Assembly: GCA_900554405.1 (NCBI GenBank)
Contig: USHI01000001.1
Location: 1 to 36,576, forward strand
Origin: an uncultured Eubacteriales bacterium
Lineage (GTDB): Bacteria > Bacillota > Clostridia > Oscillospirales > CAG-382
DNA: 36,576 nt
Reading direction: 5' to 3'
The translations under genes and the position numbers were made by a program. Of the stretch, positions 1 through 36,576 are shown one piece after another. Numbering within the stretch: position 1 is the stretch's first letter; every line of letters starts with the position of its first letter. A model generated the notes under the pieces. That model had not been told where the DNA came from and ran no database searches. It saw only the letters and a program-made list of their open reading frames with translations.

Positions 1-1160
1 AGTATGTTTTCGGCGAAAGGCTGCTTGTCCAGAACCCGCCCATGCCGCCGCTCACCCGCAAGGAGCTGGATGCGGTCTATTCGCTCCCTTATATGCGGAC
101 ATACCACCCGATGTACGAAAGCGCCGGCGGTGTTCCCGCTATCGAGGAGGTGCGGTTTTCCATAACTCACAACCGCGGCTGCTTCGGCGGGTGCAATTTC
201 TGTTCCATTGCCTTTCATCAGGGGCGCACGGTCACATCACGTTCTATTGCATCCTGCGTGGAGGAGGCACACCGCATTGCCTCCATGCCGGATTTCAAGG
301 GCTATATACACGATGTCGGCGGGCCGAGCGCGAACTTCCGCGCCAACAATTGCGAAAAGGCAAAAAAGTTCGGCGTGTGCAAGGGCAAAAACTGCCTCAC
401 GCCGAAGGTCTGCCCGAATATGCGTGTCGATCACAGCGAATATATCGAGCTGCTCAAAGCCATCGAGGCGGTGCCGGGTGTAAAGAAGGTCTTTATCCGC
501 TCCGGGCTGCGGTATGATTATATTCTTGCGGATAAAAACAATGCCTTCTTCCGCAAGCTTGTGAGTGACCATATAAGCGGGCACCTGAAGGTTGCGCCGG
601 AGCATTGCTGCAACAATGTTCTTGCGCTTATGGGCAAACCGCCGATCGAGGATTACGACAGATTCAAAGCCGAATTTGCACGGCTCACAAAGGCGGCGGG
701 GAAGGAACAGTATATCGTTCCCTACCTCATGTCATCCCACCCCGGCAGTACGCTCGGCTCTGCCGTGGAGCTGGCTGTTTACCTGAAAAAGAACCGATTG
801 AACCCGGAGCAGGTGCAGGATTTTTATCCGACACCCGGCACGGCATCCACCTGTATGTTCTATACCGGTATCGACCCGGAAACCGGCAGGGAGGTGTATG
901 TTGCCCGCGATTACGAGGAAAAGCGTATGCAGCGTGCGCTTTTGCAGTTCGCCCGCCCGCAGAACGCCGAAATCGTCCGCAAGGCGCTTCGGCTTGCCGG
1001 CAGGGAGGAGCTTATCGGCTATTCGCCGGAATGCCTTGTCCGCCCGGCGCAGCCACCCCGCGGCAAGGGTATGCAGCCGGGGAAGGGCTTCCGCGGCAAG
1101 GGCAACGGCAACGGAGGCGCACAAAAGCAGCACAAGCCCGAAAGGCGTAAAAGAAAATAA
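1..1160 (+). CDS. YgiQ-family radical SAM protein (UPF0313), C-terminal part; the 5' end lies outside the window
   Basis: The frame is open from nt 3 (YVFGERLLVQNPP precedes the first Met of ORF 42..1160). It has the radical-SAM Cys triad CFGGCNFC and a YgiQ-like body, and ends in a Gly/Lys/Arg-rich tail. TAA stop at 1158-1160. Confidence 0.85.
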   Translation, partial: YVFGERLLVQNPPMPPLTRKELDAVYSLPYMRTYHPMYESAGGVPAIEEVRFSITHNRGCFGGCNFCSIAFHQGRTVTSRSIASCVEEAHRIASMPDFKGYIHDVGGPSANFRANNCEKAKKFGVCKGKNCLTPKVCPNMRVDHSEYIELLKAIEAVPGVKKVFIRSGLRYDYILADKNNAFFRKLVSDHISGHLKVAPEHCCNNVLALMGKPPIEDYDRFKAEFARLTKAAGKEQYIVPYLMSSHPGSTLGSAVELAVYLKKNRLNPEQVQDFYPTPGTASTCMFYTGIDPETGREVYVARDYEEKRMQRALLQFARPQNAEIVRKALRLAGREELIGYSPECLVRPAQPPRGKGMQPGKGFRGKGNGNGGAQKQHKPERRKRK

Positions 1161-1166
1161 AAAAGA

Positions 1167-1206
1167 CCCCCTTTTACACGGTATTCCACCGCCGCGCAAA
1201 AGGGGG
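1167..1206. terminator. Hairpin between convergent genes, probably a bidirectional terminator (better on the minus strand)
   Basis: CCCCCTTTT (1167-1175) pairs with AAAAGGGGG (1198-1206), with an inner CGGT/ACCG stem in the loop. On the minus strand it is followed by TCTTTTTTATTTT, downstream of the ABC ATPase stop at 1238. Confidence 0.5.
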
Positions 1207-1237
1207 ATTCTTTATGAGGAGAACATGGTTTCGGATA

Positions 1238-2029
1238 CTAAATAACTTTTGAAAGAAATTCCTGCAAACGTTTGTTTTTCGGGTGATTGAAGATATCGTC
1301 CGGAGTTCCGCTTTCCAGTATTTTGCCGTTGTCCATGAAAAGGATACGGTTTGCTACCTCGCGGGCAAACGCCATTTCGTGCGTGACAATGACCATTGTC
1401 ATGCCCTCGGCGGCGACCTGCTTGATCAGATCCAGCACTTCGCCCACCATTTCCGGGTCCAGAGCGCTTGTCGGTTCGTCAAACAGAATCATCTTCGGGT
1501 TCATCGCAAGCGCCCGCACGATGGCGATCCGCTGCTTCTGCCCGCCGGAAAGCGTGCTGGGATAACAGTCCGCCTTGTCCGCAAGCCCGATCCGCGCAAG
1601 CAGCCTTTCGGCATTCGCCTTTATATCCGCGCGTACTTTTGCCTTGTCGGCAACAGGCAGCTTGTTTTTGGAAAACAGGTTGTGCCGCAGGGCTTTTTTG
1701 CGGTCGGAAAAGGCAACGTAAAGCGGCGCGAGCATGATGTTTTCGAGCACCGTTTTGTTGTTGAAAAGGTTGAAGCTCTGGAATACCATCCCGATATGCC
1801 TGCGGCTGATATTTATATCCACCTTCATATCGGCAAGATCCTTGCCTTCGAAATATATCGAACCGCCCGTCGGGTCCTCCAGGCAGTTTATACAGCGCAG
1901 GAACGTACTTTTCCCGCTCCCGGAGGGGCCTATAACGGCGACTTTTTCGCCCTCCGCGATCTCTGCGGATATCCCGTCGAGAACATTCAGCTTCCCGAAG
2001 CTTTTTTTGAGATCAACGATTTTTATCAA
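1238..2029 (-). CDS. Amino-acid ABC transporter ATP-binding protein (GlnQ/HisP type)
   Basis: Walker [10 protein letters not shown], signature LSGGQKQR and Walker [12 protein letters not shown] are present. The start overlaps the permease stop. TAG stop. Confidence 0.9.
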
Positions 2030-2714
2030 CCTTGGAAAGCCTCCTTTCGAGAATTCTGATGATATAGGTTATCATCAGTACAAGCACAAGGTATACCGCC
2101 GCAAGCATCAGATACGGTATGACATATTCGTAGTTCGCATCCCCGATCTGCTTGAATGCTTTTGTGAGGTCGATGACCGTGATAAAGCTGACGACCGAGG
2201 TCTCTTTTATAAGCGAGATGAATTCGTTCCCGAGCGTGGGAAGAATGTTTTTTATCCCCTGCGGGATAACGATCTTCATCATGGAGGCGTTGTATGTCAG
2301 CCCCAGCGCGCGTGCCGCCTCCATCTGACCGGGGTCGACCGCCTGCATACCGCTTCGCATTATTTCCGAAACGTATGCGCCGCTGTTCATGCCGAAGATG
2401 ATTATGGCTACGATCATCGAATCGAGCTTGACACCCATTGCGGGGAGAAGGACATAATAACCCACAAGCAGCTGCACAACGATCGGCGTTCCGCGGAATA
2501 TCGCAACATAAACGTTGCATATGCCCGAAAGTATTTTCGGCAGCAGCTTGTATTTCGGATAAAGCCGCACCGCGGCGATGATAATGCCTATGATAATGCC
2601 GATAAGAAGCCCGAAAACCGCTATGCGCAGAGTCGCGGAAAGACCGCTTAACGCGGTCTTCCAGCCTTCACGCTCTATGAATTTGTAGCAAAATGCGCTC
2701 CACTCTTTGCTCAT
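2013..2714 (-). CDS. Amino-acid ABC transporter permease (His/Glu/Gln/Arg/opine family)
   Basis: 233-aa polytopic membrane protein with the typical EAA-like region ([11 protein letters not shown]). The ATGA overlap with the upstream binding-protein gene and a 17-nt overlap with the ATPase gene suggest translational coupling. Confidence 0.9.
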
Positions 2715-3616
2715 TTTATATCCTTGATCTTGCTGATGACCTGTTCCGCCGTGGTGCAGTCATCAAAGTAGTGGTCATCCTCATTGCAGACAATGACCTG
2801 CGATGCGGAGTAGTAGGAGTTCGAGAAGCTTACGAGCTTTGCACGGGTCTCGTTCACCGTCATGCCGGCGATAGCGCAGTCGATGCCGTTCTTGCCGACA
2901 GAGGTGGGGATAGCGTCGAAATCGGTTTCGACAACGACAAGCTCCTTGCCGAGCTTTGCGGCGATAAGGGAGGCGATCTCTATATCAATGCCTGCGACCT
3001 TGTTGCCGACGGTGAATTCAAAGGGAGCAAAGGAAGCGTTTGTGGCAAATACAAGCTGATCCTTGCTTTCGTCTACGGTGCCGTAATCAAAGGTATCGCC
3101 GTTCCAGTCTGCGGAGTTGCCGCCGAAATCGGTGTACTTTTTGACAATTTCATCGACATTGATCTCGGCAAGCGCGGAATTGATCTGGTCAAGAAGCTCG
3201 GGCTGAGCCTTGTCCACGGCTATCGCGTAAAGCTCTTCGCCGCTGAGCGCGATATCGATCATCTTGACACCGCTTGCGGCGGAGACGATGTTCTTTGCAA
3301 CGTCGCGGTCGATAACGACATAATCAAGGTTTCCGGCTTTGAGATCCGCAACCGCAAGAGGGCCGGTCTCGTAAGCCTTGCCTTCGAGGTTGGGGAAGCC
3401 TTCGAAATCCCAATCGGGATCGCCCACAATGTAGTAGAAACCGGTGGTGCCGGCCTGGGCGCCGAATTTGTTTCCGGAAGCCTTCGGGGCGGTGCTGCCG
3501 TCCCCGGCGGTGCTTCCGGCGGCGGAGCTTTCGTTTTCGTCTTTGTTGCAGGCGGTCAGCCCGGCGCAGGTTATAACTGCGGTGAGCACAAGCAGTATAG
3601 CAAGCAGTTTTTTCAT
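2711..3616 (-). CDS. Amino-acid ABC transporter substrate-binding lipoprotein (family-3 SBP) with swapped segment order
   Basis: I place the start at the ATG at 3616 (MKKLLAILLVLTAVITCAGLTAC, signal peptide plus lipobox LTAC), preceded by AGGAAA, rather than at the ORF-track start 3766. SBP_bac_3-type motifs are present (FGAQAGTTG; LVFATNASFAPFEF; GIDIEIASLIAAKLG; AIAGMTVNETR). Confidence 0.85.
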   Translation of the reverse strand: MKKLLAILLVLTAVITCAGLTACNKDENESSAAGSTAGDGSTAPKASGNKFGAQAGTTGFYYIVGDPDWDFEGFPNLEGKAYETGPLAVADLKAGNLDYVVIDRDVAKNIVSAASGVKMIDIALSGEELYAIAVDKAQPELLDQINSALAEINVDEIVKKYTDFGGNSADWNGDTFDYGTVDESKDQLVFATNASFAPFEFTVGNKVAGIDIEIASLIAAKLGKELVVVETDFDAIPTSVGKNGIDCAIAGMTVNETRAKLVSFSNSYYSASQVIVCNEDDHYFDDCTTAEQVISKIKDIK

Positions 3617-3658
3617 TTCGGTGTTTTCCTTTCGGGTGTAGGTTTTGTTGATGTGGGC

Positions 3659-3687
3659 ATTATAACGCATAAATATGCGCATGTCAA
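3659..3687 (-). promoter_or_regulatory. Sigma-A-type promoter of the ABC transporter operon
   Basis: Minus strand reads TTGACA (3687-3682), a 17-nt spacer, then TATAAT (3664-3659), about 40 nt upstream of the ATG at 3616. The spacer contains the inverted repeat CGCAT-N4-ATGCG. Confidence 0.55.
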
Positions 3688-3852
3688 TAGGATATTTGCA
3701 AAAATATTCAACAAAAGCGGATGAATATACATTCGACTGGATGTCAAAATGCACAAAAACGCCCATATCACCGCCGTTTGGCGCTCTGCCCGGGCGGATA
3801 ATATGCGCGTTTTATGTATGAAAGTGCGTTTTATGCTGTATAATCGTGCGGA

Positions 3853-5175
3853 TTATGCGTTGTGCTTATATAATTCGTCGCGCAATGCAGAGCATTCGGC
3901 GGCAAACCGGCTTATTGAATAATTCTCATAAGGAACTATCCCGGTGCTGAATTCATCGTTAAGCGGTTCTTTCAGATCGGCGGGGATTCCGGCGGCGCCG
4001 TGAAGCGCGCCCAGAACCGAGCCGATGGTAGCGCCGTTGCAATCGGTATCGAACCCGCACTCTATGGCAAAGCAGATGCTTTCGCGGAAATCGCCGCGGC
4101 AGAAGAACATGGCGCTTATACATATCTGCGCGTTGTTGATCGTGTGGACGGGGTGGTATTTCTTCGCCTCTGCGATCACCTGTGCGATGTATTCCGCACG
4201 GTCGGTCGCGGCAAGCGCGCTTTCCCGCGCGGCAAGAGCGGCTTCGTAAAAGCGGCTCTTCTTGGGTACGACAGCCAGAGCTTTGAAGAAGCACTCATCG
4301 AGGCTGCTTTCGGTGAAAGCGGCAGCGATCATCGCGGCAAAGAACATTTCGCCGTAAATGCCGTTCTTGACATGGGAAAACCAGGCGTCTTTATATGCCG
4401 CCTCCGCGGCTTTTCCCGGCATCCCCGCCTGGATATAGCCGAACGCATCCGCGCGTATCTGTGCGCCGATCCATTCGCGGTAGGGATTCAGGTAGGTATT
4501 CACCTTCGCTTCGCGCATCAGCTCCATGGCATTGGGGACACGAGACCAGGGGAGAATTCCGTCGATATTGGCAAAGTTCAGGTATGCCTGTGTTTCAGCC
4601 GTACATACCTCGCGGAAGGGGAGCTTGTGAAGCCACATTTCGGCAACGTCGCAGCTGTTGAAATCCGCGCCGTGGCTGCGCTGAACAAGATAGTTCAGCA
4701 CGGTGTAGCGTATATCATCGTCCGTCGGCATACGGCATATTTTTTCGTCCGTCGCGCCTCCTTCGTTGCGCTCCGTGCCGGAAACCGTCGGCACAAAGCC
4801 GCGGATCGGGTATTTGCCGGCATTTTTATACCATTCGGTTATTTTTTCCGCCGACCAGCCCTCCACCGGCTGCCCGATGGCTCAGCCGAGCCATGCGCCG
4901 TGGAAGCGGTCCGCATCGATCGCGGTGTATGCCTCCTCCTGCGGGAAATCGCATTCGGCTTTGATCCCGTCAAGCTCCGTCGGTTCGCTGTAAGCAAAGC
5001 CTTCCCGCATGGGCGCTTGCTGCATCTCCCCGTAAAAAGCCATCAAAGCGGTTTTGTCCGTGCCGCAGGCATCAATGCGGGCGTTTGCCGCGGCGCGGTC
5101 GATATCGCGCCCTTCCTCATAAAGTTGTGTTGCTTCGAGCCTCAAAAGAGAAATAAGCGGTTCGTAGCCTGCCAT
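3853..5175 (-). pseudogene. ADP-ribosylglycohydrolase family gene interrupted by one in-frame TGA (4882-4884). The ORF track shows it as 4882..5190 plus 3853..4866
   Basis: Both ORFs are in the same frame and are separated only by the TGA and 5 codons, reading ...DRFHGAWLG-TGA-AIGQPVEGWSAEKI... The C-terminal part carries the family motif DTDCNGATIGSVLGALHG. The probable start is the ATG at 5175 (MAGYEPL), preceded by GGAGGA. Confidence 0.65.
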
Positions 5176-5266
5176 GAAAACATCCTCCAAAAATCGATTC
5201 TTTCGTTTATTTTATTGTATTTCCGCCGGTGCGGTCAATGCGTTCGGTATTACGGCGCGATTGCTG

Positions 5267-5818
5267 TCATTTCGTTTCGGCGATATAAAAATACGGGCTG
5301 GACGGCGAATTGATTATTCTGAATTTCGCGCAGCAGTATTTGTGCCTGTCGAGCTGTGCGAGCCGCCTGCCGATCAGCTCGCCTTCAAGCTCGCCCTCCG
5401 GGTGCCCGGGATACACGGCGATAAGCAGTATCCCGTCCGGAGCGAGCAGCCCGAGCGCCGTGTCTATCGCCGCAAGAGTGGTTTCGTGCCTTGTGGTAAT
5501 GCTTTTATCGCCGCCGGGCAGCCAGCCGAGGTTGAACATTCCCGCCTTTATCGGGCGGTCGATGTATTTTGCGGCATTGTGGTGCGAATCGCAGATCAGC
5601 GTGTAATTTTCGGGAGCGTTGTTTTCCTCAAGCCGCTTTCTTGTGCTTTCGAGCGCTCCTTTCTGAATGTCGAAGGCAAAAACCTGCCCGCCTTCGCCCA
5701 CCGTTTGGGAAAAGAAAAGCGTGTCGTGTCCGTTGCCCATCGTGAAATCGGCAACGGTGTCGCCCGCGCCGATGTGTTTGAGTATAAAGCTTTTTTCGGT
5801 TTCCAGAATATCAAGCAT
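5267..5818 (-). CDS. Small class I SAM-dependent methyltransferase (YtqB/MnmM-like, putative RNA methylase family)
   Basis: Motifs DFTMGNGHDTLF, VFAFDIQ and NLGWLPGGDK are as I recall for Bacillus YtqB. I prefer the internal start MLDILE (5818), because the longer ORF (5845) runs into a terminator-like hairpin. The start is uncertain and the SD is weak. Confidence 0.7.
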   Translation of the reverse strand: MLDILETEKSFILKHIGAGDTVADFTMGNGHDTLFFSQTVGEGGQVFAFDIQKGALESTRKRLEENNAPENYTLICDSHHNAAKYIDRPIKAGMFNLGWLPGGDKSITTRHETTLAAIDTALGLLAPDGILLIAVYPGHPEGELEGELIGRRLAQLDRHKYCCAKFRIINSPSSPYFYIAETK

Positions 5819-5821
5819 AAA

Positions 5822-5862
5822 AGTACCAAAACAGGGCTGCCGCATTATTTATGCGACAGCCC
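5822..5862 (-). terminator. Probable intrinsic terminator after the Gfo/Idh/MocA gene
   Basis: Minus strand reads GGGCTGTCGCA-N7-TGCGGCAGCCC (11 bp, one mismatch) followed by TGTTTTGGTACTTTT. Confidence 0.45.
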
Positions 5863-5877
5863 GGCTGCCATTTTCGG

Positions 5878-6912
5878 TTATTTGTTCGGGTGAATATATA
5901 CGCGGTTGCCGGTCTTGCCGCTTTCGTAAATGCCGCAGATCATTTCCATTGTCTCGTATGCGCTTTCCACGGGGATAAACATCTTTTCGCCGGTGGCAAG
6001 GCATTCATAGAAGTTGTTGATCTGGTGGCAGTGGTTCACGCCCCAGTAGGATTTCACGTTGCCGTAACCGAAATCTTCGTTCGGACGGTCGGCTTTCAGA
6101 ACTCTGCCGTCGTTCAGGCGGATCTCTGCACGGTCGGCTTCTAGCTTGGCAACGCCGTTTTCGCAATAAAGCTCTATATAAACATCGGCATCATAGCCGT
6201 AGTAATTGATAGCGTGAAAGTTGGCAAGAAGCCCGTTGTCGAAGCGGATAACGCCCTCCGCGGTGTCCTCGACATCGATCTTGGCATGGCCGCGGTTTGC
6301 GATCGTCGCATAGACGGATTCCACGGGGCGGTTGACAAGGTAACGCATCATGTCGAGCGTGTGGATGGCCTGGTCGATTATAACGCCGCCGCCTTCTTTA
6401 TCCCATGTGCCCTTCCAATCGCTGCTGCCGTAGTAGGAATCGCTGCGATCCCAGGTGACATAGCACTTCGCGGAAAGAATCCTGCCGAGCGTGCCGTCGT
6501 CAAGAAGCTGCTTTGTAAGCACGGTGCCGGCATTGTAGCGGTTCTGGAAAATGCAGGCAAGCGTAACGCCGCATTCGTTTGCGGTGTCGATCATTGCCTT
6601 GCTGTCCTCCAGCTTGATGGACATGGGCTTTTCGGTCAAAACGTGCTTGCCGCGCTTCATGCATTCGATCGCGACGATGGGGTGGAGATAGTGGGGCAGG
6701 CAGATATGGACAACGTCGATATCCTCTTTATCGAGCATCTCTTTGTAGTCGTAATAAGCCTTGCAGCCGAATTCCTTTGCCTTTGCGTCCGCGCGGTCCT
6801 TTTTGTTGTCGCACACGGCGACAAGCTCCGCATTGGGGCAGCGGGTTATGCTCACTGCGTGCATCGGGAAAATATTGCCGCAGCCGATAACCGCGGATCT
6901 GAACTTTTTCAT
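5878..6912 (-). CDS. Gfo/Idh/MocA family oxidoreductase
   Basis: N-terminal Rossmann motif AVIGCGNI, the EKP motif (LTEKPM) and a typical C-terminal alpha/beta domain. 344 aa. Confidence 0.9.
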   Translation of the reverse strand: MKKFRSAVIGCGNIFPMHAVSITRCPNAELVAVCDNKKDRADAKAKEFGCKAYYDYKEMLDKEDIDVVHICLPHYLHPIVAIECMKRGKHVLTEKPMSIKLEDSKAMIDTANECGVTLACIFQNRYNAGTVLTKQLLDDGTLGRILSAKCYVTWDRSDSYYGSSDWKGTWDKEGGGVIIDQAIHTLDMMRYLVNRPVESVYATIANRGHAKIDVEDTAEGVIRFDNGLLANFHAINYYGYDADVYIELYCENGVAKLEADRAEIRLNDGRVLKADRPNEDFGYGNVKSYWGVNHCHQINNFYECLATGEKMFIPVESAYETMEMICGIYESGKTGNRVYIHPNK

Positions 6913-6939
6913 AATGTTACCTCTCGAAATTCTTCAATT

Positions 6940-6961
6940 ATAGTGCCAATATAGTGCCAAT
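6940..6961 (-). repeat. Perfect tandem 11-mer (minus strand ATTGGCACTAT x2) in the 5' region of the oxidoreductase gene
   Basis: Plus strand reads ATAGTGCCAAT ATAGTGCCAAT at 6940-6950 and 6951-6961, about 28 nt upstream of the ATG at 6912 and just downstream of a -10 box. Confidence 0.8.
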
Positions 6962-6964
6962 CGG

Positions 6965-6992
6965 ATTATAGCACAAAAATATCATATTGCAA
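6965..6992 (-). promoter_or_regulatory. Candidate sigma-A promoter of the oxidoreductase gene
   Basis: Minus strand reads TTGCAA (6992-6987), a 16-nt spacer, then TATAAT (6970-6965). Confidence 0.45.
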
Positions 6993-7045
6993 GTGTTTAC
7001 CGAAAAAAGCGGGAAGGTTTTCGGGCAAAAAATTTTTTTGTCCGC

Positions 7046-8548
7046 TCATCCGCGGCGGAATATGCGGTTGATCGCGGAAAAGTAATCCTTATCTATATTA
7101 TCCACCGTTTCGCGCGTGGTGCGGAACAGCCATTTGCCGCTGTCATCCCCGGGGGTGTTCATGCGCGCATCACTCCCGAAGCCGCACATATCCTGAAACG
7201 GGATCACCGCCGTTTCCGCCGAGGAGCGCCAGACCGTTTCGATAATGCTCCTGCACGCGGGAGCATTGTATCCGCCTCTGCCCCATTCGCCGCCGGCAAA
7301 CGAGCAGTATTCAAGCGCGAAATCGCGTTCCTCCGGTGCTGCCTCCCACAGCCAGCCGAGAAGCGTGTTGTTGTCGTGCGTGCCGATATAGGCAACGCAG
7401 TTTTTGGGATAATTGTGCGGCAGATGGGTGGAATCGGCATGCGGGTCGAACCCGAACTGTATAATCCGCATCCCCGGGAAGCCGGTGTCATCCAGCAGCT
7501 TTACCACATCCTCGCCGTAAACGCCGAGATCCTCTGCGATAATGGGCAGCTTTCTGCCAAGCGATTTTTCGGCCGCGGCAAACAGTGCCTTTCCCGGACC
7601 ATTTTCCCATTTGCCCTCGCGCGCGGTCACCGCATCTGCCGGCACGGTCCAATAGCTTGCAAAAGCGCGGAAATGGTCGATACGGAGAATGTCGTAAAGG
7701 CTTAGCGAATGCTTTATGCGCTCTGTCCACCATTTATAACCGGTTTCGGCGTGGTATGCCCAGTTGTACACCGGGTTGCCCCAAAGCTGCCCATCCTCCG
7801 AAAAATAATCCGGCGGGACTCCTGCGACCTTGCTCGGAAGGCAGGTATCCTCATTCAGCTCGAAAAGCTTCGGATTTGCCCATACATCCGCGCTGTCGAG
7901 CGAAACGTATATCGGTATATCCCCGATTATCTCCACGCCGATATCATTTATCCTTCGCTTTACGGAATTCCATTGCGATTCGAAAATATACTGCACGAAC
8001 CCGTGAAACAGCATTTCGCCGCGCAGCTCCGTCATGAGCGGTATCGCTTCGGAATAACGGCTTCCGCGGCTCCATTGCCAAAAGGGCTTGCCGCCGTTTT
8101 CGGATTTCAGCGCGCGGTACAGGCAGTGGTTCACAAGCCCGCGTTCGCCCATAAAACGCATCAGCCCTTCCTTTTCCGTCTCGCTCAGGCGTGAAAATGC
8201 CTTGCGCAGCAGTGCGTTCCGCGCTTTTCGCGCAAAGCCGTAATCGGCGGTGTAGGGTGTGCCGGCGTATTCGTTTTCGCGCGCTTCGTCGGCGGTGACG
8301 TATCCGTCGGAGGCAAGTGTCGCCGGGGCGATATAAAGCTCGTTCCCGGCAAAAGCGCTGTCCGAACCGTAGGGTGAATTTGCATAATCCACCGGGGTGA
8401 AGGGCAGCACCTGCCACAGCGAAAAGCCCATCTGCTTTATCGCCCTTGCAAATTCAATACATTGCTCGCCGAAAACGCCGATCCCGTATCGGGAGGGGAG
8501 CGAGCTTATGCTCATAAGTACTCCGCTTTTCCTTTTTGATTCCATCAT
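7046..8548 (-). CDS. malQ: 4-alpha-glucanotransferase (amylomaltase, GH77)
   Basis: N-terminus SGVLMSISSLPSRYGIGVFG, plus the motifs RIDHFRAF, IIAEDLG and YIGTHDNNT typical of MalQ. 500 aa. Confidence 0.9.
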   Translation of the reverse strand: MMESKRKSGVLMSISSLPSRYGIGVFGEQCIEFARAIKQMGFSLWQVLPFTPVDYANSPYGSDSAFAGNELYIAPATLASDGYVTADEARENEYAGTPYTADYGFARKARNALLRKAFSRLSETEKEGLMRFMGERGLVNHCLYRALKSENGGKPFWQWSRGSRYSEAIPLMTELRGEMLFHGFVQYIFESQWNSVKRRINDIGVEIIGDIPIYVSLDSADVWANPKLFELNEDTCLPSKVAGVPPDYFSEDGQLWGNPVYNWAYHAETGYKWWTERIKHSLSLYDILRIDHFRAFASYWTVPADAVTAREGKWENGPGKALFAAAEKSLGRKLPIIAEDLGVYGEDVVKLLDDTGFPGMRIIQFGFDPHADSTHLPHNYPKNCVAYIGTHDNNTLLGWLWEAAPEERDFALEYCSFAGGEWGRGGYNAPACRSIIETVWRSSAETAVIPFQDMCGFGSDARMNTPGDDSGKWLFRTTRETVDNIDKDYFSAINRIFRRG

Positions 8549-8636
8549 GCCCGACCTCTTGAAACGAAATTGTCACCTGTTACCAAGATTATAACGCCTG
8601 CCGCGGATTTTTTCAATACCGCTTGCCGAAAGAATG

Positions 8637-8665
8637 TTTACAACGCTGCTTTTCGGTGGTAAAAT
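8637..8665 (+). promoter_or_regulatory. Candidate sigma-A promoter of the tldD-pmbA pair
   Basis: TTTACA (8637-8642), a 17-nt spacer, then TAAAAT (8660-8665). AGGAGG lies 6 nt before the ATG at 8691. Confidence 0.5.
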
Positions 8666-8690
8666 ATAAGAAAAAACAGGAGGTATATAC

Positions 8691-10076
8691 ATGATAAAGG
8701 ATCTTATCACGGCTGCAAAATACAGATTTATCTCCGGAGCGCATACCGAACTCCGCGCGCAGAACAACCGCACCCGCCGCGTGACAATGGTTTCGGGCAA
8801 CCTTGTCGCAAACACAAGGAACGATCATTCCGGCGTTTCGGCGCGCGTTTACAAAAACGGGGTATACGGCTTTGCTTCGAACGCCGAATACACGGATGCT
8901 TCCGTTGCCGCCGTTATCGATGCGGCAAGCGAAAACGCCGATTTTCTCGCCGCACACGCGGGCAGGGAGGTGCCTTTGCTCGCGCCGATATCCGCCCCCG
9001 CGTTCGAGCGCGAATATCCGATCCCCGAGACCGACCAGAAGGCATATGTCGATTTCGTGCGCGGGCTGGATGATTATATCGCACGGAAGTACAAAAACCT
9101 TGCGGGCAGGACGGTTATCGCAACCGAGGACTCGCAGGAAAAGCTTTTGCGCGTTTCGGACGGCAGAGATGCACACACCGGCATATCGCGTTCCTATATT
9201 TATGTGTTCCTGAACGCCGAGACCGATTCCGGCACTCCGGTGGAGCTGTTCGATGCGTTCGGCGGAGAACACGTCTTTTCCGCCAATTTTACCGACCCGG
9301 CATTGCTTTATCCGCAGGTCGATGCGCTTTACGAGCGCATAATGAAGAAGCGCGAGGGCGTTTATGCCGATGCCGGCGAAAAGACGGTCATACTCGGCGG
9401 CATGATGACAGGTATGCTTGCGCATGAGGCTGTCGGCCATACGGTGGAGGCGGATCTTGTGATCGGCGGCAGTGTCGCGGCGCACTCGCTCGGCAAAAGG
9501 GTGGGCAGCGAGCTCGTGAATATGGTCGATTTCGCGCATACGGCTTTCGGAAAGCCCGCTCCGCTGCCTGTTTTCGTGGATGATGAGGGCACCCCCGCAA
9601 CGGATGCAAGGCTTATCGAAAACGGAATACTTGTTGGCTATATGAACAGCCGCGAAACGGCATTGCGCTTCGGCATGGAGCCGAACGGTAACGCCCGTGC
9701 GTGGAGCTTTTCGGACGAACCGCTTATAAGAATGCGCAACACCGCAGTCCTGCCCGGTAAGGACAAGCTGGAGGACATGATCGCTTCCGTGGATGACGGA
9801 TATCTTCTTCTCAATTCAAGCAACGGCCAGGCGGATACAACGGGCGAATTCATGTTCGGTGTTTCCTTCGGATACGAAATAAAGCACGGCAAGCTCGGCA
9901 GAGCGCTGCTGGATACGACGGTTTCGGGTGTCGCCTTCGATATGCTCAAAACCGTGGATATGGTTTCGGACGAGGTTGTTTGGGCAAGCAGCGGATTTTG
10001 CGGCAAAAAGCAGCCCATGTCGGTAGGTATGGGCGGCCCTGCTCTGCGCTGCAAGATAATGATAGGAGGTCGCTGA
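8691..10076 (+). CDS. tldD: TldD-type metalloprotease subunit (TldD/PmbA family)
   Basis: 461 aa with the metal-binding motif HEAVGHTVEAD and a Gly-rich C-terminus (GGPALRC) typical of TldD. Confidence 0.85.
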   Translation: MIKDLITAAKYRFISGAHTELRAQNNRTRRVTMVSGNLVANTRNDHSGVSARVYKNGVYGFASNAEYTDASVAAVIDAASENADFLAAHAGREVPLLAPISAPAFEREYPIPETDQKAYVDFVRGLDDYIARKYKNLAGRTVIATEDSQEKLLRVSDGRDAHTGISRSYIYVFLNAETDSGTPVELFDAFGGEHVFSANFTDPALLYPQVDALYERIMKKREGVYADAGEKTVILGGMMTGMLAHEAVGHTVEADLVIGGSVAAHSLGKRVGSELVNMVDFAHTAFGKPAPLPVFVDDEGTPATDARLIENGILVGYMNSRETALRFGMEPNGNARAWSFSDEPLIRMRNTAVLPGKDKLEDMIASVDDGYLLLNSSNGQADTTGEFMFGVSFGYEIKHGKLGRALLDTTVSGVAFDMLKTVDMVSDEVVWASSGFCGKKQPMSVGMGGPALRCKIMIGGR

Positions 10077-10078
10077 TA

Positions 10079-11380
10079 ATGGAAATGCTCGAAAAATACG
10101 CTTCGTTTATCCTTGAACGCGCAACCGCTCTGGGCGCCGATAAGGCGGTGTGCTCCGTCGCACGGAGTACAAAAAGGGAATTCAATGTCGACGGCGGCAA
10201 ATTTTCGCTTTTCCGTACCGTTTTTTCGGATTCGGTAAGCATAACCGTATTTGTCGGCGGAAAAAAGGGCAGCGTTTCGCTCAACAAGTTTGATGAAGAA
10301 AGCCTCGGGCGCGCCGTGGAGGAGTGCATTGCTTCCGCCGAAAGCGCCGTTGCCGACACTGCTTGGGAAATAGCGGAGGGCATCGGCGAGAAGCACTTTT
10401 ACAAGGGCGTTTACGAGCCGGACACCGAAAAGCTCTTCTTCCGCTGCCGCGAGCTTACGGAGGATATCGCAAAGCGGCATCCGAAAATAATGATGGAGCA
10501 GATGATCGTTTCGCACGATGCGGAAAAGAGGCTTTACCGCACCACGACCGGCAACAGCTATTACACCGTTTCCGGGTTTTATGAAATCGACCTGATGTAT
10601 TCCGCGCACGAGGGCGAAAAGGCAAGCTCCTTCTTCGGCAGCTCGCAGATAACCGCGGAGCTGGATCGCCCGTTTATCGAGCTCGGGCTTATCGACACCG
10701 AGCTTTCGGCGATCGAAAATCAGATCGACACGACCCCCGCAAGCGGGAAGTATGTCGGCAGAGTGATATTTGCCCCCGGCTGCTTCGCTTCCGATGTTAT
10801 CGGTACTGTCTGCGGCGCCTTTGCCGGGGATACCGTAATACTGGACGGCACATCCCTGTGGAAGAACAAGCTTTCGCAGCGCGTTGCGGATAAAAGGCTT
10901 CCCGTTTCCTTCAAGCCTTCCGACAGCCGCATTGTCTGCAAGGATAATTACAGCGGCGAAGGATATATTTCGGAGGATTTCGATTTTATCCGCGGCGGCG
11001 TTCTGCAAGGCTTTATGATCAGCCAATATGTCGCGAACAAGACGGGATTTAATCGCGCGCCGAACAGCGGCGCAAATCTTGTGGTGGAGCCGGGCACGGA
11101 ATCTCTCGACGATATTATCGCACGGACCGAGCATGGGCTTCTTGTCATGCGCTTTTCGGGCGGGAACCCGGGCTCGAACGGGGAATTTTCCGGTGTCGCG
11201 AAGAATTCCTTCCACATAGAAGACGGAAAGATCGCCTCCGCTGCGGGCGAAACGATGATCAGCGGCAACCTTGCCGAAATGCTCTGCTCGCTTGCCGGGA
11301 TCAGCAGCGAATTCTGTGCGGACGGCTTGAGCGTTGTGCCCTATGTCGCTTTCGACGGGATAACGATCTCCGGAAAGTAA
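10079..11380 (+). CDS. pmbA: PmbA/TldE-type partner subunit (TldD/PmbA family, no HExxxH)
   Basis: The start is moved to the ATG at 10079 (MEMLEKYASF), 2 nt after the tldD stop and preceded by AGGAGG. The ORF-track start 9980 overlaps tldD. The fold family is recognised from conserved blocks, and no zinc motif is present. Confidence 0.8.
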   Translation: MEMLEKYASFILERATALGADKAVCSVARSTKREFNVDGGKFSLFRTVFSDSVSITVFVGGKKGSVSLNKFDEESLGRAVEECIASAESAVADTAWEIAEGIGEKHFYKGVYEPDTEKLFFRCRELTEDIAKRHPKIMMEQMIVSHDAEKRLYRTTTGNSYYTVSGFYEIDLMYSAHEGEKASSFFGSSQITAELDRPFIELGLIDTELSAIENQIDTTPASGKYVGRVIFAPGCFASDVIGTVCGAFAGDTVILDGTSLWKNKLSQRVADKRLPVSFKPSDSRIVCKDNYSGEGYISEDFDFIRGGVLQGFMISQYVANKTGFNRAPNSGANLVVEPGTESLDDIIARTEHGLLVMRFSGGNPGSNGEFSGVAKNSFHIEDGKIASAAGETMISGNLAEMLCSLAGISSEFCADGLSVVPYVAFDGITISGK

Positions 11381-11400
11381 GATATAAAAACCAAAAAGAG

Positions 11401-11430
11401 AGGAGCTTTTACCGGCAGGTAAAAGCTCCT
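11401..11430. terminator. Bidirectional intrinsic terminator between convergent genes
   Basis: Perfect 13-bp stem AGGAGCTTTTACC / GGTAAAAGCTCCT with loop GGCA. It is flanked by an A-rich tract upstream and TTTGCTTTGCTT downstream. Confidence 0.75.
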
Positions 11431-11467
11431 TTGCTTTGCTTATGCGTTTTTACAGGCTATAAACGGG

Positions 11468-11989
11468 TCATACCCATTCGGAAGTCCAGCCGGATTCTGT
11501 TTCGGCGGGGTCGTACGGTTCAACAGTGTGATCCTTATTGATATTGTAGGTTCCGAAGTATGCGCGTTTGAGCAGCATGTAATCGAGCGGGGATATTTCT
11601 TCGCCCTCGGCGACACCTGCAGCTTCAAGATAAACGCCTTTCAGCTCGGCGGTGCCGAGGAAAGCTCTCTTGAGAAGGAGGTAGTCGTTCGGATCGAGCT
11701 TTCCGTTGGGGTCAAGGTCACCCATGACAACGGCGGTAAGCTCGTTACCGTTGATACGGACCTTTTTGCCGGTGGTAATAAGGTCGGTTTTATCGATAAG
11801 CTCGAATATTGTGCCGGGGAAAGCCGCTTTTGCATTTGCAACGGTGGTGTTTGCGGGAATGCCGTAAAGCTTTCCGTCGGCTATTTCGGGCTTGAAGGTG
11901 ATCTCTTCGGCACCTGCAAGAATGCCGGCAAACGCGGCAAATGCCGTGATGACCGCGAGTATGAGTGCTGCTGATCTGATCTTCTTCAT
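11468..11989 (-). CDS. Small secreted protein with a C-terminal dockerin-like module
   Basis: Start at the ATG at 11989 (MKKIRSAALILAVITAFAAFAG, signal peptide), preceded by GGAGGAAACA. Duplicated dockerin-like segments are GDLDPNGKLDPNDYLLLKRAFLG and ISPLDYMLLKRAYFG. Confidence 0.7.
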   Translation of the reverse strand: MKKIRSAALILAVITAFAAFAGILAGAEEITFKPEIADGKLYGIPANTTVANAKAAFPGTIFELIDKTDLITTGKKVRINGNELTAVVMGDLDPNGKLDPNDYLLLKRAFLGTAELKGVYLEAAGVAEGEEISPLDYMLLKRAYFGTYNINKDHTVEPYDPAETESGWTSEWV

Positions 11990-12015
11990 TGTTTCCTCCG
12001 TGATTATTTTGTGAT

Positions 12016-12855
12016 TTATTTGATTTCGATCCATTCACAAGGATGCTCGAGAGCCTTGTTTCCGGCTTCGATAATGCCCATTACCGAAACTGTTTCAGCG
12101 TGATCGGCAAATGTTTTGCCGCTCCTGAAAAATTCGCAGAGGCTGCTGATAAAATTGGGGAAATAGTTGCTCATCTGCGGGATCTTTACCGATCTGCCGT
12201 CGGTATAATTTACGATCATCTCGAAATCGACTCCGGACCAACCGTAGTGGCTCATAACGGCTCGCCTTCCGTTCGAAAATTCGATGACCATGGATTCATA
12301 TTTTCCGCTGCCGACAGACATTATGCGCTTTACATCACTGCCCATAAGAACCACGATCGGTTCTATCTGATGTATTGCATAAGTGTCGAAATTTCCGGGC
12401 CCGCGGGAATTTATGAAGCAGATTTCGTTTTTGTCGAAGCCCTGAAGCTCTGTCGCAAAGCGGAGCGCCGAGGTGGAGAAAAAGGGTGTGCCGTGCGCTT
12501 CACCGTTATCGACTATCTCCTGCGCGATCGCCCTTGTGGGGGCAAAGGTTTTATCCACATAAACGCGTTTGCCGCTCGCAAGCGGTTCGCGGCACAGCTC
12601 GAGATGGCGTTCGGGATTGTCCGGGGAAAGCACGATAATGCAATCGCTCTTTTCGACAAGCTCGGAAATCGTCGCGCAGCGTTCTACTCCGAACTTTGCG
12701 CACCATTCGTCGGTTGTCAGTCCGCCGGGTTTATCCTGTTCGGCATAAGCGTAAGCGACGGTGAATTCCTCGCCGGCTTCGTCATGGATGAACTTGGGAT
12801 AATTGTTTGCGTGCCATTCATCGAGATAGTGATCAATAAAACCGATTTTCTGCAT
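12016..12855 (-). CDS. Gfo/Idh/MocA-like oxidoreductase-fold protein (divergent N-terminus)
   Basis: KIGFIDHYLDEWHANNYP replaces a canonical GxGxxG. VYVDKTFA occupies the position of the EKP motif. The ATG at 12855 is preferred over the TTG at 12861 (GGAG lies 9 nt upstream). Confidence 0.65.
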   Translation of the reverse strand: MQKIGFIDHYLDEWHANNYPKFIHDEAGEEFTVAYAYAEQDKPGGLTTDEWCAKFGVERCATISELVEKSDCIIVLSPDNPERHLELCREPLASGKRVYVDKTFAPTRAIAQEIVDNGEAHGTPFFSTSALRFATELQGFDKNEICFINSRGPGNFDTYAIHQIEPIVVLMGSDVKRIMSVGSGKYESMVIEFSNGRRAVMSHYGWSGVDFEMIVNYTDGRSVKIPQMSNYFPNFISSLCEFFRSGKTFADHAETVSVMGIIEAGNKALEHPCEWIEIK

Positions 12856-12891
12856 TTTCAAAGACTCCGATTTTTTGTATTTGTTTTATTT

Positions 12892-13356
12892 TCAAGCGAA
12901 AATATTGAACAGCCCGACTATTCCGTATGAGCCTAGCATCATGATAAGCCCTGCGCCGACAACGCCGAGTGCGATCGGCGGGAATGCCTTTTTCAGGCTG
13001 AGCCCGAGCGTTATCGCAACGAGCGAGCCTGTCCACGCGCCGGTGCCGGGCAGCGGTATCGCAACAAAGGTCAAAAGCCCCCAGAAAAGAGTCTTGTTCA
13101 TTTTGCCGACCTTCTTTTCGCCGATCTCGAGTATTTTGCGGAACGGCTTGCCGATTTTTTCGAACCCGGCGAGCCAGTGCAGCACCTTGCCTCCGAAAAG
13201 AACCAAAAACGGAACGGGGAGCAGATTGCCGAGAACCGCCGCGAGAAAGCATTGCCACATTTCCAGCCCCATGCCTGCGCCGATAGGGATCGCTGCGCGG
13301 AGCTCAATTACGGGCACCATGCTTATGGCGAAAATGTAAATCAGTTTTTTGAGCAT
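12892..13356 (-). CDS. Small integral membrane protein, COG2426 / putative small multidrug export family
   Basis: 154 aa with 4-5 hydrophobic helices. The motifs VPVIELRAAIPIG and PLPGTGAWTG are as I recall for this family. Confidence 0.7.
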   Translation of the reverse strand: MLKKLIYIFAISMVPVIELRAAIPIGAGMGLEMWQCFLAAVLGNLLPVPFLVLFGGKVLHWLAGFEKIGKPFRKILEIGEKKVGKMNKTLFWGLLTFVAIPLPGTGAWTGSLVAITLGLSLKKAFPPIALGVVGAGLIMMLGSYGIVGLFNIFA

Positions 13357-13450
13357 ATATTGACCGTGATTGCCTGTTCTTCGCTTCCGCCCCGCCGCAC
13401 CGGAAACGCGGCACGGCGGGGGAAACGGCTGTTGAGGGTTTTATCCGTGA

Positions 13451-16267
13451 TTACTTTGTAAGAAGCTCGCGGATGTACTGAGTGCCGAGAATGTGGCGTT
13501 TGAGAAGTATGAGGTTGCCCATTGCATCGTTGCCGAGATCAGCTGCATCCTTCTGAGCATCACTGAGCGTGAGCGTGCCGAGGTATGCGCGCCTTGCATA
13601 GAGATAGTCGGTGGAATTGACAATGCCGTTCTGATCGACATCGCCCAGAACGGTGATAACAAAGCCTTCGCCGAAGTCGATCTTCATGCCGGTCTTTACA
13701 AGACCCTCGGTGACTTCCTTGCCTTCGCTGTCGAGAACGGTGAATTCGTTATCGAACATCGCCTTGAAGGCTTCGATCGTGACATTGTCGACATAGAGGC
13801 GAACCTTGCCGTCGATCACTTCGAGTTTCGCATCCGCCTTCGGAGTGAGTTCCTTTGCGGGAGCGGGGGTGACGGTGTAGCCTGCTTTGGTGACAGCCTT
13901 GTGACCGGTTACGTTAAAGCATTCTTCGGTGATGTTGTAAACACGAACGCTGTCGCCGATATTGACATTGGCAAAAGCATCCTTATTGCCGAACACGCCG
14001 ATAGCGGCACCGCCTGCCGGGATGGCGACGTCGGTCTTGACACCGTCGGGTCTGCCGAGCTTGTTGTATATGCCGATGACCTTGCCTTCGGCATCAATGA
14101 TCATAACAGCCCAGTAGTTCATGTCGGGGTCTTCGGTGCCGATACCGGCGGCATCGCCCAGGCGGACAAGCGCGCCGATGGTGGTCGCTTCCTTGGCTGC
14201 AAGAAGAACGGTCAGGCCGCCCTCATGCTTGTAGCCGACATAGTCGATCTTCTTCGCATCTGCGGGAAGCTCTTCAAGAGGATCGGGCTGGATCACGGGT
14301 TCGGTATAAACGGTGAAGCCGGCCTGTTCAAGCATGGCGTTTTCCGCTTTATCGTACTGTGCGCGTACGCCTTCGAGGCTCACGTTGTAAAGGGTGATCT
14401 CGGAGCCGACCCTTACAGCTTTGTGGAAGGGATTGCCGACATTGTTCTTCCAGCTTTCGGCAGTGCCGGCATGAACGCCGAGAATGTAGCTGCCTGCGGC
14501 GAGAGCGACATTTGTCTTTATGCCGTCCGGTCTGCCGAGCTTATCGTAAACTGCGGTGACCTTGAGGTTTTCGTCAAGGAGAACCACATAGTAGTAGTTG
14601 AGGTCTCTCGTGCCGCCGGAGAAGCGGAGAGTCCATTTGCCGATTGTTGTATCTTCCTTGACATAGCCGAAGAAGCTTGTGTCTCCCTGATACCAGCAGC
14701 CGATGACGGTGAGCGGGAAAGCGCCCTCGGGGAGCTGTTCCTTCTGTTCGGGCTGAACGGGTATTTCTGTATAAACGGTAAAGCCCGCGTTGACAAGCTC
14801 AACGGTGGTTTTTCTCGCCCAGAGGTCCTTAAGACCCTGTTCGTTGATGTTGCAGAGCGTGATTTCGGAACCGACCTTTACTTTTGCCGTGAAGGCAGCC
14901 GCGGGGCCGTTGATCCAATCTGCCGCCGTGCCCTTGTTGATGCCGATGACATAGCTGTTTGCCGGGATGACAACGTCGGTCTTTACACCGGGCTTGTTGC
15001 CGCTTTCGTCGGGTTCTCTGCCGGTTGCGGTGTAAACTGCAATGACCTTGTAGTTTTCGTCAAGGATGGCAACATAGAAGTAGTTCATGTCCTTGGCGGT
15101 GCCGAAGTAATTGGCGGTAAAGCCGCCGATGGTGGTCTCTTCGGCAACATAGCCGATAACGCCGACATCATTTGTGTGGATGTAGCCTGCGTGGGTGAGC
15201 TTGATCGCACCCTCGGGGAGCTCTTCCTTTTCCTCGGGCTGAACGGGTATTTCGGTATAGACGACGTAGCCGGCTTCGGTAACCGCGGTGTGGCCGGTCA
15301 CATTGAAGCGTTCTTCCGTGATGTTGTAAACACGAACGCTGTCGCCGATATTTACACCTTCAAAAGCATCTGCCTTGCCGTGTACGCCGATAACAATACC
15401 GCCTGCAGGGACTGCAACGTCGGTCTTGACGCCGTCCGGCCTGCCGAGCTTGTTGTATATGCCGATGACCTTGCCTTCGGCATCAATGATCATAACAGCC
15501 CAGTAGTTCATGTCGGGGTCTTCGGTGCCGATACCGGCGGCATCGCCCAGGCGGACAAGCGCGCCGATGGTGGTCGCTTCCTTGGCTGCAAGAAGAACGG
15601 TCAGGCCGCCCTCATGCTTGTAGCCGACATAATCGATCTTCTTCGCATCTGCGGGAAGCTCTTCACGCGGAGTGGGCTGGAGGGGCTTCGGGTTGCCGTC
15701 TGCAACCGTTATTTCAAAGCCCGCGGGGCTGCATTCGTTGCCCGCAAGGTCGACACCGCGTATATCGGTGACCCTGAAGGTGAGATCGCTGCCGACGGCT
15801 GCGGCCGTGCTTGTGAATTTGAAGGTGAAGCGTGCCGACACGGTGCTGTCGATCTTACCGGCAGTTTCGTTGCCGCCGAAGGCGATGTAGTATTCGCCGG
15901 CGGTTTCGTCGAGTCTGCCGAAGCCTTCCCAGTTTTCTATGCCGCTTATAACGGCGTTGAAATTGCCTTCTTCACCCGCCTTTGTGACGGGGGTAACGAG
16001 TGCGGGATCATAGGCGAGCCTGAATTCAAGCGCCTGGATGCCGCCTTCCTGGAGAGTGATGTCCGTGACATCGAGAACGATTTCGAATTCCTTGCCGGAT
16101 TCGTGCTTTGCGGCGGAATTGGTTCCGCTCAGTGTAAAGAACGCGCTTGCGGGTTCGCCGCCTTCGGCGCCGCCCCAAGTGCCATAGTCGATACCGCTTG
16201 CGAATGCGGAGATACCGGAGAATACGACCATGGAAAGAGCCAGAAAGAGTGCGAGTAGCTTTTTCAT
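13451..16267 (-). CDS. 938-aa secreted multidomain protein: signal peptide, cohesin-like domain, four tandem ~145-160-aa repeats, small beta module, dockerin-like C-terminus
   Basis: Signal peptide MKKLLALFLALSMVVFSGISAFA. The cohesin-like stretch is GKEFEIVLDVTD...GIQALEFRLAYDPALV...FTFKF. Repeats start with LPADAKK or LPEGA. The C-terminal segments are GDVDQNGIVNSTDYLYARRAYLG and NLILLKRHILG. TAA stop. Confidence 0.85.
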   Translation of the reverse strand: MKKLLALFLALSMVVFSGISAFASGIDYGTWGGAEGGEPASAFFTLSGTNSAAKHESGKEFEIVLDVTDITLQEGGIQALEFRLAYDPALVTPVTKAGEEGNFNAVISGIENWEGFGRLDETAGEYYIAFGGNETAGKIDSTVSARFTFKFTSTAAAVGSDLTFRVTDIRGVDLAGNECSPAGFEITVADGNPKPLQPTPREELPADAKKIDYVGYKHEGGLTVLLAAKEATTIGALVRLGDAAGIGTEDPDMNYWAVMIIDAEGKVIGIYNKLGRPDGVKTDVAVPAGGIVIGVHGKADAFEGVNIGDSVRVYNITEERFNVTGHTAVTEAGYVVYTEIPVQPEEKEELPEGAIKLTHAGYIHTNDVGVIGYVAEETTIGGFTANYFGTAKDMNYFYVAILDENYKVIAVYTATGREPDESGNKPGVKTDVVIPANSYVIGINKGTAADWINGPAAAFTAKVKVGSEITLCNINEQGLKDLWARKTTVELVNAGFTVYTEIPVQPEQKEQLPEGAFPLTVIGCWYQGDTSFFGYVKEDTTIGKWTLRFSGGTRDLNYYYVVLLDENLKVTAVYDKLGRPDGIKTNVALAAGSYILGVHAGTAESWKNNVGNPFHKAVRVGSEITLYNVSLEGVRAQYDKAENAMLEQAGFTVYTEPVIQPDPLEELPADAKKIDYVGYKHEGGLTVLLAAKEATTIGALVRLGDAAGIGTEDPDMNYWAVMIIDAEGKVIGIYNKLGRPDGVKTDVAIPAGGAAIGVFGNKDAFANVNIGDSVRVYNITEECFNVTGHKAVTKAGYTVTPAPAKELTPKADAKLEVIDGKVRLYVDNVTIEAFKAMFDNEFTVLDSEGKEVTEGLVKTGMKIDFGEGFVITVLGDVDQNGIVNSTDYLYARRAYLGTLTLSDAQKDAADLGNDAMGNLILLKRHILGTQYIRELLTK
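13853..15658 (-). repeat. Four tandem coding repeats (order A1-B1-B2-A2) inside the 938-aa gene
   Basis: Repeat boundaries run from the recurring LP(A/E)(D/G)A starts to the (V)YTE(I)PVQPE ends: A1 15221-15658, B1 14735-15220, B2 14270-14734, A2 13853-14269. Confidence 0.8.
14052..14276 (-). repeat. Near-identical intragenic duplicate tract, copy in repeat A2
   Basis: 225 nt match 15441-15665 at a constant offset of 1389 nt, with a single mismatch at 14243. 191 nt (14052-14242) are perfect. Confidence 0.9.
15441..15665 (-). repeat. Near-identical intragenic duplicate tract, copy in repeat A1
   Basis: Partner of 14052-14276. The flanking parts of the same protein repeats are visibly more diverged. 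Confidence 0.9.
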
Positions 16268-16325
16268 AGTGTTTGGATCCTTTCAAAAATATTTATTTTG
16301 CACAAATGCACCGGTTCTGAAAGTA

Positions 16326-16354
16326 ATTTTATCAAAAAAACCACCAAAGGTCAA
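16326..16354 (-). promoter_or_regulatory. Candidate sigma-A promoter of the 938-aa protein gene
   Basis: Minus strand reads TTGACC (16354-16349), a 17-nt spacer, then TAAAAT (16331-16326). Confidence 0.5.
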
Positions 16355-16386
16355 GAGCGAAAGCGAAAAATATCCGCCTTTTTTTA

Positions 16387-16415
16387 TTGTAATTACGGGA
16401 AAGATATAGTATAAT
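16387..16415 (+). promoter_or_regulatory. Candidate sigma-A promoter of murB-whiA-dnaE
   Basis: TTGTAA (16387-16392), a 17-nt spacer, then TATAAT (16410-16415). Confidence 0.5.
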
Positions 16416-16467
16416 AGCAGTGATATAATAACGGGAATTATACCCGCCTGTGCAAGGAGGCAGTGCA

Positions 16468-17331
16468 ATGTCCTATAAACGGCTCGAAAACGCGTCCGTC
16501 GCACCGTATTGCAGCATGAAGGTCGGCGGCAGGGCAAAACGCATACTTATCCCCGAAAGCATCCCGCAGCTTGCGGCGGCTGTCCGTGCCGAAGCCGAAA
16601 GCGGCGGCAGATATGTCGTCATGGGGAACTGCTCGAACGTGATATTCCCGGATACCGGATTCGACGGCACCGTGATACTCACCGGCTGTGTCAAAGGGAT
16701 GAGGTCCGCCGGCTGCACACTGACAGCCGCCTGCGGCGAAACGCTTTCCGCTCTTTCGCGGGCGGCGTGCAACGCGGGCATCGCGGGTTTTGAATTCTGC
16801 TACGGCATTCCCGGCACGGTCGGCGGCGGTGTTTTTATGAACGCAGGCGCTTACGGCGGGGAAATAAGCGGTATTTTCCTGCGCGGAGTATTTCTGGATA
16901 AGGAGCTCCGCGAAGTCACGCTCGAAAAGGGCGAAATGGATTTCGGCTACCGTAAAAGCGTTCTTGCGCAAAACGGATATATACTTCTTTCCGCCGAATT
17001 TGCCGGCACGCCCGGCGAAAGCGGCGCGATACGCGAAAAGGCAGAGGGCTTCATGCGTGCCCGCAGGCAGAAGCAGCCGCTCGAATACCCGAGCTGCGGC
17101 AGCGTCTTCAAACGCCCGGAGGGGCATTACGCCGGCGCACTGATCGAGCAATGCGGTCTGAAAGGCGTTTCCGTCGGCGGCGCGTATGTTTCCGAAAAGC
17201 ACGCCGGGTTTATCGTGAACAAGGGCGGCGCAACGGCTTCCGACGTTATCGCGCTGATAAAGCTCGTGAGGGATACCGTTTACGAGCGTACCGGCATAAT
17301 GCTCGAACCCGAGATCCGCGTGATCGGATAG
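16468..17331 (+). CDS. murB: UDP-N-acetylenolpyruvoylglucosamine reductase (UDP-N-acetylmuramate dehydrogenase)
   Basis: The ATG at 16468 is preceded by AGGAGG (the ORF-track start 16450 is a GTG). Motifs MKVGGRAK, GNCSNV, GIPGTVGGGVFMNAGAYGGE and SCGSVFKRP are present. Confidence 0.9.
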   Translation: MSYKRLENASVAPYCSMKVGGRAKRILIPESIPQLAAAVRAEAESGGRYVVMGNCSNVIFPDTGFDGTVILTGCVKGMRSAGCTLTAACGETLSALSRAACNAGIAGFEFCYGIPGTVGGGVFMNAGAYGGEISGIFLRGVFLDKELREVTLEKGEMDFGYRKSVLAQNGYILLSAEFAGTPGESGAIREKAEGFMRARRQKQPLEYPSCGSVFKRPEGHYAGALIEQCGLKGVSVGGAYVSEKHAGFIVNKGGATASDVIALIKLVRDTVYERTGIMLEPEIRVIG

Positions 17332-17345
17332 CTTCGGAGGTAACC

Positions 17346-18026
17346 ATGTCCTTTTCTTCGGATATAAAGAAAAGCCTTTCGGCCGCGGAGATAAAAAGAG
17401 ACTGCTGCCGTGCCGCTTACGAAAGCGGTCTGGGGCTGCTGCGGTTTTCGCCGGTGTGCGAAAGGGATGCCGCGCATTATCTGCGCGGGGTGTTCGTCAG
17501 GTGCGGCTCGGTTTCCGCGCCGGGGCGCAATTTCATGCTTTCGCTTTCGCTGCCGGATGCCGCCGCGGCGGAAGCCGTCGCGGGGGCGGCGATGTCCGCG
17601 GGGCTTCCCGCAAAAAGCTCGGTGCGCCGCGGCAAGCCGGTGCTGTATTACAAGGCCGGGGAAAGCATAGAGGATTTCCTTTCCTACATCGGCGCGACAA
17701 AGGCGGCGCTCGATATAATCAGCAGCAAGGTCATGTCGGATGTGCGCAATAATACAAACCGCATCTGTAATGCCGAAACGGCGAATCTCGACCGCACCGC
17801 CATCGCTTCGGCGGAGCAGTGCGAGGCGATACGGTATATAGCAAAGCGCGGTGCGATGAACGAGCTTCCGCCCGAGCTGCGCGAATGCGCGGAGCTGCGG
17901 CTCGAAAACCCGGATATGCCGCTTTCAAAGCTTGCCGAGCTCTTCCGCGAACCGGTGAGCAAATCCGGGATCAACCATCGGCTGAAAAAGCTGACCGAAT
18001 TTGCGGAATTTCTCAAAACACGCTGA
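17346..18026 (+). CDS. whiA: DNA-binding protein WhiA, unusually short form (226 aa)
   Basis: Start at the ATG at 17346 (MSFSSDIKKSL), preceded by GGAGGT. It has the LAGLIDADG-derived block LRGVFVRCGSVSAPGRNFMLSLSL, the NRICNAETANL block and a C-terminal HTH (LSKLAELFREPVSKSGINHRLKKL). Confidence 0.8.
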   Translation: MSFSSDIKKSLSAAEIKRDCCRAAYESGLGLLRFSPVCERDAAHYLRGVFVRCGSVSAPGRNFMLSLSLPDAAAAEAVAGAAMSAGLPAKSSVRRGKPVLYYKAGESIEDFLSYIGATKAALDIISSKVMSDVRNNTNRICNAETANLDRTAIASAEQCEAIRYIAKRGAMNELPPELRECAELRLENPDMPLSKLAELFREPVSKSGINHRLKKLTEFAEFLKTR

Positions 18027-18054
18027 ATCTTCAAAGCATAAAAAGGGATCAACA

Positions 18055-21000
18055 ATGGGTTTCGTACATCTGCACCTTCACACCGAATACAGCCTGCTGG
18101 ACGGCGAATGCCGGGTGAGCGATATCCCGGATGCCGTTATAAGGGCAGGGCAGAGTGCGGTTGCGATAACCGACCACGGCGTTATGTACGGTGCGGTGGA
18201 TTTTTATAAAAGCTGCCGCGAAAAGGGCATAAAGCCGATCATCGGGTGCGAGGTATATGTCGCGCCGCGCTCCATGGAGCAAAAGGACAGGCTGCTCGAT
18301 TCGGATTATTTCCATCTGACGCTGCTCGTGCGGAACGCGGAGGGCTACCGCAACCTGAACTCCATCGTTTCCAAGGCGTTCACACAGGGCTTTTACCGCA
18401 AGCCGAGAACCGATCTCGAAACGCTGCGCCGCCATTCCGAAGGGCTTACCGCGCTTTCGGGCTGCATTTCCGGCGCCGTGCCGAAGGCGATACTTGCGCG
18501 CGATATGTCGCTCGCACGGGAGCGTGCACTTGTTTATAAAGAGATTTTCGGCAGGCATTTTTATTTCGAATTACAGCGCCACGGGATCGAAGGGCAGCGT
18601 GAAGTCAATGCCGCGCTTGTCAATTTTTCGCGCGAGCTGGGGATCCCTCTCGTCGCAACTAACGACGTCCATTACACGACACGCGCCGATGCGCCCGTTC
18701 AGAAGCTGCTTTCGGCGATCGCCACCGGCAATACGGTGGAGGATACCGGGTTCGGGATGCAGGGGAGCGAGCATTATATTAAATCCTCATCCGAAATGGA
18801 ATCGCTGTTTGCGGATATCCCGGAGGCGACGGAAAACACCGTCCGCATAGCCGACGAGTGCGATTTCGACTTCGATTTCGAAACGATGCACCTGCCCGCT
18901 TACCGCGTTCCCGCGCCGTACAATGCCGGTTCGTACCTGAAAAAGCTGTGCGCGGACGGGTTCGACACGCTTTTGCGCAGCGGAGCGATCCCGGATGAGG
19001 CGGCATACCGCGAGCGGATGGAATACGAGCTTTCGGTCATCGGCGGAATGGGTTTCAACGATTATTACCTTATTGTCTGGGATTTCGTAAATTATGCCCG
19101 TTCGCGCTCGATACCCGTCGGCCCCGGGAGAGGGAGCGGCGTGGGCAGCCTTTGCGCATATCTTCTCGGTATAACGCGGGTGGATCCGATCCGCTACGGA
19201 CTGCTTTTCGAACGGTTTCTGAACCCGGAACGGGTCAGTATGCCGGATTTCGATATAGATTTCTGCGACGAACGCCGCGGCGAGGTCATAGAATACGTCA
19301 CCGCAAAATACGGGGCTAACCATGTCGCGCAGATAATAACCTTCGGTACGCTTGCCTGCCGTCAGGCGGTGCGCGATGCCGGGCGTGCGCTCGGTATGAG
19401 CTATGCGGCGGTGGACGAGCTTGCGAAAATGATCCCGCGGTACGGCGGTGTCACGCTTGCGGAGGCGCTTGCCGCCAATCCGGAGCTGAAGAGCCGCGCC
19501 GAAAACGATCCGCAGGCAAAAAAGCTTATCGACTACGCCATGAAGCTGGAGGGGCGTCCGCGCAATTCCTCCACCCATGCGACCGGAGTCGTTATTACCG
19601 ACGAACCGCTTGTAAACTACCTTCCGCTTGCGAAGAACGACGAAACCGTCGTGACACAGTTCACGATGAACTCCGTCGCCTCGCTCGGGCTGCTGAAAAT
19701 AGATTTTCTCGGGCTGCGGTTCCTGACGATCATCCGCAATGCCGAAGCCGAAATATGCAGGAGCGTACCCGGATTTTCGGCGGAAAATATTCCGTATGAC
19801 GATGCGGCGACATATGATCTGCTTTCGCGCGGGCGCTCCGTCGGGCTGTTCCAGCTCGAAAGCGAGGGGATGCGTAATCTTCTTGTGCGATTAAAGCCGC
19901 GCGATCTGGAGGATATCATCTCCGTGATATCGCTTTACCGCCCGGGGCCGGCAATGTCGATCGACACATTCCTTAAAAACCGTGCCGACCCGGAGGGGAC
20001 GGAATACGCCGCGCCCTGCCTGCGCGGGATACTCGGAACAACCTGCGGAGTGATGCTTTATCAGGAGCAGGTCATGCAGGTCTGCCGAGTTATGGCGGGG
20101 TATACCTACGGTCACGCCGATATAGTCCGCCGCGCAATGGCAAAGAAAAAGCCGGAGGTAATGGAAAAGGAGCGCGAAAGCTTTGTTTCGGGCGCTCTGG
20201 CAAACGGAAACACGCGCGAAGTCGCCGAAAAGGTATTTGATACGATGAGCGAGTTCGCGAAATATGCCTTTAACAAGAGCCACGCCGCGGCTTATGCCGT
20301 TGTCGCATACCGCACGGCGTATCTGAAGGCGCATTACCCGCGTGAATATATGTGCGCGCTGCTCAATACCGTTATGGGCTATAACGAAAAGGTCGGGGAA
20401 TATATATCCGACTGCGCGGAAATGGGGATCCCGCTGCTTCCGCCCTGCGTGAACCGCAGCATGACCGGCTTTTCGCCGGAGGGCGAAGGGATCCGGTTCG
20501 GGCTTGCGGCGATAAAAAACGTAGGCGGGCTTTTTGCCGAAAGGATCATCGCTTCCCGCGGGGAAAAGGGCTTTTCCTCCGTGGAATCGCTTTTGGAGCG
20601 TGTCGGCGGCAGCGGCAACGCAAAGGCTTTCGAATCGCTCGCGCTGGCGGGGGCGCTCGATTGCTTCGGCATAAAGCGCAGCAGGCTTGTCGCGGGGATG
20701 CAGAAGGCGCTGGAAACCGTCACGCGGGAACGCGGGCGCAATTCCGAAGGGCAGCAGAGTCTTTTCGGCGGTGCGGGCGACGAGGCGGCATTTGTCTTCC
20801 CGGCGGCGGATATTCCGGAGCTTTCCCGCGCGGCAATGCTTTCCGGCGAAAAGGAAAGCACCGGGCTGTACTTTTCCGGTCACCCGCTGGACGGCTTTTC
20901 CGGGGCTATAAAGGAACTCGGTGCGCTGAACAGTCCGCAAATACGGCACGGGCTGGAATCCGGCGAGATCACAAAGCGGGATACGATAAAATTTGTAGGA

Positions 21001-21501
21001 CTTGTAACAAATAAGCGCACAAAAGTTACAAAGAAAAATGATATAATGGCGTTTGTGACGGCGGAGGATGACTGCGGCGAGCTCGAGATAACCGTTTTCC
21101 CGAAAACGCTTATCGCGTATGGGGCGCTGCTCGAGGAAGGAAGCGTACTTGTCTTCGAGGGCAGCCCGGAGCTGCGCGAGCAGCCGGGCGAGGCATCCGC
21201 CGAGCATATCGGAATGCTTCTGAAGAGCGTATACAAACCGACCGAGCCACCCGCCGCCGGTACAGGCAGCACGGAGGAACAGAAGAAATCGGTTTATATC
21301 AAAGTTACGGCGGAAAACGCCGCACGGCTCGACGATGCACTGGCGACCGCCGAAACGTTCGGCGGGAACGCAAGGATAATCGTTTATTTCGAGCGGGAGC
21401 ATCGGCTTTGCGCCGTGCGCGGCAAAAGCACGGATGCGGGCGAAGCATCCGTCGGTAAGTTGAAAACGATAATGGGCGAAGCCAACGTCGCCGTCAGGTG
21501 A
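18055..21501 (+). CDS. dnaE: DNA polymerase III alpha subunit (DnaE type)
   Basis: Start at MGFVHLHLHTEYSLLDG (PHP domain). The motifs PDFDIDF, FNKSHAAAYA and a C-terminal OB-fold region are present. 1148 aa. Confidence 0.95.
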   Translation: MGFVHLHLHTEYSLLDGECRVSDIPDAVIRAGQSAVAITDHGVMYGAVDFYKSCREKGIKPIIGCEVYVAPRSMEQKDRLLDSDYFHLTLLVRNAEGYRNLNSIVSKAFTQGFYRKPRTDLETLRRHSEGLTALSGCISGAVPKAILARDMSLARERALVYKEIFGRHFYFELQRHGIEGQREVNAALVNFSRELGIPLVATNDVHYTTRADAPVQKLLSAIATGNTVEDTGFGMQGSEHYIKSSSEMESLFADIPEATENTVRIADECDFDFDFETMHLPAYRVPAPYNAGSYLKKLCADGFDTLLRSGAIPDEAAYRERMEYELSVIGGMGFNDYYLIVWDFVNYARSRSIPVGPGRGSGVGSLCAYLLGITRVDPIRYGLLFERFLNPERVSMPDFDIDFCDERRGEVIEYVTAKYGANHVAQIITFGTLACRQAVRDAGRALGMSYAAVDELAKMIPRYGGVTLAEALAANPELKSRAENDPQAKKLIDYAMKLEGRPRNSSTHATGVVITDEPLVNYLPLAKNDETVVTQFTMNSVASLGLLKIDFLGLRFLTIIRNAEAEICRSVPGFSAENIPYDDAATYDLLSRGRSVGLFQLESEGMRNLLVRLKPRDLEDIISVISLYRPGPAMSIDTFLKNRADPEGTEYAAPCLRGILGTTCGVMLYQEQVMQVCRVMAGYTYGHADIVRRAMAKKKPEVMEKERESFVSGALANGNTREVAEKVFDTMSEFAKYAFNKSHAAAYAVVAYRTAYLKAHYPREYMCALLNTVMGYNEKVGEYISDCAEMGIPLLPPCVNRSMTGFSPEGEGIRFGLAAIKNVGGLFAERIIASRGEKGFSSVESLLERVGGSGNAKAFESLALAGALDCFGIKRSRLVAGMQKALETVTRERGRNSEGQQSLFGGAGDEAAFVFPAADIPELSRAAMLSGEKESTGLYFSGHPLDGFSGAIKELGALNSPQIRHGLESGEITKRDTIKFVGLVTNKRTKVTKKNDIMAFVTAEDDCGELEITVFPKTLIAYGALLEEGSVLVFEGSPELREQPGEASAEHIGMLLKSVYKPTEPPAAGTGSTEEQKKSVYIKVTAENAARLDDALATAETFGGNARIIVYFEREHRLCAVRGKSTDAGEASVGKLKTIMGEANVAVR

Positions 21502-21516
21502 CGGAAAGGAGCTTAT

Positions 21517-24276
21517 ATGGCAATGAAGGAAAAGGGCACGGGCAATACGGAAACAAAAAGTTTTGTTCCCGCCGCGCCGAAGCAGCGGAAAAGCGACGGC
21601 GGAAGGACAAAAATGTTCGATTCCGTTAAAAAGCCGCGCTCCGGCGGCGAAAAAAAGAGCACAAAGACCTCCGCAGCGGCAAAAAACACCGCAAAAGGGG
21701 TGTGGTTCGTCGTCCGAAAGGTGCTCACCTACACGCTGAATATCCTTTTTACGCTGCTTGCGATAGGGATCATCACGGGGACGGTCGTCGCGCTTACATT
21801 CATAATGTATATCAAGGACAATGTCGACCCGAACTACAAGGGGCTGGATAACCTCAAATTCGGTTCTTCGCTTTCCACGGAGCTGTATTATACCGATTCC
21901 GAAGGGAACGAGATACAGCTGGAGGAGGATACGCTCGAAAGCGGCGAAAACCGGCTTTGGGCGGAATACAAGGATATCCCGAAGCTGCTTATCGACGCAT
22001 ATATAGCCGTGGAGGATCAGCGCTTCTGGGAACACGGCGGCGTGGACTTCACCCGTACGGCTTCGGCGATATATAATTTCTTTATCCCGACAAGCTCCAG
22101 CTACGGCGGCGGTTCGACCATAACACAGCAGCTTATTAAAAACGTCAGCCAGGAAAACCAGGTCACCGTGCAGCGCAAGGTGCAGGAGATACTCCGCGCC
22201 TTCAATGTGGAAAAGAAGTATACAAAAGAGGACATACTCGAGATGTACCTCAATACAATATATCTTTCCCACCATTCCTACGGTGTCCGTGTCGCGGCAC
22301 AGACATATTTCGGCAAAGAGCTGAACGATCTTACACTTGCGGAATGCGCTTCCATTGCCGCTATCGGCAAATGGCCGGTGCATTACGATCCGATCAGCAA
22401 CCCTAAAAACAACCTCACGCGCAGAAACCTTGTGCTTAAGCTCATGCTCGAACAGGGCAAGATCAGCGAGGAGCAGTTCCTGGAAGCCTACGATGCGCCC
22501 ATAACCTTAAAGCAGGATAAGGACGACACCGAGGAGGTATACGGAACAAAGATACATTCATATTATATAGATGCCGTTATGGATGACGTTTCCGCCGACC
22601 TTATGGAAAAATACGGCTATGACAAGACCACGGCATCCAAAATGCTCTATTCCGGCGGCCTGAGGGTCGTTACCTGCCTTGATCCCACGGTGCAGGAAAG
22701 CATTGAAAAGGTTTATACCGACAGTTCCTATTGGCCGCAGTCAAACGGTATGCAGGCGCAATCGGCAATGGTCGTTATGCGGCCGTCTACCGGCGAAATT
22801 GTCGGCATTGTCGGCGGATTGGGCGAAAAGCGCGAAAGCCGCGGGCTGAACCGCGCAACGCAGAGCCGGCGCCAGTGCGGCTCCTCCATCAAGCCGGTCT
22901 CGCTTTACGCATATGCGATAGATACCGGGCTTTACAATTTCGGCACGCCGGTGGACGATATCCCGCCGATGCTGCGCAACGGAAGCTATTGGCCCCGCAA
23001 CTCGGACAGAACCTTACGCGGGCTGATGTCCTTCGATGTTGCGATACAGCTTTCGCTCAATACCGTTGCGGTGCGCACCTGCGAGCTGCTCGGGCTGAGC
23101 AATGTTTACAATAACCTTGTCCAAAGCGGGTATACGACACTTGTCGCCTCCAAAACGCTTGCGGACGGGAGCGTTGTTTCGGATATCAACTATTCGCCGC
23201 TTGCGCTCGGCGGTATGACATACGGTGTCACCGTGCGCGAGCATACGCAGGCATATGCAACGCTTGCAAACAAGGGATATCGTATCGAAGCACATACCTA
23301 CAAATACGTTCTGGACAACAAGGGCAATGTCCTTCTCGACAACCGCGATCTTCCGCTCGAAAAGCAGTACGAGGAATCCACCTGCGCGATAATGACGGAT
23401 ATGCTCGAACGCGTTGTCAACGGCCCCTACGGCACGGCGAGCGGCAGGGTGAACTTCTACCGCAAATACAACAGCAACGGCGCAACGCTGCAAACGGCGG
23501 GCAAGACCGGCACGACGACGGACAAAAAGGACGTTTATTACTGCGGATATACGCCCGATCTTATCGGCTGCACATGGTATGGCTATGACAACAACAAGGT
23601 CATCACCACCGGAGGCAACTGTGCCGCACAGCTTTGGAACAGCGTTTTCGACGAGATATATTCCGCCTGGACAAAGAACGGCACACCGTTTGAATCCCAG
23701 TTCTATTACCGCCGCAACGGCAGCACCGACGATGCCGGCGTTGTACGCAATGTCGAATACTGCACGCTTTCCGGCAAACTGGCGACAGACGCCTGCCGCA
23801 AGGATTTCAACGCCACTGTCTGCGGCGGGATGAGCTGCATTGCAAAGGGCACCTTCCGCGTGGAGGATATCCCGACGGAAACCTGCGATGTTCACATCAT
23901 GTGCAGCTGGGATACCGTCACAAAGGCGCTCTGCCTGGACGGCTGCACCTGCCCGGAGGCAAATCTGGAAGAATACGGATTCCGCAAAATGAATATCGGC
24001 GCAAGAAATCTGGAAGGCAAGGTCTATGTAAAGGATGCGCAGAGCGTTTATATAGAAGTGCCCGCGGGCTATATTTATCCCTCGGATACGAAATACCCCT
24101 TCTTCCAGAAGCTGCTTTCCAACGAATACGCGTTCGGGTATGCTTCGGATAAGCCGTACAACCGCGTTTGTACCGAACATCTCGATCCGCTCCGCCGCGA
24201 TAATTCCGGCACGCCGACAGACCCGGATGACCCCGGGCAGGATATTCCCGCGCAGGGCGGGGAGGATACCGACTGA
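21517..24276 (+). CDS. Class A penicillin-binding protein (bifunctional glycosyltransferase/transpeptidase, PBP1A family)
   Basis: Basic cytoplasmic tail plus one TM helix. GT51 motifs EDQRFWEHGGVD and RKVQE are present, with transpeptidase motifs SSIKP (SxxK), SLN and KTGTT. The C-terminal extension is Cys-rich. Confidence 0.9.
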   Translation: MAMKEKGTGNTETKSFVPAAPKQRKSDGGRTKMFDSVKKPRSGGEKKSTKTSAAAKNTAKGVWFVVRKVLTYTLNILFTLLAIGIITGTVVALTFIMYIKDNVDPNYKGLDNLKFGSSLSTELYYTDSEGNEIQLEEDTLESGENRLWAEYKDIPKLLIDAYIAVEDQRFWEHGGVDFTRTASAIYNFFIPTSSSYGGGSTITQQLIKNVSQENQVTVQRKVQEILRAFNVEKKYTKEDILEMYLNTIYLSHHSYGVRVAAQTYFGKELNDLTLAECASIAAIGKWPVHYDPISNPKNNLTRRNLVLKLMLEQGKISEEQFLEAYDAPITLKQDKDDTEEVYGTKIHSYYIDAVMDDVSADLMEKYGYDKTTASKMLYSGGLRVVTCLDPTVQESIEKVYTDSSYWPQSNGMQAQSAMVVMRPSTGEIVGIVGGLGEKRESRGLNRATQSRRQCGSSIKPVSLYAYAIDTGLYNFGTPVDDIPPMLRNGSYWPRNSDRTLRGLMSFDVAIQLSLNTVAVRTCELLGLSNVYNNLVQSGYTTLVASKTLADGSVVSDINYSPLALGGMTYGVTVREHTQAYATLANKGYRIEAHTYKYVLDNKGNVLLDNRDLPLEKQYEESTCAIMTDMLERVVNGPYGTASGRVNFYRKYNSNGATLQTAGKTGTTTDKKDVYYCGYTPDLIGCTWYGYDNNKVITTGGNCAAQLWNSVFDEIYSAWTKNGTPFESQFYYRRNGSTDDAGVVRNVEYCTLSGKLATDACRKDFNATVCGGMSCIAKGTFRVEDIPTETCDVHIMCSWDTVTKALCLDGCTCPEANLEEYGFRKMNIGARNLEGKVYVKDAQSVYIEVPAGYIYPSDTKYPFFQKLLSNEYAFGYASDKPYNRVCTEHLDPLRRDNSGTPTDPDDPGQDIPAQGGEDTD

Positions 24277-24306
24277 AACGCACGCTGTATGAGCGGAGGT
24301 GAGCCG

Positions 24307-24537
24307 ATGAAAATAACGCTTAACCCGAACAGGGAAATTGTCGATGCCGTAAAGGAAGGACTTCGGCGCACGGGCGGTTACTGCCCCTGCCGCCGCGAAC
24401 GCACACCGGAATACAAATGTATGTGCGAGGAATTCCGCCGGCAGATAGCCGATCCGGATTTCGAAGGCTTCTGCCATTGTATGCTTTATTATAAATCCAA
24501 AGAAGGAGGACCCGAAAATGAAGATAACAAACGATAA
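24307..24537 (+). CDS. Ferredoxin-thioredoxin reductase catalytic-subunit-like small protein
   Basis: 76 aa starting at the ATG at 24307 (GGAGGTG upstream). The Cys pattern CPC-x9-CMC-x16-CHC (GYCPCRRE...KCMCEEF...FCHCMLYY) resembles the FTR catalytic domain. Confidence 0.65.
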   Translation: MKITLNPNREIVDAVKEGLRRTGGYCPCRRERTPEYKCMCEEFRRQIADPDFEGFCHCMLYYKSKEGGPENEDNKR

Positions 24538-24832
24538 TTTCAAATCAGAAGTGCTCGAAAGCGATATCCCTGTCCTGCTCGATTTCTGGGCGGAATGGTG
24601 CGGCCCCTGCCGTATGCTTTCGCCGGTGGTGGAAGAGGTCGCTGCGGAACGCGAGGGTAAAATAAAGGTAGGCAAGGTCAATGTGGATGAGGAGATCCTG
24701 CTTGCGAACGAATTCGGCGTTTCGAGCATACCCACCGTCGTTATCCTGAAGGGCGGCAAAAGTGTCGCAAAGACGGTCGGCTATATGCCCAAAGCCGAAC
24801 TGGATGCTTTTATCGACGGCGCATTGAAATAG
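24518..24832 (+). CDS. trxA: Thioredoxin
   Basis: 104 aa with the active site WAEWCGPCRM. GAAGGAGGA lies before the ATG. The start overlaps the preceding gene by 20 nt. Confidence 0.92.
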   Translation: MKITNDNFKSEVLESDIPVLLDFWAEWCGPCRMLSPVVEEVAAEREGKIKVGKVNVDEEILLANEFGVSSIPTVVILKGGKSVAKTVGYMPKAELDAFIDGALK

Positions 24833-24840
24833 ACAAAGCA

Positions 24841-24872
24841 AAAGCACACCCGAACTGCGGGTGTGCTTTTTT
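24841..24872. terminator. Bidirectional intrinsic terminator between trxA and the convergent amidase gene
   Basis: AAAGCACACCCG-AACTG-CGGGTGTGCTTT followed by TTTTCC. On the other strand the hairpin is followed by TTTGCTTTG. Confidence 0.8.
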
Positions 24873-24883
24873 CCTGCGGCGGT

Positions 24884-25627
24884 TCAGTCAAACCGAATGT
24901 ATTCGCCGTAGCTGTAACCGTTTATTCCGTTGTAATTGACAAGATACCATTCGCCCTGCTGCCCGTTTACGGTAATCCTCGCGCCGTTGGGTATCTGGCC
25001 GAGTATAACGGCGCTTATATCCGGAGCTTCGCGGATATTCAGCCACCCGCCCTGGGTGACGGCGGTCGCGTTCGGAACGGCGCTCGGCTCCGCGAGTGCC
25101 AGACCGAAGTATTCCGCGACTGAAAGCGAAAGGTTCCGCGCGATCTGCGGCAGATTGCTTTTGATCCATTCGGCATCGCTTGCGTTGTCGTGATATGCAA
25201 GCTCGACAAGCACTGCGGGCGCGCGGGAATTGTTCAGCTCATAAAGCCGTGTCGTGGCGACGGCGCGCACCTTTTCCGGCTGCGGGTAAATGGTTTTCAG
25301 ATTTCTTACGATGATTTCCGCCGCGCGCAGACCGTTTGCGCTCGTGGGGTAATAGTAAACGTCGCTTCCTGTCTGACCGCCGTAATTCGCGCTGCCGGAG
25401 GCATTGGAATGGATGGCAAGATGCAGCGAATAGTTGCCCGCGTTGGAAAGCCGCACCGAATCGCCGACAGTCCCCGCCGGGTTGTTTCTTCCGTAGGTGA
25501 TGCCGCTTGCGCTCAGATAGGGCTCCATCATGTCGGCAATCAGGTTCATGTAGTATTCTTCGCTGCCCGAACCGTCGTAATACATATTGTATTCCTGGGT
25601 GGACGGGCTCAAAAAAAGCATTGGCAT
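24884..25627 (-). CDS. N-acetylmuramoyl-L-alanine amidase (Amidase_3-like) with a C-terminal SH3b-like domain and no signal peptide
   Basis: Motifs FLSPSTQEYN, LAIHSNA and VLVELAYHDN are present. The C-terminal stretch GWLNIREAPD...GEWYLVNYNGINGYSYGEYI is SH3b-like. AAAGGAG lies before the ATG. Confidence 0.75.
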   Translation of the reverse strand: MPMLFLSPSTQEYNMYYDGSGSEEYYMNLIADMMEPYLSASGITYGRNNPAGTVGDSVRLSNAGNYSLHLAIHSNASGSANYGGQTGSDVYYYPTSANGLRAAEIIVRNLKTIYPQPEKVRAVATTRLYELNNSRAPAVLVELAYHDNASDAEWIKSNLPQIARNLSLSVAEYFGLALAEPSAVPNATAVTQGGWLNIREAPDISAVILGQIPNGARITVNGQQGEWYLVNYNGINGYSYGEYIRFD

Positions 25628-25689
25628 AGGTGTAAACTCCTTTCATTCGGAAGTATATTCGGTTTTGCGGAAAAAGTGCAAAAAAGCTA

Positions 25690-25718
25690 TTGACAATGCC
25701 GCACGGATGTGGTAAAAT
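25690..25718 (+). promoter_or_regulatory. Sigma-A promoter of the infC-rpmI-rplT operon
   Basis: TTGACA (25690-25695), a 17-nt spacer, then TAAAAT (25713-25718). Confidence 0.6.
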
Positions 25719-25719
25719 C

Positions 25720-25866
25720 ACCGTTGCACAAAGAAGAAGGGCAAATGCTCTCACCCTCACGGCTTGGACGTGCGCGGTCAATATCTGTTTCACCCACGCG
25801 GGCGTATGCCTTCAGGGGGCGGTTTTGGCTGTGCAAAGCGGTGTGTGCGCTTTGCATTTTCTTTTT
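25720..25866 (+). promoter_or_regulatory. infC operon leader with terminator/attenuator (probable L20-responsive leader)
   Basis: About 170 nt of untranslated leader ends in the hairpin TGCAAAGCG-N7-CGCTTTGCA (25832-25856) plus TTTTCTTTTT, directly before the infC RBS. Firmicutes regulate this operon through an L20-binding attenuator. The class assignment rests on position only. Confidence 0.45.
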
Positions 25867-25893
25867 GTAAATTATTTTTGGAGGTGTCCTCTC

Positions 25894-26415
25894 ATCGCCG
25901 CTAAATCTTCTTCCCTCATAAACGAAGAAATAAGAGCAAACGAGGTTCGCGTTATCGGCGCGGACGGTACCCAGCTCGGCGTTATGAAGCTTGCCGAAGC
26001 GTTCCGCCTCGCAAACGAAGCCGAACTTGATCTTGTCCAGATCGCACCGGATTCGGTTCCGCCTGTCTGCAAGATAATGGATTACGGCAAATTCCGCTTC
26101 GAAAAGGAAAAGCGCGAAAAAGAACAGCGCAAGAAGCGTCAGGTCATCGAACTGAAAGAAATTCAGCTCAAATGCCGCATCGACACGCACGATTTCAACA
26201 CAAAGCTCAATCACGCGCTGAGGTTCCTTTATCAGGGCAATAAAGTGAAGGTCATCGTTAAATTCTTCGGCAGGGAAATGGCGCATACCGAACTCGGCGC
26301 CCAGCTTCTCGACCGCTTTGCCGCAGGCTGCGGCGAAGCAGCTTCCATTGAAAAGCCCGCTGTGCTCGACGGAAGAAATATGACGATGATACTCGCACCG
26401 AAAAAGACAAAATAA
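25894..26415 (+). CDS. infC: Translation initiation factor IF-3, probable non-canonical ATC start
   Basis: GGAGGTG (25880-25886) lies 7 nt before the ATC at 25894. There is no in-frame ATG, GTG or TTG between the RBS and the conserved INEEIRANEVRVIG block. The 173-aa product matches normal IF-3 length. Confidence 0.85.
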   Translation: MAAKSSSLINEEIRANEVRVIGADGTQLGVMKLAEAFRLANEAELDLVQIAPDSVPPVCKIMDYGKFRFEKEKREKEQRKKRQVIELKEIQLKCRIDTHDFNTKLNHALRFLYQGNKVKVIVKFFGREMAHTELGAQLLDRFAAGCGEAASIEKPAVLDGRNMTMILAPKKTK

Positions 26416-26433
26416 CCGAAAGGACCAATAATC

Positions 26434-26631
26434 ATGGGAAAAATCAAGACGCACAAGGCTTCCGCAAAGCGCTTTTCGTTCACCGGAACGGGCAAGGTCA
26501 AAATGGGCCATCCCGGCCGTCGTCACAAGACCGGTCTTAAAAACACCAAGCGCATGAGATCTCTTCGCAAGGCTGCATATGTCAGCAACGCACGCATGGA
26601 CGATCTGAAGAGACTCCTTCCTTATCAATAA
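26434..26631 (+). CDS. rpmI: 50S ribosomal protein L35
   Basis: 65 aa reading MGKIKTHKASAKRFSFTG.GKVK... Confidence 0.95.
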   Translation: MGKIKTHKASAKRFSFTGTGKVKMGHPGRRHKTGLKNTKRMRSLRKAAYVSNARMDDLKRLLPYQ

Positions 26632-26647
26632 TCGGAGGTTTTGAAAA

Positions 26648-27001
26648 ATGGCTCGAATCAAAGGCGCACTTGCCACCAGAAAAAGAAGAAATAAAATGCT
26701 CAAACTCGCCAAGGGTTACTGGGGCGCAAAGAGCAAGCATTTCAAAATGGCGAAGCAGGCCGTTCTCAAGAGCGGTAATTATGCATTTGCCGGCAGAAAG
26801 CTCAAAAAGAGAGATTTCCGTTCTCTCTGGATCACCCGCATCTCCGCGCAGTGCAAGGCAGAGGGTATCAACTACTCCCGCTTTATGTACGGCCTGAAGA
26901 AGAGCGGTATCGAACTCAACCGCAAAATGCTTTCCGAGCTTGCCGTGAACGATAAGGCAGCGTTCGCTTCCCTTGTCGAAACCGCAAAAAAGGCTCTTTA
27001 A
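26648..27001 (+). CDS. rplT: 50S ribosomal protein L20
   Basis: 117 aa reading [29 protein letters not shown]... GGAGG lies upstream. Confidence 0.95.
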
Positions 27002-27038
27002 GCGAAAAAATTTTTTCACGGGTAATTGATTTCTTTTG

Positions 27039-27067
27039 TTGACATATGTCGAATTATTTGATATAAT
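27039..27067 (+). promoter_or_regulatory. Sigma-A promoter of rpsU
   Basis: TTGACA (27039-27044), a 17-nt spacer, then TATAAT (27062-27067). Confidence 0.6.
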
Positions 27068-27120
27068 GTCCCCACTGGAAGCGATTTCCTCGGAAACCGA
27101 TGCAAGGGAGGGTTACAAAA

Positions 27121-27297
27121 TTGGCTGAGATCAGAGTTAAGGAGAACGAAACAATCGACAGCGCTCTTCGCAGATTCAAGAGGTCTTATCTCAGAAGCGG
27201 CGTTCAGGCTGAGCTTCGTAAGAGAGAACATTACGAAAAGCCCAGTGTCAAGCGCAAGAAGAAGTCCGAAGCGGCTCGCAAGCGCAAATACAGATAA
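27121..27297 (+). CDS. rpsU: 30S ribosomal protein S21 (TTG start)
   Basis: The TTG at 27121, 8 nt after GGGAGGG, gives a 58-aa protein (M)[20 protein letters not shown], the normal S21 length. The ORF-track ATG at 27100 overlaps the RBS. Confidence 0.88.
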
Positions 27298-27338
27298 AGC
27301 CTGTATCTCGCAATTTTGTTATAAAACAAAATACAAAC

Positions 27339-27370
27339 AGCACGGCGTAATAAACGCCGTGTTTTTGTTT
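27339..27370 (+). terminator. Intrinsic terminator after rpsU
   Basis: Stem AGCACGGCGT / ACGCCGTGTT with loop AATAA, running into GTTTTTGTTTT. Confidence 0.7.
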
Positions 27371-27381
27371 TCCGGCGGCTA

Positions 27382-27410
27382 TTGCAATTGCCGCTTTTTT
27401 GCGGTATAAT
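27382..27410 (+). promoter_or_regulatory. Candidate sigma-A promoter of the GH26-like lipoprotein gene
   Basis: TTGCAA (27382-27387), a 17-nt spacer, then TATAAT (27405-27410). Confidence 0.5.
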
Positions 27411-27441
27411 AGCTGCAGTTTACCGATATACGGAGGAAATA

Positions 27442-29289
27442 ATGAAAAGAATACTCGCACTCCTTCTTCTCATTTCAATGTCAATCGCCGCTTTAGCCGC
27501 GCTTTATGCCTGCAATGGTGTGGGTGATAACTCGTCATCCCCGCAAATATCAGATACAACGGAGGAATCTACATTGATACCCGATGAAAAAGCAAAGGAA
27601 TACTGGTCGGACAGCTACAAAGCACAGGGCTTTTCCGGCACGGACGATATCTTTGGCTTTACCCCCTATGAATACGAGGGCGACAAAAGATACCTCTTCA
27701 CCGGCAGGGAATCCACCCGCGCAGTCGTCTGCTCCGAGGGCTATGCCGTGACACTGCCCGGCACGGATGTGACCGCCGATTTCACGCTCGGCGCGCTCCG
27801 CAGCAAGTACAAGGCGGATAAATATGTTCTTACCGTCACATACGAGGATCAGAACCCGTACGGCAATACGGCGGATAAATTCGCGATATACTTCGATGAA
27901 TGGCTTACAAGATATCTCGAAAATGTCGATTTCCTTGCCGCGAACACCATACGCCGCACGCGTAAAGTGGGCGTTACGGAGGAGCTGCTCCCCGGATTCA
28001 CGGTGAATTATTACGATATGCAGATCAACCTTGCATCCAAGCTCGAATACGATTGTTACAGCATTGCCGTTGTCCGCCCGAAGGATAAATACGATTATTT
28101 CTGGCTGTTTGTCATGAAATCCGGCGACCCGATGCCCGAAACGCTCGATTCCATCGTCGCCTCTTTCACCGAGCTCGAAAAGAACGGCACGCCGAAGAAC
28201 ACTGTCGGCTCCTACGAGCTGCGTACCCCCGATTATTGGAGCGACGAAACAAAGGCGTATTTCGAAAAGCTGCAAAACCAGACAAGCGTCGATTTCGGCT
28301 GCTATTATGCGCAGAACGATGCCGAATATATCAAATGGCTCCAATCCGATGAAGCGCTCGCTCACCAAAACGAGATCTTCATGACATATTACCATATCGG
28401 CTGGTACGATACCAAGACATATGTCGATCTCGATCTGCTCCGCAGCAATGCGGGCGGAAACGGCTTCAACGGCAAACCGGTGCTTGAATTCACTTATCAG
28501 TTCACCACGACAAACAACCTGCTCGGCGGATATACGCCCATGTACGATATACTCCGCGGCAAGCTGGACGATCATTTCCGCAAGCTTGCACAGGATATAA
28601 AAGAATACGGCAAGCCCGTTCTTTTCCGCCTGAATAACGAAATGAATACCGACTGGACAAGCTATTGCGGCATTGTCACGATGCTCGATCCGGATATATT
28701 CATCGAAACCTGGCGCCGGCTTTACGATATATTCCGCGAGGAGGGCGTGGATAACTGCATTTGGATCTTCAACCCGATCGCGACATCCTGCCCGTACAGC
28801 AATTGGGGCGATATGCTCAACTACTTCCCGGGCGAGGATTATGTCCAAATGATCGGGCTTACGAGCTACCAGATGAACAACGATGATTCCTTTGCAACCT
28901 TCCGCGAAATGTATACCGAGCTGTACAAGAAGAACACCCCTTATTTCGACAATTACCCCGCGATAATCGGCGAATTCGGCTGCGGCGCGGGCGGCGAGGT
29001 CATATATAATTGGGATAAGGGCGCATATGTTCCCGTGGAGGATATCGAAACAAAGCGTGTCCGCCAGGCAGAATGGATCAAGGGAATGTTCGAATGCTTT
29101 GCGCACAATACCGAGCCCGGTTATGAATTCTGCCGTAATATCAAGATCGCCGTATGGTTCTCCGCGAACGATTACGCAGAGGTAAACGGCGAAACCAAGG
29201 TGCTGAACTACATCAAGCTCGACGAGGGTGTTCCGCTTGCGCTCAAAGCGCTTCGCGAAGGGCTCGCGGCGATGAACGCAGAGAAATGA
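27442..29289 (+). CDS. Lipoprotein with a C-terminal glycoside hydrolase family 26-like (mannanase-fold) domain
   Basis: Start at the ATG at 27442 (MKRILALLLLISMSIAALAALYAC, lipobox), preceded by GGAGGAAA. GH26-like blocks are PVLFRLNNEMNTDWTSYCG, IWIFNP, YFPGEDYVQMIGLTSY and IIGEFGC. The N-terminal ~330 aa are unassigned. Confidence 0.6.
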   Translation: MKRILALLLLISMSIAALAALYACNGVGDNSSSPQISDTTEESTLIPDEKAKEYWSDSYKAQGFSGTDDIFGFTPYEYEGDKRYLFTGRESTRAVVCSEGYAVTLPGTDVTADFTLGALRSKYKADKYVLTVTYEDQNPYGNTADKFAIYFDEWLTRYLENVDFLAANTIRRTRKVGVTEELLPGFTVNYYDMQINLASKLEYDCYSIAVVRPKDKYDYFWLFVMKSGDPMPETLDSIVASFTELEKNGTPKNTVGSYELRTPDYWSDETKAYFEKLQNQTSVDFGCYYAQNDAEYIKWLQSDEALAHQNEIFMTYYHIGWYDTKTYVDLDLLRSNAGGNGFNGKPVLEFTYQFTTTNNLLGGYTPMYDILRGKLDDHFRKLAQDIKEYGKPVLFRLNNEMNTDWTSYCGIVTMLDPDIFIETWRRLYDIFREEGVDNCIWIFNPIATSCPYSNWGDMLNYFPGEDYVQMIGLTSYQMNNDDSFATFREMYTELYKKNTPYFDNYPAIIGEFGCGAGGEVIYNWDKGAYVPVEDIETKRVRQAEWIKGMFECFAHNTEPGYEFCRNIKIAVWFSANDYAEVNGETKVLNYIKLDEGVPLALKALREGLAAMNAEK

Positions 29290-29390
29290 TCAAAGAATAA
29301 AACAAGCCTCCCGGCAAGTGAAGTGCACCCGAAAGCATCTGACTTTTGGGGTGCATATCACAAGCGGGGGGCTTATTTTTTTGCAATTTT

Positions 29391-30197
29391 TCAGGCGATC
29401 CCGAAAACCTTTTTTGCGGTATCGCAGAATATCTGCTGCTTTTCGGATCCCGTAAAGCCGCATTCATCCACAAGCGGGTAGGAAAATGCTGTCCCCCACA
29501 AGGGGTAATCGCTTCCGAACATTATCCGTTCCGTACCGTGCTTTTCGGCAAGCCGGTAAAGCCCGTGTGCATCCATTCCGAGGCGTGCTTCGCTTGTATC
29601 GGTGTACACGGGTGTGCCGATAAGGTACTTTTCGGCAAGCTCCCATACCGAATAGCCGCACATATGCGCGGCGATGATAACCAGCTCCGGAAACTTTTCC
29701 ATCACTGCACGCAGGCGCTTCGGGTGGGAAAGATCGCTTTTTGTATCCCCGACATGAAACAGTATCGGCAGCCCGAGACGTGCGCAAATGCGGTAGATTT
29801 CGACCGCAGTCGGATCGTCCGTGGCGAAATTCTGGAAATCCGGGTGCAGCTTCACGCCTTTCGCGCCGTTTTCTTTGGCATATATCAGCTCCTCCTCCGC
29901 AAGGGCAACGCCCATCGCGGGGTGGAAGGAGCACAGCGGGATAAAACGGGTGTCGCTTTTTGCCGTGCTCAGCAGAAAATCGTTTCCGTGGCGAACGGCT
30001 TCCGGCTTTAAGACGGCGGAGGATATGACAAACCTTGTGTTCGGCAGCCCTTCGCTCAGTGCCAAAAGGCATTCGGCTGTGCCGTCGCCCTGCCTGCCGA
30101 GGTGATAGTAGCTTGCGGTGTTTTCGGCGGCGCGCAGGGCAATCTTTGCCGGGAATATGTGGGTGTGTACGTCTATAATTTCTCTTTCGGTTATCAT
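29391..30197 (-). CDS. Amidohydrolase-family (TIM-barrel metal-dependent hydrolase, Amidohydro_2-like) protein
   Basis: Start at MITEREIIDVHTHIFP (ATG at 30197). The HxH metal motif and later conserved His/Asp residues (LFHVGD, FGSDYPLW) are present. Confidence 0.8.
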   Translation of the reverse strand: MITEREIIDVHTHIFPAKIALRAAENTASYYHLGRQGDGTAECLLALSEGLPNTRFVISSAVLKPEAVRHGNDFLLSTAKSDTRFIPLCSFHPAMGVALAEEELIYAKENGAKGVKLHPDFQNFATDDPTAVEIYRICARLGLPILFHVGDTKSDLSHPKRLRAVMEKFPELVIIAAHMCGYSVWELAEKYLIGTPVYTDTSEARLGMDAHGLYRLAEKHGTERIMFGSDYPLWGTAFSYPLVDECGFTGSEKQQIFCDTAKKVFGIA

Positions 30198-30218
30198 TTT
30201 GTGCCTTCGGTAGTGGTT

Positions 30219-30262
30219 AAAAAAAGCAAAAAGCACCGGAAACGGCGTTCCGCTTCCGATGC
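30219..30262 (-). terminator. Intrinsic terminator after the Cys/Asp-rich protein gene
   Basis: Minus-strand RNA reads GCAUCGGAA...UUCCGGUGC (9 bp including one G-U that exists only on this strand), followed by UUUUUGCUUUUUUU. Confidence 0.7.
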
Positions 30263-30290
30263 CTTTTTTTCCGTCAGGGTGTAAAAGAGG

Positions 30291-30758
30291 TTATTTGTCC
30301 TCTTCTTCGGATTCGTCCTCGTCGTCGGTCTGGACAAGGCTCAAAAGCTTGCCGCAGTTGGGGCATTCAAGCTCGTCGATCTCGTCTGCATCGCATTCGT
30401 CGATATAAACGGGCTTGCCGCAGGCGGGGCATTCAAGTTCCAGGCATTCGCAATCGCAATCGTCGTCATCGCAGCAGCAGTCGCAATCGTCGTCGCAGCA
30501 ATCGCAGTCGTCGTCGCAATCATCGCAGCAGTCGCAATCGCAGTAAAGCTCTTCTTCGACAGCGCCGAGATCCTCGTCAATCTCTTCGACATAATCGTTG
30601 AGCGTGGCGGTTTCGTCCTCCAGATCGAGCACGGAAAGCGAAAGGTCTTCGAGCAGATCCGCCATGGCGGAGATAACTTTGCCTTCGCCGTCGGAGGTGT
30701 CGATCTTCATGCCTTCGATAAGGCCTTTGATATAAGCGGCTTTTTCGGATACGGTCAT
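30291..30758 (-). CDS. Very acidic 155-aa protein with an N-terminal helical domain, a Cys/Asp run and a C-terminal zinc ribbon (CPACG...CPNCG); function unknown
   Basis: The ORF has AGGAG in AAGGAGTATTCTACAATG before the ATG at 30758. Conserved-looking N-terminus MTVSEKAAYIKGLIEGM. From memory it resembles clostridial proteins annotated as CD1247 N-terminal domain-containing, which I could not verify. Confidence 0.75.
   Translation of the reverse strand: MTVSEKAAYIKGLIEGMKIDTSDGEGKVISAMADLLEDLSLSVLDLEDETATLNDYVEEIDEDLGAVEEELYCDCDCCDDCDDDCDCCDDDCDCCCDDDDCDCECLELECPACGKPVYIDECDADEIDELECPNCGKLLSLVQTDDEDESEEEDK
30444..30542 (-). repeat. Low-complexity (TGY/GAY)n coding tract encoding CDCDCCDDCDDDCDCCDDDCDCCCDDDDCDCEC
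   Basis: 33 consecutive codons give 15 Cys, 17 Asp and 1 Glu. The plus strand reads as GCA/ATC/GTC triplet repeats. Confidence 0.9.
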
Positions 30759-30789
30759 TGTAGAATACTCCTTATATGATAAGTATTGA

Positions 30790-31347
30790 TCAGACGCGTT
30801 CGAGATATTCGCAGGAACGGGTATCGATCTTGATAACGTCGCCTTCGTTGATAAATATCGGAACTTTTACCTCGGCGCCGGTTTCGACGGTGGCGGGCTT
30901 GGTAACGTTCGTTGCCGTGTTGCCCTTCACGCCCGGTTCGGTGGCGGTGACTTCAAGCTCGACAAATATCGGAGGTTCAACAGAGAACACCTTGCCCTTG
31001 TAGGACATAAGGCGGCAGGTCATGCCTTCCTTGACAAACTTGAAGCTGTCGGGAAGCTGTTCCTTGTTGAGCGGTTCCTGATCGTAGGTGACAGGGTCCA
31101 TGAAATAGTAAAGGTCGCCGTCGTTGTAGCTGTATTCCATGTCTTTTCTTTCGACAACGGCCTGCGGGAATTTCGCGGTGGGGTTGAACGAGGTTTCGAT
31201 AACGGCGCCGGAGATGATGTTTCTCATCTTGGTGCGGACAAAAGCCGCGCCCTTGCCGGGTTTGACGTGCTGAAATTCGATAACCTGCATAAGTGCACCG
31301 TCCATTTCGAATGTCAAGCCGTTTTTGAAATCGCCTGCGGATATCAT
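30790..31347 (-). CDS. efp: Elongation factor P
   Basis: Start at [10 protein letters not shown] (ATG at 31347), preceded by AGGAGGA. The [15 protein letters not shown] loop is present. 185 aa. Confidence 0.95.
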
Positions 31348-31402
31348 ATAAAATCCTCCTGAATTTAAGTCCTTTTCATCAGACAAATCTTTTCTACATT
31401 AT

Positions 31403-31431
31403 ATTCTATATCATGCAGGGCGTTTTGTCAA
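31403..31431 (-). promoter_or_regulatory. Candidate sigma-A promoter in front of efp
   Basis: Minus strand reads TTGACA (31431-31426), a 17-nt spacer, then TAGAAT (31408-31403). Confidence 0.55.
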
Positions 31432-31448
31432 GAGCTTTTTGGCGGTTA

Positions 31449-32528
31449 TTAAAGCTCGATAAGCCCGCGCGGGCTTGCGGTGAGGTTTTCGCAGCCGTTT
31501 TCGGTCACGAGCACCATGTTTTCGATACGCACACCGAATTTTCCGGGGATATATATACCCGGCTCTACGGTCACAATGTTGCCGGGGACAAGTATATCGT
31601 CGCTTGCGGGGGACACACGCGGATTTTCGTGGATCTCCAACCCGAGCGAATGCCCGAGCGAATGCCCGAAGTATTCGCCGTAGCCCGCATCCGCAATGAT
31701 CTTCCGTGCAACACCGTCGGCATCCCTGCCGGAAACGCCGGCGCGGATATATTTCATCGCCTCGCTCTGCGCCTCGAGCACGGTGTTGTAGACGTGCTTC
31801 ATTTCGTCGCTTGCCTTGCCCACGACAACGGTGCGTGTCATGTCGCTGCAATATCCGTTGTATTTCGCGCCGAAATCCATTGTGAAGAAGGAATCCTTCG
31901 TGAGCCGTTCATCGCCGGGAACGCCGTGCGGAAGCGAGGATTTCTTTCCGGAAACGGCTATGGTATCGAACGCAAGCCCGGAAGCGCCGGATCTGCGCAT
32001 GAAATATTCCATTTCCGAGGCAACTTCCGCTTCCGTGCGGTCCCCGTTGATAAAGCCGCAGATATGCTCGAAGGTGAGATCGGTTATCCTCTGTGCGGCG
32101 CGGATGTTTTCGATCTCCGCTTCGGTCTTGACACGCCTGAATTCCAGAACGATATCCTCCATAAAGCCGAACTCAACGCCATCGCAGCGGCTTTGCAGCG
32201 TTTGGAGCTGCAAAACGCTCACGAGTGCAGGGTCCACGCAGACACGCTTTGCGCCGTGGGAGTAAAAATAATCGGCAATGACGGCATAGAAATTCCCTTT
32301 CAGGAGCATGGGGTGAACGTCCGCGGAAAGCTTGCCCGCCTTTTTCAGGCTGTCCGCCGCTTCGAAATAGCGCGAATCGGCAAACAGGGCGGTTTCCTCG
32401 CGGCTGACAATGACAATGTCGTCCGTCGTGTAAAAGTCGCTCAGATAATGCTGGCTCGTTTCATCCAGAAACAGCGCGCAATCGTATCCGGCGGCGCTGA
32501 TCTTTTCGTAAACCTTTCTTCCGTTCAT
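31449..32528 (-). CDS. M24-family Xaa-Pro aminopeptidase (aminopeptidase P type)
   Basis: Creatinase-like N-domain plus a pita-bread domain. The metal ligands lie in MDFGAKYNGYCSDMTRT, FGHSLGHSLGLEIHE and VTVEPGIY. Its position upstream of efp is a common synteny. Confidence 0.9.
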   Translation of the reverse strand: MNGRKVYEKISAAGYDCALFLDETSQHYLSDFYTTDDIVIVSREETALFADSRYFEAADSLKKAGKLSADVHPMLLKGNFYAVIADYFYSHGAKRVCVDPALVSVLQLQTLQSRCDGVEFGFMEDIVLEFRRVKTEAEIENIRAAQRITDLTFEHICGFINGDRTEAEVASEMEYFMRRSGASGLAFDTIAVSGKKSSLPHGVPGDERLTKDSFFTMDFGAKYNGYCSDMTRTVVVGKASDEMKHVYNTVLEAQSEAMKYIRAGVSGRDADGVARKIIADAGYGEYFGHSLGHSLGLEIHENPRVSPASDDILVPGNIVTVEPGIYIPGKFGVRIENMVLVTENGCENLTASPRGLIEL

Positions 32529-32543
32529 GGTATTTTCTCCTTT

Positions 32544-35079
32544 TTATGCTGTTACTATCCGCGCGGCATCGTGCAGCCCAAGCTGCTCCACCGCCTGCTC
32601 GCGCATTTTGTATTTGAGTATCTTTCCCGCCGCGTTCATCGGGAATTCGGTCACAAAGCTTACATAGCGCGGCGTTTTGTGCTTTGCCATATGCTCGGCG
32701 ACATAGGTTTTTATCTCGTCCTCCGTGAGCGTCATGCCGTCCTTCGGGATAACGCAGGCAAGAATTTCCTCGCCGTACTGCCTGTCCGGTACGCCGATAA
32801 CCTGAACATCCTTTACCTTCGGGTGGGTGTATATGAAATCCTCGATCTCTTTGGGATATATGTTTTCGCCTCCGCGGATGATCATATCCTTTATGCGCCC
32901 GGTGATCTTGAAATAGCCGTTTTCATCGCGCCGTGCAAGGTCGCCGGTGTGCAGCCAGCCCTCCGCATCGATGGCAAGCGCAGTCGCCTGCGGCATTTTG
33001 TAATACCCCTTCATGATATTGTATCCGCGCGCGACAAATTCGCCGTCGGTACCGTCGGGGAGCTCTTCGCCGGTTGACGGGTCCACGATTTTGCATTCCA
33101 CGCCGAACATTGCGGCACCGACAGTGTTCACGCGTGCTTCGATGCTGTCCGTCGTGCGGCTCATCGTGCAGCCGGGCGAAGCCTCCGTCTGACCGTAGGT
33201 GATGCAGATCTCGGACATATGCATTTTTTCGATAACATCCTGCATGACCTTTATCGGGCAGGGCGAGCCCGCCATGATCCCGGTGCGCATGTGCGAAAAA
33301 TCGGTTTTGGCAAAGCTTTCGTGCCCCAGCATTGCAATGAACATCGTGGGAACGCCGTGAAAGCAGGTTATCTTTTCGCGGTTGATGCAGTCCAGCGCGA
33401 TCCGCGGCGAAAAACGGCTGATCGGCGACATCGTCACCCCGTGCGTGACGGCAGCCGTCATGGCAAGCACCATGCCGAAGCAGTGGAACATCGGCACCTG
33501 TATCATCATTCGGTCGGCGCTCGAAAGATCCATGCAGTCGCCGATGTTTTTGCCGTTGTTTACGATATTGTAGTGCGTGAGCATGACACCCTTCGGGAAG
33601 CCCGTCGTGCCGGAGGTGTACTGCATATTGCAGACGTCGTGCTTGCTTATAAGCGAGCTGCGGCGGTATACCTCCTCTGCGGGGACATCGTCCGCAAGAG
33701 CAAGCGCATCCTCCCAGGTGAAGCAGCCCTCGCAGCGGCTCTGCACCGTGATAATGTTGCGCAGGAAGGGAACGCGGCGTGCGTAAAGCGGAGTTTTCGG
33801 GTCGTGTCCGGCAAGCTCGGGGCAGAGCTCGCGGATTATCGCGTTGTAATCGCTGTCCTTAAAGCCGTCGCACATGACAAGCGTGTGCGTGTCGGACTGG
33901 CGGAGCAGATATTCTATTTCATATATCTTGTAAGCCGTGTTGACGGTGACCAGCACCGCGCCGATCTTGGTCGTCGCCCAGAAGGTGATATACCATTGCG
34001 GAAGGTTTGTCGCCCATATCGCAACATGGTCGCCGCGCTTCACGCCCAGCGCGATAAGCGCACGGGCAAAACGGTCGACATCGCTGCGGAACTGCGGGTA
34101 GGTGCGGGTATAGTCGCATTCGGTAAAGCGGAAGGCGTATTGGTCGGGGAACGCCTCGCACACGCGGTCGAGAAGCTGCGGAAAGGTCAGGTCGATCAGC
34201 ATATTCTTTTGCCAGATATATCTGCCCGCGCCGCGCAGATCGGGGATAAGCGTGTCCGCTGCCGTGCGCCCGCCGAGGAATGCCGACATATAGTTTACAT
34301 AATGCGGAAACACTATGCCCGCATCCTGCAGGTCGGGAGCCCATTGCTTCACCCATTCCAGCGACAAATATCCCTCGTAATTGATGCTTTCGAGTGCGCC
34401 GATGATATCCGCAACGGGCATATCGCCTTCGCCCATCAGGCGGTATTGCACGGTTCCGTCCTCACAAACGCTGTCCTTTATGTGAACATAGGCGATATAC
34501 ATCCCGAGGTTCTGCACGGTTTTTTCGGGCGATTCGGCGCAGAAGCGGTAGGGATGGTGAACATCCCAAAGCGCCTTGACCGCATCACTTTCGGCGCGGT
34601 CGAGCAGCGCCTTCAGGCGTGCGGTATCGCTGTAAACACCGTTTGTTTCGACCAAAAGCGTTACGCCTGCTTCCTCTGCCGCCGGTATGAGCGCTTTGAG
34701 CTGCGCAAGGACTTCTTCATCGTCGACATCGTTGCCGGGGTTTATCACGTCGTCGCCGAGAACACGGACAAATCCGCAGCCGATCCTGCCTGCGGCGGCG
34801 ATGTATTCGCGGGTAAACACGGCGGTTTTCCGCCGCGCGGTCGTTATATGCAAGGCAGGCGCCGGAGGAAAAGCAGGAAACCGCGAGCCCCAGCGCGGAA
34901 AGCTTTTTCGCGGTATACATAATGTTGTCGGGCGAAAACGGGGTGACGTTTCTTCCGTCGGAAAGATCGTTGCCGAGCCCGCGGACTTCGATCCCGTCGA
35001 ACCCGAGGTCGGATGCCATTGCGCAGATATCGCCGAAGCCGTATCCGGGGCAGGCGAGCGTGGAGAAAGAGAGCTTCAT
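32544..35079 (-). pseudogene. Fusion gene of a xylose-isomerase-like TIM barrel (sugar phosphate isomerase/epimerase family) with an AMP-dependent acyl-CoA synthetase/ligase, disrupted by a 1-nt frameshift near 34826-34829
   Basis: The N-terminal 75-80 aa of the TIM barrel (MKLSFSTLACPGYGF...CFSSGACL) are in the frame of ORF 34717..35139. The rest (REYIAAAGRIGCGFVRVLGD...LSLEW) continues in ORF 32544..34853 and runs without a stop into the ligase (YTSGTTGFPKGV, GWLHTGDLARRDENGYFKITGRIKD). The total span is 3n+1 nt. Confidence 0.7.
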
Positions 35080-35098
35080 TGTGTGTGTTCCTTTGCCT

Positions 35099-35136
35099 AA
35101 AAAATAAAAATACCCGGTCAAAAGCAAAAGACCGAG
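35099..35136 (-). terminator. Intrinsic terminator at the 3' end of the leader, about 20 nt before the RBS of the TIM-barrel/ligase gene
   Basis: Minus-strand RNA reads CUCGGUC-UUUUGCUUUU-GACCGGG followed by UAUUUUUAUUUUUU. Confidence 0.65.
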
Positions 35137-35345
35137 CAAAAGGGCTTGAACCGAAAATTATCACTTGCATTGCACGCCGAACAGCGGCTCTCGTTGATAA
35201 CGGTGAGAAACCCGACCGACCCCTAAATGATTTCGGGGCGGCAGCTCCGGGGTGAGATCGCGTTGCGCAATGCTGCCGTCTTGCACCGACCGACGGCTCT
35301 CTGAAAAGCATTCTCGCAGGCTTTTTCCCCTTCATTGCTTTTTAC
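35137..35345 (-). promoter_or_regulatory. Structured GC-rich 5' leader of unknown class (riboswitch/attenuator candidate)
   Basis: It lies between a consensus promoter and a terminator. It has several hairpins, two mutually exclusive helices and duplicated 8-9-nt motifs. No convincing coding potential. Confidence 0.5.
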
Positions 35346-35352
35346 GGGATTG

Positions 35353-35381
35353 AGTATAGCGCTTTTGGCGCGCGTTGTCAA
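35353..35381 (-). promoter_or_regulatory. Sigma-A promoter driving the leader and the TIM-barrel/ligase-pepP operon
   Basis: Minus strand reads TTGACA (35381-35376), a 17-nt spacer, then TATACT (35358-35353). Confidence 0.55.
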
Positions 35382-35400
35382 GTATTTCTGCAAAAAACGC

Positions 35401-35429
35401 TTGAAAAGGCGTTTCGGCTGTGTTATAAT
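35401..35429 (+). promoter_or_regulatory. Divergent sigma-A promoter of the downstream Gfo/Idh/MocA gene
   Basis: TTGAAA (35401-35406), a 17-nt spacer, then TATAAT (35424-35429). GGAGGAAG lies before the ATG at 35468. Confidence 0.55.
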
Positions 35430-35467
35430 CCGTTCAAGGTCAGAATTTATTTACCGGAGGAAGCATC

Positions 35468-36535
35468 ATGTCCAAAATGAAGGTTGCGATCATCGGCTGC
35501 GGCTGTATCGCAAACAATGCGCATATTCCCGCCTATATGGCGAACCCCGATGTCGAGATAAAGTATTTCTGCGATATCATCAGGGAAAAGGCCGAAAAGT
35601 GTGTCGAAAAGAACAACTGCGGCACCGCTATCGAAGATTACCACATCGCTCTGAACGATCCCGAGATCGAAGCAGTTTCGGTCTGCACTCCCAACAGAAT
35701 GCACACCCAGATATCCATCGATGCTCTTAAAGCAGGCAAAAACGTGCTTTGCGAAAAGCCTGCCGCAAGAACTTATGCCGAAGCAAAGCTCATGCAGGAA
35801 GCTCAGCACGAAACCGGCAAGGTACTCAATATCGGCGTTGTCAATCGCTTCAATGCCGGCGTAAACAAGCTGCGCGAGCTTATCCAGTCCGGCGAGCTCG
35901 GCGAAATTTATCACATCTATGTCAGCTTCCGTGCTCACCGCTCCATTCCGGGGCTCGGCGGTGCCTTTACCACCAAGGAAATCGCCGGCGGCGGCGTTCT
36001 TATCGACTGGGGCGTTCACTACCTCGATATAGTCATGTACTGCATGGATGATCCCAAGCCGCTCACCGTTTCCGCAAAAGCGTTCTCCAAGCTCGGCGTG
36101 GATATGCCCAATTATGTTTACGAGGGTATGTGGTCGGAAGAAACCAAGAACGTCAACGGCACCTATGATGTCGACGACTTCGTTACCGGCTTTGTCCGCA
36201 CCGAAGGCCCCACCATTACCTTCAACGGCGCATGGGCACAGAATATCGGCGTTGCCGAAACCTATATCGACTTTATCGGTACCAAGGCGGGCGCACGTCT
36301 TCAGTACGGCAGCGATTTCACCGTTTATACCACCGCTTGCGGCGGGCTCGTTTCGCTCAAGCCCAAATTCACTGCGAACAATATGTTCCAGAACGAGATC
36401 GACAGCTTCATCCGCTGCATCCGCACCGGCGAAAAGCTTCCTTCCCATATCGACAAGGCTGTCATCACCTCCCGCATGATGCAGGCGATGTACGATTCCT
36501 CCGACGAGGGCAAGGAAATCGATCTTTCCAAATAA
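35468..36535 (+). CDS. Gfo/Idh/MocA family oxidoreductase
   Basis: MKVAIIGCGCIANNAHIPAY Rossmann start and the EKP motif (LCEKPAA). 355 aa. Confidence 0.9.
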   Translation: MSKMKVAIIGCGCIANNAHIPAYMANPDVEIKYFCDIIREKAEKCVEKNNCGTAIEDYHIALNDPEIEAVSVCTPNRMHTQISIDALKAGKNVLCEKPAARTYAEAKLMQEAQHETGKVLNIGVVNRFNAGVNKLRELIQSGELGEIYHIYVSFRAHRSIPGLGGAFTTKEIAGGGVLIDWGVHYLDIVMYCMDDPKPLTVSAKAFSKLGVDMPNYVYEGMWSEETKNVNGTYDVDDFVTGFVRTEGPTITFNGAWAQNIGVAETYIDFIGTKAGARLQYGSDFTVYTTACGGLVSLKPKFTANNMFQNEIDSFIRCIRTGEKLPSHIDKAVITSRMMQAMYDSSDEGKEIDLSK

Positions 36536-36561
36536 ACCCGTTAAATACCGCAAAAAAGCCC

Positions 36562-36576
36562 CCGGCGTAAAGCCGG
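36562..36576 (+). terminator. Possible start of a terminator hairpin, cut by the window end
   Basis: CCGGC-GTAAA-GCCGG sits at the extreme 3' edge, preceded by GCCCC, which could pair with sequence beyond the window. Confidence 0.3.

Follow-up and report, generated by a model that had tools for sequence, protein, structure and literature searches.

Metallothioneins are operationally defined as proteins of under ~10 kDa that have few aromatics and 15-30% Cys, arranged as CxC, CC or CxxC, and the known members balance the charge of their metal clusters with Lys. A different arrangement is seen in SlyD, HypB and UreE, where a disordered, low-complexity metal-binding tail rich in Cys, His and Asp is carried on a folded domain. 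LysW needs a conserved C-terminal Glu of the EDWGE type, while Dph3/Kti11 is an acidic CSL zinc-finger protein that supplies the electrons needed to make diphthamide on eEF2. Rubredoxins, too, typically have CPxCG knuckles. Elongation factor P is encoded by the universal gene efp, and its accessory genes EpmABC, EarP and YmfI have each revealed new biochemistry. The Lys32-type loop of EF-P is modified in Bacillus, and pepP-efp is part of an old conserved gene order in Firmicutes.

Layout of the CD1247-family protein

The window (the whole stretch of 36,576 nucleotides analysed here) carries directly downstream of efp a gene whose product we read as a small, hyper-acidic and probably cytoplasmic member of the CD1247 family. 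The gene and the parts of its product are as follows.

30291..30758, minus strand: CD1247-family gene, ATG start, 155 aa plus stop, from the open reading frame list and the family match
30543..30758, minus strand: N-terminal helical domain, residues 1-72, the family-defining part, from the NF045650 match of residues 4-72 and the AlphaFold2 model
30444..30542, minus strand: Cys/Asp run, residues 73-105, with 15 C, 17 D and 1 E, predicted disordered, an imperfect (TGC GAY)n repeat
30339..30443, minus strand: C4 zinc ribbon, residues 106-140, with two CPxCG knuckles (C110, C113, C132 and C135)
30294..30338, minus strand: acidic disordered C-terminal tail, residues 141-155, from the sequence and the AlphaFold2 model

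The protein consists of three modules, namely a conserved N-terminal helical domain, a disordered polyanionic spacer and a C4 zinc ribbon followed by an acidic tail. Its composition includes 58 Asp and Glu, 7 Lys and Arg, 20 Cys and no His. Translation of nt 30444-30542 gives the run CDCDCCDDCDDDCDCCDDDCDCCCDDDDCDCEC, and the count of 15 Cys, 17 Asp and 1 Glu in a 155-aa product that was given in a preliminary description of this DNA is exact. The same description placed the run between a helical N-terminal domain and a CPACG-x17-CPNCG ribbon with an Asp/Glu tail, an arrangement on which the sequence and the AlphaFold2 model agree; the tail reads TDDEDESEEEDK and ends in the letters ...SEEEDK. 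In the model, the two helices (residues 3-15 and 24-72) have pLDDT above 90 and the beta-strands of the ribbon within residues 105-140 have pLDDT of 74-89. Residues 80-101 fall below 50, and the model assigns no fold to the Cys/Asp tract.

The window protein scores 76 bits (E 2.5e-21) against the NCBIfam profile NF045650 (CD1247 N-terminal domain), for which the curated cutoff is 30 bits, so the clostridial CD1247-like family suggested earlier is the right one. Residues 4-72 align to positions 2-70 of this 70-position profile, which represents the N-domain only and includes neither the tract nor the ribbon. It is the only NCBIfam match of the protein, and all of the 24 distant members compared match it as well. 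The family counts thousands of members in the Clostridia and is catalogued with no function described, and our literature search on CD1247, efp neighbourhoods and Cys/Asp-rich proteins found nothing relevant. Its name derives from a locus tag of Clostridioides difficile 630. All relatives examined share the architecture, in which the N-terminal domain is followed by an acidic stretch of variable sequence and then by the C4 zinc ribbon; C110, P111, C113, C132, P133 and C135 are invariant in an alignment of 52 sequences. We judge the window protein to be a typical Cys-rich member of this catalogued but uncharacterised family.

Beyond the N-domain, few assignments were obtained. The Pfam scan of the window protein returned no family at E<=1, and a Foldseek search of its AlphaFold2 model against the PDB gave nothing below E 0.4, the matches being generic small zinc ribbons, many of them ribosomal. 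Sequence and profile searches of the PDB likewise found generic zinc ribbons and coiled coils only. By these family searches the window protein belongs to no metallothionein, LysW or rubredoxin family. The statement that it is not a standard domain holds, yet the same composition, acidic and rich in Cys, is found in C-terminal tails within the family and in unrelated DUF4342 proteins. A regulator of the DksA/TraR type was also considered and set aside, as no zf-dskA_traR match was found in the window protein or its 24 relatives, and in the model a short helix and a long one lead into a disordered spacer, where such regulators have a two-helix coiled coil with an acidic tip before the finger.

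The tract, its DNA and its counterparts in the family

Thirty-three consecutive C, D or E residues have a probability of ~1e-29 by chance (our own arithmetic, from a typical C+D+E frequency of ~13%). A six-frame scan of the window found one other stop-free 20-residue stretch with 6 Cys, on the minus strand in another frame and at a different place in the window; this stretch is basic and rich in Arg, Ser and Pro, not acidic, and we read it as a putative off-frame translation. The scan and the composition probability together show that the run is not due to chance. Two further reading frames cross the tract, a poly-Ser/Gln frame on the opposite strand (30415-30546, plus strand) and an Ala/Thr/Ile-rich one in another frame (30341-30592, minus strand). 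Both were rejected as shadows of the repeat because only the Cys/Asp frame runs into conserved flanking domains in all homologues.

DNA of this kind is able to mislead assemblers. One public scaffold, L086, is an inter-taxon chimera joined via 22 identical bases inside the tract, and some database entries contain frameshifts within it, which would favour regarding the tract as an assembly or gene-calling artefact of low-complexity DNA. However, the identical tract was found in two entries of the homologue search, P0001, which stands for 43 clustered sequences, and P0003, as well as in L086, an independent scaffold with 99.88% identity to window positions 26291-30544, and the tract is thus not an assembly artefact of the window. 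Frame, composition and flanking domains are moreover conserved in thousands of homologues, and the efp context is kept in 80/80 genomes. The artefact reading, to which we attach practically no probability, is already refuted for the window tract, and misassembly, which had been named, in combination with homologues that all lack a Cys-rich segment, as a finding that would speak against the run, is ruled out by the independent assemblies. The tract nevertheless remains a practical hazard, as shown by that inter-species chimera and by the different lengths that it has in near-identical strains.

All of the repeat periods reported by TRF for the tract (6, 9, 18, 21 and 27) are multiples of 3. A metagenomic copy of the locus, L081, is ~99.6% identical to the window and has lost 84 nt in frame between two 11-nt direct repeats.

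30532..30542, minus strand: direct repeat TGCGATTGCGA, copy 1 (codons 73-76), where one end of the 84-nt deletion in L081 lies
30448..30458, minus strand: direct repeat TGCGATTGCGA, copy 2, codons 101-104, the other boundary of this deletion

This deletion in a near-identical copy shows that the tract does change length in frame, as had been suggested from its triplet repeat. Close relatives have 153-155 aa, and indels in the tract account for the differences. The spacer is encoded by an imperfect TGY/GAY triplet repeat. In-frame slippage between short direct repeats makes its length and sequence change rapidly, whereas selection maintains a composition in which Asp > Cys > Glu and Lys and Arg are almost absent. 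There are 72 distinct spacers among 75 species, the GC content of the locus ranges from 36 to 63%, and TGC and TGT as well as GAC and GAT codons are used.

Over 318 members, the spacer is 42% Asp, 19% Cys, 16% Glu and only 0.4% Lys and Arg, with Tyr and Gly as the next most common residues. Since Cys (TGY) lies two substitutions away from Asp (GAY), via Tyr or Gly, its enrichment would not be expected as mutational spill-over. The Cys/Asp tracts reach ~20 Cys and the spacer up to 70 residues; at least 11 Cys are present in 76 of the 318 members, at most 2 in 136 and none in 70. Spacers of other members contain Cys/His/Gly patches (e.g. CGCGHHHHH, HHHHHH), and 80/318 have C-terminal tails of the kind CDCGCC or CGCGHDHDHE. 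The C-terminal endings differ across the family (...EEEDK, ...DAE, ...TED, ...CDCE). The homologue check thus had a divided outcome for the Cys insert: an acidic spacer is present in all, but 70 of the 318 do without Cys. The spacer is always acidic and polyanionic, Cys is facultative, and the Cys-rich tract is not a core feature of the family. Given the many members with Cys-free or Cys-poor spacers, thiolate chemistry cannot be the conserved function of the family, nor can its tie to efp depend on thiolates.

Linkage to efp and possible roles

The gene is preceded on the same strand by efp after a gap of 31 nt. The neighbouring features are listed below.

31449..32528, minus strand: pepP-type Xaa-Pro aminopeptidase (Creatinase_N and Peptidase_M24), upstream of efp
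31403..31431, minus strand: sigma-70-like promoter match TTGACA-17-TAGAAT between pepP and efp, 11/12 hexamer matches, a consensus match only
30790..31347, minus strand: efp (elongation factor P), 185 aa counted from MISAGDF..., with the loop KPGKGAAF and three Pfam domains, EFP_N, EFP and Elong-fact-P_C
30768..30773, minus strand: AAGGAG ribosome-binding site, 9 nt before the ATG of the CD1247-like gene, read from the sequence
30218..30267, minus strand: intrinsic-terminator-like hairpin with T-run, 18-pair stem (hairpin 30267..30228)

In all 80 species-level genomes efp lies directly upstream on the same strand (median gap 32 nt), pepP stands upstream of efp in most related loci, and three distant contexts keep the order pepP-efp-gene with different genes downstream. 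The synteny named in the preliminary description is therefore borne out, and so is the terminator that it assigned to the gene; a hairpin and T-run follow the gene in 71/80 related genomes. The other neighbours in the window are an amidohydrolase and a GH26 enzyme. No radical-SAM or other modification enzyme is conserved beside the efp pair in the 80 genomes, the three distant contexts or the window, and Rfam and tRNA scans of the window found no RNA elements. The sigma-70-like match is a candidate promoter of the pair. Gene order, promoter match and terminator are consistent with efp and the CD1247-like gene being co-transcribed as a two-gene unit.

Judged by composition alone, metal binding would be the best-supported reading of the tract. 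The 15 thiolates and 18 carboxylates of the spacer could provide a high-capacity, low-specificity site for divalent metals, e.g. Zn, Fe, Co, Ni or Cd, and the spacer's mode of action would then be that of a metallothionein or of the SlyD and HypB tails rich in Cys, His and Asp. A coiled-coil dimer is probably formed by the long helix, as suggested by its length and amphipathic character and by generic coiled-coil matches only, and this would double the number of ligands. The Cys/His/Gly patches and tails of other members and the like composition of DUF4342 proteins argue for metal binding, whereas the members with no spacer Cys (70/318) or at most two (136/318) argue against it, as do the strong negative charge that the tract would retain, the lack of a Pfam match to metallothioneins or any other family and the lack of a modelled fold. 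As the weakest step of our reading, we infer from gene order that the core job of the family, carried by the N-domain and the ribbon, may be linked to EF-P or translation, to which the Cys-rich tract would be a lineage-specific, tunable add-on. The old pepP-efp order of Firmicutes weighs against such a link. Taken as a whole, with the three modules, co-transcription with efp, spacer turnover, metal binding by the tract and the link to EF-P, this explanation is tentative and falls just short of probable.

A more far-reaching form of the EF-P link, which we consider distinctly unlikely, is that CD1247-family proteins are dedicated EF-P partners in Clostridia. Their N-domain and ribbon would attach to EF-P, or to the ribosome close to its E site, and the hypervariable tract would couple the activity of EF-P or its lysine modification to metal or redox status. 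If true, this would give a universal translation factor a new accessory factor whose sensor module is tunable by slippage. The conserved property of the spacer could instead be its charge and disorder. The N-domain and ribbon would then dock on a basic partner (the ribosome, ribosomal proteins, EF-P or RNA polymerase), with the spacer as a polyanion or nucleic-acid mimic; Cys would be a filler, tolerated or of slight use because the cytoplasm of strict anaerobes is reducing, and not a metal site. Acidity is indeed universal and Cys facultative, many members have pure D/E/Y spacers, and the linkage to efp is strict. One source labels a member 'RNA polymerase subunit delta', the Firmicute delta subunit has an acidic C-terminal region, and the ribbon's best fold matches, which are not significant, are to small zinc-ribbon proteins bound to the ribosome. 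This possibility is nonetheless rather unlikely. Across the family 19% of the spacer residues are Cys, and in the window protein 45%, although a change from Asp to Cys takes two mutations. Cys enrichment appears again in the C-terminal tails and in DUF4342 proteins, often with His, and all of this points to selection for ligand residues and not for charge only.

A redox or electron-transfer role, by analogy with Dph3/Kti11, would have the CPxCG-CPxCG ribbon bind Fe like rubredoxin, or the tract hold Fe-S clusters, in the service of EF-P modification or repair. It could draw on weak profile matches to DPH3/Kti11 chains (E 7e-4 to 0.03), on Zn_ribbon_CSL matches in 7/24 relatives, all below threshold, and on the linkage to a translation factor with a Lys32-type loop (KPGKG). 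We regard it as very unlikely, as the ribbon matches are all generic, under curated cut-offs and mixed with dozens of other zinc-ribbon families, the window protein has no rubredoxin or CSL (Dph3) family HMM match above cutoff, no modification enzyme is conserved beside the pair, and an acidic tract that is disordered would be poorly suited to hold Fe-S clusters. Nothing in particular was found in favour of the Fe-S or redox role that had been raised earlier. A weak match to the Thermococcus LysW chain 5k2m_E (E 0.009; profile search E 3.3e-4), weak matches of relatives to Zn_ribbon_LysW (13/24, best E 3.4e-8) and NF041070 (4/24), and the acidic ribbon and tail on both sides recall an amino-group carrier of the LysW/ArgW type, in which the acidic C-terminal tail would be covalently loaded with substrate. 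The window protein itself has no match to Pfam, nor one to Zn_ribbon_LysW or NF041070 above the curated cutoff; the C-terminus is not conserved across the family, and the conserved neighbourhood lacks ATP-grasp LysX/ArgX and lys/arg genes. This carrier was rejected on the unconserved C-terminus and the missing partner genes and is highly improbable. Cys/Asp-rich cores and Cys-Asp thioethers occur in Firmicute ranthipeptides, and the tract could by that token be a RiPP-like core in which a radical-SAM enzyme forms thioether cross-links from Cys to Asp. It lies, however, inside a protein of 155 aa, with a folded domain on either side, and no radical-SAM/SPASM gene, protease or exporter is found in the window neighbourhood or the conserved synteny; with the maturase absent from both, a RiPP precursor was rejected and its likelihood is minimal.

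A gene tied to efp in all 80 clostridial genomes examined and having no described function is a concrete and cheap target. If metal binding by the tract holds, the Cys/Asp tracts of these gut and rumen anaerobes would represent a kind of bacterial metal-buffering sequence not described so far, one which recurs in C-terminal tails of the CD1247 family and in DUF4342 proteins.

Comparison with known systems

The tract alone is 45% Cys with CDC, CC and CCC motifs, while the whole 155-aa protein is 13% Cys. The tract resembles metallothioneins such as SmtA/BmtA in this Cys content, in its CxC, CC and CCC motifs, in the lack of aromatics and in its predicted disorder when metal-free. It differs in being part of a 17-kDa three-module protein, in having Asp and Glu as counter-residues and not Lys, Ser or Gly, and in the lack of any sequence match; the CD1247 spacer is also hypervariable and Cys is absent in many members. 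The Cys/Asp tract would retain a strong negative charge, unlike a typical metallothionein. The CGCGHHHHH and CGCGHDHDHE patches of other family members are similar to the tails of SlyD, HypB and UreE, but the host domains are unrelated, the window stretch is dominated by Asp and Cys without His, and there are no nickel, hydrogenase or urease genes near the window gene.

LysW/ArgW share with the window protein a small acidic C4 zinc ribbon followed by an acidic tail, with weak sequence similarity, whereas the window protein has an additional N-domain and spacer and lacks the conserved C-terminal motif and the partner enzymes. Dph3/Kti11 is likewise a small acidic Cys4 metal-site protein tied to a translation elongation factor, and the profile matches to it are weak. 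These matches are generic and below threshold, however, and the window protein has no radical-SAM partner and a different domain context.

The DUF4342 proteins of Anaerovoracaceae have an unrelated folded domain in a recO-DUF4342-glyS locus, and their tail is terminal, not internal, with no zinc ribbon after it. Yet this tail has the same acidic Cys-rich composition (e.g. DDYDCDCDCCEYDENCGCGC), carries 4 or more Cys in 106/119 homologues, and has 22 identical bases of coding DNA in common with the window tract.

The Cys/Asp tract and its protein family

A 155-residue protein is encoded by the ORF at 30291..30758 on the reverse strand, with ATG as its start codon. Residues 73-105 (CDCDCCDDCDDDCDCCDDDCDCCCDDDDCDCEC; nt 30444-30542) consist of 15 Cys, 17 Asp and 1 Glu, exactly as the preliminary description had it. 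All fifteen Cys codons in this tract are TGC and the Asp codons are mixed (nine GAC, eight GAT), which makes the underlying triplet repeat imperfect and not a clean microsatellite. Tandem Repeats Finder returned only low-scoring arrays here, with periods of 6, 9, 18, 21 and 27, every one a multiple of three. The tract is followed by the zinc ribbon CPACG-x17-CPNCG and the tail TDDEDESEEEDK, and the protein as a whole lacks His and contains 58 Asp+Glu, 7 Lys+Arg and 20 Cys. When the window was translated in all six frames, one further stop-free 20-residue stretch with six Cys appeared, located elsewhere in a different frame and basic rather than acidic; it is presumably an off-frame translation. 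A poly-Ser/Gln ORF antisense to the tract (30415-30546, +) was assumed to be a shadow ORF that arises from GC-rich or repetitive coding sequence and not a gene.

The tract is not peculiar to the assembly of the window. An identical run was found in the homologues P0003 and P0001, the latter a cluster of 43 sequences, and the independent scaffold L086 shares 99.88% identity with window positions 26291-30544, a stretch that covers the entire run; this recurrence speaks against the misassembly that had been considered earlier. The same scaffold encodes (L086:3913-4719) a 268-aa 'protein', P0062, whose C-terminal 85 residues coincide with the window protein, beginning at the first Cys in its run, and whose N-terminus is a DUF4342 protein. 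The latter part is 100% identical to an Anaerovoracaceae protein with its native gene between recO and glyS, and 22 identical bases (ACTGCGATTGCGACTGCTGCGA) are common to both genes exactly at the junction (around L086:4466, or window 30544), inside the Cys/Asp-coding tract. Anaerovoracaceae recO-DUF4342 is joined there to the 3' part of the window-type gene, the amidohydrolase and GH26. Given the complete identity at a separate native locus and the shared junction, L086 is most likely an inter-taxon chimera and P0062 a false fusion.

No family was found in a Pfam scan of the window protein. The NCBIfam model NF045650 ('CD1247 N-terminal domain'), a catalogue entry without described function, matches residues 4-72 with a score of 76 bits (cutoff 30), confirming the CD1247-like family named in the preliminary description, and it was matched by all 24 distant members tested. 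A word-indexed search with the window protein returned 2240 proteins at E<=1e-3, while cluster representatives at 50% identity gave 1955 matches, 491 of them below 1e-10, and a profile of distant members gave more than 6100 proteins out of at most 8000 candidates considered. The named sources are Oscillospiraceae, Ruminococcus, Acutalibacteraceae, Lachnospiraceae and unclassified Clostridia/Eubacteriales, largely from animal guts. The window protein is a typical though Cys-rich, ordinary member of a very large catalogued family.

An AlphaFold2 model built from a 52-sequence alignment predicts two helices with pLDDT >90, the first short (3-15) and the second long (24-72). Residues 73-104 have no structure in the model (pLDDT <50 at 80-101) and lead into a small beta ribbon (105-140, pLDDT 74-89) and a disordered tail; the tract is thus predicted to be disordered. 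The invariant positions of the alignment are all four Cys and both Pro in the ribbon, and E5, K6, K11, G12, G16, K27, D38, Y56, E59, D61, L64 and E68 in the N-terminal domain. Tandem units of acidic spacer plus zinc ribbon, in at least two copies behind a single N-terminal domain, were observed in P0271-P0277 and in P0206, a 620-aa homologue with eight matched stretches.

Gene neighbourhood and pairing with efp

The following features surround the CD1247-family gene in the window.

Before efp: pepP, M24 Xaa-Pro aminopeptidase (domain match)
Between pepP and efp: candidate promoter TTGACA-17-TAGAAT (near-consensus match)
Directly upstream, same strand (-): efp, with all three EF-P Pfam domains
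30267-30228, 3' of the gene: 18-pair hairpin followed by a T-run
Downstream: Amidohydro_2 hydrolase and GH26 enzyme (domain matches)

Only 31 nt separate the efp stop from the ATG of the CD1247-family gene, with AAGGAG 9 nt ahead of the ATG and no terminator in the gap. Because of this short gap, the promoter match upstream and the hairpin downstream, a two-gene transcript of efp and this gene would be the simplest reading.

Other ORFs in the window were also noted. In a 769-aa ORF (32544-34853, -), part of a xylose-isomerase-like TIM barrel (AP_endonuc_2, profile positions 63-231 only) stands together with a complete AMP-binding acyl-CoA synthetase; this long ORF has matches in several related genomes (75-98% identity) and could be a real fusion or reflect a mis-set start. 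Long ORFs antisense to pepP (31413-33077, +) and to the GH26 gene (27550-29106, -) were likewise assumed to be shadow ORFs, arising from GC-rich or repetitive coding sequence, and not genes. Pfam (E<=1e-5) returned nothing for three ORFs of 163, 368 and 341 aa (34844-35335, 35447-36553 and 25687-26712, all -).

Among the best 80 species-level loci of our genome scan, efp directly precedes the gene on the same strand in every case, with a median stop-to-start gap of 32 nt, and a hairpin with T-run occurs within 110 nt downstream in 71. In these loci pepP precedes efp in most and the amidohydrolase follows the gene in about half. Three far more distant members, one of them from a complete Oscillospiraceae genome, keep the order pepP-efp-gene with wholly different downstream genes (ApbE/Rnf; Fe-ADH on the opposite strand; peptidase M3). 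The pairing with efp, a synteny named in the preliminary description and upheld here, is the strongest regularity and efp the sole constant neighbour in the loci examined.

Variation in length and composition of the spacer

Over about 520 aligned bases, the metagenomic copy L081 has two substitutions relative to the window, and exactly 84 nt of the tract, or 28 codons, are missing from it. This deletion is bounded by an 11-nt direct repeat (TGCGATTGCGA) present at both ends of the run. Since such a repeat is shorter than normal assembler k-mer sizes, we infer a genuine slippage or recombination allele. The species representative (L001, 95% identical) has a 6-nt deletion and Cys/Asp codons reshuffled with synonymous changes, and further close relatives are 153-155 aa long, with differences confined to the tract. 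The earlier suggestion that the tract can expand or contract in frame is borne out by these cases. In six family entries (P0178, P0061, P0143, P0242, P0248 and P0268) the frame is lost within or just past the tract, so that the tail becomes rich in Ala/Thr/Ile or in Ser/Pro; either sequencing or assembly errors in the repeat account for this, or the frameshift alleles are genuine.

Cys-rich spacers between the N-terminal domain and the ribbon are common: in the 114 nearest homologues the spacer has 9-70 residues (median 37.5), a median of 13 Cys and 89% C+D+E. Over 318 members of all depths it is 42% Asp, 19% Cys, 16% Glu, 4% Tyr, 2.8% Gly and 0.4% Lys+Arg; yet 70 members have no spacer Cys and 136 have two or fewer, as against 76 with at least eleven. 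Negative charge and disorder are therefore universal, while thiolates are common but optional. Seventy-two distinct spacers were found in 75 genomes, and the composition is kept over locus GC from 36% to 63% and with TGC/TGT and GAC/GAT codons alike, which argues for selection on the composition of the protein rather than a DNA-level accident. As Cys (TGY) is two substitutions away from Asp (GAY), via Tyr or Gly, the Cys enrichment is probably not a product of drift from an Asp run; Tyr and Gly are the next most frequent residues.

The other enriched residues are again metal ligands, in His/Cys/Gly patches of the spacers (e.g. CGCGHHHHH, HHHHHH), and 80 of the 318 members have Cys-rich C-terminal tails (CDCGCC, CGCGHDHDHE). 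His, a second class of metal ligand, has been recruited to the spacer in some lineages. His runs or His/Pro patches (CGCGHHHHH, SHHHHHHGRHGCC, HPHPHFPPHHFHDE) were seen in P0303, P0171, P0251, P0036, P0042 and locus L074. DUF4342 proteins of Anaerovoracaceae, Aminipila and Anaerovorax (e.g. L087:1501-2205) have acidic Cys-rich C-termini such as DDYDCDCDCCEYDENCGCGCSDDWGEC...SCCCCG, and 106 of 119 DUF4342 homologues (P0400-P0518) have at least four Cys after residue 165; the composition has thus also arisen in a second, unrelated family from anaerobic Clostridia.

Possible function and comparison with known systems

Metal binding by the tract, which is facultative, hypervariable and compositionally selected, is plausible but unproven, and the mechanism cannot be shown from sequence alone. 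With thiolates and carboxylates as mixed ligands, the tract could chelate several divalent metal ions, as it is made of ligand residues alone, it has more Cys than mutation from Asp would readily supply, His accompanies Cys in other members, the composition recurs in C-terminal tails and in DUF4342, and the hosts are strict anaerobes in which thiols remain reduced. The main caveats are the many Cys-free members and the Asp-rich character of the tract, whereas the thiolate arrays of known metallothioneins are Lys-balanced. The main rival, a purely polyanionic spacer or nucleic-acid mimic acting with the translation machinery, accounts better for the universal acidity and the efp link but leaves the Cys enrichment unexplained. 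These two readings are compatible, as the family could have a conserved core function linked to EF-P and, added to it, a lineage-specific metal-binding elaboration.

Other candidates are weak. For a redox carrier like Dph3/Kti11, the matches are generic Zn-ribbon similarity under curated thresholds. Similarity to LysW-like carriers is likewise generic and the C-terminus is not conserved; moreover, partner enzymes for such a carrier, or for a RiPP precursor, are not conserved nearby in the window, the 80 loci or the three distant contexts.

Our literature search found nothing on the CD1247 family, its efp link or bacterial Cys/Asp-rich tracts; the striking composition and strict efp linkage make a simple genetic test worthwhile. 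Although the window protein failed the tests by sequence match for metallothioneins and for SlyD/HypB-type metal-binding tails, its tract resembles both in composition and presumed mode of action.

Follow-up and report, generated by a model that had tools for sequence, protein, structure and literature searches.

Leu-specific T-boxes use a CUC specifier, as in the leuS and ilv-leu leaders of Bacillus subtilis. In the T-boxes described so far, pairing of the discriminator with the 3' end of the tRNA is the step that reads aminoacylation. Glycine T-boxes of the glyQS type naturally have neither Stem II nor IIA/B and keep the discriminator (PMC7583486), and are a precedent for a working T-box after the loss of a whole domain. 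The actinobacterial translational ileS T-boxes (Sherwood et al., 2015, cited in PMC7583486) keep the UGGN-NCCA pairing, often have a shortened Stem I (PMC7583486), and use a sequestrator of the ribosome-binding site in place of the terminator, a precedent for a remodelled expression platform. A T-box class without pairing of discriminator and tRNA 3' end is described neither in the TBDB description nor in the 2020 review (PMC7583486), and our search of the wider literature, incomplete in its coverage, found no description of discriminator-less T-boxes.

The leader analysed here lies on the minus strand of a DNA stretch of 36,576 nucleotides (the window). Stem I, Stem II, and Stem IIA/B are present in the window and its nearest relatives, and UGGNACC was not found upstream of the gene; we refer to such leaders as variant leaders. 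The window leader resembles the transcriptional T-box of family RF00230 in its K-turn, Stem I, CUC specifier with the following purine, AG bulge, distal-loop T-loops, Stem II, and IIA/B with the F-box, as well as in its layout from promoter to terminator and its position ahead of an amino-acid-linked gene, the canonical form being found on orthologous genes. It differs in lacking Stem III, the A1/A2 antiterminator, and the UGGN bulge, in scoring 70 against a gathering score of 93, and in having a large terminator loop of 10 nt that is complementary to the 5' tail. The relation to the glyQS type is reversed, as the window leader keeps Stem II and IIA/B and loses the discriminator; compared with the ileS type, it has a full-length Stem I, keeps the terminator, and misses the acceptor contact. 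We consider the leader to be, with a probability of about 95%, a T-box-derived Leu leader without a discriminator. That it is still a tRNA-responsive attenuator, with an expression platform either rewired or decaying, is a sequence-based reading for which we see the odds as evenly balanced.

The Leu T-box domain of the leader

The leader consists of about 265 nt of non-coding sequence on the minus strand between promoter and ATG (the strand was read over 34900-35700), with the following features.

35353-35381, minus strand: sigma-70-type promoter, TTGACA (35381-35376), 17 nt, TATACT (35358-35353), an 11/12 match
35244-35345, minus strand: T-box Stem I with single-stranded 5' tail (RF00230 alignment; covariation in the variant clade)
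35335-35342, minus strand: 5' tail/K-turn strand AAAAGCAA, candidate long-range partner of the terminator loop (complementarity)
35338-35327 with 35252-35244, minus strand: K-turn, GC/AAUGAA/GGGG with CCCC/GGA/GC (RF00230 alignment)
35302-35297, minus strand: AG bulge AGAGAG (RF00230 alignment)
35291-35281, minus strand: distal loop GGUCGGUGCAA, closed by the distal Stem I helix GCCGUC/GACGGC (RF00230 alignment)
35254-35256, minus strand: specifier CUC, a Leu codon, within the loop GAU-CUC-A; the purine after it, A35253, is conserved (RF00230 alignment; relatives)
35215-35243, minus strand: T-box Stem II, UGCCGCCCC ... GGGGUCGGU (RF00230; 4 of 7 pairs changed on both sides in the variant clade)
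35189-35214, minus strand: Stem IIA/B, CGG-GUUUCUCA-CCG, with the F-box CCGUUA and GAGA at 35192-35189 (RF00230 alignment)
35176-35188, minus strand: extra hairpin H, GCCG-CUGUU-CGGC, found also in canonical orthologues between IIA/B and Stem III
35141-35166, minus strand: degenerate remnant of Stem III and T-box sequence, AAGUGAUAAUUUUCGGUUCAAGCCC, without UGGN and without A1 or A2 helices (alignment of relatives)
35099-35136, minus strand: intrinsic terminator, CUCGGUC (35136-35130), loop UUUUGCUUUU (35129-35120), GACCGGG (35119-35113), and UAUUUUUAUUUUUU (35112-35099) (sequence; relatives)
35120-35127, minus strand: terminator-loop segment UUGCUUUU, complementary to 35342-35335 over 8 bp
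35094-35089 and 35079-35077, minus strand: ribosome-binding site AAAGGA and start codon ATG
32544-35079, minus strand: predicted target of the leader, a gene fusing a xylose-isomerase-like TIM barrel to an AMP-dependent acyl-CoA ligase (homology)

An earlier sequence-only reading of this DNA had described the promoter, the leader of about 265 nt, the ATG at 35079, and the hairpin CUCGGUC-N10-GACCGGG with its U-run, as well as two short repeats (CCGACCGAC at 35212 and 35286; CGGCTCTC at 35185 and 35294), and all of these lie exactly where it had placed them. The layout it recognised, with a structured leader close behind the promoter and an intrinsic terminator at its end, is indeed that of a transcription attenuator. 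The promoter implies a transcription start at about 35346-35343, some 7 nt past TATACT, and in relatives equivalent TTGACA-N17-TATAAT boxes precede the leader by the same distance. On the plus strand, at 35401-35429, TTGAAA-17-TATAAT with an extended -10 TG forms a divergent promoter-like site upstream of a Gfo/Idh/MocA oxidoreductase gene (35468-36535); several relatives (6 of 12 variant loci) share this arrangement of genes.

At gathering thresholds, Rfam gave zero matches in the window. In a permissive scan with E-value reporting, however, the T-box model RF00230 matched the leader at 35344-35181 with 70.2 bits (E 2.6e-15), below its gathering score of 93. This was the sole Rfam match with E below 0.01 across the 36.6-kb window; Guanidine-I, anti-hemB, and other families had E above 1 and were set aside as chance matches. 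The Rfam scan had been proposed as a check on novelty, and what it recovered was a known family below its gathering score. The alignment takes in the K-turn, Stem I, the CUC (Leu) specifier, Stem II, and Stem IIA/B, and within Stem I the K-turn with its GA motif, the specifier loop with its purine, the AG bulge (AGAGA), and a UGxRA-type distal loop were aligned at high posterior probability. The GAGA at 35192-35189 can pair with the loop sequence UCUC in a predicted IIB pseudoknot, and CGGGUUUCUCACCGUUAUCA, in the Stem IIA/B region, is nearly invariant across variant and canonical leaders. The 5' 155-165 nt or so of the leader are therefore the Stem I, Stem II, and IIA/B domain of a T-box. No tRNA genes were found in the window.

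These results change how the leader is to be classified. What had been called an unclassified leader is, over its 5' ~165 nt, a Leu T-box domain, and orthologous genes carry canonical T-boxes. The remark that it matches no T-box core was right as far as the conserved T-box sequence goes, which is absent, and failed for Stem I, Stem II, IIA/B, and the CUC specifier, which match RF00230 at 70.2 bits. The GC hairpins and repeats pointed out in the sequence-only reading are present, but are parts of the T-box: GCCGUC/GACGGC is the distal Stem I helix, and of the two copies of the repeat GAGAGCCG, the first forms the AG bulge with the distal helix and the second the IIB 'GAGA' with the next hairpin. 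The alternative pairing CGGCAGC/GCUGCCG, by contrast, would link the 3' strand of Stem I with the 5' strand of Stem II and lies outside the T-box consensus supported by covariation. The folding energy (MFE) of the whole leader was no better than that of shuffled sequences (z = 0.04) and is uninformative, so that the support for the structure rests on homology and covariation.

Orthologous leaders and the missing discriminator

The comparison drew on 160 orthologous TIM-barrel/ligase loci, collected from genomic and metagenomic sequences, with a protein identity of 69-82% and almost all from Clostridia MAGs. Stem I and UGGNACC were both present upstream in about 65 of the 160, and of the 14 orthologous loci scanned with Rfam, 5 carried a full T-box that scored 98-117 bits and thereby exceeded the gathering score. 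Canonical Leu T-boxes occupy the same upstream position in orthologues of 70-79% identity and carry the CUC specifier and AGAGUGGUACCGCGG; in the alignments of L029, L023, and L039, CUC goes together with AGAGUGGUACC[G/A]CGG. An approximate parse of 67 canonical leaders gave CUC as the specifier for at least 48 of them and CUG for 5. UGGU fits the A73 discriminator base of tRNA-Leu. As canonical Leu T-boxes occur across the orthologues, a Leu T-box ahead of the TIM-barrel/ligase gene is the ancestral and widespread state.

The window leader departs from this state downstream of its 5' domain. In its RF00230 alignment, the model positions of Stem III and of the T-box sequence are deleted, and it lacks the T-box sequence, made up of the A1 and A2 helices and a bulge of 7 nt in which UGGN contacts the 3' NCCA of the tRNA by base pairing. 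The triplet UGG does not occur in the 248-nt leader, against about 5 occurrences expected from composition. From 25 orthologues we derived a covariance model (R1) that covers the canonical discriminator together with the terminator. It matched each of 9 canonical test loci with scores of 36-80 bits, L025 (CGGUACC) and L102 (UGGUAAC) among them, and gave no match at E up to 10 in the window and 16 variant loci; with filters off, its best score over 35000-35450 was 4.9 bits. What is left of the acceptor motif differs between lineages: it reads CGGU in the window, UGGU in L164, UGAU in L001, L162, L165, and L168, and AGGU in L007, UGGA is also found among the variant leaders, and in L095 it is deleted. 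With the canonical discriminator absent, the leader cannot read aminoacylation in the canonical way. A single-base change is seen in L025 at about 3626-3689, where an otherwise canonical Leu T-box, matched by R1 at 36 bits, has CGGUACC in place of UGGUACC, such that the base pairing with A76 of the tRNA is altered.

Neighbour-joining analysis of the TIM-barrel/ligase proteins placed the 20 variant leaders together in one 23-leaf clade, a small lineage of gut Clostridia, that holds no canonical T-box and is nested among canonical ones, and in its remaining three leaves (L014, L081, and L118) the leader is absent. A single variant clade suggests that the discriminator was lost once, in an ancestor, after which the proteins diverged by up to about 29% and three members went on to lose the whole leader. 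From positional orthology and the nesting of the variant clade, we infer that the window leader descends from a canonical T-box. L081, the closest protein relative (82%), has a bare promoter, and in L173 the IIA/B region is degenerate. L014 has lost Stem I, Stem II, and IIA/B and keeps, some 130 nt ahead of its gene start at 3737, a promoter followed by a terminator-like hairpin and U7, ACCGGCUCUGUUUAUGCU...GACCCGGCUUUUUUU, that resembles the variant terminator and apparently stands in the 5' UTR without a sensor.

The covariation check on the upstream regions of orthologues, suggested along with the original description, came out in favour of a conserved structure. In the 5' domain of the variant clade (15 distinct leaders), 92% of the cells are paired and 19 of 30 pairs have changed on both sides, a result reached by none of 500 shuffles, and sliding the alignment out of register left only 38-57% paired. 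The CUC specifier, AGAGAG, and GGUG are invariant in these 15 leaders, and CUC is present too in the aligned canonical orthologues; the loops and linkers of the variant clade, on the other hand, are too diverged for alignment. Judging from these patterns of sequence change, the 5' domain of the variant clade is still under selection, and the tRNA-binding half and the terminator are under purifying selection.

Terminator, tail-loop complementarity, and competing explanations

The terminator is placed to stop transcription about 20 nt ahead of the ribosome-binding site of the TIM-barrel/ligase gene. A simple terminator scan missed it because the loop limit of the scan is 8 nt and the actual loop has 10 nt. 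A hairpin with a U-run is kept in every variant relative, with arms that differ by lineage (CUCGGUC/GACCGGG, GCUCUGUC/GACAGAGC, GGCUCUGUCGG/CCGAUAGGGUU, CCGGUCUUUACC/GGUAAAGACCGG, and GCCGCUUUGCU/AGCAAAGCGGC), and the 3' platform as a whole differs strongly among the variant sub-lineages. The retention of a terminator in the 5' UTR together with the tRNA-binding domain argues for continued regulation. Nonetheless, the canonical antiterminator is absent, and we found no convincing antiterminator conserved across the variant clade.

The best candidate for an alternative pairing lies between the 5' tail and the terminator loop. In 15 curated variants, anchored on a GC::GC core, the mean contiguous tail-loop helix was 6.9 bp, compared with 2.4 +/- 0.5 bp for shuffled loops (0 of 1000), and when the whole region beyond the F-box was scanned for duplexes without bias, the terminator loop came out as the best target of the 5' tail in 10 of 16 leaders. 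Canonical orthologues showed no such excess (5.19 bp vs. 5.09 bp shuffled, with a larger target). The partners change by lineage: AAAAGCA::UGCUUUU, GAAAUGCG::CGCAUUUC in L085, AUCUUAAAUGC::GCAUUUGAGGU in L083, GCAUGGA::UCCAUGC/UCUGUGC/UCUAUGC in L007, L008, and L011, and AAAAGCG::CGUUUUU in L173, while in L171 GCAGAG::CUCUGC pairs the tail with the 5' arm of the terminator. In a hand-registered alignment, pairing amounted to 70.3% (shuffles: 67.5%, with 12 of 500 attaining the observed value), the covariation score was 0.149 (shuffles: 0.103, with 5 of 500 attaining the observed value), and 5 pairs had changed on both sides (31 of 500 shuffles). Four leaders, L168, L172, L171, and L082, either lack the helix or have it in a shifted position. 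Given this modest formal covariation and the gaps in some leaders, we regard the tail-loop match as a supported, recurrent complementarity and not as a proven helix; as an alternative to the terminator in variant leaders, it is only suggestive.

Several other pairings and mechanisms were tried and rejected. Pairing of IIA/B with the conserved GAUAAUAUUGAUUUACCC ('P-alt'), proposed by RNAalifold from eight close relatives, had a duplex energy z of about -0.8 against shuffled sequences, and it stays unproven, since canonical leaders score equally and no pair has changed on both sides. Pairing of the IIB AGAG and the 5' arm of H with NN+GCUCU at the 5' arm of the terminator ('AT') is not general across the variant leaders: in L164, L165, and L166 it spans 8 bp and includes one exchange of C-G for U-A, and in the window, L001, and L168 it spans 3-4 bp. 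Relocation of the acceptor site to the H loop was discarded as well; UGG is enriched at the 3' side of this loop (11 of 16 variants vs. 5 of 53 canonical leaders), but it is absent in the window and partly buried in the stem. As for leader-peptide attenuation, Leu-rich frames cross the terminator in some relatives, with start codon and Shine-Dalgarno sequence unconserved. The CUUUUGC that could sequester the Shine-Dalgarno sequence is complementary to the ribosome-binding site GCAAAGG in the window and not in relatives.

By homology and conserved structure, the 5' ~155 nt of the leader fold into the standard tRNA-binding domain of a T-box, with K-turn, Stem I, the platform of AG bulge and distal loop, Stem II, and the predicted IIA/B pseudoknot. 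If the leader still responds to tRNA, the CUC specifier would read tRNA-Leu with the anticodon GAG, which is expected to bind the conserved 5' domain still, and the intrinsic terminator would stop transcription about 20 nt before the ribosome-binding site. Binding of tRNA-Leu would tip the balance between the terminator and another pairing specific to the clade, the best candidate being the tail/K-turn strand 35342-35335 with the terminator loop 35127-35120. Any distinction in vivo between charged and uncharged tRNA might come only from EF-Tu holding the charged form. The tail-loop helix uses the GC of the K-turn C-stem and should compete with the T-box fold; taken naively, this competition means that tRNA binding would favour termination, the opposite of the canonical orthologues, so that the polarity of such a switch might be inverted. 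A functional T-box derivative of exactly this kind, so far undescribed as a class, without NCCA sensing and with tRNA-Leu at Stem I, the K-turn, and Stem II coupled to termination via the tail-loop helix, seems to us rather unlikely in its particulars. It would be blind to charging and would respond to the occupancy of free tRNA-Leu, not to the aminoacyl group.

Against continued regulation stands the possibility that the leader is an eroding relic, in which an ancestral deletion or mutation destroyed the discriminator and left a constitutive, leaky terminator without regulation while the T-box parts are being lost. The lineage-dependent remnants of the acceptor motif, with the deletion in L095, would fit such decay, as would the three clade members without a leader, L014 with nothing but its terminator-like hairpin, L173 without a recognisable IIA/B, the plain promoter of L081, and the frameshift of the TIM-barrel/ligase gene in the window; the divergence of the 3' platform among sub-lineages fits erosion as well as rewiring. 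These signs of erosion in the variant clade keep the hypothesis alive, and we see it as possible, if on the unlikely side. It has to contend with pairing in Stem I and Stem II that survived, through two-sided changes in 19 of 30 pairs, a protein divergence of up to ~29%, with a specifier codon and both T-loop motifs that are invariant while the flanking linkers and loops cannot be aligned, with a hairpin and U-run that persist in every lineage despite differing arms, and with an intact allele of the gene at 99% identity. Variant leaders that still regulate would represent a second way of coupling transcription to the binding of tRNA; variant leaders that no longer regulate would provide a dated, stepwise record of the decay of a riboswitch, losing the discriminator, then IIA/B, then the whole leader.

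Two further readings keep the leader functional on other terms. Canonical function could persist through a cryptic acceptor contact, the NCCA of uncharged tRNA-Leu pairing with a non-consensus site and stabilising an unrecognised antiterminator. Candidate sites would be CGGU at 35153-35150, since L025 has CGGUACC within a canonical architecture and yet reaches 36 bits with R1, or the 3' side of the H-hairpin loop with its enrichment in UGG among variants. The window, however, has no UGG and its H loop is CUGUU, the CGGU is not flanked by A1/A2-like helices, the candidate sites are unconserved across the clade, and the H-loop counts are not phylogenetically independent, with most triplets lying partly in the stem; we consider such a contact very unlikely. 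That the leader is instead a new kind of riboswitch for a small molecule, or a new protein-binding leader, with no relation to known classes, might be suggested by the lack of any Rfam family at gathering score and of any known match for the 3' 80 nt. Yet its 5' two-thirds are unambiguously T-box and orthologous to canonical T-boxes, and its 3' part is, unlike a ligand pocket, unconserved across sub-lineages. The T-box 5' domain and the canonical orthologues effectively refute a novel class, and what we retain is a T-box-derived Leu leader without a discriminator. Variant leaders of this kind, falling below the Rfam T-box threshold, will be missed or mis-flagged as novel riboswitches.

The predicted target gene and its neighbours

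In the window, the fusion gene is frameshifted by one extra C at about 34824-34825 (34824-34830, minus strand, gaaaaCC), whereas the 99.3% identical contig L161 encodes an intact allele with a protein of 844 aa (P0001); the frameshift is either a strain-specific pseudogene or an assembly error. The best NCBIfam match of the ~845 aa fusion is PRK12583, below cutoff. A Leu (CUC) T-box precedes this gene in many gut and rumen Clostridia, which implies a leucine-linked role for the protein and provides a functional lead for a widespread, uncharacterised TIM-barrel/acyl-CoA-ligase fusion. One idea is that it may activate isovalerate for reductive carboxylation to leucine. Our literature search, with incomplete coverage, found nothing on the fusion protein or on its gene as a T-box target.

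The sequence-only reading placed the leader upstream of a TIM-barrel/ligase-pepP operon. In the window, pepP (31449-32528) lies 15 nt downstream of the ligase gene, an adjacency found in 7 of 18 variant loci, all close relatives of the window, and in 0 of 53 canonical loci. Being limited to these close relatives, the ligase-pepP operon is a recent juxtaposition outside the conserved T-box regulon, and it is the TIM-barrel/ligase gene that forms the leader's conserved target. Farther along the minus strand, at 30291-30758, a conserved protein of 150-155 aa is encoded beside efp, and is found also in L161 (7321-7788) and L170 (455-907). It has no Pfam match and carries two CPxCG motifs and an extreme Cys/Asp run, CDCDCCDDCDDDCDCCDDDCDCCCDDDDCDCEC.
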